In this document: positions 1 to 64,000 of the stretch, piece by piece
Layout of the letters: each line of letters opens with the position of its first letter
How positions within the stretch are numbered: position 1 is the first letter of the stretch
Assembly (NCBI GenBank): GCA_024704765.1
Contig: JAKMXF010000255.1
Span: 372,001 to 436,000, forward strand
Direction: 5' to 3'
DNA: 64,000 nucleotides
DNA from: Oopsacas minuta
Taxonomy: Eukaryota; Animalia; Porifera
The notes under the pieces: model-generated
What the model saw: the letters and a program-made list of their open reading frames with translations, nothing else
The model's database searches: none
Told to the model about the DNA's origin: nothing
Program-made: the position numbers and the translations under genes

Positions 1-165
1 TATTGTAATATAATTGTGTTTTCATAGATTATCAGTTGTTACAATGCAAATGTAGCCATTATTGGTTTGTAATCATATAATATCTTAGAATACAAATAAA
101 TATTTATTGTATTAAGCGATAAATTAGGAAAGGTGTAATATTCAGGTTGTTTCTATAATTACAAA

Positions 166-196
166 ATAATAAAATAATAATAATAATAATAATAAT
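166..196. repeat. (AAT)n microsatellite
   Basis: Run of aataat repeats visible in the sequence. Confidence 0.8.
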
Positions 197-444
197 ATAC
201 ATCAGCAACATCATTTACGTAGTATTATACTAGAAATTTGTATACCGTCTATTTGTGTAGTATTGACCTAGCTAATTTCCCGGACACAGTTAAAACAATT
301 CCACAATTTGTTGAATATGGTTCTATTAGTCTATATAATTTGTATTAGGTTCTATGGGGGTTTGTAGACAGTTTATCGAACATGTAAGATAGCTCAATAT
401 CCTAATATGACTTAGGAAGGAGATTACAGAATTTACAGTGTATG

Positions 445-804
445 CATTGGCGTAAATCCGTTCGAAAAAGTGGGAGGGGGATGATGTATTATACTATAAT
501 TATCAATAAAGGTATAAATTCAAGATTTAGTAATTGTGGTGTCAGAAGTACACAAGGCTATCTCTACAACTATAAAATGAAATTTCCATATATTTTTGTA
601 AAATGATATAAAATTATAAATATTATAGTTCCGTTACAAATACTCCAATTATAGAATTCTATTGACATAATTATGACAAAGATTTGCTTTAAAAGTACTC
701 GGAATATACTCCTTTAGAGTATCCTGACCCAAATGGGAGGGAAATCCACCACAAAAAGTAGGGAGATATATGTATGCCGCATCCCCTCGGGATTTACACC
801 CATG
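445..804. mobile_element. hAT-like MITE
   Basis: Imperfect TIRs CATTGGCGTAAATCC (445) and GGATTTACACCCATG (ends 804). A perfect 8-bp target-site duplication AGTGTATG flanks it (437-444 and 805-812), which is typical of hAT elements. Confidence 0.85.
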
Positions 805-1575
805 AGTGTATGAGTATATTCAACTCATTGAAGTTTGTACGCTTTAGCTTGGAAACATTTTTCTGAAATATCTCACACATTAAAACTTTCAATTAAATTT
901 AATCGCATTAATAATATTATAATATTCCATATGGCCTAAAATAGAAATTTAGCTATAATTAATCCTTTATTGTAGTTGTGGGATTCGCTAACAACATGAA
1001 GTGGAAAGTGAGTACATCTAAAAGTACAGATTTCAAGAATTATCAAGCTGATGAAGTATAACTTAGTTACCCTTCAGTTGTTCTATCTGAATTAATCAAA
1101 CACAGCAAGAAATTATCATTGAGAATTCTGTCTTTTAAGAACGTTCCTTTTTAATTATTTTTTCTTGTACAGATGTTATATTGTATATAGTGGAAGTTAT
1201 GCTTTGTTGTTTTAATGAAAATCTTAACTTATTATTCTCCAAAAGTCAATAACAATTATTTACATTTTTATTGCCTGTGGTCAACTTCCGTCTCTCTACG
1301 AATTAGCGCTGTCCGGTTCGTTTCCATAGAATATAAGTGGGGGAAATATATATATATATATATATATGTAACTGTTCTAAGAAATATAAGTTTTCTTTCA
1401 AACACGTCAAAATGTGGACAAAAATGATAGTGTGAATTCCATAACAAATCATATAATTTCTCAAAATTAGCAAATAATTAATTAACAAAATGGTGTATGA
1501 AAATATGAAATTTATCGTAAAATATTAAAATGATAACGTCATATCTTGTCTGACTGTCTAATTGATCTTATTGTA

Positions 1576-2718
1576 TCACTTAGAGCTAAAGCTCATACAA
1601 TTAATATTCTTATCCATGGTCCGTTTAAGAAAATGACACCTAAGACAGAGAGCATTAGAATGTGGCTCTGTAGTATCCTTGGTAAGATTGTCTAGAGTTT
1701 TGAGCCTGTACGGGTAGCAGGGAGAGGATCCGATCTTACATCTACGGCATATCTGTCCCCATCCCTCCCAGGTGTAGTTAGAGGTCCAATCACAGAGACA
1801 TTCTTTACAACGGAAATATCCTTGAAATCGTCTTGGCTGCTTCAAACGTTGAGGAAATGAAGCAAAAGACAATGTGTCTCCATTTTGATAAATAGGTACA
1901 CGGAGGGGGGTAGCCTCCTGACAGAGGGGAGTGATCGGGGTGCGATGAGGATTAGGGGGTAGAGGAGGAGTAGAGGTTATAATGAGGGGAATATGTTTAG
2001 AAAAGTGACCTGAACTGTCTCCAGGGAGAGAGTGAAATTGATTTCCACTCTGTGTAGTATCAAATACGGTAGGGAGAGACCGTGAGCTCTCCTTGGCCGG
2101 TACTTGCTCAGGACTTAGAGATCCTATTGGTGATTCAGTATCATAATCAGATATACTGGGGCTAAGTAGTACAGTAGAGCTAGGCTCTGTACTCAGTGTA
2201 GAGCTACTGGGAGTAGAACTTAATATAGAGCAGACAGCCTGAGAACGAAACCTCAGTCTCTGTCGTCTGGATTCAGAGGGGAAATGGAGAGGAGGGTGAG
2301 GTTGCATCTGAGAGGAAGATAGAGAAGATTGTTCCTTTTTATCAGATTTACTTTCGGATATTATGGGTAATTCTTTCTGGGGTTTTGGTACTGGTGAAGG
2401 AATTTTCTCATCAGCGGTAGGCTTGTCATCTTCAGATTTTACAGCTGCTAGCTGTATACCAGGTTTTGTATTAGTTATAGATATTTCCTTATCTCCAGTC
2501 ACTATTTCAATGCTAGCCTCCTGGGTGTGTTTAGGTCGTGTTATAGTATAGGTAGTAGTATCATCTGTGTTAATAGTGAGTTTTATTGTGATATGTGATG
2601 AATCTTTGAGGATTATCTCTGTAGCCTCCTTCTCAGACTCCAGAGGTTCATCTTTGGGTATTAAGGGGGTAATACTCTTCTTCTTACGATTTCTTTTACA
2701 GGATATACAACTACCCAT
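1576..2718 (-). CDS. ZAR1/RTP-type 3CxxC zinc-finger protein with a Ser/Pro-rich linker and an N-terminal lipidation motif; intronless
   Basis: The C-terminus GYFRCKEC...WTSNYTW...GQICRRC...YPYRL...PHSNALCLRC matches the zf-3CxxC pattern (three CxxC plus His). The N-terminus is MGSCISCKRNRKKK. Confidence 0.8.
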   Translation of the reverse strand: MGSCISCKRNRKKKSITPLIPKDEPLESEKEATEIILKDSSHITIKLTINTDDTTTYTITRPKHTQEASIEIVTGDKEISITNTKPGIQLAAVKSEDDKPTADEKIPSPVPKPQKELPIISESKSDKKEQSSLSSSQMQPHPPLHFPSESRRQRLRFRSQAVCSILSSTPSSSTLSTEPSSTVLLSPSISDYDTESPIGSLSPEQVPAKESSRSLPTVFDTTQSGNQFHSLPGDSSGHFSKHIPLIITSTPPLPPNPHRTPITPLCQEATPLRVPIYQNGDTLSFASFPQRLKQPRRFQGYFRCKECLCDWTSNYTWEGWGQICRRCKIGSSPCYPYRLKTLDNLTKDTTEPHSNALCLRCHFLKRTMDKNINCMSFSSK

Positions 2719-3571
2719 GATTTGATGATTTTGTGTAAATATTCTAAGCTAATGAGTAAAGGGAATTAGGAAAACATAATAGAGTAAACTCGTTATAACA
2801 AACACGGATAATAGAAATATCCGCTCATATAGAAGTTCAATTTAGGTTATAGGATGACAGAGTTGATTGTAGAGAAATCTACCGATCTATCGGGATTACT
2901 GTGTCTGGTAGCACTGGAATAAAGTCATTCATCCAATTAGTGATTATTATAGAGCTACTAAAGTTTTTGTAATTTCGGGGCTATTCTGGGGTTGTATTTA
3001 AGCGGTGTAACAGAAATTCGGTTTCTTTGATATATAAAGTATGGACCTCAACAATGACCTCATATTAGTGTTCAAATAAAAACATATACATTATCAGGAT
3101 TCTAATACTAATTTTCTAACAGGAAAATCTCGTTGTTACCTAAACTGCAAATAAATAACAAATTCAATATTAACCATATGTTTTATATTTATCTTAGACT
3201 AGAAAATGTTACTGAGGGGGCGTTCAAACGTCACGAAACGCAAAATCCTTTGAATTAAGAAACTACTCGACGCTTTTATAACACAAAAAGAATGGGGTGT
3301 CACACTTACACCATCCCTCTCTCCTTGGTAGCGTTACGTACCGGAATTACAGGGGACAATACACACTGATTAATAAAGACAAAATGCTAATATAAAAATA
3401 AAGATTTATATGAACAAGCTAAAATACAATATACACAAGTTTTCGAGATAAAAAGCCTTCTACTATGCTGACTACTCTAAAGTCTAAACACACTCTACTA
3501 GGATAAATACTAAACACAGGCAAATAACTAACTATCTACATCAGAAGAGTTAATATGCTCCTTTGATTGCT

Positions 3572-6500
3572 CTACAATCGGACTGTTGATGCAACTAGTT
3601 TCTTATGAAGACTAGTTACATTATTAGTAACACTCCCTCTGTCCAGGGCAGATAAACTTGATGAGAGTCGTTCACTTTCGAATGGGTTGGTAGAATTTGA
3701 TCGTAACTGAGTAACCTCAGAATATATATTCTCACAAACAGGGTTATGATAACTTTCGCCTTTCTCTGGAAATTCATCTAGCATCTTTTCTTTCAGATTG
3801 GGCGTAGCTCCTTCCATTGAATCTTTGATCTCATTCGTTTCATCATAAATTGGATTATTATACGCTAATACATGAGGAATATCGCCATATTCTAACAAGT
3901 GGGAAGGAGGGTCTGCATTGATAACAGCCCGATCCACCATTTCAGATATTTTCTTAGATCGAACCTTGGATCGGGAAAATTTGGATCGAATAGAATTGTT
4001 ACGGACGGCATACAGCATGAAGAACAGGAACCCTAGGACCGCAATAAATGAGGTACACACCCATCTATAGTATGGAACAGGTATGTAGATATTGACTAAG
4101 GTAACCACCCAGGGAGCTATCATAAACGGAGCAAGAAGGAAGTGACTAGAAAGGGAAAATTTAGCAACACGTACCAATTCAATGTTTCTATACACACAGC
4201 ACCTAATTAGTGATATTATAAGGACGATAAATGTGATGAAGAAGATCACCAAAATCGGTTCTATCATGGACCAAATGATGGAAATTTCTTTTGACAGCCA
4301 ACAGTGTTGGTCTTTCACTCCGAGATTGTCCGAGTCAAAGACAACACGGAATACCGTTAGAGGAATAGGGACAATCCAGCCTAGAATGAGCAATATAATG
4401 TGGATTCGTCGTTTCATCTTTGGTAGTACGAACTTGAAACAAATAGCAGCTCCGTCAGCTAGGAAACAAGTTGTGGAGGAGAGTGAGCAGAAGTATACTA
4501 CCATAGCAATGATATTGCAATGTTCCTGTATCAGTGAATAGTTCAGGATACCTATCACATGGCTAATCAGGAAGAGAAGAATGGAAACACACAAACTAAA
4601 CTGTGCGATGTAGATATCACTCTCAAGCAACTCTCTACCCAGAAACGTTAACAAAATGATCGATAAAAGCAAACACATAACCGCAATACCACTGATACCA
4701 TAGACAATATAATTTAGTATGACGTCAATAGGATTGACAGCTGTGATTGGTTCAGTGAGCACCATGAATGTGGAGAGATGAGCACTCGAACATGTAACTG
4801 AGTCATTAGTGATATCATATACATCTAATCCTATTGAACTCCATCCATACAATGCTGTATCCCAGTAAACACAGTGTGTATTGTAATAGCTAGATTGGGT
4901 GTCCAAAAGAGCAAAGTTGATGTGAATGGGGTTTCTCAATTGATTCGGTATATCAGTCGCTAGTTCTACCATTACGAGAGTGCTAGCTGGTACGAAATCA
5001 CTGTAAAACCCACTGGAGATCTGAGTCAGTATTCTACCTAAGTTATTGCTGTACATCACAGAGACGCCAAGTTTTGAGTTACTATCTAGGAGGGCATTGG
5101 TTAAAGATGATGGAAAAGACAACATGTTATCTTCTATAATGGTAGAATTGGTTTGCTCACAGTTGGATATAAGATTGAAATCACTAGAATTGAGGGTGAT
5201 ATCGATCTCCCTTACCAGTAGCAAGATATTGTCACTAGTAATGGAAATGCATGAACTGTTTGAAGTTTTTGCGTTTAAATTAGAGAATAATTCCAAAGCA
5301 TTAAACAAGTTATTCGTCATGTTCTGATACTCTTGTGTGAAGAACTCAATATTCTGAATGCTAACGAGTGTAGAAAATATGCAAAGGAATCTATCATTCA
5401 GTGAAGCGATGAGAGATCTTTTTGTAACGAAATCTAAGTTGAGAATGGAGTTGAGGGCATATGTTGTGAGGTTCAATGTGAGTTCTATTTCCTCAGGACT
5501 TAGGATACTCCTTCCACACACGATAAAGGCAGTGTTTTGTACCACTGCTGAGATGTTATTCGAATTAATCTGAGTCGAATCACCAAAAATATCGTTATAG
5601 TCATGCAAATGAGTGGATAGAATTTCAAATGGATTTCTTATACAATCGTCCAGATTGGCTTCTTCCCAGACCCCAGCTATAGAACATACACGAGATGCAT
5701 TTCCTTCCATAAATGAAGGATCAATGTATTGACATGGCATTATTGCAGTTTGGGAATATTCTGTTGCTGGCCAATTTATTCGCGAAATTTTTTCACTTTC
5801 ACACGTCAACTCACTCCTCGGATATTGACAATACCTTCCTTTATAACCATAGTAGCATGTACAGTCAAATTTACTAATTCCGTCTAGACACTCTCCTCCG
5901 TTTCCACAAATAACATCTTCGCAATCATTAATATTGTACTGACAATTCTCTCCAGCAAAACCGGTCTCACATTTGCAGTCATAATTATCTAGATTGGGTG
6001 TACAGCTCCCGTGTTGGCAAGGATTCTCTAAGCATTGATTAAAATATTCACAAACTGGGCCCAGGTATTCGTCCGTGCAAATGCATTCGTAGTCATCTAC
6101 ATGATCAATACACGCCCCTCCGTTAAGACATGGTTCTGATAAACATTCATTTATCTCGACTTCACACAACCGACCAGTATAACCTACAAAACAATTGCAT
6201 GTAAAGTTATTCAAGAGATCAACGCATTCTCCGCTTTCACAATAATTTGTCTGGCATTCATCGATTTCATTCTCACAGAGTACTCCCTCATAGCCTGCTA
6301 CGCAATCACATGAAAACTCATGTACTTCTTTCTGCTTACAAACAGCTCCATTACTACATGGTTCTTTTTGATAAAGACTGAAGTAGCCGAAACATTCGAG
6401 TCCATCTGGAGCTGTTAAGGCTTCGAGTGTTTCAGAGTATGGTCCGGGACCAGCACTTGTCATTGCTCTAACTTGGATAGTGTATCTTGTAGAAGGGGTG

Positions 6501-9500
6501 AGGTTTGTAATGTTCATTTCAGGAATCGTACTGTTGAATATTTGAATTGTTCCTTGCTCAGTGCCATTTGATATGAATGTTAGTAATGCATGATAAAGAG
6601 ATATTTCACCATTTCTATCTTCTATAGATAATTCGTTCCATTCAACATGAAACCCAGTTAGTACATTTGAAATCATGACATTATCTGGTGCAGCACTGGG
6701 ATTAGATTCTGGCATTGTTATGTTAACGTAGGATCTCGGGCCGTTCCCAATAGAAGTAGATGCGTGTATACTGAATTGGTAAGTGATACTAGGATGGAAG
6801 TTCGTCATTGTGAAGTTTGTCCACTCGCTATTAATATTGATGTTTTGTTCCTCTGTAAGAATCTCAGATGCGAAATAGGTAATAGTTTGGTGGATGATAA
6901 CTCCATTCTTGCTGTAAGAAGGAATTTGGTTCCAGGTTAATCTGACAGAAGTTGGAGATATAATATGAACTGTAAAGTTACCTGGAGCAGCATTAGGTAT
7001 ACTTTCCATGGTTCTGATGGTAACGGTTTTGGAATGCGGGCTTGCACCAATGATATTTCTTGCTAACACATAAATACTGTAATATGTGTATGGCTTAAGG
7101 GAGGGAATACTTATTTGGGTGGAATTATCAGTTGAAAACATGTCATGTGTCGCGTTTGAAGCATTAGATTGCCAGTAATACACGATATATTGAAGAATAT
7201 GTCCGTTTTGTTCAAGATACGATATGGGATTCCAGTTGACAAGAATTTTATCAGATGAGATAGAAGATACGTTTACATCTTGAGGTGGAGCAGATGGTGA
7301 TGCAGGTAGTGTTGCTAGGTTAATCGCAGTGCTGAAGGGACCAACTCCTACAATAGTAATTGCTCTTATTTGAATGACGTAATGGAATGCTTCCTCCAAT
7401 TTCTTGAGGATATAATGTGTAGAATTTGTAAAGTATATTATTTGATTCACTTGAATTTCGTAACCAGTAATTATTCCGTTTTGATTTGATTCTATGGGAG
7501 AGAACCAACTCAGTTCAATACATGTAGTGTTAACGATGGAGTGTATGTACTGAGGAGGGCTAGTAGGTCTGCTCTGAGCTGTTTCAATTGAAATTAATGT
7601 ACTCGGGCTAGAGCCAGCATTATTAATAGCAATGACACTGACTCTGTAACGCGTATATTCATTCAATTCAGTTACTAGTATCATAGTGTCAGAAGCAGCA
7701 CTAATCTTGTCGTACACTTGTAGATTAGTCAATGATTCTGTAACAGATATTTCGTATCCAGTTATGTCACCATTTCTACTCGTATCAGGTGTTAATGACC
7801 ACGTAACGACAAATGTAGTGGAAGTGATGGAATTCACTGAATCAATGGTTGGACCAACTGATGGAGCTTCTTCACTTGTAGTAAAGTTAAGTAAGGGAGT
7901 GTATGGACCAGTTCCGGGTGATGTTTCAGCTGCTATTCTTATTGAGTATTCAGTATTTGGTGATAAACCGTATACACTATAGCTAGTCAGGCCAGGTTCT
8001 ATTTTTATTATTGATTCGAATGAGGAAATTTCAAGTTCGTAATGTATCAAGACTCCATTAATAGCCACATTAGAAACAGGGGTCCAGCTGATCGAGACTG
8101 TACGTGATGTTATATTATTTAGCATTAGTAAGGTGGGTGCTGCCCCTGGGATATCCTGAAGACATCGCTCGACTATTGGACTACTGAATGGACCAACACC
8201 TGCTTCTGTTACTGCAGCAATACTAATGCTGTATTCATGATAAGGCTTTAGAGAAGTGAACATGAACACATTTATCCCTCCACTAACGTAGAATATTCTA
8301 GAATAATTAGAAGAGAGACCAGAAATGTACACTTCGTAACCTACGATAATTCCGTTTTGTCCTCTCTTAACAGGTGGCATCCAAACTACTTCAATTTCGG
8401 TGGACGAATGTGCTATCGTTGTGACACCTTGAGGAGGATCAGACGGAGCATCCTCTAAGGTTCTAATGGCAATCCAGCTGGAATATGGCCCAGGTCCAAT
8501 CGACGTGTAAGCACGAACTTGTATCATATACGTTTCATCTACATAAAGTTGATATAACGTGTATACTGTGTTGTTTGAGGAAGCAGTTCTATTAAGCATA
8601 TCTTTAAATGTTCCAACATAATGCACCTCGTAACTTGTTATTTCTCCGTTGATATCTACTGCCAGAGGAGTAACCCATGTCAACAAGATGGAAGTTATAT
8701 TGGGAGTACCTTCTAACTCCCTTGGAGAACCCGCTGGCACATCTTGATGTGTTCTCACTTCTACAACATTACTATATGGACCTACACCGAGGCTATTGAC
8801 TGCACGTACTTCTACAGAGTATAATTCATACTCTTCCAGGCCCGTAATGGTAATGATGGTCAGATTAGTTGAGTATAAATAGGAGTGATTGTCGTGATGT
8901 GTGCCATTTACACGAACTTCATATTCGAGGATTAATCCATTGGTTTCAGATTCTTCTACAGAGTTCCAGAATATTTTGAGAGCTGTATCATGTAGTGCTA
9001 TCGCGGTAACAGATCGAGGATGTCCAGATGGCGCTGATTCTAATGTCCTAATTTCAACAACTTCACAAGGACCATTCCCCAAGTTATTATAACTACATAT
9101 TGATACCGTATAAACCTCCCATTCCTGTAGCCCAGTTAACATGATCTCTGTCTCGGAAGTTGTTTCGGTTCGAATGTTAGTATCGAAATTATTACCGAAA
9201 TATTGCACTCTATACGAGATAGAATCGCTATTTAAATCTCGGTCTGGAGGTGAATACCAATGAATAACTAAGGAAGTAGACTGTACCGAAAAGAATGTGA
9301 TATTTTGAGCAGCACCAGAAGGAGGAGCAGACATGGTTTTATAGATAACCTCACCAGAATAGGGACCTGATCCAATCTTAGTCCATATCCTAGCCTTAAT
9401 TTGGTAAGCTACATTCTCTTCTAACTGTGCTAACGTCAGCTCAACAGGACTAGTCCATATAGCGTCAGGAAGAATTTCTATACTCCTTAATTGATCTAGC

Positions 9501-12500
9501 ACTTGTGCGTAATAAGCGACTTGATACTGAGTTATTATACCATTAGTATTATCAGCTGATGGTGGAGTTAGAGTGAGGTTAATGGATTTAGCACCAACAT
9601 ATGTGACTTCTATTTCTGGGGGGCTGATGGGTACTCCTTCATTAGTAGTGATATTCATTAAGTTACTGTAAGGACCCAATCCTACTGACGTGGATGCTGA
9701 TATTCTCACTTGATACTCTGTGAATTCATTCAGATTAGTTAGAGTGATTTCAGTTAATGTTTCTATCACTGTTGTGTATAACGTATCCTCAGTCATTTTA
9801 TAATCTATAGTATAACCTGTTAGTATACCATTACGATCTGGTGATGGAGGAGCAGCCCATTCTATCCTGATAGAGTTTGATGTTATATCTGTCACTCGTA
9901 TATTCTCAGGTGGGGCACTAGGATAACTTTCTAGTGTCCTTATTGTGTAGTAAATTGAATCTGCTGAATAGAGTACTCCTGATGTAGTTATGTAGAAGCT
10001 GTAATAGCGATAAGGCTTAAGATTAGAGTTAGTAATGGGATAATAACTAGAAGTAGGAGAAGTCACTTCATAATTACCATTTCCGAAGCTCACGTCAAGG
10101 GTATGCACTTGATTGGTCACGCTCACTCTAGATGTAGATGGACTGAATAATATAGAAAGGTAGAGTTTAGCATCTATAGAAGTGACATCAAAACTAGCTA
10201 TAGCAACCGTGAAAGTGATGATATCACATGAATAAGTGTTAGAAAGATAATAGTTAGTATTGCAGCCACATTCATAACTTCCTATTAAGTTAGTGCATGT
10301 TTGTTCACATACATTTGTTCCGGTACTACATTCATTAATGTCAACACACCTCTCAGGGTTCTGTAGCAGTTGATAACCTGACAGACAGTCACACTTGTAG
10401 GATCCAGGTTGGTTGACGCATGTTTTCGGTGATGGACATAAAGTTGCATCTTCAGCACATTCATCTATATCATTGCAAGTTTTCTCATCAGTATCAAGTC
10501 TATATCCAGTAATACAAGCACATGTATAACTTCCCATCGTATCAGTACATTGCTGACTACAGATTCTAGGCACTTGGCTACACTCATTAATGTCTTGACA
10601 CGATTTCTGGTCTAAACCTAGTATATAACCAGTGCTACATTGACAAGAATATGATCCAGCGCTATTTAAACAGGAGTGATCACACCCATGGGTTTGAGTA
10701 CATTCGTTAATGTCGTAACAAGAACGTTTATTCGATGACAGATAATAACCACTACGACACGAGCAAGCAAATGATCCCGCAGTGTTCGTGCAAATATGAC
10801 TACAACCTCCATTATTAGTTCCGCACTCATTGGTATCCAGACAAGATCTGCTATTTGATGATAAATAGTAACCAGTGTTACAACTGCATGTGAATGAACC
10901 GTGAGTATTGGTACAAGTGTGCGCACAACCTCCGTTACCGTTAGAACACTCGTTAACATCATTACAATATCTACCACTTGATAACGTAAAACCACTATTA
11001 CAACTACATGTATAGGATCCAGCAGTGTTCAAGCAATTTTGAGCACAATTATCAGTGTTTTCTGTACATTCATTTATTTCATCGCAGGTCTTACCACTAG
11101 AAGACAATCTATAACCGTCATAGCAATCACAGTAATATGAACCTGCTGTGTTTTGGCAATAGTGATGACAACCATCAGTGTTAACAGAGCACTCATTTGT
11201 ATCATAACAAGTTTTTCCATTGCTGCTTAGGACATATCCAGTATTACAACGGCAATAGAATGATCCTGTCGTGTCATAACAACGGTGGTCACAACCTCCA
11301 TTATCGGTACTACATTCATTTGTGTCATAACAGTACTTCCCAGATGATGATAGATAATATCCTGTTCTACAACCACAAGTAAATGAACCCTGACTATCAT
11401 AGCAATAATGTGAACAACCTCCACTAGAAGAAGAACATTCATTGATATTAACACAAGATGAACCTGATTTTTGATAACCAGTTGCACATTCACATGTATA
11501 GCCTCCTCCACTTCCAACATTTTTACAATATTCTGTCACTGAATGACAGGTGTCAAGTCCAGCAGTGCATTCGTTTACGTCTAAAGGAATTATAAAATGA
11601 ATTTGATGACTAGCTAGCGCGATTCGTTAATCATAAATGTTTGCTCTGAAGACGTCAAAATTATTCCTGACTACGGCCATGTAAAGTAATATACTTGTTT
11701 CTAATCCCCGCTAGTACAAAATTTTATCTCCCGTCAGGAAATATTATATTTATATTTACTTGTATAGTTGAAATATTCAATATATTGTTTATACCAAGAG
11801 TAATGAGATAATCGAAGGTTAAAAACAGTTAACATAGTAATTGGTCCCAGTTTCCGAGGAAATTCCGGATGATAAACAAGTAACTTACTTTACATGACAA
11901 ATTAGATAATATTTAATTTAAGATTCTTACCATATGTACAATATGTCCCTGTCCAGCCGCTTAAGCATTGTTTTGCTCCTGTACTCAAACAGGTGTAATG
12001 GCCATAATAATCGTTACGTGCTTTGCAATATGTAGTGCATAAAGATCCGTAATAATCAGTGTCGCATTGAAAACGATATTTTATTTCAAAATATCCATTT
12101 TTTCTGGACTTTCTAGAGGTGGACCAACTAGAAGAGGCGTAATTCCAGGTTATATACCACTTATATGTATGGATAAAATCATTATTACTCCAACCGCCAT
12201 CATCATCCCATTCTTCTACTTCAACTCTTATTCTTCCCTAATCAATAGACACAGGTACATTAACCTCGGATAAGATATACCCCCTCGGGAAACAAAAATT
12301 AATAAGTATTTATTATCCGAATATTCTCATATACATTTAGTGCTGTTTATGACAATTTACTTACTTCCATGCTGAGTCGGAATATTATATTGTAAACAAC
12401 ACAATATTATTAAATCTCAATTGTTGTTTGTCTGTTGATATGTAAATATACTATTGTTTTATGAATAGGCTTGCTCTAAATGGTTACACAGTACGCTGAA

Positions 12501-13904
12501 TTTGAATTTCGCATTTTCGAGTTTCCCACATGTAAATTTATCGTTGTTTTATGAATATAAAATAACAAATTGGCAAAATCTCAAAATTTACGTAGATACT
12601 TGCTCTCAGCGGCTACAAAGGGGGTTGATCTTTCAAAATAATTCAATAATATATGTCATATACGTATATTTCTGAATTACATAGCTCTAAATATATCCAT
12701 ATTATATTACTCAAAATGGGCCGTCAATTTGGGGAATAATGAATACCTCGATGCGCGATGCGCCGAGTTCATCGCAAAGCGACGAGCCAAAGGCTCGTAT
12801 GAATAAATAATTAAAGCTATTGTTAAACTTCAATATTCAATGAATCCATATTATACAACACTAGAAGTACCTATTGTGTAAAACTAATATATATTTAACA
12901 TCCAAGAACAATAGAATTATTACTGATGACATATTGCTGCTATAAAATGAATATTTTTCATTTACCTTCAGCAAAAAAACTATAAATATTTGTGCGTTGA
13001 AAGGATCCAAATACAGTCAACTACTCATAATCGGGACACATAGGTTCTAGCCCTTTCGTCCGGATTAAGCGGAGTTCCCAATTAACCGGAGATTTTCTAA
13101 TAATATTACTAAAGTGCAGCACTATTCTATTTTTCCAGTCGCAGAGTCCCCTGAAGCAAGTTAACAAATCTATGGTTGAGTCAAACCCATCCAATGTACA
13201 AACTTTAACATTTTTGGATCGTTTAGTGCCTTCGTGAATCAATGTTGATAATAATGACTGGAAAATAGAATTTGATTTGGCCAAATCCCAAATTTAGTTT
13301 GTATTTATCTAAATTTTGTACATATACCTAGATTATTAGAATTTCCTAACTCAAGAGAAATTTCTTCTTGATTGATTATTAATTTTCACTTGATTACCAG
13401 AAAATGATCAGTATTAACTTTAGTAGAGATGATTCCGTTCATGGAGATTTGTCCCAATTATGCGAAGTTGACTGTATAGTCAGACCTTGAAGCCTGTTAT
13501 ATTATTAGACAAATCATAACCATTAAAGTATATTAAGCTTTACTTAAACCTTACTGAGAATGAATTGATGTTGTGAGGTCATATTGTCTGTTGGGTGTTC
13601 CTGAATCATCTCCTGATTTGTAATATTTAGAAGTCTCCTTTCTACAACTGCTAAAACTTGAATAACACTCTCGGTACTTAAAATAGAATAGTGCATCACA
13701 GTCACCCCCAAAACTGTCACAACTACTTCCATCCACTTTCTTATCACTACTAAATTTGTAAAAGTTGATTGATACTGTACCTGTGCTCTCAACTAAAGCC
13801 TAAAGAAAACAAATCATTTAATTAATAGTGTATTTCCTTGAGCTGAATGTTGTTCAATTCTAACTGCGAAATATATAGCATAGAATAAACCACTTTCCTA
13901 TCAT
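3572..13904 (-). CDS. Adhesion GPCR with a Notch-ligand-type N-terminus: MNNL/C2 - DSL - 11 cbEGF - ~13 FN3 - 5 EGF - HormR - GAIN/GPS - 7TM (~2,850 aa)
   Basis: Exons: candidate signal-peptide exon 13865-13904 (MIGKWFILCYIFR); 13555-13792 (ESTGTVSINFYKF...DGSSCDSFGGDCDALFYFKYREC); 11931-12237 (GRIRVEVEEWDDD...YRFQCDTDYYGSLCTTYCKARNDYYGHYTCLSTGAKQCLSGWTGTYC); and 3572-11580. The phase-1 intron 11581-11930 (GTAAG...TTTAG) joins the last two in frame as Y-D-VNEC. The GPS reads CVYWD...W...C...HL/STFMVL, followed by seven hydrophobic segments. The GPCR body is high confidence; the first exon and the exon 2/3 junction are less certain. Confidence 0.88.
12404..12805 (+). mobile_element. Non-autonomous Helitron-like element, copy 1 (in the aGPCR intron)
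   Basis: Colinear similarity to 14591-15070. It starts ATATTATTAAATCTCAATT followed by (GTTT/CTGT)-like repeats and ends with the hairpin ACGAGCC-AAA-GGCTCGT. Confidence 0.6.
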
Positions 13905-13977
13905 TATGTTTACATTAGTGCAGTTCTATCCAACCTTATTGGAACATGAAACCCTTCCATAAACAACAATAATCACC

Positions 13978-14337
13978 GTGGCATGGAAATGCGTAGAAAC
14001 TGTAACAGCAAGGGGCATCATGGCAGTCCGAAGGAGTTTATCCAGGAATTTCTGGGCTGGCACTTTTATTGCAGGAGTCTTCTGGGGTCGCAAATTTTTG
14101 GATGGTAAAATAGTGATTCTATACAATTTCGAGTTTAACGAGCGATACTTAGTGTCATTCATGGCTACTGAACTTGTACTTTTAGGTGCTCGCCAAGCAC
14201 CTAGATGTACTCCTGATCCTGGGACTAATCCGCCCACTTTTCGGAATTTCCACGCTTGGGAATTTGGGGTAAAAGAACAATCTCTGAGCGGTGCACAGAT
14301 TCTCCTAAGATGCCTAATCTCAGAAGTTAAATTCTAA
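13978..14337 (+). other. Unassigned GC-richer ORF island upstream of the aGPCR (possible small membrane protein or TE relic)
   Basis: 119-aa ORF with one hydrophobic stretch (NFWAGTFIAGVFWG) and a possible GT-AG intron (GATG|GTAAAA...CTTTTAG). No family recognised. Confidence 0.25.
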
Positions 14338-14590
14338 GTACTATAACTACAATAATAACAGACTTACCACATTGAGGAGAAATATACATGAGAATAAGAT
14401 TCCAATACTGATTCTCATTTCTTTGATTCCTACAATTGAATAATTGTGTATTATAAAAATTAGAATCAACCAATATCATGCAAAGAGATTCGGGTTTACT
14501 ACTAGAGAAAGAAAATTGACAATGACCTAACTGACAACCCTCCTAGCTCCTCGCGATTTTTAGGTATACATAAAAAGGCTCGGTTTGAAA

Positions 14591-15070
14591 TCTATATTAT
14601 TAAATCTCAATTATTGTCTGTTTGTCTGTTTGTTTGTTTGTTGTCAAGAAAAGGATTTACAGTATGCAATTTTGAAATTGTCACATAACTATTTCTTTAT
14701 CGTGTTTATCAAGGAAGTAAATAGAATTCAATAAAACTACACTAATTACAACGAACATGCTGAATCCGATTTTCACACTTTTGGATTAATCATATGTAAA
14801 TTTAATTATTGTTTTTACGAATATAAAGTAAACAAATTATCCAAATCTCAAAATATACATACAGGCTTGCCCTCAACGGCTACTAAGGGGGTTGATCTTA
14901 CAAAATAATTCAATAATATATATGTCATATACGTATATTTGTGAATTACATTTTTCTAAATATATCTATATTATAATACTCAAAGGGGCCCGTCAATTTG
15001 GAGAATAATGAATACCTCGAGGCGGAATGCGCCGAGTTCATCGCGAAGCGACGAGCCAAAGGCTCGTATG
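14591..15070 (+). mobile_element. Non-autonomous Helitron-like element, copy 2
   Basis: The 5' end TCTATATTATTAAATCTCAATT is followed by a TGTCTGTTTGTCTGTTTGTTTG microsatellite. The 3' end has the same ACGAGCCAAAGGCTCGT hairpin as copy 1. No clear CTAG terminus. Confidence 0.6.
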
Positions 15071-15620
15071 TATAAATATATTTTCTCATTCTTATGAAAT
15101 GGAACAGAAGAGCGTTAGTCAGGATAGAAATAAATAAATTGTACAGATATATACAGTATTGTGTGCGCGGATTTCTTAAGTCTAAAGAGCCCTACCTAAC
15201 AACTCACTTGTTTGAAATCTGTCAATATTTGATCGTTCTGTTAGCTTATCCCAATTGATGTGTTATAAAGCAATGAAATTACCAAATTTATATACTTTAT
15301 AGCTGGCCTTAAAGAGGTGACATAGTTCAACATTTGAGATGCTTGATGTATAATTCACTTGAATATAATGCTTATTGTAAGGGTAAAGATAATGTTATTG
15401 GGCTGGTATAGAGATTATTTCTTAAATGTAAGGGATAAAAGAATGTTCAATAATCAGAGGAATGAAATTAGATAAGTAATATCATCCAGGTGGTATAAGA
15501 CCAAATATTCCATTCATTCATTAAGATTATTGTATACTACAAGTCTATAATATATCTGTATACAAACAAGTCTAAAATTCTACCAAAAATAACACGAATG
15601 GTATAAAATAATAAAGAACA

Positions 15621-18600
15621 CTAAATCTGTTCTAAAAGTTTTATTCTATTGTCAATTGCAAATCCAATCTTTTCCAGAGAAGTGGTGTAGCTGGAGGTTA
15701 GCTCAAGGAGAGTTCGTTTCCTCACATCATAAGTCAGCTGAAGAATAATAAAATTAATGAATTCTGATTGTAGCAACAAAATAAAAATGCCTAATAAATT
15801 TCGAATATGTAAAAACAAGAAAATATGACGAGAAACATAACTCTGAGGCTAAGCTGATAAACACGAATAATTGTTAAATCAACTTACAGAAGTAGATTGG
15901 AGTTCAGTGTCTGGTTGAATCTTCATAACATTCCTAAGAAAATAATCTAAGTCAATATCATTGAAGTAAGCAAGTGCGTTAGTAACATAAATCTGTAATT
16001 CCTTGTATACAGGGATAAGAGTAGAGGTAATGAATGTATTGAGAGTATTGATATCTTCTGAAGTGTCCTAGAGCGAACGGATTGATATATATTAAATAAA
16101 CTAAAATTGATAATAGTACACTACAAGGTTTCTCAACCTGTGGCCATATGACCAAACTTGTACCCTAAGTCGACGTGGGTGTGGTCAAGCCCCATGATAT
16201 ACTGTACTGTACTGTAATTACGCATAATAACGGCATAAAATCAAAATGCAGTATAAAATTGAAAATTTTTCATATATAAACTTACTGGAAATTTAGAAGA
16301 TTGCTTAGCTTTCTTTGATTTTTTCGTTTTAGGAGATACTAGTGTGAATACACATACCATACATATGTTGATGATACTGATTGTCTAATAGAGGTTAATT
16401 AGGGAAATAATTCGGTATTGATGGAAACATTCAATGTTAATATCTAAACCAGAAACTTACAAACAAGAGAGTTGTAATCTTCTCAACTGTTAGGAATATT
16501 CTATCAAAAGTCCCTTGCATAAATTCTTCGTTAGAAATTTCCTTCATAATCTCTGAAGATAATAACATTTGTTAAATAACACAAAATTAAACAATTCAAA
16601 ATATTGCATTACAGTTTGAGTGTAAGATTTAATATAAATATGAGACTTGAGTGAAGTAATGTATATCACTAAACAATATATAAATTGAAAGAGTTGAATA
16701 GAAACTTACCTATAAGTGGAACAGCTAAGAATTGTACATCCATTTCTATACTCTTCGATTCTATAGATAACATTGAAATACATATATTGAATGAAATAAG
16801 TAGTATTTCATTACATTTTGGGGCAAGGGACTCAAGCGCTAGGCTGGAAACACGGTATCATATAATGATTAATATGTAATACTCACCAGCTATTGATCTC
16901 AATACAGATTGTAACAACTTGAAGAAGCTCCTTATCACTTGTGCATTCTTGTTAGGTGGAATGAGTAATTCCAGCATTGGTAGCTGAGGAGACCTCAATT
17001 TAGCCTGACAGGGTGAATAAATAAAATGTTCCCTACTCATACACTTTGCATACAAATATTACCAGAGAGTATTCTGTGTTAGTTTGAGCTGCTAGTGCAT
17101 ATGATGGATGTGTTACTGCAGCTTCTATTTCTTTATCAAAATTATCTAAACCTTTCTCGAATAAAGAAATAAGTTCTTGCCATCTAATAGCTCCCTCATT
17201 AACAGCTCCATCCTTTGTCTTAATAATATTACCATCAAGCTCAGTGTATAGCAGACACACCTCTACTAAGCTTCCTATACATGTTATGAGTGTTCCTCTC
17301 ATTCGAATCCAGATGCACTAAACAAATATTAATAACTTAAGGAATAGAATTACAGTGTAATCTGCAATTGAAATTAATTCCTTATTCCAAGGATATTAAT
17401 CCTGGTAGAAATTATGAAGAATAGACCAACCGAGCTCAGTTAGAAACCCAGATAAATTAGCAAAAGGGTTTAATAGATGAACCTATCACTTACTTCTGCA
17501 TTAAATGTATCTTTCACATCTTTGTCAGTAAATTTTCTAATCATAAAATAGGAAATAAATAAAGAGAAATACAACTAATAAAGAATTAACAAAAGCAGCT
17601 ACCTGATAGATGGAGTATAATCCTCTATCACATTTAGGTCTCTGTTATCTTCGTATGTTTCTGAGTCTAAACCTACAGTACATCTTTAAATAAATACATC
17701 TAGAACAGATAAACAACTTTGGCATAACTTAGAATGTTTGTACTGTTGCGTGTCAGAATTACTGCCTGTATTACCGATACCATGGATATTCATAATCCAT
17801 GTCAGAATTGCTGCCACTGGTATATGACTTCGTTGATTATACATGCGAAATTAGTTCCGATATTTACTCTAACTGAATTCATATTAGTATACATAGCTGT
17901 CCAAGGATCAAGCTTCATTTCACGATACCTTGAATCAAAGTTCAACCCTTTCACACCTACTGAATATATATTTCATTCTCAGATGGACCTTAGTAAAGTA
18001 TGGGGTACTGACATCGAAATTTTAGCTCTGACTTCTATCCTTGGAGTAGATATTTTCATTTGCAACTTCCACAACAATAATGAAGATAAGTTAGGGGTCA
18101 AGATGGTATCGATATCACAGTACACATGATGGCTTTTCATATAACAGTGGTAGCAATTATGACATGGATTATGAATATCCATGGTACCAGTAATACAGGC
18201 AGCAATTATGACACGCAACAGTACTCAACTAACCTTTTACCACATCAAACCAAGACTCAAAACTCGGTAAATGATTCTTCAATTCTGTCAACTTAGGACT
18301 ATAAGATATTAAGAAAATAAAGTCAGGTCCCAATTATTCTATACTTTAGTAATACATATATTACAGCTGTTCTCATGTAAATGGACTGAGAAATATATCA
18401 AACAATTTGCAATAGGCAAGGGAGTTGCCACACAGATTTCATTAAGTATTGAATAAATCAACTGAGTGAACAACAAGTATTGTAATTGGACCAGCTAGAT
18501 AGGTTCAACTATTCCCTTCCTCTCCTGACGAGACATCCTACGTAATTATCCATGAATGTATATTCTATTTCTACTGCTTAAAACATACTTGGAGAAACCA

Positions 18601-21600
18601 TCAATCCAAGAATACAATAGAGAGCTCAAATCAATGCTTTTCTTGTAGTAAGAATTGGAGAGGCGATTCTTAAAACATACCATCTCTAAAACCTGAGGAA
18701 GAAAGTGAAAAATTCCGCGAATAATATATAAAGAGATAATACTTTTTCGAAGTTCCCATTCTTGTATGCTGTTTCTATATACTCACTCGTCTAAGGAAAT
18801 AAGAGTGGAGAAATCGTGATAATATTTAGAAATAAAATTAACACAAGGTGACTAACATCACGTCGGTTACTCCGATGTAACACCTGACAATTTGAAGCGA
18901 TAGCAGTGAATGCGCTAGGAAGACCAAGAGTGTGAGAAGCTCTCTCTAATAAATAACTAAACAAAGAATCATAAATACAACATCAATCGATTACGCAATT
19001 ACGTGCTATCTGTTACGAGTGTAATGAAGGGAAACACTAAATTTTAGCACTGCGAACATCAAATTCGAAGTAGTATATACTGCCTATTGGAGCGTACCTT
19101 ACTTTATTTTGGATACAATGGCTATCACTTAAATATAACACCGGTTATAAGAACTTATGGTTATAAGAACAATCCTCTGGAAAACGGTTCTCATATACTC
19201 CTGTATAAATATACCGATTATAAGAACATATTTGGTACTCCCAAGGGTGTCTTATAAGCGATAACAACTGCAAAATAAATTACCTCAAACTTTCTGCTTG
19301 TAGATGCTTAATTTCTAACTCCATATAATTATCAGTACAAACTTCAATACCTCCTGACAAATATAGAATATATGTCACATACTGAATTAGGAAAGGAAGA
19401 GTGTAACTAACCTAGAAATGCTTGTATTTTGAGTATCATTAATCTTGCGAGATAATTCTTACCACTAGTTTTAAGAACAGCTGATGCAACCATCAAAGCT
19501 TCCAACAGATAACACTTGTCACCTGTAAAATATATAATATATATAATCAAGAACTGAGTACATAGCTTGTAATAAGATAGAAGAATACTGTGATACCTGT
19601 AATGCTGTATAAATCTACGAGGAGATGTGTAGCTACATTAGCGTATGGATCACTGTATTGAAATTCTGTATCATTCAGTGAGGTACCTATACGAAAGAAG
19701 AAGTATTATCTTTTATGGAGAATGGATAAATAGCATTTTAGTGAGTGAGTGATGGATATAAAGCGGCAACTCCAAGAGGTTTACGTGGCCCTAATAATGT
19801 TGTGCATAATGGTTATTATGTAGTTCTTAGATGCTATATTATTGTCTATTATCCATGGTACAAAATGTATATCATGTCAGTCAACTACAGACAAGTAATT
19901 TTTACGGAATTACTACAAACCTTCGAATAATAATTTCCCGGATTATATTTGCTATTTTTCGAATTATTCAATGTCTTTTCAAGTTTGACATAATTGTGAA
20001 AAATGCCACTAACCTAAAGGCAATCCAAGGTAATGCTTTCTCATAAGCTCTGAAATGAGATCTCTCTTCTCTTCAACAGATAGCTGGTCATGTCTACCAG
20101 AATATCTGGTGATGTAGAGCAAGTTAATGTCTCTCTGTAGATGCTTGATCTACCTTGAGAGAGAGAAACAGTCAACAAATCAATTAACACCTTTTCCGTA
20201 TATGAATTTTAAAAACTACAACAGCGTTTATCGATATAACATGCATATCTACAGCAATAATATTAATTATGCTACCTGTTTATGTTGATCAGGAGTAGCA
20301 GCCTCTTGAGTAACAGCTGACTCAGTCACTAGCTTTTCCATCCATATGTTAAACTGAAGAGAAATAGTATAACTGTACAGCACCAAGTAGGATATTCCTA
20401 CTTTGTGCCACAAGTTGTGATATTTTTCTATAGGGAAATATTCGTATTTGGCACAGCGAAAAGTACAAATTCCTTCCTAGCGGAACCAAGTTTGAATTTT
20501 TGTTTTTTAGAGATATTTCCCTTAGATTAGTGTCAGACATGAAGTTTGGGAGTAATTCGATAATTATCACTGGAAGTGCGATACTTGTGTACAGATTTTC
20601 TGAGTAAATACTTAGAAATCAGTCTAAGGTTACCAGTTCCCTTAACTCGGAGAACTGCACACCAGTAGAATCTTTCATTTGCGATGATATAGAATTTCTC
20701 TTCTTGTACACATATACAGTCAACATCCGTTATCTCGAACCCTCAAAGGAAATCAAATTCTATTCGAGATAACGGATGTTGACTGTATATGTGTACAAGA
20801 AGAGAAATTCTATATCATCGCAAATGAAAGATTCTACTGGTGTGCAGTTCTCCGAGTTAAGGGAACTGGTAACCTTAGACTGATTTCTAAGTATTTACTC
20901 AGAAAATCTGTACACAAGTGTCTCTCTCCGTTACCATTGCCGAATTGAGCTGAAAATAAAATCCGTTATATTTCACAATGCAAAATAATTCCTACTTTGC
21001 GGGGAACATAACGATTTCTTGTAAGTAATATATAATCCATCACGGGGCAGCTCTCATGCTGGGTGACAATATAATATGTATACCAATAATAGGACCAGAA
21101 ATTTCTCGGGTTTTTGATAAAATATATGGAATATTTGATAATTAATATACAATTGGCGCATCCAGCTAGTAAAGCCCACCATACACGATACAACTGTTGC
21201 AAACACAACGCAGCATACACAAAGCAATAATGTTAGTAAAAAATTGAATTTTCATGAAACAATGTTGCAGGAAAATAGAACAGAACAGAGCAGAACATGT
21301 TCCTATTTCCATGTAGCAAGTTTCTGGCAACATTGTTGTATGCAACAAAATTGTCCCTAGGGATACCTGAGTAATTTCAGAATCAGCTAGTCTGTCAATA
21401 AATAAAGTCATATCATCAAACCAGCACTTTTTAGCACCAAATAACTCAAAGTATTCTTTAAGAGAACACATTATATCTGTAAATAATAATAATAAGAATT
21501 ATAATAATATCAGATATACAATTGAGTATGAAGATGAACCTACCTGGAATTCTGGTAACAATAATATCATTCTCCCTGAGTTGAATAATGAGTTCAATTC

Positions 21601-24600
21601 TTGCTAAGAAAGGAGCCCTCAAGTAGTTCGCTTTCTTATCAATTTGAAACTGACATTTCTCATCAATATAATCCACAGTATTTTCAACAGAAAAGCTTCC
21701 TACACTAAACGAGAATTCTAAAGAAGAGCTAATCAGCAAGCGTTTTGTCATCAGTCATAAATATAGAAAAATGTAATATAATCCCAAATGACGAAAGTTC
21801 AACGTTTACGTTTACAGATTTTTGTCAGCTAATTTTAGGTGAGTAGAGCATTATAATTTGGATCTGTTCGATCATCAACACATAGTATAGAACTGAAATT
21901 ATATTCATATTGTGCAATATATTCCAAATTGGGAAATTTATTATAATCTAATTGGTATAAGGGGGGTAGAGCTAATTTAGAACTTCAAAGAGCTACGCGC
22001 AATTACCAATCCAGTTAATTGCTAGATAATTAGTCACGAACTATTTCTATGATATAAATTAATTGTGAAGAGAAGAATATAGTTGATGAGTAGGTCAAGT
22101 ATGAAGATACGTATTTGGGCTAATTAAAATTACGGGGAGGGGCAATTATGAGTGTGATATTAGTCGTTCCTCCGATCTTTAACTGATGAACCAATGACAT
22201 TATATATATTAAACTTAATTAGCCTTTTACTTAGTCTTATCAGCCTCTTCAATGTCAGGGTTCTGCTGTTTAGGGAGGAGAGGAGCTCTCTGAGATATTC
22301 TGTGTAGTTCAAGAGAACACTTTATTATACCTTTGAAAGCTGTCCAATCATCCTTACTATAATTTAATATTTCAAAAATAAACATAGGGTAATTTGGGGT
22401 TATCATGGGAAAATGGAACCATATCTACTGTACTAAATAATAGATGTACTCACACTGTATCACAACGTATCTTGTAACAGTACAGAGCTTCTTCCCATCT
22501 CTCTAGCTTTGTCAGACACTCTAGCTCCAGAGAGAATTGCTCATCTTCCTCAATTTTGAGTTCTAGAATTCAACAGATATTAATCATTATAGTACAAACA
22601 GTAGCGATACTCGTATTATAGATATTACTTGTTTCAGGGCTTAGTCTGGTGTAATATAGAATATCTTCAAATCTCCTGTTCAGCTTCAAGATGTTCAGAT
22701 ACAATTTAAGCTCTAATACATTAAGCTAGTGGTAAATAACAAACAAAGTTCTGTAATGAGAGATAGCATACCATTAGCATTGGTGAATTTATCTTTATAT
22801 CTCTCTGCCATCCTCTCTGCAAGAGGGATCAGAACTGATTTGGTTTGTTCATCATGACTAGCATGAATCTGTAATATGGAGAGTTCATAAATACAGATTA
22901 GAGAGATTAAAATAAACTGGAGGGAGTTAAGCTTAAGAATGCCTCAGAGAACTCAAACTTTGGAATATTATTTTTTGATATCAAATATGAGTGTTCTAAC
23001 CAGCACAGGTATCTAGGTTGATGGTTATAGACTGCCATAAATTATATAACTACTATGAAATTATACACACTGCAGTATACGTGGAGAAGTGATGGTATAC
23101 ATTAAGTAGGTGTTATCTTAGAATCCTGATAGAATATATAGATAAGATAAAGTGGTCGGGCCATTTATGGAATAACATGAGTATAAAGATCAATCTTATT
23201 GTATACTGTAAATTAGATATGACATACCACAAATTTATGAAATTTCAAATGGTAACTTTACTCTAACCGGGATTATACACCAAATAGTGCATGAGTGTTG
23301 TTATTACATGAGAATTATTAATAATAATTGATTGGAAACAGGTCATTTGGTTAGATCAATATCTGAGATTTCTGACTTTCCTTGGAAATCAAACACATAG
23401 GAATAAATTCTGAAGATGTAGCGTTAGTACATCAACCAGATCAATAATCGGGTCACACGGGTGGATGGCTCAATAAGATTGTTGTTCATTCATTCTTAAT
23501 GAGCTAATGAACTCAAAACAATTAAACAAAGATATTCAATCAAGTAGAAGTAGTAATTAATTAGAGTGTTAGTATATTAAACCATGAAACCACCGATATA
23601 ATTAATGAATTCCCAGGATAGATGTAAGAGAATTACTAGTGCAGTTAATGAACTTTTGATGCATGAAGCGTAATTTTAACTTAATTCTGTTTTAAAATAT
23701 ATGAATTCGATTTAACTCATGTGATGTATAATTGTGGGAGTTATTTAAAATTCAATGGTTATAGATATTAGAAATTTTAAGAATGAAAGGAGAAATCATC
23801 GATTCAACCCCTGTATTGTACAAACTACAAAGAGCTCCACACAGAAGCAAATTCATATAATTCAGCCAGGCAAACGAGAATAAGTAAGTTATGACACATT
23901 TCTCTAGCCATTTATGTACAGATACAAAATGAATTACTCTCAAGACAATATATTAAAATTGAATAGCTATTACGTATACACTTTGTGTGCATTGATGTTA
24001 TCCTCGTAGCTAGAGCGGTCAATCGGTATTGGTTTCATACTTTGAGTAATAATTTGTGGCAATGCAGGGAATAACAAGTACCCACAACCATGATAACTAA
24101 CATTTCCCTTAAATTGAATGATGACATTTGTATATATTCCTGAACAGATATTGTCTTACACAATACAATTCAGATTACATATAAGGAGGGATACTACATG
24201 GAGGGATACTACATGCACTATTTTGAGGCAATACATGTACATTCCCCATAAAAGATACAAAATAAAATGAATAAATAATTAATTAGCAAAATAACCTGCA
24301 TAACAATACTCATCACTGCCCAGAAGTAGTACGGATTGTTATTAGGAAACAACTTGTGTAATTCTAAAGCAATCTATAAATAGATATAATAAAATAATAT
24401 ATTTCGAGTAAATTAATATTAATATATGTAACCTGTTTCTGCTTCTGATACTCATCATTAGAAACGTGTGCCATGAATAAACGTGTCATTAATTCCTCAT
24501 TCTTAGGCTGTTTCTTGAGAGCAGCAGCATACATTAAAGCAATCTCTTCAACTAAACAACATTTATCTGGTTAAAAATCCTATGTCAGCACATGTTACTC

Positions 24601-25106
24601 CCACAATCAACTCGTAATTAGCAAATGTATTACTTGTAAACCAGTACAAGTAAGATACACCATGTGTAGGATGCACTGGTATTCAATAATACAGCTATTT
24701 TAATATTACATTTTCTAGTGTCTTTGTAGCAAAAAGCCATTGATTGCAGTGTGTATGGATCTGTGGGTATATCATCCTTCATCTTGTCAAGAATATCAAG
24801 ACATAACTCACGTTTGTTCATTCTGTTCAATGCAAGAGCTTTCATCGCCTAAAACACATCTAAATAATTAATATCCAATTTAACTAAACTGATTAAAATA
24901 GAGAAAAATCTTACCATTGCAGATGGAGTCTGTCCATGCTTCTTAACTATCCTATCAATTTGTTGAACAGCCCCTTTGTAGTTAGATTTCTCGATCAGGT
25001 CTATAAACAATTAATTAAGTATCTCTATTAATGGTCCATCAGACTCACCATAAACTGGCTTCAAACGTCTCTCTTGTACCTCACTTTGAGACTTATTCTC
25101 TGCCAT
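15621..25106 (-). CDS. NAA25: N-alpha-acetyltransferase 25, NatB auxiliary subunit (multi-exon)
   Basis: Exon peptides match NAA25/MDM20: MAENKSQSEVQERRLKPVY|DLIEKSNYKGAVQQIDRIVKKH; KALALNRMNK...PTDPYTLQSMAFCYK; NNPYYFWAVMSIVMQ; LIPLAERM; KEYFELFGAKKCWFDDMTLFID; KHLQRDINLLYITRYSG; DNRDLNV; and the C-terminus SSYTTSLEKIGFAIDNRIKLLEQI*. Confidence 0.93.
17740..18224. mobile_element. Internally deleted TIR DNA transposon carrying an OTU-like protease fragment (NAA25 intron)
   Basis: Imperfect inverted repeats of ~90 bp (GTACTGTTGCGTGTCAGAATT... / ...AATTATGACACGCAACAGTAC), flanked by TA. The interior encodes EYIFHSQMDLSKVWGTDIEILALTSILGVDIFI on the + strand. Confidence 0.75.
20583..20919. repeat. 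Perfect 157-bp inverted repeat with a 23-nt spacer, centred on a mini-MITE (NAA25 intron)
   Basis: 20583-20739 is the exact reverse complement of 20763-20919 (checked base by base). The core 20717-20785 is TA-CAGTCAACATCCGTTATCTCGAA...TTCGAGATAACGGATGTTGACTG-TA. Confidence 0.95.
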
Positions 25107-25699
25107 AATAATCGGTAGTAAGCTAGTAACCTAAAATTCAAATTGCTATACAAATTATCGATTACGTAAGACATTGAGACATACAATCAGCTCAACGAAT
25201 ATATTCGTGATCATCAAAATCTTTTAATAATTAACTATTTGTTGGCGAAAAAAGAAAGTTTGCAAAATTGCATTGATGTGTACACTATACATGTAAGTAC
25301 ACGTAGTAACCATCAGCTACCTTGAACCTTCAGGGTAATCAAATCTTTTTGAGACATAAGTGGATGTGAACTGTAAATTGAAAAATAATCAAGCAAAACA
25401 TGAATTTAGGCTAGTCGTGAAACGGAAATGCTCACAGAATGATTTTGTATGGAAAGAGATAGAAATCAGCTCTGGACAACTATGGGGGATAAAATTACAT
25501 TAATAGAGAAATCTGACTTGTTAAATTCACAAATCAAATTGGTAAAATATTTTCACATATCTAATGATAAATTGCCCTACAGAGGTATCAGGTAAATAAC
25601 TAAAATTTCTAAATAACAACATTCTACAGTATTTCTAAATTCAATTCTATCGTAGAGACTGGTTCAGGTCAAATATGTGGATAAGGGAGAAGAGAATGC

Positions 25700-28600
25700 T
25701 CAGACAGTAGCAGCTGCTTGTTGCAGGATCCCCAGCTGTTCAGGAGAAAGTCCAGCTGCGGCTTGTTGTACCTCATTACCAAAGTTCTGATTTAAGTGTT
25801 GCACAGAGAATATAATTAGAGCTCTATCCTCTGTAGTGAGTTTAGAATTAGCAGATAGATCTACTGCGAATACTGCTAGCAAAGCAGGTAGATTAGCTAA
25901 TATAGCAGGAGCAGATACCTGAACTAATTTAGATATACACTCGTAGATGGTCTTGTTCTCCGGGAAATCTTTCTTAAGGGGGAGATTAGAAATGAGGACA
26001 GGGAGGATTTGGTCGAGAGGAACACTCTCAGGAGATGTGAATATCATTCTAGCAACAGCTGCCATTGCATTATCAACTACTCTAGGATCTTGTTCAGGAG
26101 TAAGTAGTGCTGATACATTCTGTAGTATAGTAGGGTAATGAGCTATGACGTCAGGGACAGCATGACAGGCATACATTCCTAATCCAAACACACTGTTGCT
26201 ACGTACTTCATCCTCTGAATCTTTGGTATACTCCAAGAACACAGTTAACATGTTAGGAAATTGAGCTGAGTATTTGTCTAGAGATTCTACACATTCTGCA
26301 AGGACACCGACCATTCCAGATCTGTCTGATACCGTAGCTGTGGGGGTAAATTTCGCGAAAATGTAAGGACTAAATTGTCTAAAATGTTCCACAAAAGCTT
26401 CAGGACCAAGAGCCTTGCCTAGAGCTGGTATAAGATTAGCAGCTGATTCTATGACGGTAGCGTCAACTTCCGCGAGTTCTAGATCTTCGAAATCAAACTC
26501 TTCATCGTCTTCATCTGATTCTTGACAGATAGCTTTCTTCTCTAACACGTCTTGAATGCACTGAGTGATTAGATGTATTTTATGACTGTCTGATACAGAA
26601 GGCTTGCTTACAAACTTCAGCATTTCTTCTAGAGCCTAAAAATAATATTAAATAATTTAGAGTAGTAATTCCTAGTTCAACGATTCGAAAGTATTCTTGC
26701 TAATCAAAGGTTTATTAGACTAAAATATGTAGAAAATTTGAACCTAGAGACAGCGGTTCCCAACTTGGACCCCTTGGTTGTCCACGAATAACAGCAGAGG
26801 GTTGACATTATGTTGCCATATAATAGGAAGTCCACGGATGTAAAGTTTGGAATCACTGCTATAAGATATACAATTACTGATGTTATGCACCTGAATAGCA
26901 GCTAGAACTACAGTGTGTACTGAGTCAGTTCTAATCATACTAGTCATGAGAGGTATACAGCTATCTGCTATCTTCTTCAGAGCTTTCTCACAGTCTCCTA
27001 CTTGGTACTCATTCATAACATCATTCAGACTGTGAGCTAATTTAGCAAGAGTTGTAACAGATGCCTTACGTACTCCCTCTCCTGGATGCTCACTCATCTT
27101 AGTCATCTCGTTAAAACTCATTTCAAAGTAAGGAAGGAACTCTTTGCCAGTATGTTCTGCAATCTGAAGACATATGTAGTGATTATTATGAGATCGCAAT
27201 TATTCTAGGTATATTCTAGCACATCATATGATATGTAATTTATAAATATTTAAACCAAAATAGATGATGTAGGTGAAAAATTTCGAAAAATAGTGTAGGT
27301 ATAGCAAGTAAAGAGAAATTATAGAATTCAGGATATTTATGATTATCATATTATTCGTAAAATATACTCAGTGAAAGAGTGAATAATATATGACCTAAGC
27401 GGTGACACAATCTCACATACAGTGATTCGTCTGAAAGTAGCTCAGTTTGTTGAATAAATTCTTATGTTGATGGTAATATGGTAAGATATGTGTAAAGAGA
27501 GATAACTGGCCTTGCAAGGACTGTATTAAAGTACAATGCATTATTGAGTTGTTTTTGTTACAAAATACAGTAGCAACATAAGTAGTGCTAACTGCTATAT
27601 ACTGATTAGATTAGTCCAACATTCACCATCTGTCCAGGAAAGTAATTATAGTTATTTTCTAATTTCAAAACAAGTTTATAGCATTGAGATGTTTATTCAA
27701 GATAAGTAATTAACGTAATTAGATCTCTAGGTAATTAAGGCGGTACTCAATAATACAGATGTCTAAATTAGTGCAAATAGCTAATTTAAGGAAGGTCTGG
27801 AAAATTAATGTAGAGGAGCATATTTGAACAGATTTGTACATAACTCCAGCATAGTTAGTTGTTAGGGTACATTTAGAGGAATGATATCTTCTCGATCCTC
27901 CCCTTTACATAATTTATAGATGATTAACTACAGTAATGAACCTGAAATATGTAGTTAGTACATAAATACAAACAAATATTATTTAGATAATCTGCAAATA
28001 TTTCTTACCTCATCTATCCTGTCAATAAACCATATAATTTTCCAATAATAAAAAGTGTTCGATAATCGCGATTATAGAATGGATCTGCGTAAAACAGCTA
28101 CAATTTAATCAGGGCCACTACTGAACTACAAGAATACGACATAGCGTAGCAATCCCTATGAAATACAAAGTTCATGTGATTACCATCATGGCTTAGATGG
28201 GTGTGGGTATGTGAATACTGCTAGTTAAGCCTTATGGAAATTTCATTTATTCAAACAATTACGAACCATTGATACAAGTTCGATTCGTTGAATGTTGCAA
28301 GATTTCTTATATGACATCAAACTATTCTTACAAGAAATACGTCTAATTCATTCTTATTACCATTTATCCATTAAATGTCATGCTTATGCGACAGAAACCA
28401 TTGCAGAGATGCTATAATTAATCTTCGTCAATGGTGGATCTGATAAGACATTCAGTATAGCATAGGATTACGTCCATAACTTGAAGTATCATTTACAAGA
28501 CACATTCATGTACCCTTGTGTTATCCCATATTTGTAAAATGAATAAGATAAACAAAAAATGTGTTACATAATACAGCAGACAAAATGTACAAACTGCCCT

Positions 28601-31600
28601 GTAGAATGTAGATTTGGTAAACTAATCAAGCGAAAATACTGTATGGGTAAGTTAAAAATTTATATTCTATCATCTTACCTCTCCCAGAGCATTGCAAGTA
28701 TCTTCCAGCTCCTCCAGATATGAATTAAGCATACCTAGATTTAGCTCTCCATCTGATCCATTCTCATCTTCTCCATTCAAATCATCAATAACCTCAAATT
28801 CATCAAAATCTTCAAAAGTGAATGGACCCTCATCTTCTCCAATATTCGATAAGGAAGCAAACGCATCAGCAGAAGAAAGACTAGTAATCATGTGTGTAAC
28901 AATCTCTTGTAGTTTAGGAGCAATACTCTCTCCAATAACCACACTAACAGCTGCGAATAAACCGAATATAGATCTACGCAGATCAGGGTCATTAATATCC
29001 TTCAGCAGTCTGAGTCCTAACTCTAAACACTCCTCAGATAGTTGTATAAAGTGTTCCTTCCCTACTGTCCTAGCCAATACTGCTAGAGTATCAATTGTTT
29101 GTGCATGTATTAGTGTATTATCTTCTGTAGGAGGGATTGAGAGTACTGCTCGGAAGAACTCCATTATCTACAAGGCAGTGAAAGTAGATTCAACAATGTG
29201 ATAGAACAGAGGTTTCCTTAGTGGTCTACGGAAGACACCAGGGGGTCCACGGGTGAAATAATTGGGAACCGCTGTGTGTAATAGAATAGTTATTATACCT
29301 TTTGGAAGTATGGGAGTATCTTTTGCTTAGCAGCATTAGCCGTTGCTCCAATACAACTTATAACTAACTCTTTTAGACTATCAGTCTCAGCAGAACTGAG
29401 TAATGCTAATAAAGTTTCCATTAAGGTAGGTAGGAATGTGTCAACTTGCTGCTCGCAGTACTCTCCCAGAGATGAATCCATTTCATCTGAACAACCCAGA
29501 TTCTCTACGGTATACTCTAGTGCTACGAATGTACGCATTATCCAGGATTTCTCATCTTTCTCTCTGGCTTTTGTTAATTTCAGATATTCCAACAAGATAG
29601 GCAGTACCTACCAAATATGTGAATTAATCAGTCAAAGTAATTCAGAGTCTATTTAAGGAATAGAGATAACACAGTAAAACCCGTTATATCTAACACGGAT
29701 ATATCAAAATACTGCTTATCTTGGGTCTGAAATTGTACGAATAAGTTATATCGAAAAAATTATCGCGTTCCCTTGAGCTTCAATATAAAGGGAATTGACT
29801 GTATCAGCAAGTTCGTGAAGAGGGCATATCCAAGGAAAAAAGCAGCAAAATTAAAGTTGAAAAATCACCAAGTGATCAACCTCAATACAGATAACAATAC
29901 AACATACCTGCCCTGAATATTTAGAAACATCTGGTTGTAGATTGAGAGAGAACTGACCCAGAGCAAATAGAGCTGCTTTCTGCACTACAAGCTCCTGATC
30001 AGCTAGACCCTGACATACACAAGTAAGTGCAGGAGCCAAGTAGTTATTCCTCACATACTCAGAACAACCTTCACTCATTACTCCCATTGCTGTCAGACCT
30101 GCTTTACGCTGCCAAGCATTTCCTGACGCTAATAAAGGCTCTAAAATAGCAAGAGATGGAGTGAATATCTTCTCAGGAGGTAGAAACAGAGATAAACTGT
30201 CTAGAACCTGTGCTGCTACAGAACTAGGATGTTGTGTCTCTTCTCCCGTGATTTCCTCCTCTTCTTTTGTAAGTGGTGTAGCTATCAGTGGGAATAGTAC
30301 AGAGAGTATGTCAGGGAGCAGATTTAGTTTAAGGAGAACTTTCTTCTTTGTAGATATTAACCATGATATGAGACTAAGTGCTCTTGTACGAGTTATATCC
30401 TTTAGCTTTTCATTGCTAGACATCTACAAGAAAACAGCATTAAATATACAATAGTAAAATATCGTATTACCTCGAATATTATCCGGGGCGATTATTAATT
30501 TCAATCCCCCTTGAGAGGGAAGTTTCGATTTTTAATTTGATATAAAATTAAAAATCGAAGAATAACAATTATATTATATGGCAGTTATTTTTGTAAAGTT
30601 ATCCGGGAATTGTTCGTATTAACGAGTTCCATGGTACAATAGATATAATATGTTATAAAAATTATACCTGTAGTGTGAATCTTAGAAAATTGGGAAGATG
30701 AGAAGATATAATATTCATTTCACAGTCTAGAATCTCTTCAAACACTTCCATAGCCTCCTGTGCTTCTGTCTCAGCTTCTTCTGTTATCAGCTGTTCAACT
30801 GATTGGATCAGAGAAGGGAACATAGCCTTGAGAGTAGGGGCATGTTGTTCCTTAAGGAATGGGATTAGATAAATGAGACATTTAAACACGTTAATTCTGA
30901 CTTCTAACGTAGGATCTGACAGTAGATTGTGACATAAGGTTATAAGGTTAGCATGATGGGCTTCCATCTCACAACCAGCTTCTGAGATTACTATGCTTAA
31001 GATAGACATCCCTAGCTCTCTCTGCTTCGGTTCTTGACTCATACACCATTCCTATGTGATTAAAATATTACAGAATACGTATCTTTATTGTGAATATATA
31101 GTTTTCACATATTTCTGTATATTATAAGTCGGTTATAAGAACATGCATTGCTACGCCTATGAGGGTTCTTATAACCAGCATCCACTGTATCTTAATATGT
31201 AAATAATTGGCATAAGCTATCTCTAAAATACAAATTGGGAAATAATCAATTGAGATCCTGTTTGATTTATGCGCAAAATAACTCTTGTATCAGAGAATCT
31301 ATTAATTTCCATGCCATATACGTGCAACTATTCATCGTTTATGATTCCGACTATTCTCTATATAACTGACATTAAATTAAATATTCAGGTGATGCAAATG
31401 GGACATTGGAATTACTGTTGAATGATCGTGTACTGATATTTAGTCAGAGTCTATGGAATAGCATCTGAGAGGAAGTATCTCTGAAAGCGTATGACAATTA
31501 TATTAATTCCGTTTCGTAGTGTATTTCACTCTCTTACACGTTTTTAGAAAGCTTCAGCTATGTAAGGCCATAAGAGTTGAGTTATTTATCCATGAGTTAG

Positions 31601-34600
31601 ATGGAGGGAATATTGTGCTACGTATGAGTCAAATTCACAATTATCGCATTTAATAGTCATGGAAATGCTTGACAATTTAACCCAAGAGTATCAACTTAGG
31701 AAAGACCATGGTATCACTTTCCACGGGCGTTTATCCCTCATTCGCGGTAATAGGACACAAATTTCCAATTTCAAAATTTCAACGAAAATCCTTGAAATCG
31801 TACACATAAAAAGACATACTCACTCTTAGACATATACCATTGTCTACATTCTACAGTGATCTCATAAACCAAATTGACTATCAAAAAATATTGGAATTTT
31901 GTTATTGAATACCCCGGATCTATGTGGGATATGAGTTCAATTCGCTTCCCACAAATTATGAATGAGAAAATGATAGTGGGAGTGTAAATATGACATATAC
32001 TAGCCTATACACTGACTCCATTAACTTACGTATAATGGTGAACTGAGACATAATGGAGCTCTACTAAAACACAAGTAGGGACACTGATTATAGTAGATAA
32101 AATATCGAAAGATAAATTGAAAATATCAGGCAATTGTAAGGTCAAATAGTAAGTTAATATCTATAATTGTGTCAATTTTGTGATTATCCGAACAATACTA
32201 TTATTGTCTAACTAAACAGTCTTCATTTACGTACTACACTGTGTTTCAGTTCACTTTTATCGTAGGGGGAGGCCTTAAACAAGTAGATATTAGCTCTAGA
32301 ATAGCAATCTAAAGATGATAACAAATAAATGAAAACTTCTGATTAGATAAATTGCTTGATATTTAATACACCAACACATTACGAATGTTGTATATAAGAT
32401 AGAAATGTCAAAAACACCTGTATGCGATTGCATCTCCGCACTTAATGAATATGCTCAATAGCATTTATTGCCCCTCTATAATGGATATTTTCAAATAATT
32501 ATCTCTGCTCAAGCTAGCTGTATACGATGTATAATACACAACGTGGACAATATAACACCCTTATCAATAATATAATTATAGATTACGTAAGGTTAGTCAC
32601 GGTTTCAATAAAAATAATATGTAGAATGATTAAAATCATCACAGGATTTCCCAACACTACTACTAAATATAGACATTAGAAAGTTACTCATAACAAACAA
32701 CAAATGTTACTATTTGCTTAGTAATATGAGTTGAATCATTGTACATAGTAAATATTCTACAATACTAATCCTGGTGATTTTGTCACAAGTTAATATATTA
32801 AATATAAGTGGAAACTTTTACCTCAAAAGAAATAATTATACAAATATTGACATTGAAACTCTTAGCACGCGATCTTATCAATGTTACCTACAAAAACAGA
32901 TAATTGTGTAACTGAATTCTGTAACTGGGAAGTTTCTTAATTTCGCTATATTTCTGGATATTTTTGGGTATAATAGCTATTTGGGGAACGTGAAATCCAG
33001 GGAAATTACTCACAAGAGCAAGTAAGTACGTAGAAGGCAAGATTTTGGATTGTTCCATATCTTTTCATTGACAAATCTAAGTAATGAAATTTAACTATTC
33101 TATTGAAATATATCGGGGTTAGCATGTGAATGTTCATGCAGAACTAATGGACACATAATGAATGATACATTGCTGATGTAATTTATCACATGGATTAAGT
33201 CAAACAATACACTGGAGCAATGAACCAGTATACTGATAGAAGCAGCTACACAAATCTACCTGATAAGAGTAGCTAGCATCAAAGTATAAACTCTAATGGC
33301 GAAACGAAGACGTATTATGCATGTTCGTTATTATGAGATATAAAATTAACGAGTAGAATTGACTTAGTGAAGATTCGCTATAATCAAATGTCAAACATTT
33401 GATTATATGGGAAAGCCAAAACAAAGTAAAACGAGATTTCACACAATACAACTGCGAGTATATCACCACTACTTCTACGAATTGTTAATAAGAAGTAACA
33501 ACATGTAACAGATAATGAATATGGCTTTGGAGAAGCAAAATAAGTAAAATTTGAGAGCTAGAATTAATACAGATCTATATTAACAAATGATATCATCCTG
33601 TTGACTAATTGATTTAGCCGCTATCAAAGATATGCGATATGTAACTTATTGGGAAAAATAGATAATTAAGGAAATTACTGGTTGGGCATAATTGGGTTCC
33701 CTGATAAATTAATTGCACACAGCAGTTCAGGTGTAATTACTTGTTAATAAGCTGATATCTATACTTAATTCAATTTCCAGACTGTTTTGATACAAGTCAT
33801 TGAGGATTAATATTGAGGCATGTGATTGGATTAATTCATGATTAATCTGCCTCCAATCTATATTATAATGTATAAAGTTCATAATACACCTACACTCTGA
33901 GTAAAGATGATATTAATGTAGATATTACACTGCTATTATGATTAATAGAATATTCTCATTAATATCTCACCAATAAATGTTGAGGTAACATAGTATAAGG
34001 ATCGGTCCGTAGAGATCTATGTCACATCCGGTTCTGGAAAAAATGGCCAAATTTAGCGGGAGTTACGTATTACTATATTCTATAATATAAACTTGATGAA
34101 TTACGCCATAACCATGTATAAACAGTGTTTCAATAGCTTCAGGCCGTATTTCTTTATAGCAGGAAGCCAGCTACATTATCATCTGAATGAATACAAAAGT
34201 TTGAACGAGTGCATTACTACAAATACCAGTCAGTGCACTTCCAACCTGACAAGATCATCAGTCAAATAATACAAGAATACAATGTACTATAGTGGGGGTT
34301 TAATGTCGTACGTATAAAGGCAGGTTTCATAATTATTCCAATGATCAAGGTAAATATAATAACAAAACGCAATATTGTAAAGATATTTAATTACCTGCAG
34401 TAATTGTAGTATTTCTGGCCATTGGTTAGCCGGTATATCCGTCTTACCAATCTCTCCTATGAGTTGTGCTATAGATCTTCTGACAAAATGGATCTGTTCA
34501 TTTATGAGAGCTTGTATCAATGTAACTTTGAGTAAATTCTTTTCATCTTGAGGCAGTTTTGACCAGAATTTCTGTAATTTCTTTCTAATGAGAATAGAGG

Positions 34601-34763
34601 CGTGTTGACGGACCTGTGAATTAGGACTGTTTTGCATAAGACTACATAATTCTACAATTATCTTAGGATCTTTGTATAGCTCTATCAATTGTTTGCTAGC
34701 TTCCTGTATCACTGCTGTATCAGGAACCAATAGGTTCTCTAATACTCGTTCTAATCCAGACAT
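25700..34763 (-). CDS. IPO4: Importin-4 (karyopherin-beta family; multi-exon)
   Basis: IBN_N start MSGLERVLENLLVPDTAVIQEASKQL...QVRQHASILIRKK and HEAT repeats throughout. Other hallmarks: WQRKAGLTAMGVMSEGC, VVQKAALFALGQFS, ELVISCIGATANAA, QTIDTLAVLARTVG, an acidic loop, and DEVRSNSVFGLG...RVVDNAMAAVARMI...LPLKKDFPEN. The first intron is ~3.3 kb (34394 down to ~31060). Confidence 0.93.
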
Positions 34764-37255
34764 CTAACAGATCAGATAGGAGTAATATAGTACGGTGTAA
34801 TCGGACAACAATACATGAAATACAGATAGTGTGATTGATAATGTTAGATGGTGTGGTATTGTGCGACACGTAGTACTAAGATTATTATTCTGATGGAATT
34901 GCAGGAAGTTTCGGCGCAAAAATCCTTTTCCCTATACAATACATTCTATCCTGATTCAGATACCATATACGTAATGGACAAATTTTAGAAAAATAGTTTC
35001 CCAAATCTGTATAGTAAGGTATTATACACATGGGAAGGTGCTATATACTAAAACTGATTATATCATTGAAGTAATGCTATTCGTTAGTTACATTCAAATA
35101 ATTAAACTACAAACTAATCAGGATAGGTATCTATATATACAATGAGGTAAACTAAAAATACAAATCAAGGTAGGAGTGTTAATTAAGATCTCAATTACTA
35201 TAATTATTCACATTTAATGAAAACTCCTAGTGTAGAAGAATGAAATAGAAGATATACACCAATTTGTAATAGTGGGAACTGGGAAGTGCTTATTTCTGAT
35301 GATAGATTATCAAGGTTATGCAGTTGGCTATGCTTGGTGTTCATATTGACGAGGTTACACTGCTTAATTATGGTATGCTGGATATGATATGAATTTTGTA
35401 TTGCATAGAGACAAAACATTCCTGAATATTTCCATTGCCTAGTACCATATTGCCAACAATTACTGCCAGCAAACTAACGAAATGCTTCGTTCAAAAAAAT
35501 ACAGCGGGAGCTGTCCTGATATAATATCTAAGGATTCATATCACTTTTCAAAAGCGACAATAGTCGTTAAATATTAAACAATTAAGATGAGGTCACAGAC
35601 GGGTACAATTAGAAGATGTAGTATCCGGAACTAAACTAAACAGTAATCAATAATTGTACAATATTTCCTGAGAATTAAATGTTTAGAGAAAATGTCTCAA
35701 TATGAAACTAAGATAGGAAATGTATTATTGCTTAACTCCAATTATTTAATAACGTGTCTAGCCACAATAGATATTGTGATTGAAGAATAATGGCTTCGAG
35801 ATCGATTGTCACCAACATTGCGAAATAAGACCAAATATCATATTTACCTGGCTTCAAATCCCAACTGATAATTGTAAAATTAACTGATAATAAGAATTCT
35901 AGTAAATAATGTGGTAGCTAGCCATTCCACTCATAGACGTATTTGTATCTACATAAATACTGGTTTGGCTCCAGTATCTACCCTGAGCCAGTGAGTTAGA
36001 ATTCCAGTTCTTAATAACATTAATTTAATCCCGAGTTACGGTGATAAATTTCGGTCCCAAGGGTGACTGGAATTTTGAGGTTCCAGGGTATTAAATTTGA
36101 TGTAAATAACCAAAAATCATTTCTATTTATTGATCTCAAATATGTAGTGCAATTCATGAAAATGTCTAAATAATGAATTATACAAAAAGTGAGGAATAAT
36201 TGCAGTTAAATAGTAGTTTATTCATGGATAGCACATAATTAACTAGCGAATTATCGTAATAAATAGGTAATGATATCGGGATTGAACATAATTGAAACAA
36301 TTGTCTAACATCTTTTCGGGCTTGTGGATGTTCCATCATTTTAGAAGATCCCACACAATATGATACCCTTCAATGCTTCTTAATCGTTAAGACTTCTGAT
36401 AAGAAATTCTGGATGAGGTGAACCAATATTACGCAGTGCATTGATGCAGGGTAAACTTAAATAACCGCAAATAACCATTGAATCTAATAAATATGATGCA
36501 ACAAAGTTACACAATAAGACAACCAAACATGGATTAAGGTATTTACACTAGATAAAAATAGTATAGGAATAAAACTTAATCCGAAATCTGTTTCTAATTG
36601 TGAACATGCTACACAAAAGGTTAAACGATATCAGGCGCTAAAATATCTCTTCAGTAGTAATTCCTTTGTATCGTTTAAAGAATTAATTAACACTTTGTTA
36701 GAGAGGATAGTATAATAACATGGGCAGTGGCGTAACTAAGGTTTGGGGGGCCCTGGTTCAAAATTATGGGCGATGCCCCATCAGTTCAAACTCAAATTCA
36801 AAATTTTCAGGAGTTTCAGAGCTTTTAAATTTTTCCCAACTAATTTGTCAGAATCAAATGTATAGCTTTTACGAATTCCACACTGTAGTACATTGTATTC
36901 TTGTATAATCCCTTAGCAAATACAATTGTAGGAAATGAAAATTATTACGTCCTAACTGAAGTATGACTTATCAGGATATTCTTCTTTACAATTAGTTCAA
37001 GAATTGATAACCCGTTTTGGGAGAAGTACCTACCATCCGAGTTCTACAATAAGTCCCATTAAGTTCATATTAAGCAAGTCTACAGTTTATGAGTATCGAG
37101 TAGAGATTAGTAAAGTTGGAAAGAAGTATTGGCTTTCATTACAAGTCAACTTGTAACAACAAACAAGACAAATATTAAACTATCAATTGAATGAACATAG
37201 CCTAACAATAAAATACTAGAATAATTTAGATAAAAACACGTATTCTCTTGTGGGA

Positions 37256-38308
37256 TTAGATATGATTGGCACTTCGCTGATAGTGACCAGGTAAAGGAAG
37301 ATCTCTGTAGTGTGGATCTGTTACACTTTGAGCAAGAATCTTCATAGAAGTGTGAATATCGTCAAGATTTATGTGCTCAACCTTTAGGTCATTTACTCTA
37401 TCGTGTAGGGGGGAGTGTGCGAAGCTTATTGGCATAGAACGGGAGACATGTGCTAGGTTCTCGACTGAGGAGGTTTCACTTCTGGAATCAGAATCTTCGT
37501 CCTCATCACTGCTTTCTAAGAAGTGTGGGCGTGTATTGTCGGTTGAGAATCCATCGAGTTCGAATGGGAGGTCATCACTATCACTGAGTAAAGGTAGCTG
37601 AGTGTTGGGAAATCCAGTTTTAGGAGAATCAGGAGAGATTTGTTGAGGAGAATTCTCAGGAGGAGAGAGCGACAAAGGACTGACTTGAATTGATTCTGTT
37701 TCAATGTTTGAGATTACATGTTTGAAGTCACTCCATGCTCGTCGTTCTAGGGCAGAAATACGTTTGGCCTCCTTCTCGTTGAAATCCTTTAGTTTTTCAT
37801 CAGATTCATGTTTAGCTTGGGTTATGAATTCGCTAACTCGGTGTCTCAAAACTTCAATTACTTCTATGTCGTGGTCAGGGACCATTCTGATTTGAGGATT
37901 AGATCTGATTACGATTCCGAATGCTGGTGAAAGGTCATTACAATCGCTAAGGCCTCGGATAATTTCAGGATTGTACGTTAGTTTGTTGAGGACGTATAGA
38001 GAGGCAGTGTGTCGGGTTTTGTCAAACATGTAACAATCCGTGTGACAGTTGAGACATCGTACAACTACCCAGTTACCGAGTTTTTGGATGCCAGTTAGTG
38101 AGTCAACTCGTATGATGGTTTTGGTGGGGCTCACATCTAGTTGAATGAGTTTTGATGAGAAGATATGATTTTCCTTTTCGGAGACAAGCGAATGAAGCGT
38201 GTTGTAATCTCTCTCAGGCAGGAGCTGGGTGTGGAAGAAAGGCTCCGGGAGAATTTCCCTCTCGACTGGGATCTGAACGTTCAAGCAGTTGCAAGATAGA
38301 AGAGACAT
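37256..38308 (-). CDS. AKT1S1: PRAS40/AKT1S1 (Lobe-like) mTORC1 regulator; intronless
   Basis: The C-terminal third aligns with PRAS40: TOS-like FELDG followed by PHFLESSDEDE (human FVMDE...PPFCESD); SRSMPISF (human AKSLPVSV); NLDDIHTSMKILA (human DLDRIAASMRAL); and RDLPLP (human GDLPRP). The N-terminus has the CxCLNV...CxxC pattern of invertebrate forms. Confidence 0.72.
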   Translation of the reverse strand: MSLLSCNCLNVQIPVEREILPEPFFHTQLLPERDYNTLHSLVSEKENHIFSSKLIQLDVSPTKTIIRVDSLTGIQKLGNWVVVRCLNCHTDCYMFDKTRHTASLYVLNKLTYNPEIIRGLSDCNDLSPAFGIVIRSNPQIRMVPDHDIEVIEVLRHRVSEFITQAKHESDEKLKDFNEKEAKRISALERRAWSDFKHVISNIETESIQVSPLSLSPPENSPQQISPDSPKTGFPNTQLPLLSDSDDLPFELDGFSTDNTRPHFLESSDEDEDSDSRSETSSVENLAHVSRSMPISFAHSPLHDRVNDLKVEHINLDDIHTSMKILAQSVTDPHYRDLPLPGHYQRSANHI

Positions 38309-39780
38309 CTTTGTATTTGGAATAAAAAATTGAAAAGATTTATTGAAAATTGTTAGAATTGTAACCCAAAGTTGAACTCATTATAACAGCAGTAGTATTT
38401 ATACTGTTTGAGCATACTAGCTAGCTAATAGATGTGTAATTATCAACACTTCGTAGAGCGAGAATCTACTATATTATAACTGTGTAGCTAAAAAACTGCA
38501 GGATAATAAAAACTAAAAATTAAAATACTTACGAATTAATTAACAAAATTCATATGCTTCATTGAACCAAACCTTTGCTAAAAAGTCTTCGAGATCAATT
38601 ATACGAATCTTTTAATTAGTGTCAATTTACTATCATATTTACACACCTTCTGGATACGCAATTGTAACAAATTCGTTCCAGCCAGGTTCTCCAAATTAGT
38701 TTCGAAGATCAATCGATTTGTTCTTTGATATATTCGCATTGCGGAGTGAAAATGCATTATTCATGAAATGTGTCCCGACTAAGCGGTTGTCTCAATTAAC
38801 CGAGTTGAATGTTCATAATTGAAAAGTATCTTATTGGAAATATGATATATATTTGAAATCAAAAATATGGAAAAACATGCCATAACGAAGATAAAAATGT
38901 GATTGTACTGAAACAAATAATGTCAATAAAATGAAATTCGTAAATAAATTCACAAATATGATAAAGAAACAAAGTAAGGACAATATAGCAAAGTTGTGGT
39001 CAGCCCTAATCTATCTACCCGCACCCTGATAACTAGCAATTTTTGTTGCAGGTGGAGAAAACAAATTTCGGAAAATATTCCAACATAGCACTCACTATTG
39101 CAAGTCTGATTTCTATAATATTATACCAGGGATAGTAGGCCCAGACGGATAATAGAGAACATTATCATCAGTGAGAACTTTGAACAGTTACGGTAATACT
39201 CGGATAAGGCGTACACAATACGTACAACTTCTTCCATACAAAACTGTATATCCCATTCATTTCAATACAATCCCATTTCGGATAAGACATATCCTCGATA
39301 GTACGTAGTAATTTTCGTTTCCCGAAGGGGTGATCTTATCCTAGTTCCATCGTAGTAAGAAGATAAAGAAATCAAGAAGTACATTTTGAGAAAATGGCTA
39401 ATTGAGAACAAGGGCCGGATATAGAAGTGGCATTGATGAAGCCACACAAAAAACCCACGTCGACATTTTCGTCATCCGGAATATGGAACTAAAACTGAAA
39501 GAATGTGGAAATATCCAAATTGAATTAAGGAAAACATTTCAAAACAATTTTAATCTAACGACCGTTAGGAATGTGGCAAAGATCAATCAAAAGTTGATTC
39601 AAATATGCATTTTTGGACCAATAAAATTGTTGTCAAAGCAAAGATAAATTTGCACAATATAGCTACCATAAATGGCAGAAGGAATGGACACTATATTTAG
39701 TAATTAATTGTCAGACGGTTAAGTATTTCAATTCAGCAGCCACTAAATGTACAATTTCAATGGGAAAAAGCAACTGATAG

Positions 39781-40608
39781 TCATTGCTGTTTTCCTGATC
39801 CATTCCATAACTGGCGTAATTCAGCAGCTACACTTGGGTGTAATAGAGTAGCTAAACCTTCATACTGTTTCATAGCAATAGATTTTCTAATGAGTGTTGA
39901 GCTTATATCAACATCGTTCGCATGCTCAATTAAGAATACCTTTTCCTCCCATTGTTTCTCAGTGCTTATTTTCGGCCAATTTAATGGAGATGAGTTTGCA
40001 TTATTTTTCCTTTGAATCACTGCTAAGCCCAAATTTTCCATTGGAAACTTTGGATAGAGATTATAAGGCAACATATCTTCTCCCAGTAACATTAATAATT
40101 TGCATGCACGTACTTTATATTTCAAGCACAACCAATCAAAAAATGATTGTCTCATTCGGATAATATCGATAAAAGTCATGAAATTTGGAGCCAACGGTTC
40201 GAAGAGGTCTTGTTCCACGATACAATGGTCATTGATAGCTAAGTTAATAAGTTTAATTCTTGTATAGACATCTAGCCAGAATTTTACTTCTCCTTTCCTT
40301 TCCAATTTAGCTTTTAAATACTCGTCATGAGAAGCAGACAGGAGGGAACCTACTACCTCAGCATTGAAGTTATCTTCTATGTATTTTCTAGCTATCTCGT
40401 GCATTTCTATATGCATTTTGTGTATAGGACAATAAGCACCTGTTGTAATTAGGATAATAGGGGTTTTGTCAGGTGGACATTTCTGTATGCGTTCTAGAAT
40501 GTTCTTTGTGGGGGTCAATGGTTCTATGAGTTCAAAATTATCTTTAGACCAATTCGGATAATTCGTAACATTCTCCAGACTGGAATCCAATTCAATTTGA
40601 TCAGCCAT
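39781..40608 (-). CDS. Nicotinamide/nicotinate mononucleotide adenylyltransferase-like, paralog A; intronless
   Basis: HxxH nucleotidyltransferase motif ITTGAYCPIHKMH, plus VVGSLLSASHDEY, RIKLINLA, LLGEDML and ISSTLIR. The likely start is MADQ at 40608. Confidence 0.85.
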   Translation of the reverse strand: MADQIELDSSLENVTNYPNWSKDNFELIEPLTPTKNILERIQKCPPDKTPIILITTGAYCPIHKMHIEMHEIARKYIEDNFNAEVVGSLLSASHDEYLKAKLERKGEVKFWLDVYTRIKLINLAINDHCIVEQDLFEPLAPNFMTFIDIIRMRQSFFDWLCLKYKVRACKLLMLLGEDMLPYNLYPKFPMENLGLAVIQRKNNANSSPLNWPKISTEKQWEEKVFLIEHANDVDISSTLIRKSIAMKQYEGLATLLHPSVAAELRQLWNGSGKQQ

Positions 40609-41673
40609 TAACAATATTAATTAATAAAACTATGGATAAGTAGGAATTCTATGAAAGTAAACTTAAGTAATTAACATCAATACGTATATAGAAGCTCGCT
40701 TACGTTTGTTCGTCCGTTGGTGTTCGTATTAACGAGGTTCCACTGTATTTTTGTTGATTTATTATTGAGGGAATAATTTTTAGATATTTAATAATATAAT
40801 GTCTAACTTTGAAATTATCCGATTTTATCCGGAAGTAGTGATACAGAACCAAATTTTCATATTTTTTATCAAATATCCTGTGAACTATATGCGATTGAAA
40901 ATCAATTATTTATCACAGTTGCGAAAATAATCAAACTCTGGTGTACATTATTTACAACTTAAGAATTAGATTTTGTTATTACTTCATTTTCAGATTACTC
41001 AATGCTAGTATTCGGGCGAATAAATGCTCATTACAAGAAAATAATGATTGTTATGTTTGTAAGGAAATAAATTTGATCATATCACATTATTATGAATCTT
41101 GATGAACTTGTTAAGTAACAACCATAGTGTAATATAGTGTCATGCAATAAGAGATTTGGTACAAGAAGCCGTAATTATTATTAAGATCATTATTGTAATT
41201 ACACAATTATAATAAGATGTAGAGTGAAAATAGTTAGGTGAGTATGAATTCACCAGGACACTAGGATGAAAAATAGCAGTGGACAATATTCGTAGTAGAC
41301 ACATACAAAAATTGTCCACATCAGTATAGCACTTTTTGAATTTATCTATAAGATAATATTAGGCAATATAATAATTTTAAAACTAATGAAATGTTACCAT
41401 ACTCTTACAAAATTCATATATTAGCTAAATCATCCATTTTTAAACATATGCATTTATAAATCTACGTGCATAACTTGAGAAATATGACTAGTCAATGAAT
41501 GAAAATATAAAATGTGTATGTAGAATAAGCTAAGAAAGATCTACCAAAATGTTGTGTTTGATTTTGAGCAGGTAGATATGAAAGTACAGTACTTGCAAAT
41601 AGTGCATATATATGTTATTGATGACCTCAGTTCATCAAATTTAAGCCTGACTTTCATTCATCTATAATTTGTA

Positions 41674-41728
41674 TATGTCACCGTCCATATTGAGTATCCG
41701 CCAAATACTCAATTTGGACGGTGACATA
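41674..41728. repeat. 24-bp-arm hairpin with one mismatch and a 7-nt loop
   Basis: TATGTCACCGTCCATATTGAGTAT-ccgccaa-ATACTCAATTTGGACGGTGACATA. Confidence 0.85.
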
Positions 41729-42452
41729 GACGATTCACACTTAAACTTGCTTATGTAAATGCAGATGCACAAATCAATCGAAGATGTTTGCACGATTTTA
41801 GCTTGTTTTGTTAAGTAAGATGTACTACTGTTGTATGCCATAACCCAATTGGTTATTGAAAAAATTGTAAAGATTCATTCCAATCGAACAATCAACAAAT
41901 AAAAGCGGAATTAACACACAGCTCATTAAATAATTATAGGATAATTTTTTGATGACATTGAATCTAACCTGAATCTATGAAATATCGCAATTTCTTGGCT
42001 ATTGCGTAATTACAGGAAAACTATTAATCATCTTTGGACAAAATCTCAAAACATAAGTTTGGATCTACTCTGAGATGACCGTATGATATCAAATCATGAA
42101 ACTCATAAACGAAATAGATACGTACTAGTCAAAATACCTAGCTATAAGCAAACATAACATTAGATGTGGAAAAGGACAATGGATCATATACTTATATTTG
42201 TTTTTGAGTGCCATGAAGTGTCATGTTAACACTGCCATTGAGGTAGTAGCTATCCCTGTATCTAATTCCCATTACATAGCTAATAAATAAATAAATAATT
42301 CACTAATAATACATATCTAGCAAAATATGATACGATGGGAGCTGAACAAAATCCTGTATACCAATTGTATAAATTCTCTTCAAGTGACTTTACAAAACAT
42401 CACTATTCATTATAAGGTTAATCGTCTCGCGAACTATACAGATAAAAAAGAT

Positions 42453-43268
42453 CTAATTGTCAGGGTTATCAATCCAAAGTTTGATCAGTTCAGTAGCTAC
42501 CTTTTCAGGTACCATTTGTTTTAACGTATCTATATCATTATCAGCAGCAGCAAGTCGTATACGGGTGGAGCTTACTTCTAATTCTTTCTCCGTCTCGATT
42601 AGGAATACGTGTTCATTCCATTGCTGTCTTTGGTCTAGTTTAGGCCACCGAGATTTGAATCTGGATGATCCCTTTCTCCTGATCAGGGCCAATCCTATTC
42701 CAGCTGGTGGGGGATACAGGTGACACTTTAACATGTCCTCTCCAACCAGCATCACAACTAGAGGAGGGGGTAATTGGTGCTTATCACATTCCCAACTGAA
42801 ATAAGCATTTCTATTAGACACTACATATCCAAAGTCAATGAATCGACTCGCTTTAGCTTCAAATAAGTCCTGCTCTATGCATGGGTAATCATGTAGAGCT
42901 AAGTTGATTAGTTTTATTCTAGTGTTAGCGTCTAGCCAGAATTTCTGAGGATATGAGTAAGTGATTTTAGCTTTAACATACTCGTCATGAGAAGCAGACA
43001 GGAGGGAACCTACTACCTCAGCATTGAAGTTATCTTCTATGTATTTTCTAGCTATCTCGTGCATTTCTATATGCATTTTGTGTATAGGACAATAAGCGCC
43101 TGTTGTAATTAGGATAATAGGGGTTTTGTCAGGTGGACATTTCTGTATGCGTTCTAGAATGTTCTTTGTGGGAGTTAAATAGCGGAGATGTTCAAAGTTT
43201 AATTTAGATGAGTCTGACCAGTGAGGAATAATACTAATATCTACATCTCCTGTTTTGGCTTCAGCCAT
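42453..43268 (-). CDS. Nicotinamide/nicotinate mononucleotide adenylyltransferase-like, paralog B; intronless
   Basis: Same motifs: TGAYCPIHKMH, SASHDEYVKAK, LVGEDML, VSSTRIR. The likely start is MAEA at 43268. Confidence 0.85.
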   Translation of the reverse strand: MAEAKTGDVDISIIPHWSDSSKLNFEHLRYLTPTKNILERIQKCPPDKTPIILITTGAYCPIHKMHIEMHEIARKYIEDNFNAEVVGSLLSASHDEYVKAKITYSYPQKFWLDANTRIKLINLALHDYPCIEQDLFEAKASRFIDFGYVVSNRNAYFSWECDKHQLPPPLVVMLVGEDMLKCHLYPPPAGIGLALIRRKGSSRFKSRWPKLDQRQQWNEHVFLIETEKELEVSSTRIRLAAADNDIDTLKQMVPEKVATELIKLWIDNPDN

Positions 43269-43767
43269 TAGGACTGGATTAGAAAAGTATATCATAACTA
43301 TTTGTCATGTATAAAAGGCAAGGAGGATCTTCTACAACTAATAGTGTACGGGCAACTATACGATTTACTAGAAATTGTTTGGGCGTAGGCTTTTACAAAA
43401 ACAATATCAGTGCTATGACGATTAGCCTGACAAGCCTCATTTCGTTTACCATGCCATTAATTAATGGTCCCCACACTTTTTTAATGGTCCACTTAAATAT
43501 TTGAGACAAAGCATTGCAACGAATCAACTGATAATTGAAATCTAAATTTGAGTTAGCTTAAATGCTAAAAGTAGGCAACTTTTATAAAATTTGTCCAATT
43601 TTGAATGAAACAATTCAAATAAATTCCAAACGATAAATAATAATTCACTTGACTTGTGATGGCAATGGATTGGTGAGGACACTACTTACTTGTTAATTTT
43701 GGGCTTACAAATGAATGATGCTTTTTCAATAATTTGTATTACAAACCATTAGATAATTATTTGATAA

Positions 43768-46700
43768 ATGCTAACTGAATGCGAATGGACATCAGCAGCA
43801 GTTATCCCACAGCTAGAGCAAGAGAAATCTACACTAGGAGAAGCAGAACAGCTGATAAACCAGCTAACACATATCCTATCTAAGAAACCACCATACAAAA
43901 TAGACAAAATAAACAAGACAGTATTAAAGATAGAAGGTTGTGCTATACCGGTAGATGAAGATAATACTCATCCTATATTTGTAGAGGCAGCTGAGCTAGT
44001 GAAGAGATGTGCTAGAGACATAGCTGGTACTCGAGCAGCTGTTAGGGTGGAGCAGAGAGTAGCAAAGGAATATAGAGAGGGGATAGATAAGCTAAGGAGG
44101 AGGAGATTGAAAGAGATGGGGGGAGAGGTACAGAGGGAACACGAAACATGTCTAGCTAATATACTAGAATTACAATGGCATGTGTCTTATACAGAGAGAA
44201 AGCTAGAGGCATTGAGAGATAAAGTTAGGAAGAAAAGGAGACAACATTCTCTGTTGAAAGAATCAGAAGATCATATGACAGAGCATTCTCCTCTAGCAAG
44301 AGAGAAGGTATAGTTATATCGAAATATGAAATTGTATAAATACGTATGGTTCCAAACCCTCAAAGTAACACAAAAATCATTGGTTATATTCAACTGCGCT
44401 CATATCTAAGTGATTATCATTTATCACAAACATCGCTGACTATAATAATTTCTATAGTACTAACCATGGATAATAAGATAATTATTCTACTGAAATGTAC
44501 TGTTTACATTTACAGAGTGTCTACTTTAGGGAGAAGCAGAAATAGCTCTCTCTACTGTCATGCAGGAAGAACTAGCTAATACAGAGACTGAAATAGAGGC
44601 TAGGGATGGAGTTAGAAGAGAGAAGAGAGACATATGGAAGAGTGAGCAGATACAAGCTGAGAGAGTGAGAGATGAGATGTTAGCTGAGAAGAATAAACTA
44701 GAAGGAGAAATGAGTCAAGCTACAGGCGAGCTTAGGGAAGCTGATGAGATAGCTAAGCTACTGAAGGATGAGATTGAGGGAAGTATAACTCAGAGAGAAA
44801 ATAACGAAAGGTAAATATTTCGAGAAATTGTAAATTGCATATCGAACTCTTATAAATTTTATGGTCGAAAAATTCGTCCCTGTTTACGCCTATTTAACAA
44901 GTGGAAGCTAATCTCTAGGATAATTTTAAAATGTTGACCAAAAGGTGTCAAAATATTAATCATATGATAAATCAGTGTATATATATTTAATAGAATGTAT
45001 TGGCCAATAGAATTACAGTCCACATCAATGCGAATACATTACAGTGTTAATTAAATTACAAACACTCCATCAGAACTAATTTTATGCATTTATGGCTAAT
45101 TGTAAACCCTACAACCTGATTGGACTAAAATACAAGTGTCAAAAGGTGTGAAAATATACACATTATAAATTTTGCAAATGTCAGGTGCCAACTACATGTC
45201 ACTACGAGTACACATGCCAAATTTGGTGTCTTAATCTCTAAAGGTGTGAACAGCAGAGCGAAAACATGAAATTTCCCTCTATAAGTGGGGAATTCTATGA
45301 TAAATTCCTTGGATAATCAATTTTGTGGTAAATTCGGAAAGAAACACGTATTTATCGCTATGATGAATTTAAATTTTTGGGTTCTCACAAGAAATTTCTT
45401 ACAATTTTATATTCAACAACCTTTGGGCATATTATTATAAATATAATCAAATATCATTGAAAGAACAGTCGTTAGAGGAAGTGGTTATACATAAGACTCA
45501 AATATCTCTCGTTAAAGGACATTTAAATTTTTGAAATAATTAAGGGGACTGGGGGGGTTATCAGGAGATTCTCCGGACTGACCTCCCCATCTAATCAGAG
45601 GTTCTACTGTAGTAGTATTAGTCGGCACAATAAAAATAGCAAAAGCTAAACTATAAAAAATAATAGAAATATTTTTAGAAATAAATAGATTATTGTAATC
45701 CTGACTTTTTGGCGCTCAGATCCTTCTCATGATCCATAAAATGAGTTCCATCTCCCTCAGTAATCCCCACTCCTTTAAACTTCAATACAGCACTATCATC
45801 CCATCTATCTAACGGTGAATAACAAGGATGATGATGTGGGATATAAGGATTATTGCTCTTAGTGTTATAGCAACATATAAGCGACCATCTAGGATAGTTA
45901 CTCTTGTTCTGAGCACTAGCATGTAGAGTATTACAATGTAAAAATAATGTATCACCCGGGTTACATAGGATAGGATATTTCTTGAATCTAGATTTAGATT
46001 GTTCTACTCTATTCATGTCAGCACCTGCTTGCTCACCAGTAAGGGTGTGACTGATACGTCCCATATTATGGCTACCCTCCAGTACCTAGACATATTGTAA
46101 AGTGTAAACACCGATTAATTGGACTAAATATGGTAAGACAGAGTGCAGTTACAATTTCACCGAAAATAGAAATTTTCTCAAAGGGCTGGGAATGAATTCA
46201 TTCCTGGAAAACACTCAAATGAGCACTCAAAATACGCAATAATAAGAGCTCTACAGTGTAACAGCCACAAACGGAGAATTTGGCAGAAACGTGGAAACGG
46301 GTTCATGTGGAGGTTGCACTGTATTATAATTCTCCAAGGTTTCAAAAATATAGATTCATTCCGCAGTAAATAGCTCTATATAAATTTCGGGTTATTCACC
46401 TCTACATTAATCATCCATAACTGTTAACTCTACATAAACTTACTTGCAGACATCCATTCTCCTCTGTATGGGTATCAATAGCTACCATAACAGATATCAT
46501 TTTAGGGAACAGACATCCATTATTATACCAGTACCCATAATCTTGATGCCACTCCCATGCTCCTCCTACCTTAGGCTCCTTAATCATAACCTTAGAATGG
46601 TAATGATATGCTTCTTCTCTCTCAGCTGATAATCCATGAGAATATCCGCTCAATAAAGTCTCTACATTGTCTATAATCCGAGCTGATCTGGCTACAGCTC

Positions 46701-49700
46701 CGTACAAGTTAATCCCAGGGTGATTCCAGAGACTAAGTTTACTGTAGAAGCCCTCTGAATCAAGCCTTGTGTGAGATCTACCCGTTACTATGACGTCATT
46801 CTTTATAGTGGAGAAGAACACATCCATCTCTTCTGACGTGAACAATCCATTCTTGACGAGGTATCCTGTCTTGTGGTATCGTGTTATCTCTTCTTCTGTT
46901 AGGAGGTTATGAGGTAGAGTGCTAGAGGTCTTGTCTCTCTTACCAACTGGTCCATCTGTACACTCTAATGTGTAGCTTTCTAATTGTGCTGTCATCTACT
47001 AAATACCGCGATTTGAAAGTTCTATCAATGTATGTATGAATAAATTTACCATCCAAATAGTTCGTATAATAGCAAATTTGTGTATTTGCAGGAAAACTCA
47101 TGCTAAATACGATTGCAATGCGAGGAAAACTCATAAGAGCAAGCTCTCTATAAACTTATAAACTGAAAGTATTAATTTTGCAGTAAAATAATAATTCCCA
47201 TTAATCTATCTAATTACAGTATATCACATCTGTTACAACAAATAATCACAAGCCGTATTACTTCCCTGTTCGTGATACAATCCAGTCACTGGAACAGAGA
47301 GGACATTTGTCTGAGTGCTGCATCCATAGTGCCATACAACAGTTATGATATGAGTGATTACACTCTCCCCATACTACGACACATTCCTCTTGTTTTCCAT
47401 CTGTTTGACAGCGAAGACAGGCGTCCATGACGTGATGCTTACATATAGCACATGTATCACATGACACGTCCCAGCTCCACATAGCTACTGCATTCCATCT
47501 CTTCAGTACAAACATAGGTCCTTGATGCTTCTCCTTCTTCTTTATTTGAGGACTGGGATTAGGAGTGCTTACTACCATCTTTTCTGCCATGTCTAATTAG
47601 AGCTAGTTTCTATAGATCACAAAATGTAAAATAATCAGAGTAAAGGATTTCTAGCAACAGTATTTAGCTGTATATGAAGTACTATTATAAGGAAATTAGA
47701 TGAGAATGGTCAAAATAATGTGATGCTCGGATCTCGGAGGTTCTATGAATCATTATTGATACTGAAATGTAAGTTACACTGTACCCCAGTTTTCTAAGTA
47801 CGTGCTCGTTGGTATTAATTTGTCTACACGGAAAACACCCCTTAGATAGTTAGGTGTATATTCCATTTCAAGGGGAGCTATTAAACACGGCACGGTATTG
47901 TCTATGACGTATGATTATGCATAAATATAACTAAAGAGAAATACGATATGTTGTATGCAGTTTGTTACTGTTTCTTAGACAACCAAAAATGTTTAATAGC
48001 TAATAAACTAGTGGCCTAGAAATTACATAAAATAAGTAAACTGATAACAATGATGGCTAATACAGAGCTGGAATTATTGGAAACAGAGACTAGAAAGAGA
48101 CTCATAAGTACTATCTCAGAACCTTATGGATTATTGATATTAAAGTTATGTAAACAACTTGAGTCAATGGAAGATTGCAAACCAAAGACAATCGACAAAT
48201 TAAAGAATCTGCTTTTTGAAAATTGTTACGTCACACAATTTTCCGCTCCCTTCAAATTGTTAACCCAGTGCAATGATAAAACTGTTCAACTCAAAACTGG
48301 CAACAAATTAATACCTAAAGTATTCACGTATTATGAATGTGTTAAAACAGGTGATGAAGTATGGAAAATATCATTTCATAGCATATACGAATATCTACGA
48401 CACAAAATAAACGCGTTTCCCTTAGAAATTGATGAGAGTACCTATTCTAAGATAACTTCAGCAGTAGAAGATATGATTGAAACAATGGTAGCCAATAAAA
48501 CGGAACCTCAAACAACCAAAAACAAAGCTAAATTAAGAGAAACACTAATCAGAAAATGTATTCTTACCAGCAGCATTGATCCACTAGTTCTTGTACACAA
48601 CTTACAAGATACCGGTTACATTGACATTAGCTTGGCAGGTGAAGTTAAATATAATTTGGATGGGATAGAGTGTGGAGAATTTAACCTTAATACTCCTAAT
48701 TCATATGAATTATATCTACTGAGTATTGTAAGCAAACTGAAAATAATTCAGGAACTACCAAAAACAGAACAAGCTCTGGTAAACGTACTTAAGCCATTCA
48801 CACACATTATACAGGCAGTACAGCTAAGCGATATAGTGGGTAAGTACCCTCAATTTAAATGTCTACTTAAAAAAATCGTCAAAAGAGAGTTTCGTCTTGA
48901 CAGAGAAAGTTGGTTTGAGAATTCATCTGAGATAAAGAAACAGAGTAAAGGTAAAGTAATAAGACATGGCCGTGGTCATGGTAAGCTCAAAAAGTCAATT
49001 AATAATCAAGCAATAAACCAAACTCGATTTGATGTTCTATTGAGATCTAACGAAATAATTGAGAAAATGAGCAGAAAATGGAATGCTCCTCTGAGCCCTA
49101 ACAACGAAGAGGAGGGGATCAGACGAGTATCTGAGTGGATGGAGGGTAGAATTTCATATTTTGGTAAAGGTAATACTTCTAGTTCATTAATATTAATACA
49201 ACAAGCAATGCAATGCAGTTTGTATAGAAAACTAATCCCTGCTGATATTATAATACAGAGATTGGAGGAGTATGGAATTATACGTGTACAAGGCCAAGGT
49301 AACGGAATAGAATATGATTTTACCGAACTAGATAACTTGAGTGCAGCTGAGATGGAAATTAACAACATTCTTAAGGCAGATGCTAATTGTATAGCTGCTT
49401 TCAGGATGAAGTTAGCTATTGAAGGGAAACATGAGAAGTTGGGGAGAAGTTATAGAGGAAAGAGGAGGAGCAGTAAGAGAGGCATGTGTGGGAGAGGCAG
49501 AGGAAGGGGTAGGAGGTCGAAAAGAGCGAAATATTGACGAAGGAAACGTCAATTGTGAATGTATAACTATACCTGACTACCAATATATTTTAAAATATTC
49601 CCTTAGTTTTTGTGTTCGCTTATTAATTCAGATTGCCGTGGGAATGGGAATAAATTTCATTCCCACGACAACCCTGCTTATTATTGCAGTTTCTCTATAG

Positions 49701-52700
49701 TATATGTAAGATTTGGTTCCGCGAGGTTTCACACGATAAAACGTACATAAATTCCTATCGAATGAATGCTCATAAAGAAGGAAATCTATTCGATATATCA
49801 GTAGAGTTACCAATACTAGTACAACAAACAATTAACATATTAACTTTTCTTGTACAATAATAATCCCAAACAAATAGCAGCTACAGCTACAACACTAGAT
49901 GCTACTAGTACCGCTAGCTTACCCTTATTTCCTTCCTTCTCTTCTACAGGTATTTCTCTATTAGGTGTAGATCCTTGTATCATTCTTCTGTATACATCTC
50001 TCTGTCTACGATTACTCTGATAATTCAATAATCTAACTCTCTTTAGTTCTTGCTCCACTATGTTGTCATCTGGTGAGGATGCAAGAGCTTGTTCAAGACA
50101 ATGAATAGCATCTTCATACTCTTGCCTCTCTGTTAGTATAGTTGCCTTACGGTATAATGCCTTTGTATCTTGAGGTATAAGTCTCAACGCGTCATCACAT
50201 GACACAAGAGATTCATTAGCTAGCTCATGTTTGTACTGTGCTATAGCTAGATTCGTGAGTATCCTACAACCGATAGTCTTACCCTCTGGCGTAGTAATGT
50301 ACTGATGAGATTTCAATATTTTTATAGCATTGCTGTATGATGTAATAGCTAGAGCTAACTGGTTTAATTTGTATAGATTATTCCCCCTTGATTTCTTTCT
50401 CTCTACTAACTCCATTAACTTATCTTCTGTCAAGTTAGGGAAGTCATAGCGAGGATATATTTCCTTTAATTTCACCATATAGTATAGGTCTGTATTTGCC
50501 GGGATATTTCTACCATTACCGGTATCACCGTAACCAAAACGGCTAGTCACGAATATCCATGCTACTTCCCCCTTCATCATTAGGGGGATAGCTAGATCCA
50601 GGCCCTGTACAATCTCTGATTCGCCTAACTCAGCTTCAAAGTCTGTCTGTTCCTCCACCACAACTCCATCCATCTGTGAGAGATGTCCTGCGAAATCTAA
50701 CAATACTCTTTGTCCTCTAGTAGGCTGTGCACTTCCTCCTTTCTCAATAATCAGTTTCTTCAGAGATCCATTACCCAGTATATCTAGCCAGTCTTCTTCA
50801 GCTATCACCGGTTTAGATTTAGGCTCCAATTCTTCTAATATTTGACTCTCTAGGATAGTCTGTGGAGGATCTGCTCCATATCCTGGTACCATTACAAATG
50901 AATCTGAGGATACTATCATAGGAGTTGTATTCGATTTCGTCTCCTCCAGGACAGTGCTATCATCTAGTGGATGTTCTGCATTTTCTGACACATCAAGAGG
51001 AGGATCTAGGTTGACTACGGGTGTTGATACATTGGAATTTGCGAAATCAACATTTAATAAATCATCTCTAGGCATTGAAACCATGACTTCATCTTTAGTA
51101 GATTCTGTTACAGAAGTGTGAGGTTCAGAGGTTGGTATATCATCTGTTGGTCGACTAGTAGGAGTACCAGTAGGTTGTGTGGGTGTATGACTGTCTGTTA
51201 TAGGATTTATAGAGGCTTCTTGTAACTCATTTGGGTTAGCTATTGATTGGTCTGATGGCTGATTAGGAGGAAGAGTTACTGCTGGGTTAGTTGACTCAGG
51301 AATTGAGTCAATATTTGCAGTCATAACTATAATCAAATATAGCTTGCATAGAAGAAATGCGAATAAGTACATAGAAAATTTGAATATTTACGAATTATTA
51401 AAATCTGAAAAATACATTTCCTTAACTGAGAGTACACATTATACATTTTATAGGGAGTGTAAGGAGCTGTCTAAACAAGAGAAAGAATGTATCAAATCAA
51501 TAGAGAATATATTGAAGAGCACTGGAAATATGGAGATACATCTCAAGGAACTGAAAAAGCAAGTAAATGAGTTCAAACAGAAAAGTTCTGATGCAGAAAA
51601 TGAACTAGAAGCAGAATTATTAGCAATAGTAGGGGAGGAAAAGGAACTTAAAGGTGAAGTACGTAAGTGTAATTCTCAGTTACATCAAGCTAGAGATGAT
51701 CATGAAACTCTGCTACAAGATATAGATACACTAAGAGAGACCAGAGAGAGGTAAGAAGAACTAATAAAATTGGAGAAATACAGTGGATGCCGGTTATAGG
51801 AACCCCATTGGTAGTAGCAATACACGTTCTTATAACCTCGTCCACTGTATAATTAATTGTTAATCAGTTGATTTAAGATTGAAGAAAGAAACGAAAGACA
51901 ACAGTAACACAATCGCCAGAACACAAAAACAGATGGCAACCCTAGAACAACAAGTAAATGTAGCAGAAGAGGAAGCTAATAGCATGAGAGATATACATCA
52001 GGATATTTCACATAAGTTTAAACAGCTGGAGAATAGTGTATATCAAGAAGAGACTGAGAATAAGAAGATTCTGTCTAAACTTGAAAAGGGACTAAAGGAG
52101 GAGAATCATACTCTAACAGTTACACAGGTTAAAGTACAAGTTGAGCAGAAGAGCTTGGATAAACTCATAGAACAGGTATATTAAATATGAATACAAAACA
52201 GCATGACAGGCGCAAAGGACAATACAGATCACAGAGGAGTACGCTTATTAGCAAGTCGTATTTTGCCGAATTCCCTTGCTAATATGCACGCTAATTTGCA
52301 ATTAGAAAAATAATTTTCAATACAAAATGGGCTCTAGGTGTAAGTTCGTGAAAAACTTGCTATTAGGCGAATATTGCTAATAGGCGAACACCATTGTAAT
52401 TAAACGTACAGCTGATATCGGTATATCGACACCATCAGGGGAAGAATTCAGTTGTTTCTCTATAGTCTGTATAATGAATTCATTCTTAGTTTCATACAAA
52501 GAAAGAGACAATGACACGAGTACTCTCTGAGACAGAGAGTAACAGGGATGAACAGAAGAGACAGATAGAAGAATTACAATCTAGATATGATGATTTGAGT
52601 AACGGAATTAGTAATACTAAAAATCAGCTGACTGAGTTAAAGGTGAAGAGAGATAATCATATAAGAGACATCGCAAACAGTAAATCTAGTCTAATTCCAG

Positions 52701-53804
52701 AGAATAGCTCCCTAGCAACCAAGTTATCAGATGTTAAGCTAGCTATTCAGAAGTGTGAATCTGATAACAAGTCAAGCAGTAAGAAACTAGATGACGTCAC
52801 ATCTAGTAGTAAGATGATGGAAATAATGGTAGAACAGTTAGCTGTTGATATAGTAGAGATTAAAAGTAGACAGGAGAGTACTCTGAAAGTATTGAATGTG
52901 GAGAGAGAGGAAAAAGGAGCATTAGAGACAGAGAAGGAAGACTTAAAGTTATTCACGAGAAATATCAAAGAGAAACATGCAATTTTTGTAGAAGATAAAA
53001 TGGATGAGACTAGTAAAACAAATGATTTGTTAAGTGAAGTGATTAGAAATAATGCAAAACTGACAGGTAAGTTAATCGAATTGATCACTTAGCCTGAAAT
53101 TGTATAAATATGGTTCCAAACCGGCAAGTAACATACATTTTATCGGTTATATCGAGCTTCACATATATCGAAGTAATATTCGCGGTGCTTTGCACTGAGC
53201 TTTGATATTACGGGAGTTTACTGTACATGCTATAAATGAACTGTAAGCTATAAGATACGTAAATCTGGACAGCTAATATGTATTTATATATCATAGGTGA
53301 TTACCGTAGAGAACAGAGCTCTCACATGTCAGCTAACACTAAGCTACTACAGTGGACAGATGAGAAACTAAAACTAGTGTCTAGTCTGAAGGATCATAAA
53401 CAGCTGATGGGAATACAGACAAGAATGCATATAGCTGCTCAAGATTACTATAAGCAGAGAGGTACCCGATCTCATCAAATATTAGCAAGGTGTGATATAG
53501 AATTCGATAATTGCCAACGGGAAAGATTTGCAATTTTTGTGCCGATTTTTCCCAAATATGTATCTATTTTCATTTAATTAGTTTGGTGAGAGATGGAGAA
53601 GAAAATAAAGAAAGATCTACAGGAATGAAGAACCTATTGGATAATGTTTTGTCAGAGATAATAACATTCCTAGAATCATACAGTAAGATGAGTGCTGTTA
53701 GAGGGATTAAGAAGAGTAAAGTAACATTCTCAGATATCTTAGATTTTGATACAACCAACAGATCTACTCTACCACCTATTCATAACAACAAGAACGATCA
53801 ATAA
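43768..53804 (+). CDS. CCDC178: Coiled-coil domain-containing protein 178 homolog (7 exons identified; the large intron contains four genes)
   Basis: Exons 43768-44307, 44530-44810, 51454-51750, 51878-52175, 52490-53066, 53297-53489 and 53582-53804, with matching GT-AG phases (0,2,2,0,1,2). Signature peptides: VQREHETCLANILELQWH...DHMTEHSPL (human VQKEHEAYLSDVIELQWH...DYMNEHGPL) and SLKDHKQLMGIQTRMH (human SIRDKKQLCQLQRRMH). Confidence 0.85.
45690..46995 (-). CDS. PhyH-family Fe(II)/2-oxoglutarate dioxygenase (proline/ectoine hydroxylase-like); 2 exons; nested in the CCDC178 intron
   Basis: Exons 46444-46995 and 45690-46085 (CAA|GTAAGT...CTAG|GTA) give NGCLQ|VLEGSH. The iron triad is WHQD...LHAS with the 2OG-binding Arg in PRWSL; YHYHSKVMIKEP is also present. 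Confidence 0.9.
47258..47590 (-). CDS. RNF7: RING-box protein 2 (SAG/ROC2); intronless; nested in the CCDC178 intron
   Basis: [25 protein letters not shown]...MDACLRCQ...[17 protein letters not shown]...CPLC is nearly identical to the RBX2 RING-H2, rather than the RBX1 WAWDIVVDNCAIC type. Confidence 0.96.
   Translation of the reverse strand: [110 protein letters not shown]
48050..49537 (+). CDS. Uncharacterised 495-aa protein with internal helical repeats and an RG-rich basic tail; nested in the CCDC178 intron
   Basis: Long intact ORF starting 460 bp from RNF7, head-to-head. It has a repeated module (C...IDPLVLVHNLQDTGYI...VKY and C...IPADIIIQRLEEYGII...IEY) and ends RGKRRSSKRGMCGRGRGRGRRSKRAKY. 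Confidence 0.75.
   Translation: MMANTELELLETETRKRLISTISEPYGLLILKLCKQLESMEDCKPKTIDKLKNLLFENCYVTQFSAPFKLLTQCNDKTVQLKTGNKLIPKVFTYYECVKTGDEVWKISFHSIYEYLRHKINAFPLEIDESTYSKITSAVEDMIETMVANKTEPQTTKNKAKLRETLIRKCILTSSIDPLVLVHNLQDTGYIDISLAGEVKYNLDGIECGEFNLNTPNSYELYLLSIVSKLKIIQELPKTEQALVNVLKPFTHIIQAVQLSDIVGKYPQFKCLLKKIVKREFRLDRESWFENSSEIKKQSKGKVIRHGRGHGKLKKSINNQAINQTRFDVLLRSNEIIEKMSRKWNAPLSPNNEEEGIRRVSEWMEGRISYFGKGNTSSSLILIQQAMQCSLYRKLIPADIIIQRLEEYGIIRVQGQGNGIEYDFTELDNLSAAEMEINNILKADANCIAAFRMKLAIEGKHEKLGRSYRGKRRSSKRGMCGRGRGRGRRSKRAKY
49840..51324 (-). CDS. FKBP8: FKBP8/FKBP38 (FKBP-type PPIase domain + TPR + C-terminal TM anchor); intronless; nested in the CCDC178 intron
   Basis: EEDWLDILGNGSLKKLII...LGESEIVQGLDLAIPLMMKGEVA...RFGYG...NIPANTDLYY. 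It has three TPRs (KKSRGNNLY, LTNLAIAQYK, KALYRKA), a C-terminal tail anchor, and an acidic N-terminus with a LIR-like SFVMV. The likely start is MTAN at 51324. Confidence 0.92.
   Translation of the reverse strand: MTANIDSIPESTNPAVTLPPNQPSDQSIANPNELQEASINPITDSHTPTQPTGTPTSRPTDDIPTSEPHTSVTESTKDEVMVSMPRDDLLNVDFANSNVSTPVVNLDPPLDVSENAEHPLDDSTVLEETKSNTTPMIVSSDSFVMVPGYGADPPQTILESQILEELEPKSKPVIAEEDWLDILGNGSLKKLIIEKGGSAQPTRGQRVLLDFAGHLSQMDGVVVEEQTDFEAELGESEIVQGLDLAIPLMMKGEVAWIFVTSRFGYGDTGNGRNIPANTDLYYMVKLKEIYPRYDFPNLTEDKLMELVERKKSRGNNLYKLNQLALAITSYSNAIKILKSHQYITTPEGKTIGCRILTNLAIAQYKHELANESLVSCDDALRLIPQDTKALYRKATILTERQEYEDAIHCLEQALASSPDDNIVEQELKRVRLLNYQSNRRQRDVYRRMIQGSTPNREIPVEEKEGNKGKLAVLVASSVVAVAAICLGLLLYKKS
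51781..51847. mobile_element. Tc1/pogo-like mini-MITE (TA target site)
   Basis: TA-CAGTGGA...TCCACTG-TA. A related sequence lies in reverse orientation near 31125-31168. Confidence 0.7.
52232..52396. mobile_element. MITE, same family as 59073-59199
   Basis: Shares the internal ...TTTTCAATACAAAATGG... and the terminal TAATAGGCGAACACC(A/G)(T/C)TGTA with the 59073-59199 copy. Confidence 0.6.
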
Positions 53805-54358
53805 CAAATTAACAATACAAATACGTATAATAACATACTATCCTTCATCTAATCACTAATAACATACATGTATCTTATTGTATGCGAAGAAATCAATTAC
53901 CAATATATATGTATGCTCTAGGTATAGATATGCGTACAATGTGCTTGTGAATGGAATTCTGATATTTCATTCGATAGAATACATTTAAAGTTTTAAACTT
54001 CCTTCCAATTAACTTAAGAACCTTCAAGCGACACCTCCTACTCTGGCGAGAAAAATTTGTATAATATTGTGTAACTAAATGTCGTTACCCGCCAGTGATT
54101 AAGGTTTGTGAGATCACTATTCATGGTGACAAGAGTATAAAAGAGCATAAAAGTAGATAACAGAATGTATACTATGATGGATCCTCTTGACTCAATCAAA
54201 TTCGCACTTTTTGGTTTGACAGATGACAAATGAAATAAATAATACAAATACTACATACATAAAGATGTACTTTCGATATTTGATATAAAAAATAAAAATA
54301 ATAAAATTACGTAAAATTAATAAATAAGGAACTAAAGCACTTAACCTGACAAGAATAT

Positions 54359-56129
54359 TCAGATAGAAGTAATCTGCTCATCCTCAAATCCATCCAATGA
54401 GAAACTACAGAACATTCCATTCACATAAGCAATTAGCTTATCTTTCCATACAACTACAGCTTTCCCCCATCCTCCTACATAGCTCAATCTGTGTTGTACT
54501 GGAGAAGATCGTTTGTAGAAGTTCAAGTACTCTCTGTCTACTACTATGATTGAGTCTTTAGGGCCCACAGTGATGTGTCTGGGTGTTAGGTATTTACCAT
54601 TTTCCTGAGGAATACAGGTGCCAAATTTCGCGAGTAGTTCTCCTGATATGGAGTAGACGTGTAGGAACGGTGTACCTTGGTGTAATACTATGATGTCATC
54701 AGATTTGGTAACAGCTACCTCTGTAGGAGAAATGAGTTTTGAGGAAGTGAAAGGGTTGCTGTCTAGCTGTTTAGCAAAGTCACTCTCTAAATTGTATACC
54801 AATACCTGATCATTACCTAAACAATTAGTAGTATTAAAGTAAATGAGTATGTATATTTCCCGATCAAATGGTATACATATTTCCGAATAAACTCCTGTTA
54901 TATCGGAGCTCAAGGGCTCGCGATATTTAGTTCGATATAAGCGATGGAATCTATGTTTCATTAATGGTTTAGGACCATATTTGAAGAATTTCAGACTTAG
55001 AATTATTTGCGAGTATTACGATATATCCATGTTACATGTTGGACATAACGGGTATTGATTGTAGTAGAATATATGTAAATAATGAAGCCAAATAATTTCC
55101 ATAATCTAGCTCTAGTATATCGAGTAGGCAGGCCCTCCCGTATTTATTCCATACATAGAACCTAGCAGTATTTACCACTAGAATAATATTCTGCTCACCT
55201 GTGTTAGCAATAACAACAAGATTATTACTAGTAGTAGTCATGCCATGAGGCTTCTTTAATTCATGCCAAGACCCGTGTCCTAACACTCTAACTACCTCAT
55301 TCAAGAAATCACCTTGCTTAGTCAGTATTCTAATACAATCCTTATCAGGAACAGATACCAATACGTTATCTCTAGATACAGCAAGAGCATGTACCGAGTT
55401 ATACCATAAGGACCGGTCCACTTGAAAACACGTCCAAATACTTATTTCTGGGTCAATAACAAATACAATATTATCGTATCGCTTCAGCATAAACAGATGT
55501 TTACCAGCTGTTTTAATATCATAAGGTGCTATACGTATCCCCCAGCTGTTAGGATCTACTGTGTGTACAGGGGTACGAGCTTTATCCACAACAATATGAA
55601 AGGGTTGCTGTAGTTTGTATATAATATTAGAATCATGTACTAGACTTATATTAGGTGTATTAGAGAATTTCTTCAAAGCTCCGCGGATTCTGTCTTCACT
55701 TAGAAATGTTGGTTTTTGTAGTTTAGCAGCTAGTTTATCAATTCCATCATCTATATGAGTAGATTTACCTCTGTATGTGCCTAGTATTGATTGGGACGGG
55801 TCTAGAGAAGCGATGTGTTTTGTAAGAGTCTTTAATTCATTCAGTTCTGATTGTAGATCTGCTATATGTGAGTCTAATTCCTCTATATAAGGACTGTATG
55901 CATGTTTAACTCTTGTAATAGCGTTATTCTCAGCATCTAGAAGAATATTCAGTAGTCGATTGAATTCCTTTTCTACACGAGATACCATGTCTTGCTGTGC
56001 TTGTGTAACTTTAACTTTGCGAGCTTCTAACTCCCAAATACACTCCTGTATAGTCACTACTCTAGTTTCAGCTGTTATACTCACTTTAAATAGGCTATGT
56101 TTGTTGGCACGTAAATTTTGTGTAGCCAT
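54359..56129 (-). CDS. Coiled-coil + NHL-repeat beta-propeller protein (TRIM-NHL-like, no RING/B-box seen); 2 exons
   Basis: Exons 55199-56129 and 54359-54816, joined by a phase-1 intron (ACAG|GTGAG...TTTAG|GT) that rebuilds the NHL repeat KPHGMTTTSNNLVVIANTG|NDQVLVY. Further repeats are SPTEVAV and TPRHITVGPKDSIIVVD. Confidence 0.8.
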
Positions 56130-56442
56130 TATGTAGAGTAATAGATTCTAAGAGATGCTATCTTAAAAAGGGGAAATCGACATCATTTTATGCATTTGCA
56201 TGTTCGTAATGCAGTGAAATAGTTAGATATGGTTAAGGTCTCCAACCTTTTCACATATGAATCCTATACCAATTTTAACAAATTCTATCCTCTCGTAGAC
56301 TGCAATACAACGTGGATCACTAAGGGGTCCATGGACCCCAGGTTGGGAACCGCTGATTTAGGTGAAAGTTGTTGTTAATAATAGAATTAATAGAACTAAA
56401 ATGAAATCAGTCAAAATAATAGAAAAACATTTAATAAATAAT

Positions 56443-57738
56443 CTACTGTAGACACTCACCAATAGGAACTTGTAAATACTTTCTGCTATCAACAGATTTC
56501 CATCCTACATTTGTCTTTTGTCTACTGTTAAGTTTATAATTGATATTCTCCTGAATCTTAACAATATTATGTAACTCATTATTGAGCTCTGTAATTGATT
56601 GATAATCCATCTTTCTTACTGAAGATATCCATCTTGATAAACTGAGTATATTAATAGCTCTACTCTCCTTACAGAGAGTTGGGATTCGTTTGAGCAAGGT
56701 TCTTACAGCAGCGTGTGTAAATATACCTGGGTTAGAGAGAATAGTATGGAGTGCACAAGGAGCAAATTTAGATAGAGATCCAGGATTTGTAACTTTTCTA
56801 TTTTTACCACGATTCTTATGAAGGAATTTCCTTCTTCTCGGTAGTATGGTCAATTGCTTAAGAGCTAATCTCAACCAAACTCCATGATATAACAAACTCA
56901 ATTCATTTAATTGTAAGCTAGATACTCGTTGTACTATTTTACAAATCAAACTGACAATAAATATACCAGACGAATTAGTATTTAGAGTAGCGAGTAGTCG
57001 AATCCAGAAATTATAGAGTGTATAATTATCAGAGTGTAGTTTGGGTAGAGTACGAATATTAGGGTATGTATCGAATTTAATTTCAGATATATGAGATTCC
57101 AATAAACAAACAGACAATATATCTCTATTACCTATCTTACTAGCTAGCGACAGTAAGGAGTTAGTCATAAATCTAGGATTGATAGGAATATTGTTGGTGA
57201 TTGAATTATTAGCCATTTTCAGTAGCTCTGCGAATCTTGTTTGATAGTTCTGACTAGAAGAGTGTATATCTATTGAGTATACTACCTCCCAATAATATGA
57301 ATATATCCATTTCAAACAGAATTCTATTGCCTTTTCAAGTAGTGTCATACAAGGCATTACATGATGGGTAGCAGCATGACGTTGATCACATATCCATACA
57401 GGAATACCAATTGATAAGAGTGTATCTTTGATGGATTTGGGTACAGAACATTTTTGCTGGTATAGATCACTTATTCCATTTACAAATCTGATTAATGCCA
57501 TGGATGTGATATGTCTTATCATTTCGGGAATAATTTCTGGTTGTAATGTAGCTAATTTAGCTTGTAAAATATCACAGGTAACCTCTACACCTATTGGTAT
57601 CTTGTAACGAGCTTGCCAACATTGTACACTAGCTAATCCGTTTCTAATGTCTATAGGATCAGTACTGAACAGATCGTGACATACTTTATGCCAATCCTGC
57701 TTCGTCCGCCAGGCTGTACATCTGTAATGCTTTGACAT
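56443..57738 (-). CDS. LAS1L: Ribosome biogenesis HEPN endoribonuclease Las1-like; intronless
   Basis: AW...W...V...L; SMALIRFVNGISD; IGIPVWICDQRHAATH (the HEPN RxxxxH motif); LEKAIEFCLKWIYSYYW; and the C-terminal W...VPIG. Confidence 0.92.
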   Translation of the reverse strand: MSKHYRCTAWRTKQDWHKVCHDLFSTDPIDIRNGLASVQCWQARYKIPIGVEVTCDILQAKLATLQPEIIPEMIRHITSMALIRFVNGISDLYQQKCSVPKSIKDTLLSIGIPVWICDQRHAATHHVMPCMTLLEKAIEFCLKWIYSYYWEVVYSIDIHSSSQNYQTRFAELLKMANNSITNNIPINPRFMTNSLLSLASKIGNRDILSVCLLESHISEIKFDTYPNIRTLPKLHSDNYTLYNFWIRLLATLNTNSSGIFIVSLICKIVQRVSSLQLNELSLLYHGVWLRLALKQLTILPRRRKFLHKNRGKNRKVTNPGSLSKFAPCALHTILSNPGIFTHAAVRTLLKRIPTLCKESRAINILSLSRWISSVRKMDYQSITELNNELHNIVKIQENINYKLNSRQKTNVGWKSVDSRKYLQVPIGECLQ

Positions 57739-57983
57739 GAAAAGTGCTAATTTTGATAGAATAAATAATATCATTAGTTATCAGTTGATATCCTCAATAC
57801 ACGTGTACTCATTTAATATAACTATTATACACAAATATAAAGTTGGAATACAATTTAGAGATATTCTACACGATTAGTTCAGAGGACAGCAGTGAGCTAT
57901 AAAAAATTATAAAGAAATCGCTCGTCTGTCAATAATGACGATTCAATCAATGGGAATCCGCTGAAATAAATGACGAGGTTTCT

Positions 57984-58022
57984 GATAAAACGCATGATAA
58001 ACGCATGATAAACGCATGATAA
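57984..58022. repeat. 11-bp tandem repeat in the LAS1L / GULO-like divergent promoter region
   Basis: Three or four adjacent TGATAAACGCA units. Confidence 0.7.
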
Positions 58023-58236
58023 AATCTATCAAAAATTTGATAATAAAATCTTCACCACACATTTGGTGCTGCAAATGAATAAAGTATATATGCTGAAAAA
58101 TGGAGTCTTACCCGTGTTAGAAACTTCGATATTTGGGAACCAAATTTTCAGCGAATAAGAATTTGAAACAAGACAAAGTGAGTTTTTGAATAATCTACGT
58201 TTAAAGTAATTAATTAGAATTAATTTTCATTATAGA

Positions 58237-60453
58237 ATGGGAGCAGGGCACACGAAACAATATCATGACTCAGATGATGACGATAATGACAGTGCAGGAG
58301 GTAAGTAGTAACATAGAAAGAGAAAACAAATACAATAAAGTGGAGTATACAATAAGAATACAACATTTTATATATTTTAATGCATTTTCTTCTAGAAAAG
58401 GTCACATTAGATATGTCACTATTCACTGACAACATGCCAACCATTGACAAGTCAGAAATATTCGGCATTCTCCGAGACTACGGGATATCAATAACAACTC
58501 ACATATTCCATATAATTGTCCAGGACATGGAGAAAGCATGTATTGCATTAGCTAATAAGTTTGAAGACGTTACGCTGCCGATTATAGCAAAAGAAACTTC
58601 AGCATTTACAAACTGGTCAGAATCTCAGAGGTTTCCCTCCCTCATTTGCTATCCCAGAAATAAGCATGATTTAGTTAAAATATTGAAACATCCAGGATTT
58701 ATGGGAAATAAAATTGGATTATTGGGATCAACATATTCATCAGAAAATATGTTCGGACACAGTGAAACAATTCTGATTAATTTCCTGCATTTCAACGCTT
58801 TTGGTGAGGATGAAGAGAAACGTGCGATAATAGTTGATAAGAAAAATTGCATCGTAAGTATATCAGCTGGGTGTAGTATTCTGGAGAAGCACGGAGCGTT
58901 AGGAATTCTTAAAGACCCGATGCTGCTACCATCTTCTGTTATATTCACAGATGGACAATATACAGGGATTAGTGCTACTGGATCTCATGTGAGTTGTTAA
59001 CTAGCATAACTTAAGTATAGCCAATTAATCATAATGTCAAATACCAGTTAAAATGAATGAATCTGCCCAATACAGTGAATTCGTCTAATAGCGAGTGGTA
59101 TTTTGCACACGAATTTCGCTAGCTATCACGCTGACTTACTATTAGAGAAAGTATTTTCAATACAAAATGGAAAGACTTGTTAATAGGCGAACACCGCTGT
59201 ACTGATTATATTCTCTTCTACTTTAGGGATGTAGTTTCACAGAAGGAAGTGTATCTGATCGCATTCGGAAGATAACATTTCTAGATGCAGAAGGAAAAGA
59301 GAATGTTCTGGATATCGATAAAGATGAGAAGAAACTGAGAGCAGGAGCTATAGGGTTAGGATCTTATGGAATTATAACAGAGTTACAATTTAAGATGGAG
59401 CGTGAAACATTAGTTGTAACAGAGAGTCATTATTGGACTCTGTCTCAAATGAAGTATCATCTTCATAACCGTCCATCTGATTGGATTTCATTCGAGCATT
59501 ACTGGTGGCCATTTGGTAGTGTATCACTAAGTGATGCTTTCCAATGTCTAAAAACAGGAAGACTAACCAATTACGACTACGAACAAGACAAAGTATATTG
59601 CAGAATCGTGAGATACTACAGAGATCCATATGATAAAAAATATCCATATTTTGAGAAGTACAGCAAATCATATATTTACCCTGATGAACCTCATAATATA
59701 TTTCCAGAATTGAAAGGTAGAAAGGATTACACGTATTACTTCCAAGAAGTATTGGTTTGGTTAAGGAAGTATTTCTTCATGGAATATGAAGATAAAGTTG
59801 ATCCAAGACTCAAAATAATTCCAGAGAGGATAACTCCCTTAGGTCATGTCCTTATCCTAAAACTCTTAAAGCAACTACAGTTTTGGAGTGAATTTGGTAA
59901 ACCTAAAATCTCAACATATTTCAATGCTGTACATTATCTACCAATGGTATCTGCATTGCCAGCCAGATTAAACAATGTTGAATTGTGCTTCAAAGCTTCA
60001 TCAAAAACAGCAGACCCGAGTGTAGAGAGAGAAAGTTATGATAACTATTTCAGAGCATTGAATGAACTCGGAGTACGTATACAAGATGAAGCGTATTATG
60101 GTAGATTCCCAGTTAATTTGTGTGTAGAATCGAGGATATGTGGATCAAGCCCTTGTCCCTTAGCCCCGTGCTATTCCACACAATCAAAGAAGTTTTGCTT
60201 CCTTGATATTATCTCATCTATTCACACTCCATCATGGAAACACTTTGGCAATGAATTCTTCCAAGTAATTAAATCAATCGATCCTAACGTGAAACCTTCT
60301 CTGGGTAAACAATGGGTACATATTGATGGGATATACGATCATATACGTGAGGTTTGTAAGGAAGGATTAGCAGAACTGAAAGAGCTACAGCAGGAGTATG
60401 ATAAAGATGGTAGATTCATGACTCCAGCTATTACCAAACTATTTGAAGACTGA
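58237..60453 (+). CDS. FAD-linked aldonolactone oxidase (L-gulonolactone/D-arabinonolactone oxidase-like), paralog 1; 3 exons
   Basis: Exons 58237-58300 (MGAGHTKQ..., phase 1), 58396-58988 and 59227-60453. Motifs: FTNWSESQR, ISAGCSI, ISATGSH|G, GLGSYGIITEL, FPVNLCVESR, and a final YDKDGRFMTP. Confidence 0.85.
59073..59199. mobile_element. MITE with TA target site in intron 2 of the GULO-like gene
   Basis: TA-CAGTGAATTCGTCTA...TAGGCGAACACCGCTG-TA. Homologous to 52232-52396. Confidence 0.6.
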
Positions 60454-61315
60454 TTAACCTTACTCAAATGCTGCTTAATTTCATATTTATTTGCTCTTGG
60501 ATATATTCAATATTTGCTCAAAACTTATTGAATTCTAGAAATTGGTAGGAAGCATAAAACTAAAGTGCGTAGTATTAGATAACATTTATAGATCTGACAA
60601 TGTAGACATTACCAAAACACGTCTTGTTTCAGATTGGCTTTAGAAAATGGTCTATTCAGTATCAGGTAGAAAACTCATCCCTCTACATATTTGAAGATAT
60701 TTCCCAGTAATTATGTAATGAATAAGTACCACTCAGTAGAAATTACTATTAACACACAATTTGATAGTTGCAAAATTTGATCTGTTTGTCTATATAAATA
60801 TAACATAGTAATAGCTCTAAGTACAAATTTAGATCCATCTTCTACGTTTGAATATTATCAAGGAATATAATTGTCCCGATTAACCCATCATGATTATTTA
60901 CTATGTATATAAAAGTTAAGGTAGTAAATAAGATGCAAATTGCTTAACAAACCATTATTACAAGTTATTCCGAATTTATATCTCGATTTCATTAAAAACT
61001 TTTGATACCATAACTAGAATCGCTTAAAACTGATTGGGCTAAAAGTGACCAAAATTTCGCAGCAGGACACCTTATATTGGATTGAAATCCAAATTAGCAA
61101 TTTTTTATGGAAATATTTGGTTTATCTGGATAAAAGTCTAGAATATGAGCGATAATAATTCAAAATATTATGTAATCGGGATAAGAAATCCTGATTAACC
61201 GATTCGATCTCACAAATATCCGATGATATTTGTATGTAAAAAATCTGTTCCCCAACATTGTCCCGTTAAAGCGGCTTCCACTGTATTGATATTTTATATT
61301 CAATAGAAATCATAT

Positions 61316-63041
61316 ATGGGACATAGTCATTCCCACCAAAAGAGAGGAGCTGATCATCCAAGAAAGAAACCTCAAACTCATGATACACATGGAGGTACTG
61401 TTGATAAATCATTTATGTAATATATAATACCAAAAACGAAAATAAATCAAATAATAAACACTCAGGGGGCGGATCTAAAGGGGAGTTTTGGGATTGTGAC
61501 CCCCTAAAACCCTCCTTTTACAAAATTCCTCGAACCTCACTTGATACTGTGTTATTCATAGTTTTCCAGTTTATAAGCCAATAATATGAATTTTTCATTA
61601 TTTTGTCAGAAAATTGCGGTAAATATCCAATAATTAACTTTTCACTGGATATCATGTCAAATCCCGGTGTAGCAGCTCAAATTAAACCCCCCCCCTACCA
61701 GAGAATACCTTCTGAGCCTAGATCAGTGTTTCTCAACGTCTGACATCGCATTTCACCCTTAGCGACCCCCAGGTTCTTCCATAGCCTCCGGCTCCCTATC
61801 TTTTAATCATCATTATACTCTAATTTTTGTAATAGCAATGATTAATTTTTCAGTTAATCTACCAAACAACAATTGAAAAATTTCGTTTTGGCATTTTGAA
61901 TAGAACTACGTATAACTATCCAAAATATATAATAAATATTGCAGAAAATATGATATTTAATATCAACAAACTGATTCAGTGAATAATGTTACCGAATAAG
62001 TATTATTATTCAGAATACTTCTATGTTTGGATGTGTTTTGATCGATATTATCTGGTTAGATAATATAAATATTTGTCCAAGTTCTGAACCAGGTCAAGTC
62101 GAAATTAATTGACTAGGTGAACCGATTTTGTGTGGTCAGTGACCCAAAATCCTGGTGGTGGATATTCCTTAAACATAATCTTCCCCAATTCCTCCACAAG
62201 GGGGCCAAGTGGACCCCGTTGAGAATCACTGGCCTAGACTAACCTCCTAGGTATAAACCAGCCAGGCCTGATTAACCCCCCTTTCGAGGATATAATCTGG
62301 GCTAGCCCGGTTTATGCCTGGGGGTCGATCTAGGATAGACCAGACTATACCCGGGGTTAAACTGGGTTGGGAGGTTAATCTAGGCTGTTACACTGGGATA
62401 AGCCAGGCATAGTGTACAACAGATTTATCAAAATTATATATTTAGAAAGAATCCATCTTGAAGCTTCCTTCTTAACTGAAAGGATCTCACATTTAAAAGG
62501 GAAATCGATTTCAGAAATTGTGGAATTATTCAAAGAATATTTCATCGAATTTCCTGAAAATGAGTTGGTAATAGAATTGGATAGTTTTGAGAAAAGATTC
62601 GACATATTCATTAAATGGCTTGCAGGTATTGAGAACCCAAAAATTGCAACAGAACCAAGTGAATTCATAAATTGGTCCGAAACTCAAAAGATCAAGGAAA
62701 GCTACATTTGCTCGCCACGAAACAAGGCTGGCATCATTGAAATATTGAATCACCCAGAATATAAAGGAAGGCATATTGGTTTGTTAGGCTCCACTCACTC
62801 ATGGGATAATCTATACGGTAATGATGGGTCAGTACTGCTAAATTTTCTACTTTTCAAAGGTCCAAATGGTAAGGCAATTGAAAAAGTCAATATAGATGAA
62901 GGTATCATAAATATTTCAGCTGGGTGTTCTATCCTACAGAAACATGGCTTATTGGGGATAAGTAAGGATCCTATCCTGTTACCCAATTGTGTTATATTCA
63001 CAGATGGACATTATGCTGGATTCACTGCAACTGGATGTCAT
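61316..63041 (+). CDS. Aldonolactone oxidase-like paralog 2 (5' part only; 3' exon not found within the window)
   Basis: Exon 61316-61394 (MGHSHSHQKR..., phase 1) and exon 62446-63041. The splice positions match paralog 1 (tag|AA; CAT|GTGAGT). Motifs: FINWSETQK, LLGSTHSWDNL, ISAGCSI, FTATGCH. Confidence 0.8.
61724..62231. mobile_element. hAT-like MITE nested among other repeat relics in intron 1 of GULO-like paralog 2
   Basis: TIRs CAGTGTTTCTCAAC / GTTGAGAATCACTG (13/14 match). The 8-bp TSD is GCCTAGAT / GCCTAGAC (7/8 match). Confidence 0.8.
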
Positions 63042-63770
63042 GTGAGTTATTGAAATGTTTATATAAGTTTAGGATTCAATGATTTAGCTGGGCGGTAAAA
63101 TTTGTCATAAACAATGAAATATAAAAAATGTAATAAGTCAGAATCTACATTTCACGAATTATTTAAACACCAACGCGCTTCGCTTACTAGGGCGCTGTGC
63201 GACAGCTTAGGGCCTCAAGTTAGATTAACTATTAAACAGATAAATTTCTTAGTGCTTTTGGTCGCTACGCGACGTGATAAACTCGACACTTCGTACCTTG
63301 GGTTTATAATATTACCAGAAATTTGTATCATCCATGCTCCATCCAAATTACATTCAATGGCCCTCTGTGGTGGCACTGGAGATGCTATGTCGCTTATGGT
63401 TAGTAATCTCAGCACTTCGTGCCTTGGGTATTAAGAAATTCTAAATTTTTGATTTTTTTGTACAGTCATAATGACGTAATAATCCCATGATTAGTTAGCT
63501 TCTGGTCACAACATGTGACATATTGAGGGGTACCTGTGATTCAAATTTCAAACTTCTATCATATATATTGGCTGAGCAGTGATAAATAATGTGATGTTTC
63601 GAAAATCCAAAAAGGACGTCATAATTTCGTCATTGGTGTGAATTTTTGTCCAAGATTCTAACTTGTTCGAGCCAAGCCCAAAATACTCCTGTATGCCAAA
63701 AATCAGCCCTGGGGTCCTTCAGTTTCTTCAATCAATCCTGGACATACAACATATATATATATATACATAT

Positions 63771-63915
63771 CAAGGTTGCAACCGAATAGTTCAATATTCG
63801 GTTACCAACTTAATATCAGTCTTCGGTATTCGGTTGGTCAAACCGAACAATATCAGTATTTGGTTAGGTTGCTATTCATGAATACTGATATTCGGTTTTA
63901 TCGGTTACAACCTTG
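63771..63915. mobile_element. Short MITE
   Basis: TIRs CAAGGTTGCAACCGA / TCGGTTACAACCTTG with internal TATTCGGTT subrepeats, inserted in an AT run. Confidence 0.65.
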
Positions 63916-64000
63916 ATATATAAACACATATATAAATACACAGATTAATTGCGTTTAATAGTATAGATAAATTAACAAACAGAGTACGACATAAATAGTA

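What the first reader, a model, noticed from the sequence alone, without database searches (positions are those of the whole stretch)
11931..13904. Notch-ligand head (MNNL/C2 + DSL) spliced onto an adhesion GPCR
Seen in sequence: two minus-strand exons that the ORF track does not show in frame encode SGT-like 'STGTVSINF...DGSSCD...CDALFYF', a C2-like 'IRVEVEEWDDD...NDFI', and a complete six-cysteine DSL domain (11934-12066: YRFQCDTDYYGSLCTTYCKARNDYYGHYTCLSTGAKQCLSGWTGTYC). A 350-bp phase-1 GT-AG intron joins the DSL in frame to the 8-kb EGF-FN3-EGF-HormR-GAIN-7TM exon. That exon has no signal peptide of its own, and the DSL exon has no TM segment. Established knowledge: MNNL+DSL defines Delta/Serrate/LAG-2 ligands, which are normally single-pass proteins. 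The Jagged1 Notch-binding loop FCRPRDDFFGH appears here as YCKARNDYYGH, with the aromatic, basic and acidic positions kept. Inference: this is a Notch-ligand/GPCR chimera that could bind Notch on a neighbouring cell and signal back through G proteins. I do not recognise this architecture from any described aGPCR family.
Basis: partly seen in the sequence, partly recalled or inferred. Interest (0 to 1): 0.93.

Follow-up and report, generated by a model that had tools for sequence, protein, structure and literature searches.

The report
Notch-ligand head on a sponge adhesion GPCR
A glass sponge gene, copied into RNA, puts the tip of a Delta/Jagged-type Notch ligand on a force-sensing adhesion GPCR; related genes share this undescribed layout, but what the tip binds is untested.

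Summary
The window is from Oopsacas minuta, a glass sponge. On the minus strand, a signal-peptide exon and two small exons precede an 8-kb exon.

- **Head:** the small exons encode an MNNL/C2-like domain and a six-cysteine DSL domain (Pfam DSL E 1.7e-16; the pre-DSL part matches certified MNNL domains, hhalign 95.6%, E 1.2e-8).
- **Body:** the 8-kb exon encodes 11 calcium-binding EGFs, 12 FN3, 5 EGFs, HRM, GAIN/GPS (H-L|S) and 7tm_2. Its nearest solved relatives are latrophilin-3 and other adhesion GPCRs.
- **Splicing:** RNA contigs show the 5'UTR|exon 1, exon 1|exon 2 and 13555|12237 junctions. They break exactly at 11931 and 11581, and intron depth is about 40 times lower. The 11931|11580 junction itself was not seen.
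- **Correction:** exon 2 in the assembly lacks one base that the RNA carries. This explains why the public gene model skips exon 2.
- **Conservation:** five homologous loci in three other assemblies keep the same exons and intron phases, so this is a gene family.

No DSL + 7TM protein was found outside the family, and no paper describing one. Notch binding and G-protein signalling remain inference. The Notch-contact residues are kept here but vary among relatives.

This scan has already noted MNNL-DSL heads on GAIN stalks at other loci of the same genome.

The parts
15208..15237 (-). 3' end of a non-coding 5'UTR exon (exon 0). A GT donor sits at 15207-15206. The exon extends further upstream by at least about 27 nt.
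   Evidence: The unaligned end of the X4 RNA contig upstream of 14429 matches 15237-15208 and is followed by GT in the genome.
14368..14429 (-). Exon 1: short 5'UTR, ATG at 14418-14416, and a 17-residue signal peptide (MRISIGILFSCIFLLNV). Phase-0 GT donor at 14367.
   Evidence: Sequence. The X4 RNA contig joins its last bases to 13799. L002 has a homologous exon reading MRVSIGIFFTLLFLQYL. This exon is the start of public model P0001.
13555..13799 (-). Exon 2: N-terminal half of the MNNL/C2-like domain. It is 245 nt in the assembly, one base short of the expressed form (missing base between 13566 and 13565).
   Evidence: Translation. The RNA contig of depth 624 and a DNA contig both carry the extra base. 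Five homologs end ..SFS|gtaagt in phase 0. hhalign against MNNL domains.
12067..12237 (-). Exon 3, first part: C-terminal half of the MNNL/C2-like domain, including the acidic W-D-x-D loop.
   Evidence: Aligns to the C2 domain of Jagged-2 (5mw5) and Jagged-1 (5uk5, 4cbz). hhalign. D11 and D13 are invariant in the family.
11935..12066 (-). DSL domain with six cysteines. The exon ends at 11931 with a phase-1 GT donor.
   Evidence: Pfam PF01414, E 1.7e-16. The PDB hits, down to E 3.3e-09, are all Jagged, Delta, Serrate or DLL.
11581..11930 (-). Intron 3: 350 bp, GT-AG, phase 1.
   Evidence: Sequence. RNA depth is about 12 here against 350-650 in the flanking exons, and RNA contigs end at 11931 and 11581.
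10244..11580 (-). Start of exon 4: about 11 calcium-binding EGF modules, the first beginning D|VNEC. The right-hand boundary is approximate.
   Evidence: Pfam EGF_CA, cEGF and FXa_inhibition, 10-11 stretches each. Cysteine density is 6 per 40 residues.
6419..10243 (-). Twelve fibronectin type III domains (boundaries approximate).
   Evidence: Pfam fn3, E 3.4e-134, 12 stretches. The region is cysteine-free.
5819..6418 (-). Second EGF block, about 5 EGF modules (boundaries approximate).
   Evidence: Pfam EGF, hEGF and EGF_TEN. Cysteine density.
5636..5809 (-). Hormone-receptor motif (HRM) domain.
   Evidence: Pfam PF02793, 25.8 bits against a cutoff of 26.2 here and 29.7 bits in two homologs.
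4757..5635 (-). GAIN region ending in the GPS motif. The predicted cleavage triad is H-L|S, with the Ser codon at 4774-4772, followed by the tethered-agonist-like STFMVL.
   Evidence: Pfam GPS, 28.1 bits against a cutoff of 22.5. H and S are invariant and L nearly invariant in 11 homologs. Aligns to the ADGRL3 GAIN-B/GPS segment 'TCSCNHLANFAVL'.
4004..4720 (-). Seven-transmembrane domain of the secretin/adhesion class.
   Evidence: Pfam 7tm_2, 39.6 bits against a cutoff of 20.6. All 17 PDB hits are adhesion GPCRs, ADGRL3 best at E 1.1e-13. Seven hydrophobic helices are visible in the sequence and in the AF2 secondary structure.
3572..4003 (-). Cytoplasmic tail of about 143 residues and the stop codon (3574-3572). 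No recognised domain.
   Evidence: ORF end. No Pfam hit.

Best explanation
**Shown.** This is a real, expressed gene of the glass sponge Oopsacas minuta. It encodes an adhesion-class GPCR of about 2,870 residues.
- The extracellular arm begins with the receptor-binding head of a Delta/Serrate/Jagged Notch ligand: signal peptide, MNNL/C2-like domain, DSL domain.
- It continues with about 11 calcium-binding EGFs, 12 FN3, about 5 EGFs, HRM and a GAIN domain with an intact H-L|S GPS site, then a 7tm_2 bundle.
- It belongs to a multigene family, partly in tandem arrays, in which the head exons and intron phases (0, 0, 1) are conserved.

**Inferred.** The protein sits in the membrane as a cleaved N-terminal and C-terminal fragment pair, like other adhesion GPCRs.
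- The C2-DSL tip binds a partner on an apposed membrane. The best single candidate is the sponge's own Notch, through its EGF11-12-like repeats.
- Tension along the long EGF/FN3 arm strains the GAIN domain and exposes the tethered agonist STFMVL, which switches on G-protein signalling in the ligand-bearing cell.
- The same pull could activate Notch in the partner cell.

I put the architecture at about 0.9 and Notch as the partner at about 0.3-0.4.
For: **Domains**
- Pfam DSL, fn3, EGF_CA and 7tm_2; GPS and HRM.
- Exon 3 aligns to Jagged C2 + DSL. The pre-DSL head matches MNNL domains (hhalign 95.6%).
- All 17 solved relatives of the C-terminal part are adhesion GPCRs.

**Gene structure**
- Splice sites and phases fit. 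The split Asp codon rebuilds the 'DxNEC' motif.
- Exon 4 has no start codon or signal peptide of its own.

**RNA (run X4)**
- Contigs carry the exon 0|1, 1|2 and 2|3 junctions.
- Contigs stop exactly at 11931 and at 11581. The single extra base at 11581 is the G shared by the intron end and the exon 3 end.
- Depth is 350-650 in the exons against 12 in the intron.

**Gene model**
- P0001 joins exon 3 to exon 4. It was predicted with BRAKER1/Augustus using RNA-seq mapped with TopHat (PMC10280926).

**Conservation**
- Five homologous loci in three ENA assemblies have exon 2, a DSL exon 3 and a 7tm_2-bearing exon 4 in the same order.
- In all five, exon 2 ends ..SFS|gt, exon 3 ends C..(Y/V)|G gt, and exon 4 begins with the rest of D-L-N-E-C.

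**Notch-contact face**
- It reads Y, K, R, D, Y against Jagged-1 F199, R201, R203, D205, F207.
- Glass sponges have Notch and its processing enzymes (PMC5684314; PMC10280926).
Against: - The 11931|11580 junction was not seen in any contig.
- The assembled haplotype has a 1-nt deficit in exon 2, which would truncate the protein if it is real.
- The Pfam MNNL model gave no hit on the two exon pieces scanned separately. Exon 2 alone has no PDB hit and only 52.5% in hhalign.
- No structure was obtained for the head. The GAIN-7TM AF2 model is unreliable (pLDDT 45).
- The DSL contact residues are not conserved in L002, L003 and L005.
- The EGF_DL_JAG-type EGF1-2 modules, which help Jagged bind Notch, are absent.
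- A separate Delta was reported in glass sponges (PMC5684314), so Notch need not depend on this protein.
- No binding, cleavage or coupling data exist.
Confidence: 0.8

Rival explanations
1. The chimeric gene is real, but the C2-DSL tip is not a Notch ligand. It would serve as a generic or diversified recognition module, for example lipid or matrix binding, homophilic adhesion, or self/non-self recognition between sponge tissues. The receptor would then be an ordinary adhesion GPCR with an unusual tip.
For: - The family is multigenic and partly tandem. The Jagged contact positions vary between paralogs, with Gln for R203 and changed acidic and aromatic positions in L002, L003 and L005.
- The closest non-sponge relatives of the head are cnidarian proteins with 6-26 tandem DSL domains, whose roles are unknown.
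- The locus is strongly polymorphic. RNA and assembly differ by 3-10%, and a 101-nt segment inside the C2 part is replaced by 110 other letters in the main DNA haplotype of the runs.
- The canonical EGF1-2 modules are missing.
Against: - In the window gene and in L001 the five DSL contact positions are kept or conservatively replaced.
- The C2-DSL pair is otherwise known only from Notch ligands. This rests on the top 150 hits and the named ones.
- Notch is present in this sponge (PMC5684314).
Confidence: 0.35
2. The window copy is a dead or null allele. The 1-nt deficit in exon 2 would be real, so this haplotype makes either no full protein or only the exon-2-skipped form of the public model, with half a C2 domain.
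For: - Exon 2 is 245 nt in the assembly, and the 13555|12237 junction then hits a stop after three codons.
- RNA contigs identical to the window are rare (depth 3.3), while the divergent intact haplotype reaches about 570. That pattern would fit nonsense-mediated decay.
Against: - Every listed contig that crosses the site, RNA (depth 624) or DNA (depth 4), carries the extra base. None supports the deletion.
- The assembly is an early PacBio/Illumina hybrid polished with Pilon (PMC10280926), so an indel error is plausible.
- The rest of the 8.6-kb reading frame is intact.
Confidence: 0.15
3. There are two neighbouring genes that were wrongly merged: a small secreted C2-DSL protein (exons 1-3) and a separate adhesion GPCR (exon 4).
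For: - The exon 3|exon 4 junction was not seen directly.
- Reading through the exon 3 donor reaches a stop after 9 codons, so an unspliced product is possible.
- ORF-style gene callers list the DSL ORF as a separate small protein.
Against: - Exon 4 has no initiator or signal peptide and opens in the middle of a codon that needs the G of exon 3 to make the calcium-binding EGF Asp.
- That phase-1 arrangement is kept in all six loci, although the intron ranges from 146 to 3,269 nt.
- RNA depth falls about 40-fold in the intron, and contigs break at the exact splice sites.
- Depth is similar across exons 1-4.
- The RNA-seq-guided public model joins them.
Confidence: 0.04

Closest known systems
Jagged / Delta / Serrate (DSL) Notch ligands, e.g. 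Jagged-1 (PDB 5uk5, 4cbz), Jagged-2 (5mw5), DLL4 (5mvx)
   Same: - Signal peptide, then MNNL/C2-like domain, then a six-cysteine DSL domain, in the same order and spacing.
- Exon 3 aligns to Jagged C2 + DSL at E 1e-15.
- The DSL contact loop FCRPRDDFFGHY appears as YCKARNDYYGHY.
   Different: - There are no atypical EGF1-2 (EGF_DL_JAG) modules after the DSL. It runs straight into fibrillin-type calcium-binding EGFs.
- There are 12 FN3 domains, HRM and GAIN.
- The membrane anchor is a 7TM bundle, not a single helix with a ubiquitinated tail.
- MNNL homology shows only at profile-profile level.
Latrophilin-type and other HRM-GAIN-7TM adhesion GPCRs (ADGRL3, PDB 8jmt and 7wy5; also ADGRF1, ADGRG2, ADGRE5, ADGRD1)
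   Same: - The HRM, GAIN/GPS, 7tm_2 module with an H-L|S/T cleavage triad and a hydrophobic tethered-agonist segment.
- Best solved match is ADGRL3, E 1.1e-13, covering GAIN-B to TM5.
   Different: - The distal arm is MNNL-DSL-EGF-FN3 rather than lectin and olfactomedin domains.
- Identity is low.
- The GPS has two cysteines rather than four.
CELSR / Flamingo (ADGRC)
   Same: A very long extracellular arm with EGF repeats, HRM and GAIN before a 7TM. It mediates contact between neighbouring cells. The CELSR1 GAIN region is a weak PDB hit.
   Different: CELSR carries cadherin and laminin-G domains and no C2-DSL head or FN3 array.
Cnidarian multi-DSL 'delta-like protein D' proteins (Nematostella XP_032232844, Sanderia, Actinostola, Stylophora)
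   Same: These are the closest non-sponge relatives of the head. The whole C2 + DSL profile aligns end to end (Nematostella residues 19-209, domain E 3.8e-26).
   Different: They carry 6-26 tandem DSL domains and have no FN3, GAIN or 7TM.
Other MNNL-DSL + GAIN loci of the same genome noted by this scan (s1-248613, s1-266701, s1-273561, s1-235691)
   Same: They are reported as the same head on an FN3/HRM/GAIN-GPS stalk.
   Different: Three are described as ending in a single TM helix, not a 7TM. I could not read those loci, so this is unverified.

Membership tests
Adhesion GPCR (class B2) | Seven-transmembrane domain of the secretin/adhesion type (7tm_2) | tested here: met
   Pfam PF00002, 39.6 bits against a cutoff of 20.6. 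All 17 PDB hits are adhesion GPCRs. Seven hydrophobic helices.
Adhesion GPCR (class B2) | GPS motif directly before TM1, with the H-L|S/T cleavage triad | tested here: met
   Pfam GPS, 28.1 bits against a cutoff of 22.5. The sequence reads ..TCSSAHL|STFMVL.. about 18 residues before TM1. H and S are invariant in 11 homologs.
Adhesion GPCR (class B2) | GAIN domain fold: a helical subdomain A and a beta-sandwich subdomain B that enclose the GPS | tested here: inconclusive
   The AF2 model has mean pLDDT 45 and is unusable for fold search. Its secondary-structure order (6 helices, about 9 strands, then the TM helices) fits GAIN. The ADGRL3 alignment covers GAIN-B.
Adhesion GPCR (class B2) | Autoproteolysis and tethered-agonist activation of G proteins | not testable with these tools
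   This needs biochemistry. Only the motif is present.
DSL Notch ligands (Delta/Serrate/Jagged) | DSL domain with six conserved cysteines | tested here: met
   Pfam PF01414, 60.7 bits against a cutoff of 24.2. The cysteines are invariant in the family alignment.
DSL Notch ligands (Delta/Serrate/Jagged) | N-terminal MNNL (C2-like) domain directly before the DSL | tested here: met
   hhalign of the pre-DSL head against 7 Pfam-certified MNNL domains gives 95.6%, E 1.2e-8, covering template columns 2-159 of 160. The Jagged C2 alignment supports it. Caveats: the Pfam MNNL HMM gave no hit on the separate exon pieces, the spliced protein could not be scanned, and no structure was obtained.
DSL Notch ligands (Delta/Serrate/Jagged) | Atypical EGF1-2 (EGF_DL_JAG / JAG1-like_EGF2) directly after the DSL | tested here: not met
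   Neither model hit the protein. The DSL is followed by D-V-N-E-C calcium-binding EGFs. Canonical ligands in the same search do hit these models.
DSL Notch ligands (Delta/Serrate/Jagged) | Single-pass type I membrane protein with a short cytoplasmic tail | tested here: not met
   The only membrane anchor is the 7TM bundle after a GAIN domain.
DSL Notch ligands (Delta/Serrate/Jagged) | Binds Notch EGF11-12 and activates Notch in trans | not testable with these tools
   Only the residue comparison is available: Y, K, R, D, Y at Jagged-1 positions 199, 201, 203, 205, 207. No multimer prediction or assay was possible.

The most novel reading that the evidence does not exclude
Glass sponges may have built a two-way, tension-gated signalling device. 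The Delta/Jagged-type tip engages Notch on an apposed membrane, and the tug between the two proteins does two things at once. It unfolds Notch's regulatory region in the receiving cell. It also pulls the N-terminal fragment off the GAIN domain in the sending cell, which unmasks the tethered agonist and starts G-protein signalling. In a largely syncytial animal without Wnt signalling, such a family could replace endocytosis-driven ligand pulling and supply patterning or contact signals.
Probability: 0.2. Interest if true: 0.92.

Novelty: new variant of a known kind. Interest (0 to 1): 0.76.

Why it matters
Notch ligands and adhesion GPCRs are both thought to work by mechanical pull across a cell contact. 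No protein has been described that joins the ligand's receptor-binding tip to the GPCR's force-sensing hinge.

A conserved, expressed family of such proteins in an early-branching and largely syncytial animal offers three things:
- a natural test of whether a DSL ligand can signal backwards through G proteins;
- a case of how domain shuffling wired the first animal contact-signalling systems;
- a lead on what glass sponges use for contact signalling, given that they lack Wnt (PMC5684314, PMC10280926).

It also corrects a public gene model, which omits half of the C2 domain.

Tried and rejected
- **Pfam MNNL on separate exon pieces:** no hit. The spliced protein has no reference, so I could not pass it to Pfam, AlphaFold or the atlas, and I did not type it in.
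- **Exon 2 alone against PDB sequences:** only a chance hit.
- **ESM Atlas features for a homolog's exon 2:** top scores 0.71-0.72, below the useful range. MNNL, C2 and NT-C2 clusters appear among the hits, which is a lead only.
- **AlphaFold2 of HRM-GAIN-7TM with 11 homologs:** pLDDT 45, so no fold search was run. The second structure job was not used.
- **Direct exon 3|exon 4 junction:** not seen at 95% or at 85% likeness. The contigs are fragmented by polymorphism.
- **Protein fragments spanning DSL to EGF from RNA assemblies:** none found.
- **Long proteins sharing the head:** only the window's own model.
- **7tm_2 in DSL relatives:** absent from all 11 DSL relatives over 900 aa that I scanned, out of the 17 relatives scanned in those three calls. 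Only the best 150 of 1,690 hits were visible, so the architecture search is not exhaustive.
- **Literature:** 'adhesion GPCR' + 'DSL domain' and 'MNNL' + 'GAIN domain' each returned 0 papers. Neither the Amphimedon GPCR paper nor the 2025 holozoan GPCR survey mentions DSL.
- **Alternative acceptor at 12232:** it would rescue the frame of the assembled sequence. I rejected it because the RNA uses 12237 together with an extra base in exon 2.
- **Identity of the three ENA assemblies:** not established. About 65-67% nucleotide identity and a higher GC content suggest other species.

Full report
**Identity of the window.** The 8-kb minus-strand ORF is 100% identical to an NCBI protein of the glass sponge Oopsacas minuta: 'EGF-like domain-containing protein', 2,788 aa (P0001). 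The genome paper describes a PacBio/Illumina hybrid assembly. Genes were predicted with BRAKER1/Augustus from RNA-seq mapped with TopHat (PMC10280926).

**Gene structure.** All exons are on the minus strand.

| Exon | Coordinates | Content |
|---|---|---|
| 0 | ends at 15208 | 5'UTR; recovered from the unaligned end of an RNA contig, followed by GT |
| 1 | 14429-14368 | ATG at 14418; 17-residue signal peptide |
| 2 | 13799-13555 | N-terminal half of the MNNL/C2-like domain |
| 3 | 12237-11931 | rest of the MNNL/C2-like domain, then DSL |
| 4 | 11580-3572 | EGF, FN3, EGF, HRM, GAIN/GPS, 7TM, tail |

The split codon G|AC gives the Asp of a calcium-binding EGF motif, 'D-V-N-E-C'.

**Domains**
- Pfam gives DSL at 60.7 bits (cutoff 24.2, E 1.7e-16) on exon 3.
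- On exon 4 it gives EGF_CA/cEGF (10-11 stretches), fn3 (12 stretches, E 3e-134), EGF and 7tm_2 (39.6 bits, cutoff 20.6).
- Scanned as a sub-sequence, the region before TM1 gives GPS at 28.1 bits (cutoff 22.5) and HRM at 25.8 bits (cutoff 26.2; 29.7 in two homologs).
- The GPS reads ..TCSSAHL|STFMVL... The H and S are invariant across 11 homologs.
- A PDB sequence search with HRM to TM7 returns only adhesion GPCRs. ADGRL3 is best (E 1.1e-13), and its 'TCSCNHLANFAVL' pairs with the sponge motif.
- An AlphaFold model of this part was too poor to use (pLDDT 45). Its secondary-structure order fits GAIN plus seven helices.

**The head**
- Exon 3 aligns to solved Jagged-2 and Jagged-1 from its 5th-7th residue. 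This reaches about 50 residues into their C2 domain and runs through the DSL (E 1.4e-15 to 1.6e-14).
- Exon 2 alone finds nothing in the PDB.
- I spliced exon 2 and exon 3 in a script for the window and four homologs, with X at the window's frame break. I then removed the DSL and compared the profile with seven MNNL domains that pass Pfam's threshold.
- hhalign gives 95.6% probability and E 1.2e-8, covering 2-159 of 160 template columns. The G-x-(F/V)-E/S-(L/I), C-D, C-D-x-x-F and W-D-x-D landmarks are in register.
- Exon 2 alone gives 52.5%, P 1.4e-4.
- The head is therefore an MNNL-DSL pair, detectable for the MNNL part only by profile methods. The same has been reported for sponge Delta (PMC5684314).

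**Transcription and the frame problem**
- Of four public runs from one sample, X1-X3 behave as DNA (introns covered) and X4 as RNA.
- An X4 contig of depth 624 carries the end of exon 1 joined to 13799. It also joins 13555 to 12237, skipping 1,328 nt.
- That contig has one extra base between 13566 and 13565. Exon 2 is then 246 nt and the protein reads ..TTSDSFS|GRIRVEVEE.
- The only DNA contig listed across the site has the same extra base.
- All five homologs read ..(T/S)(N/S)SFS|G(R/K/M).. at this point.
- As assembled, exon 2 is one base short. This explains why the public model P0001 jumps from exon 1 to exon 3 and lacks half of the C2 domain.
- The shortfall may be an assembly error or a null allele. 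This is open.

**The exon 3 to exon 4 junction**
- No contig shows this junction.
- At 85% likeness the X4 contigs end exactly at 11931 and at 11581. The one extra base at 11581 is the G shared by the intron's AG and the end of exon 3.
- Depth is 350-650 in both exons and 12 in the intron.
- This is the pattern expected from a graph that branches between spliced and rare unspliced RNA.

**Conservation**
- A search with the GAIN-7TM part found ten further proteins (48-58% identical), all from ENA assemblies and all called as bare ORFs.
- I fetched five of their loci from three assemblies. Every one has an exon 2 homolog, a DSL-bearing exon 3 homolog and a big ORF that carries 7tm_2, in the same order and strand.
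- Exon 2 ends in phase 0. Exon 3 ends C-x-(Y/V)|G. The first good acceptor downstream completes D-L-N-E-C-T-S..., homologous to the window's D-V-N-E-C-T-A... Intron 3 ranges from 146 to 3,269 nt.
- Some copies sit in tandem.
- The loci are about 65-67% identical to the window in DNA and have a higher GC content, so they probably come from other species. Their organisms are unknown to me.
- This scan has also noted MNNL-DSL heads on FN3/HRM/GAIN stalks at other loci of the same genome, some said to end in a single TM helix. I could not check those notes.

**How unusual it is**
- A profile of exon 3 searched against 1.84 billion representative proteins found 1,690 hits.
- The best are cnidarian proteins with many tandem DSL domains, such as Nematostella 'delta-like protein D'. 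Delta-like proteins of molluscs, flatworms and echinoderms follow.
- Across three Pfam scans I checked 17 DSL relatives, 11 of them over 900 aa. None has 7tm_2, GPS or HRM.
- A word-based search for long proteins with this head found only P0001.
- Full-text searches found no paper that combines adhesion GPCRs with DSL or MNNL. Two GPCR surveys that include sponges, one of them covering the O. minuta proteome, do not mention DSL.
- These searches are not exhaustive.

**Function (inferred)**
- The Jagged-1 DSL positions reported as Notch contacts (from my own knowledge of the Jagged-1 literature: F199, R201, R203, D205, F207) read Y, K, R, D, Y in the window protein and Y, R, R, D, Y in L001.
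- In L002, L003 and L005 position 203 is Gln and the other positions change.
- The atypical EGF1-2 modules of canonical ligands are absent.
- Glass sponges have Notch, its proteases and a separately reported Delta (PMC5684314).
- My preferred reading is a contact receptor whose C2-DSL tip binds a partner on another membrane and passes tension to the GAIN hinge. Notch is the best single candidate partner, but I put it below even odds.
- The main rival is a diversified recognition role. The paralog variation and the strong polymorphism of the locus favour that rival.

**Verdict.** The architecture is real, expressed and conserved. It is a new variant of adhesion GPCR, and I found it undescribed in the literature I could search, although the fused model is already present in public annotation under an uninformative name. 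The signalling model is untested.

Noticed in passing
window 12381-12830 and 14594-15078: Two copies (85-91% alike) of a repeat of about 450 bp sit in introns 2 and 0 of the gene. In the DNA runs its word depth is 25,000-180,000 against about 75-250 for flanking DNA, so it is a very high-copy element. A related unit at 70-74% identity is tandemly repeated 8 times in L002 and L003.
   Followed up: partly
window 12099-12199 (inside exon 3, C2-like part): In the main DNA haplotype of runs X1-X3 (depth 61-94), these 101 letters are replaced by 110 unalignable letters, an in-frame length difference. The RNA haplotype resembles the window here. This is also the least conserved stretch of the family alignment, so it may be a hypervariable loop region of the C2 domain.
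   Followed up: partly
window 10900-14600: At least three haplotypes are present in one sample's runs. The dominant RNA form differs from the assembly by 3-10% and is a minor form in DNA (depth about 9 against 62-103). RNA identical to the window has depth about 3. Possible causes are pooled or brooding tissue, allele-specific decay, or an assembly that mixes haplotypes. None was resolved.
   Followed up: partly
window 11634-11640 (intron 3): DNA contigs of X1-X3 carry 214 extra letters here compared with the window. This is an insertion/deletion polymorphism inside the intron.
   Followed up: no
window 1576-2718, minus strand: A 380-aa ORF lies downstream of the GPCR gene. Its only Pfam match is a weak, sub-threshold one to a 3CxxC zinc-ribbon domain (20.7 bits, cutoff 27). 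It is probably a separate gene.
   Followed up: partly
window about 15620-17300, minus strand: An upstream multi-exon gene ends with a stop near 15620, only about 350-400 bp before the 5'UTR exon of the GPCR gene. The intergenic spacing is very tight.
   Followed up: no
L002 and L004 (ENA ERZ25072740): Two loci on different contigs have identical exon 2 and exon 3 heads, but their big ORFs differ in length (2,653 and 3,858 aa). This could reflect haplotigs, a recent duplication, or gene conversion of the head.
   Followed up: no
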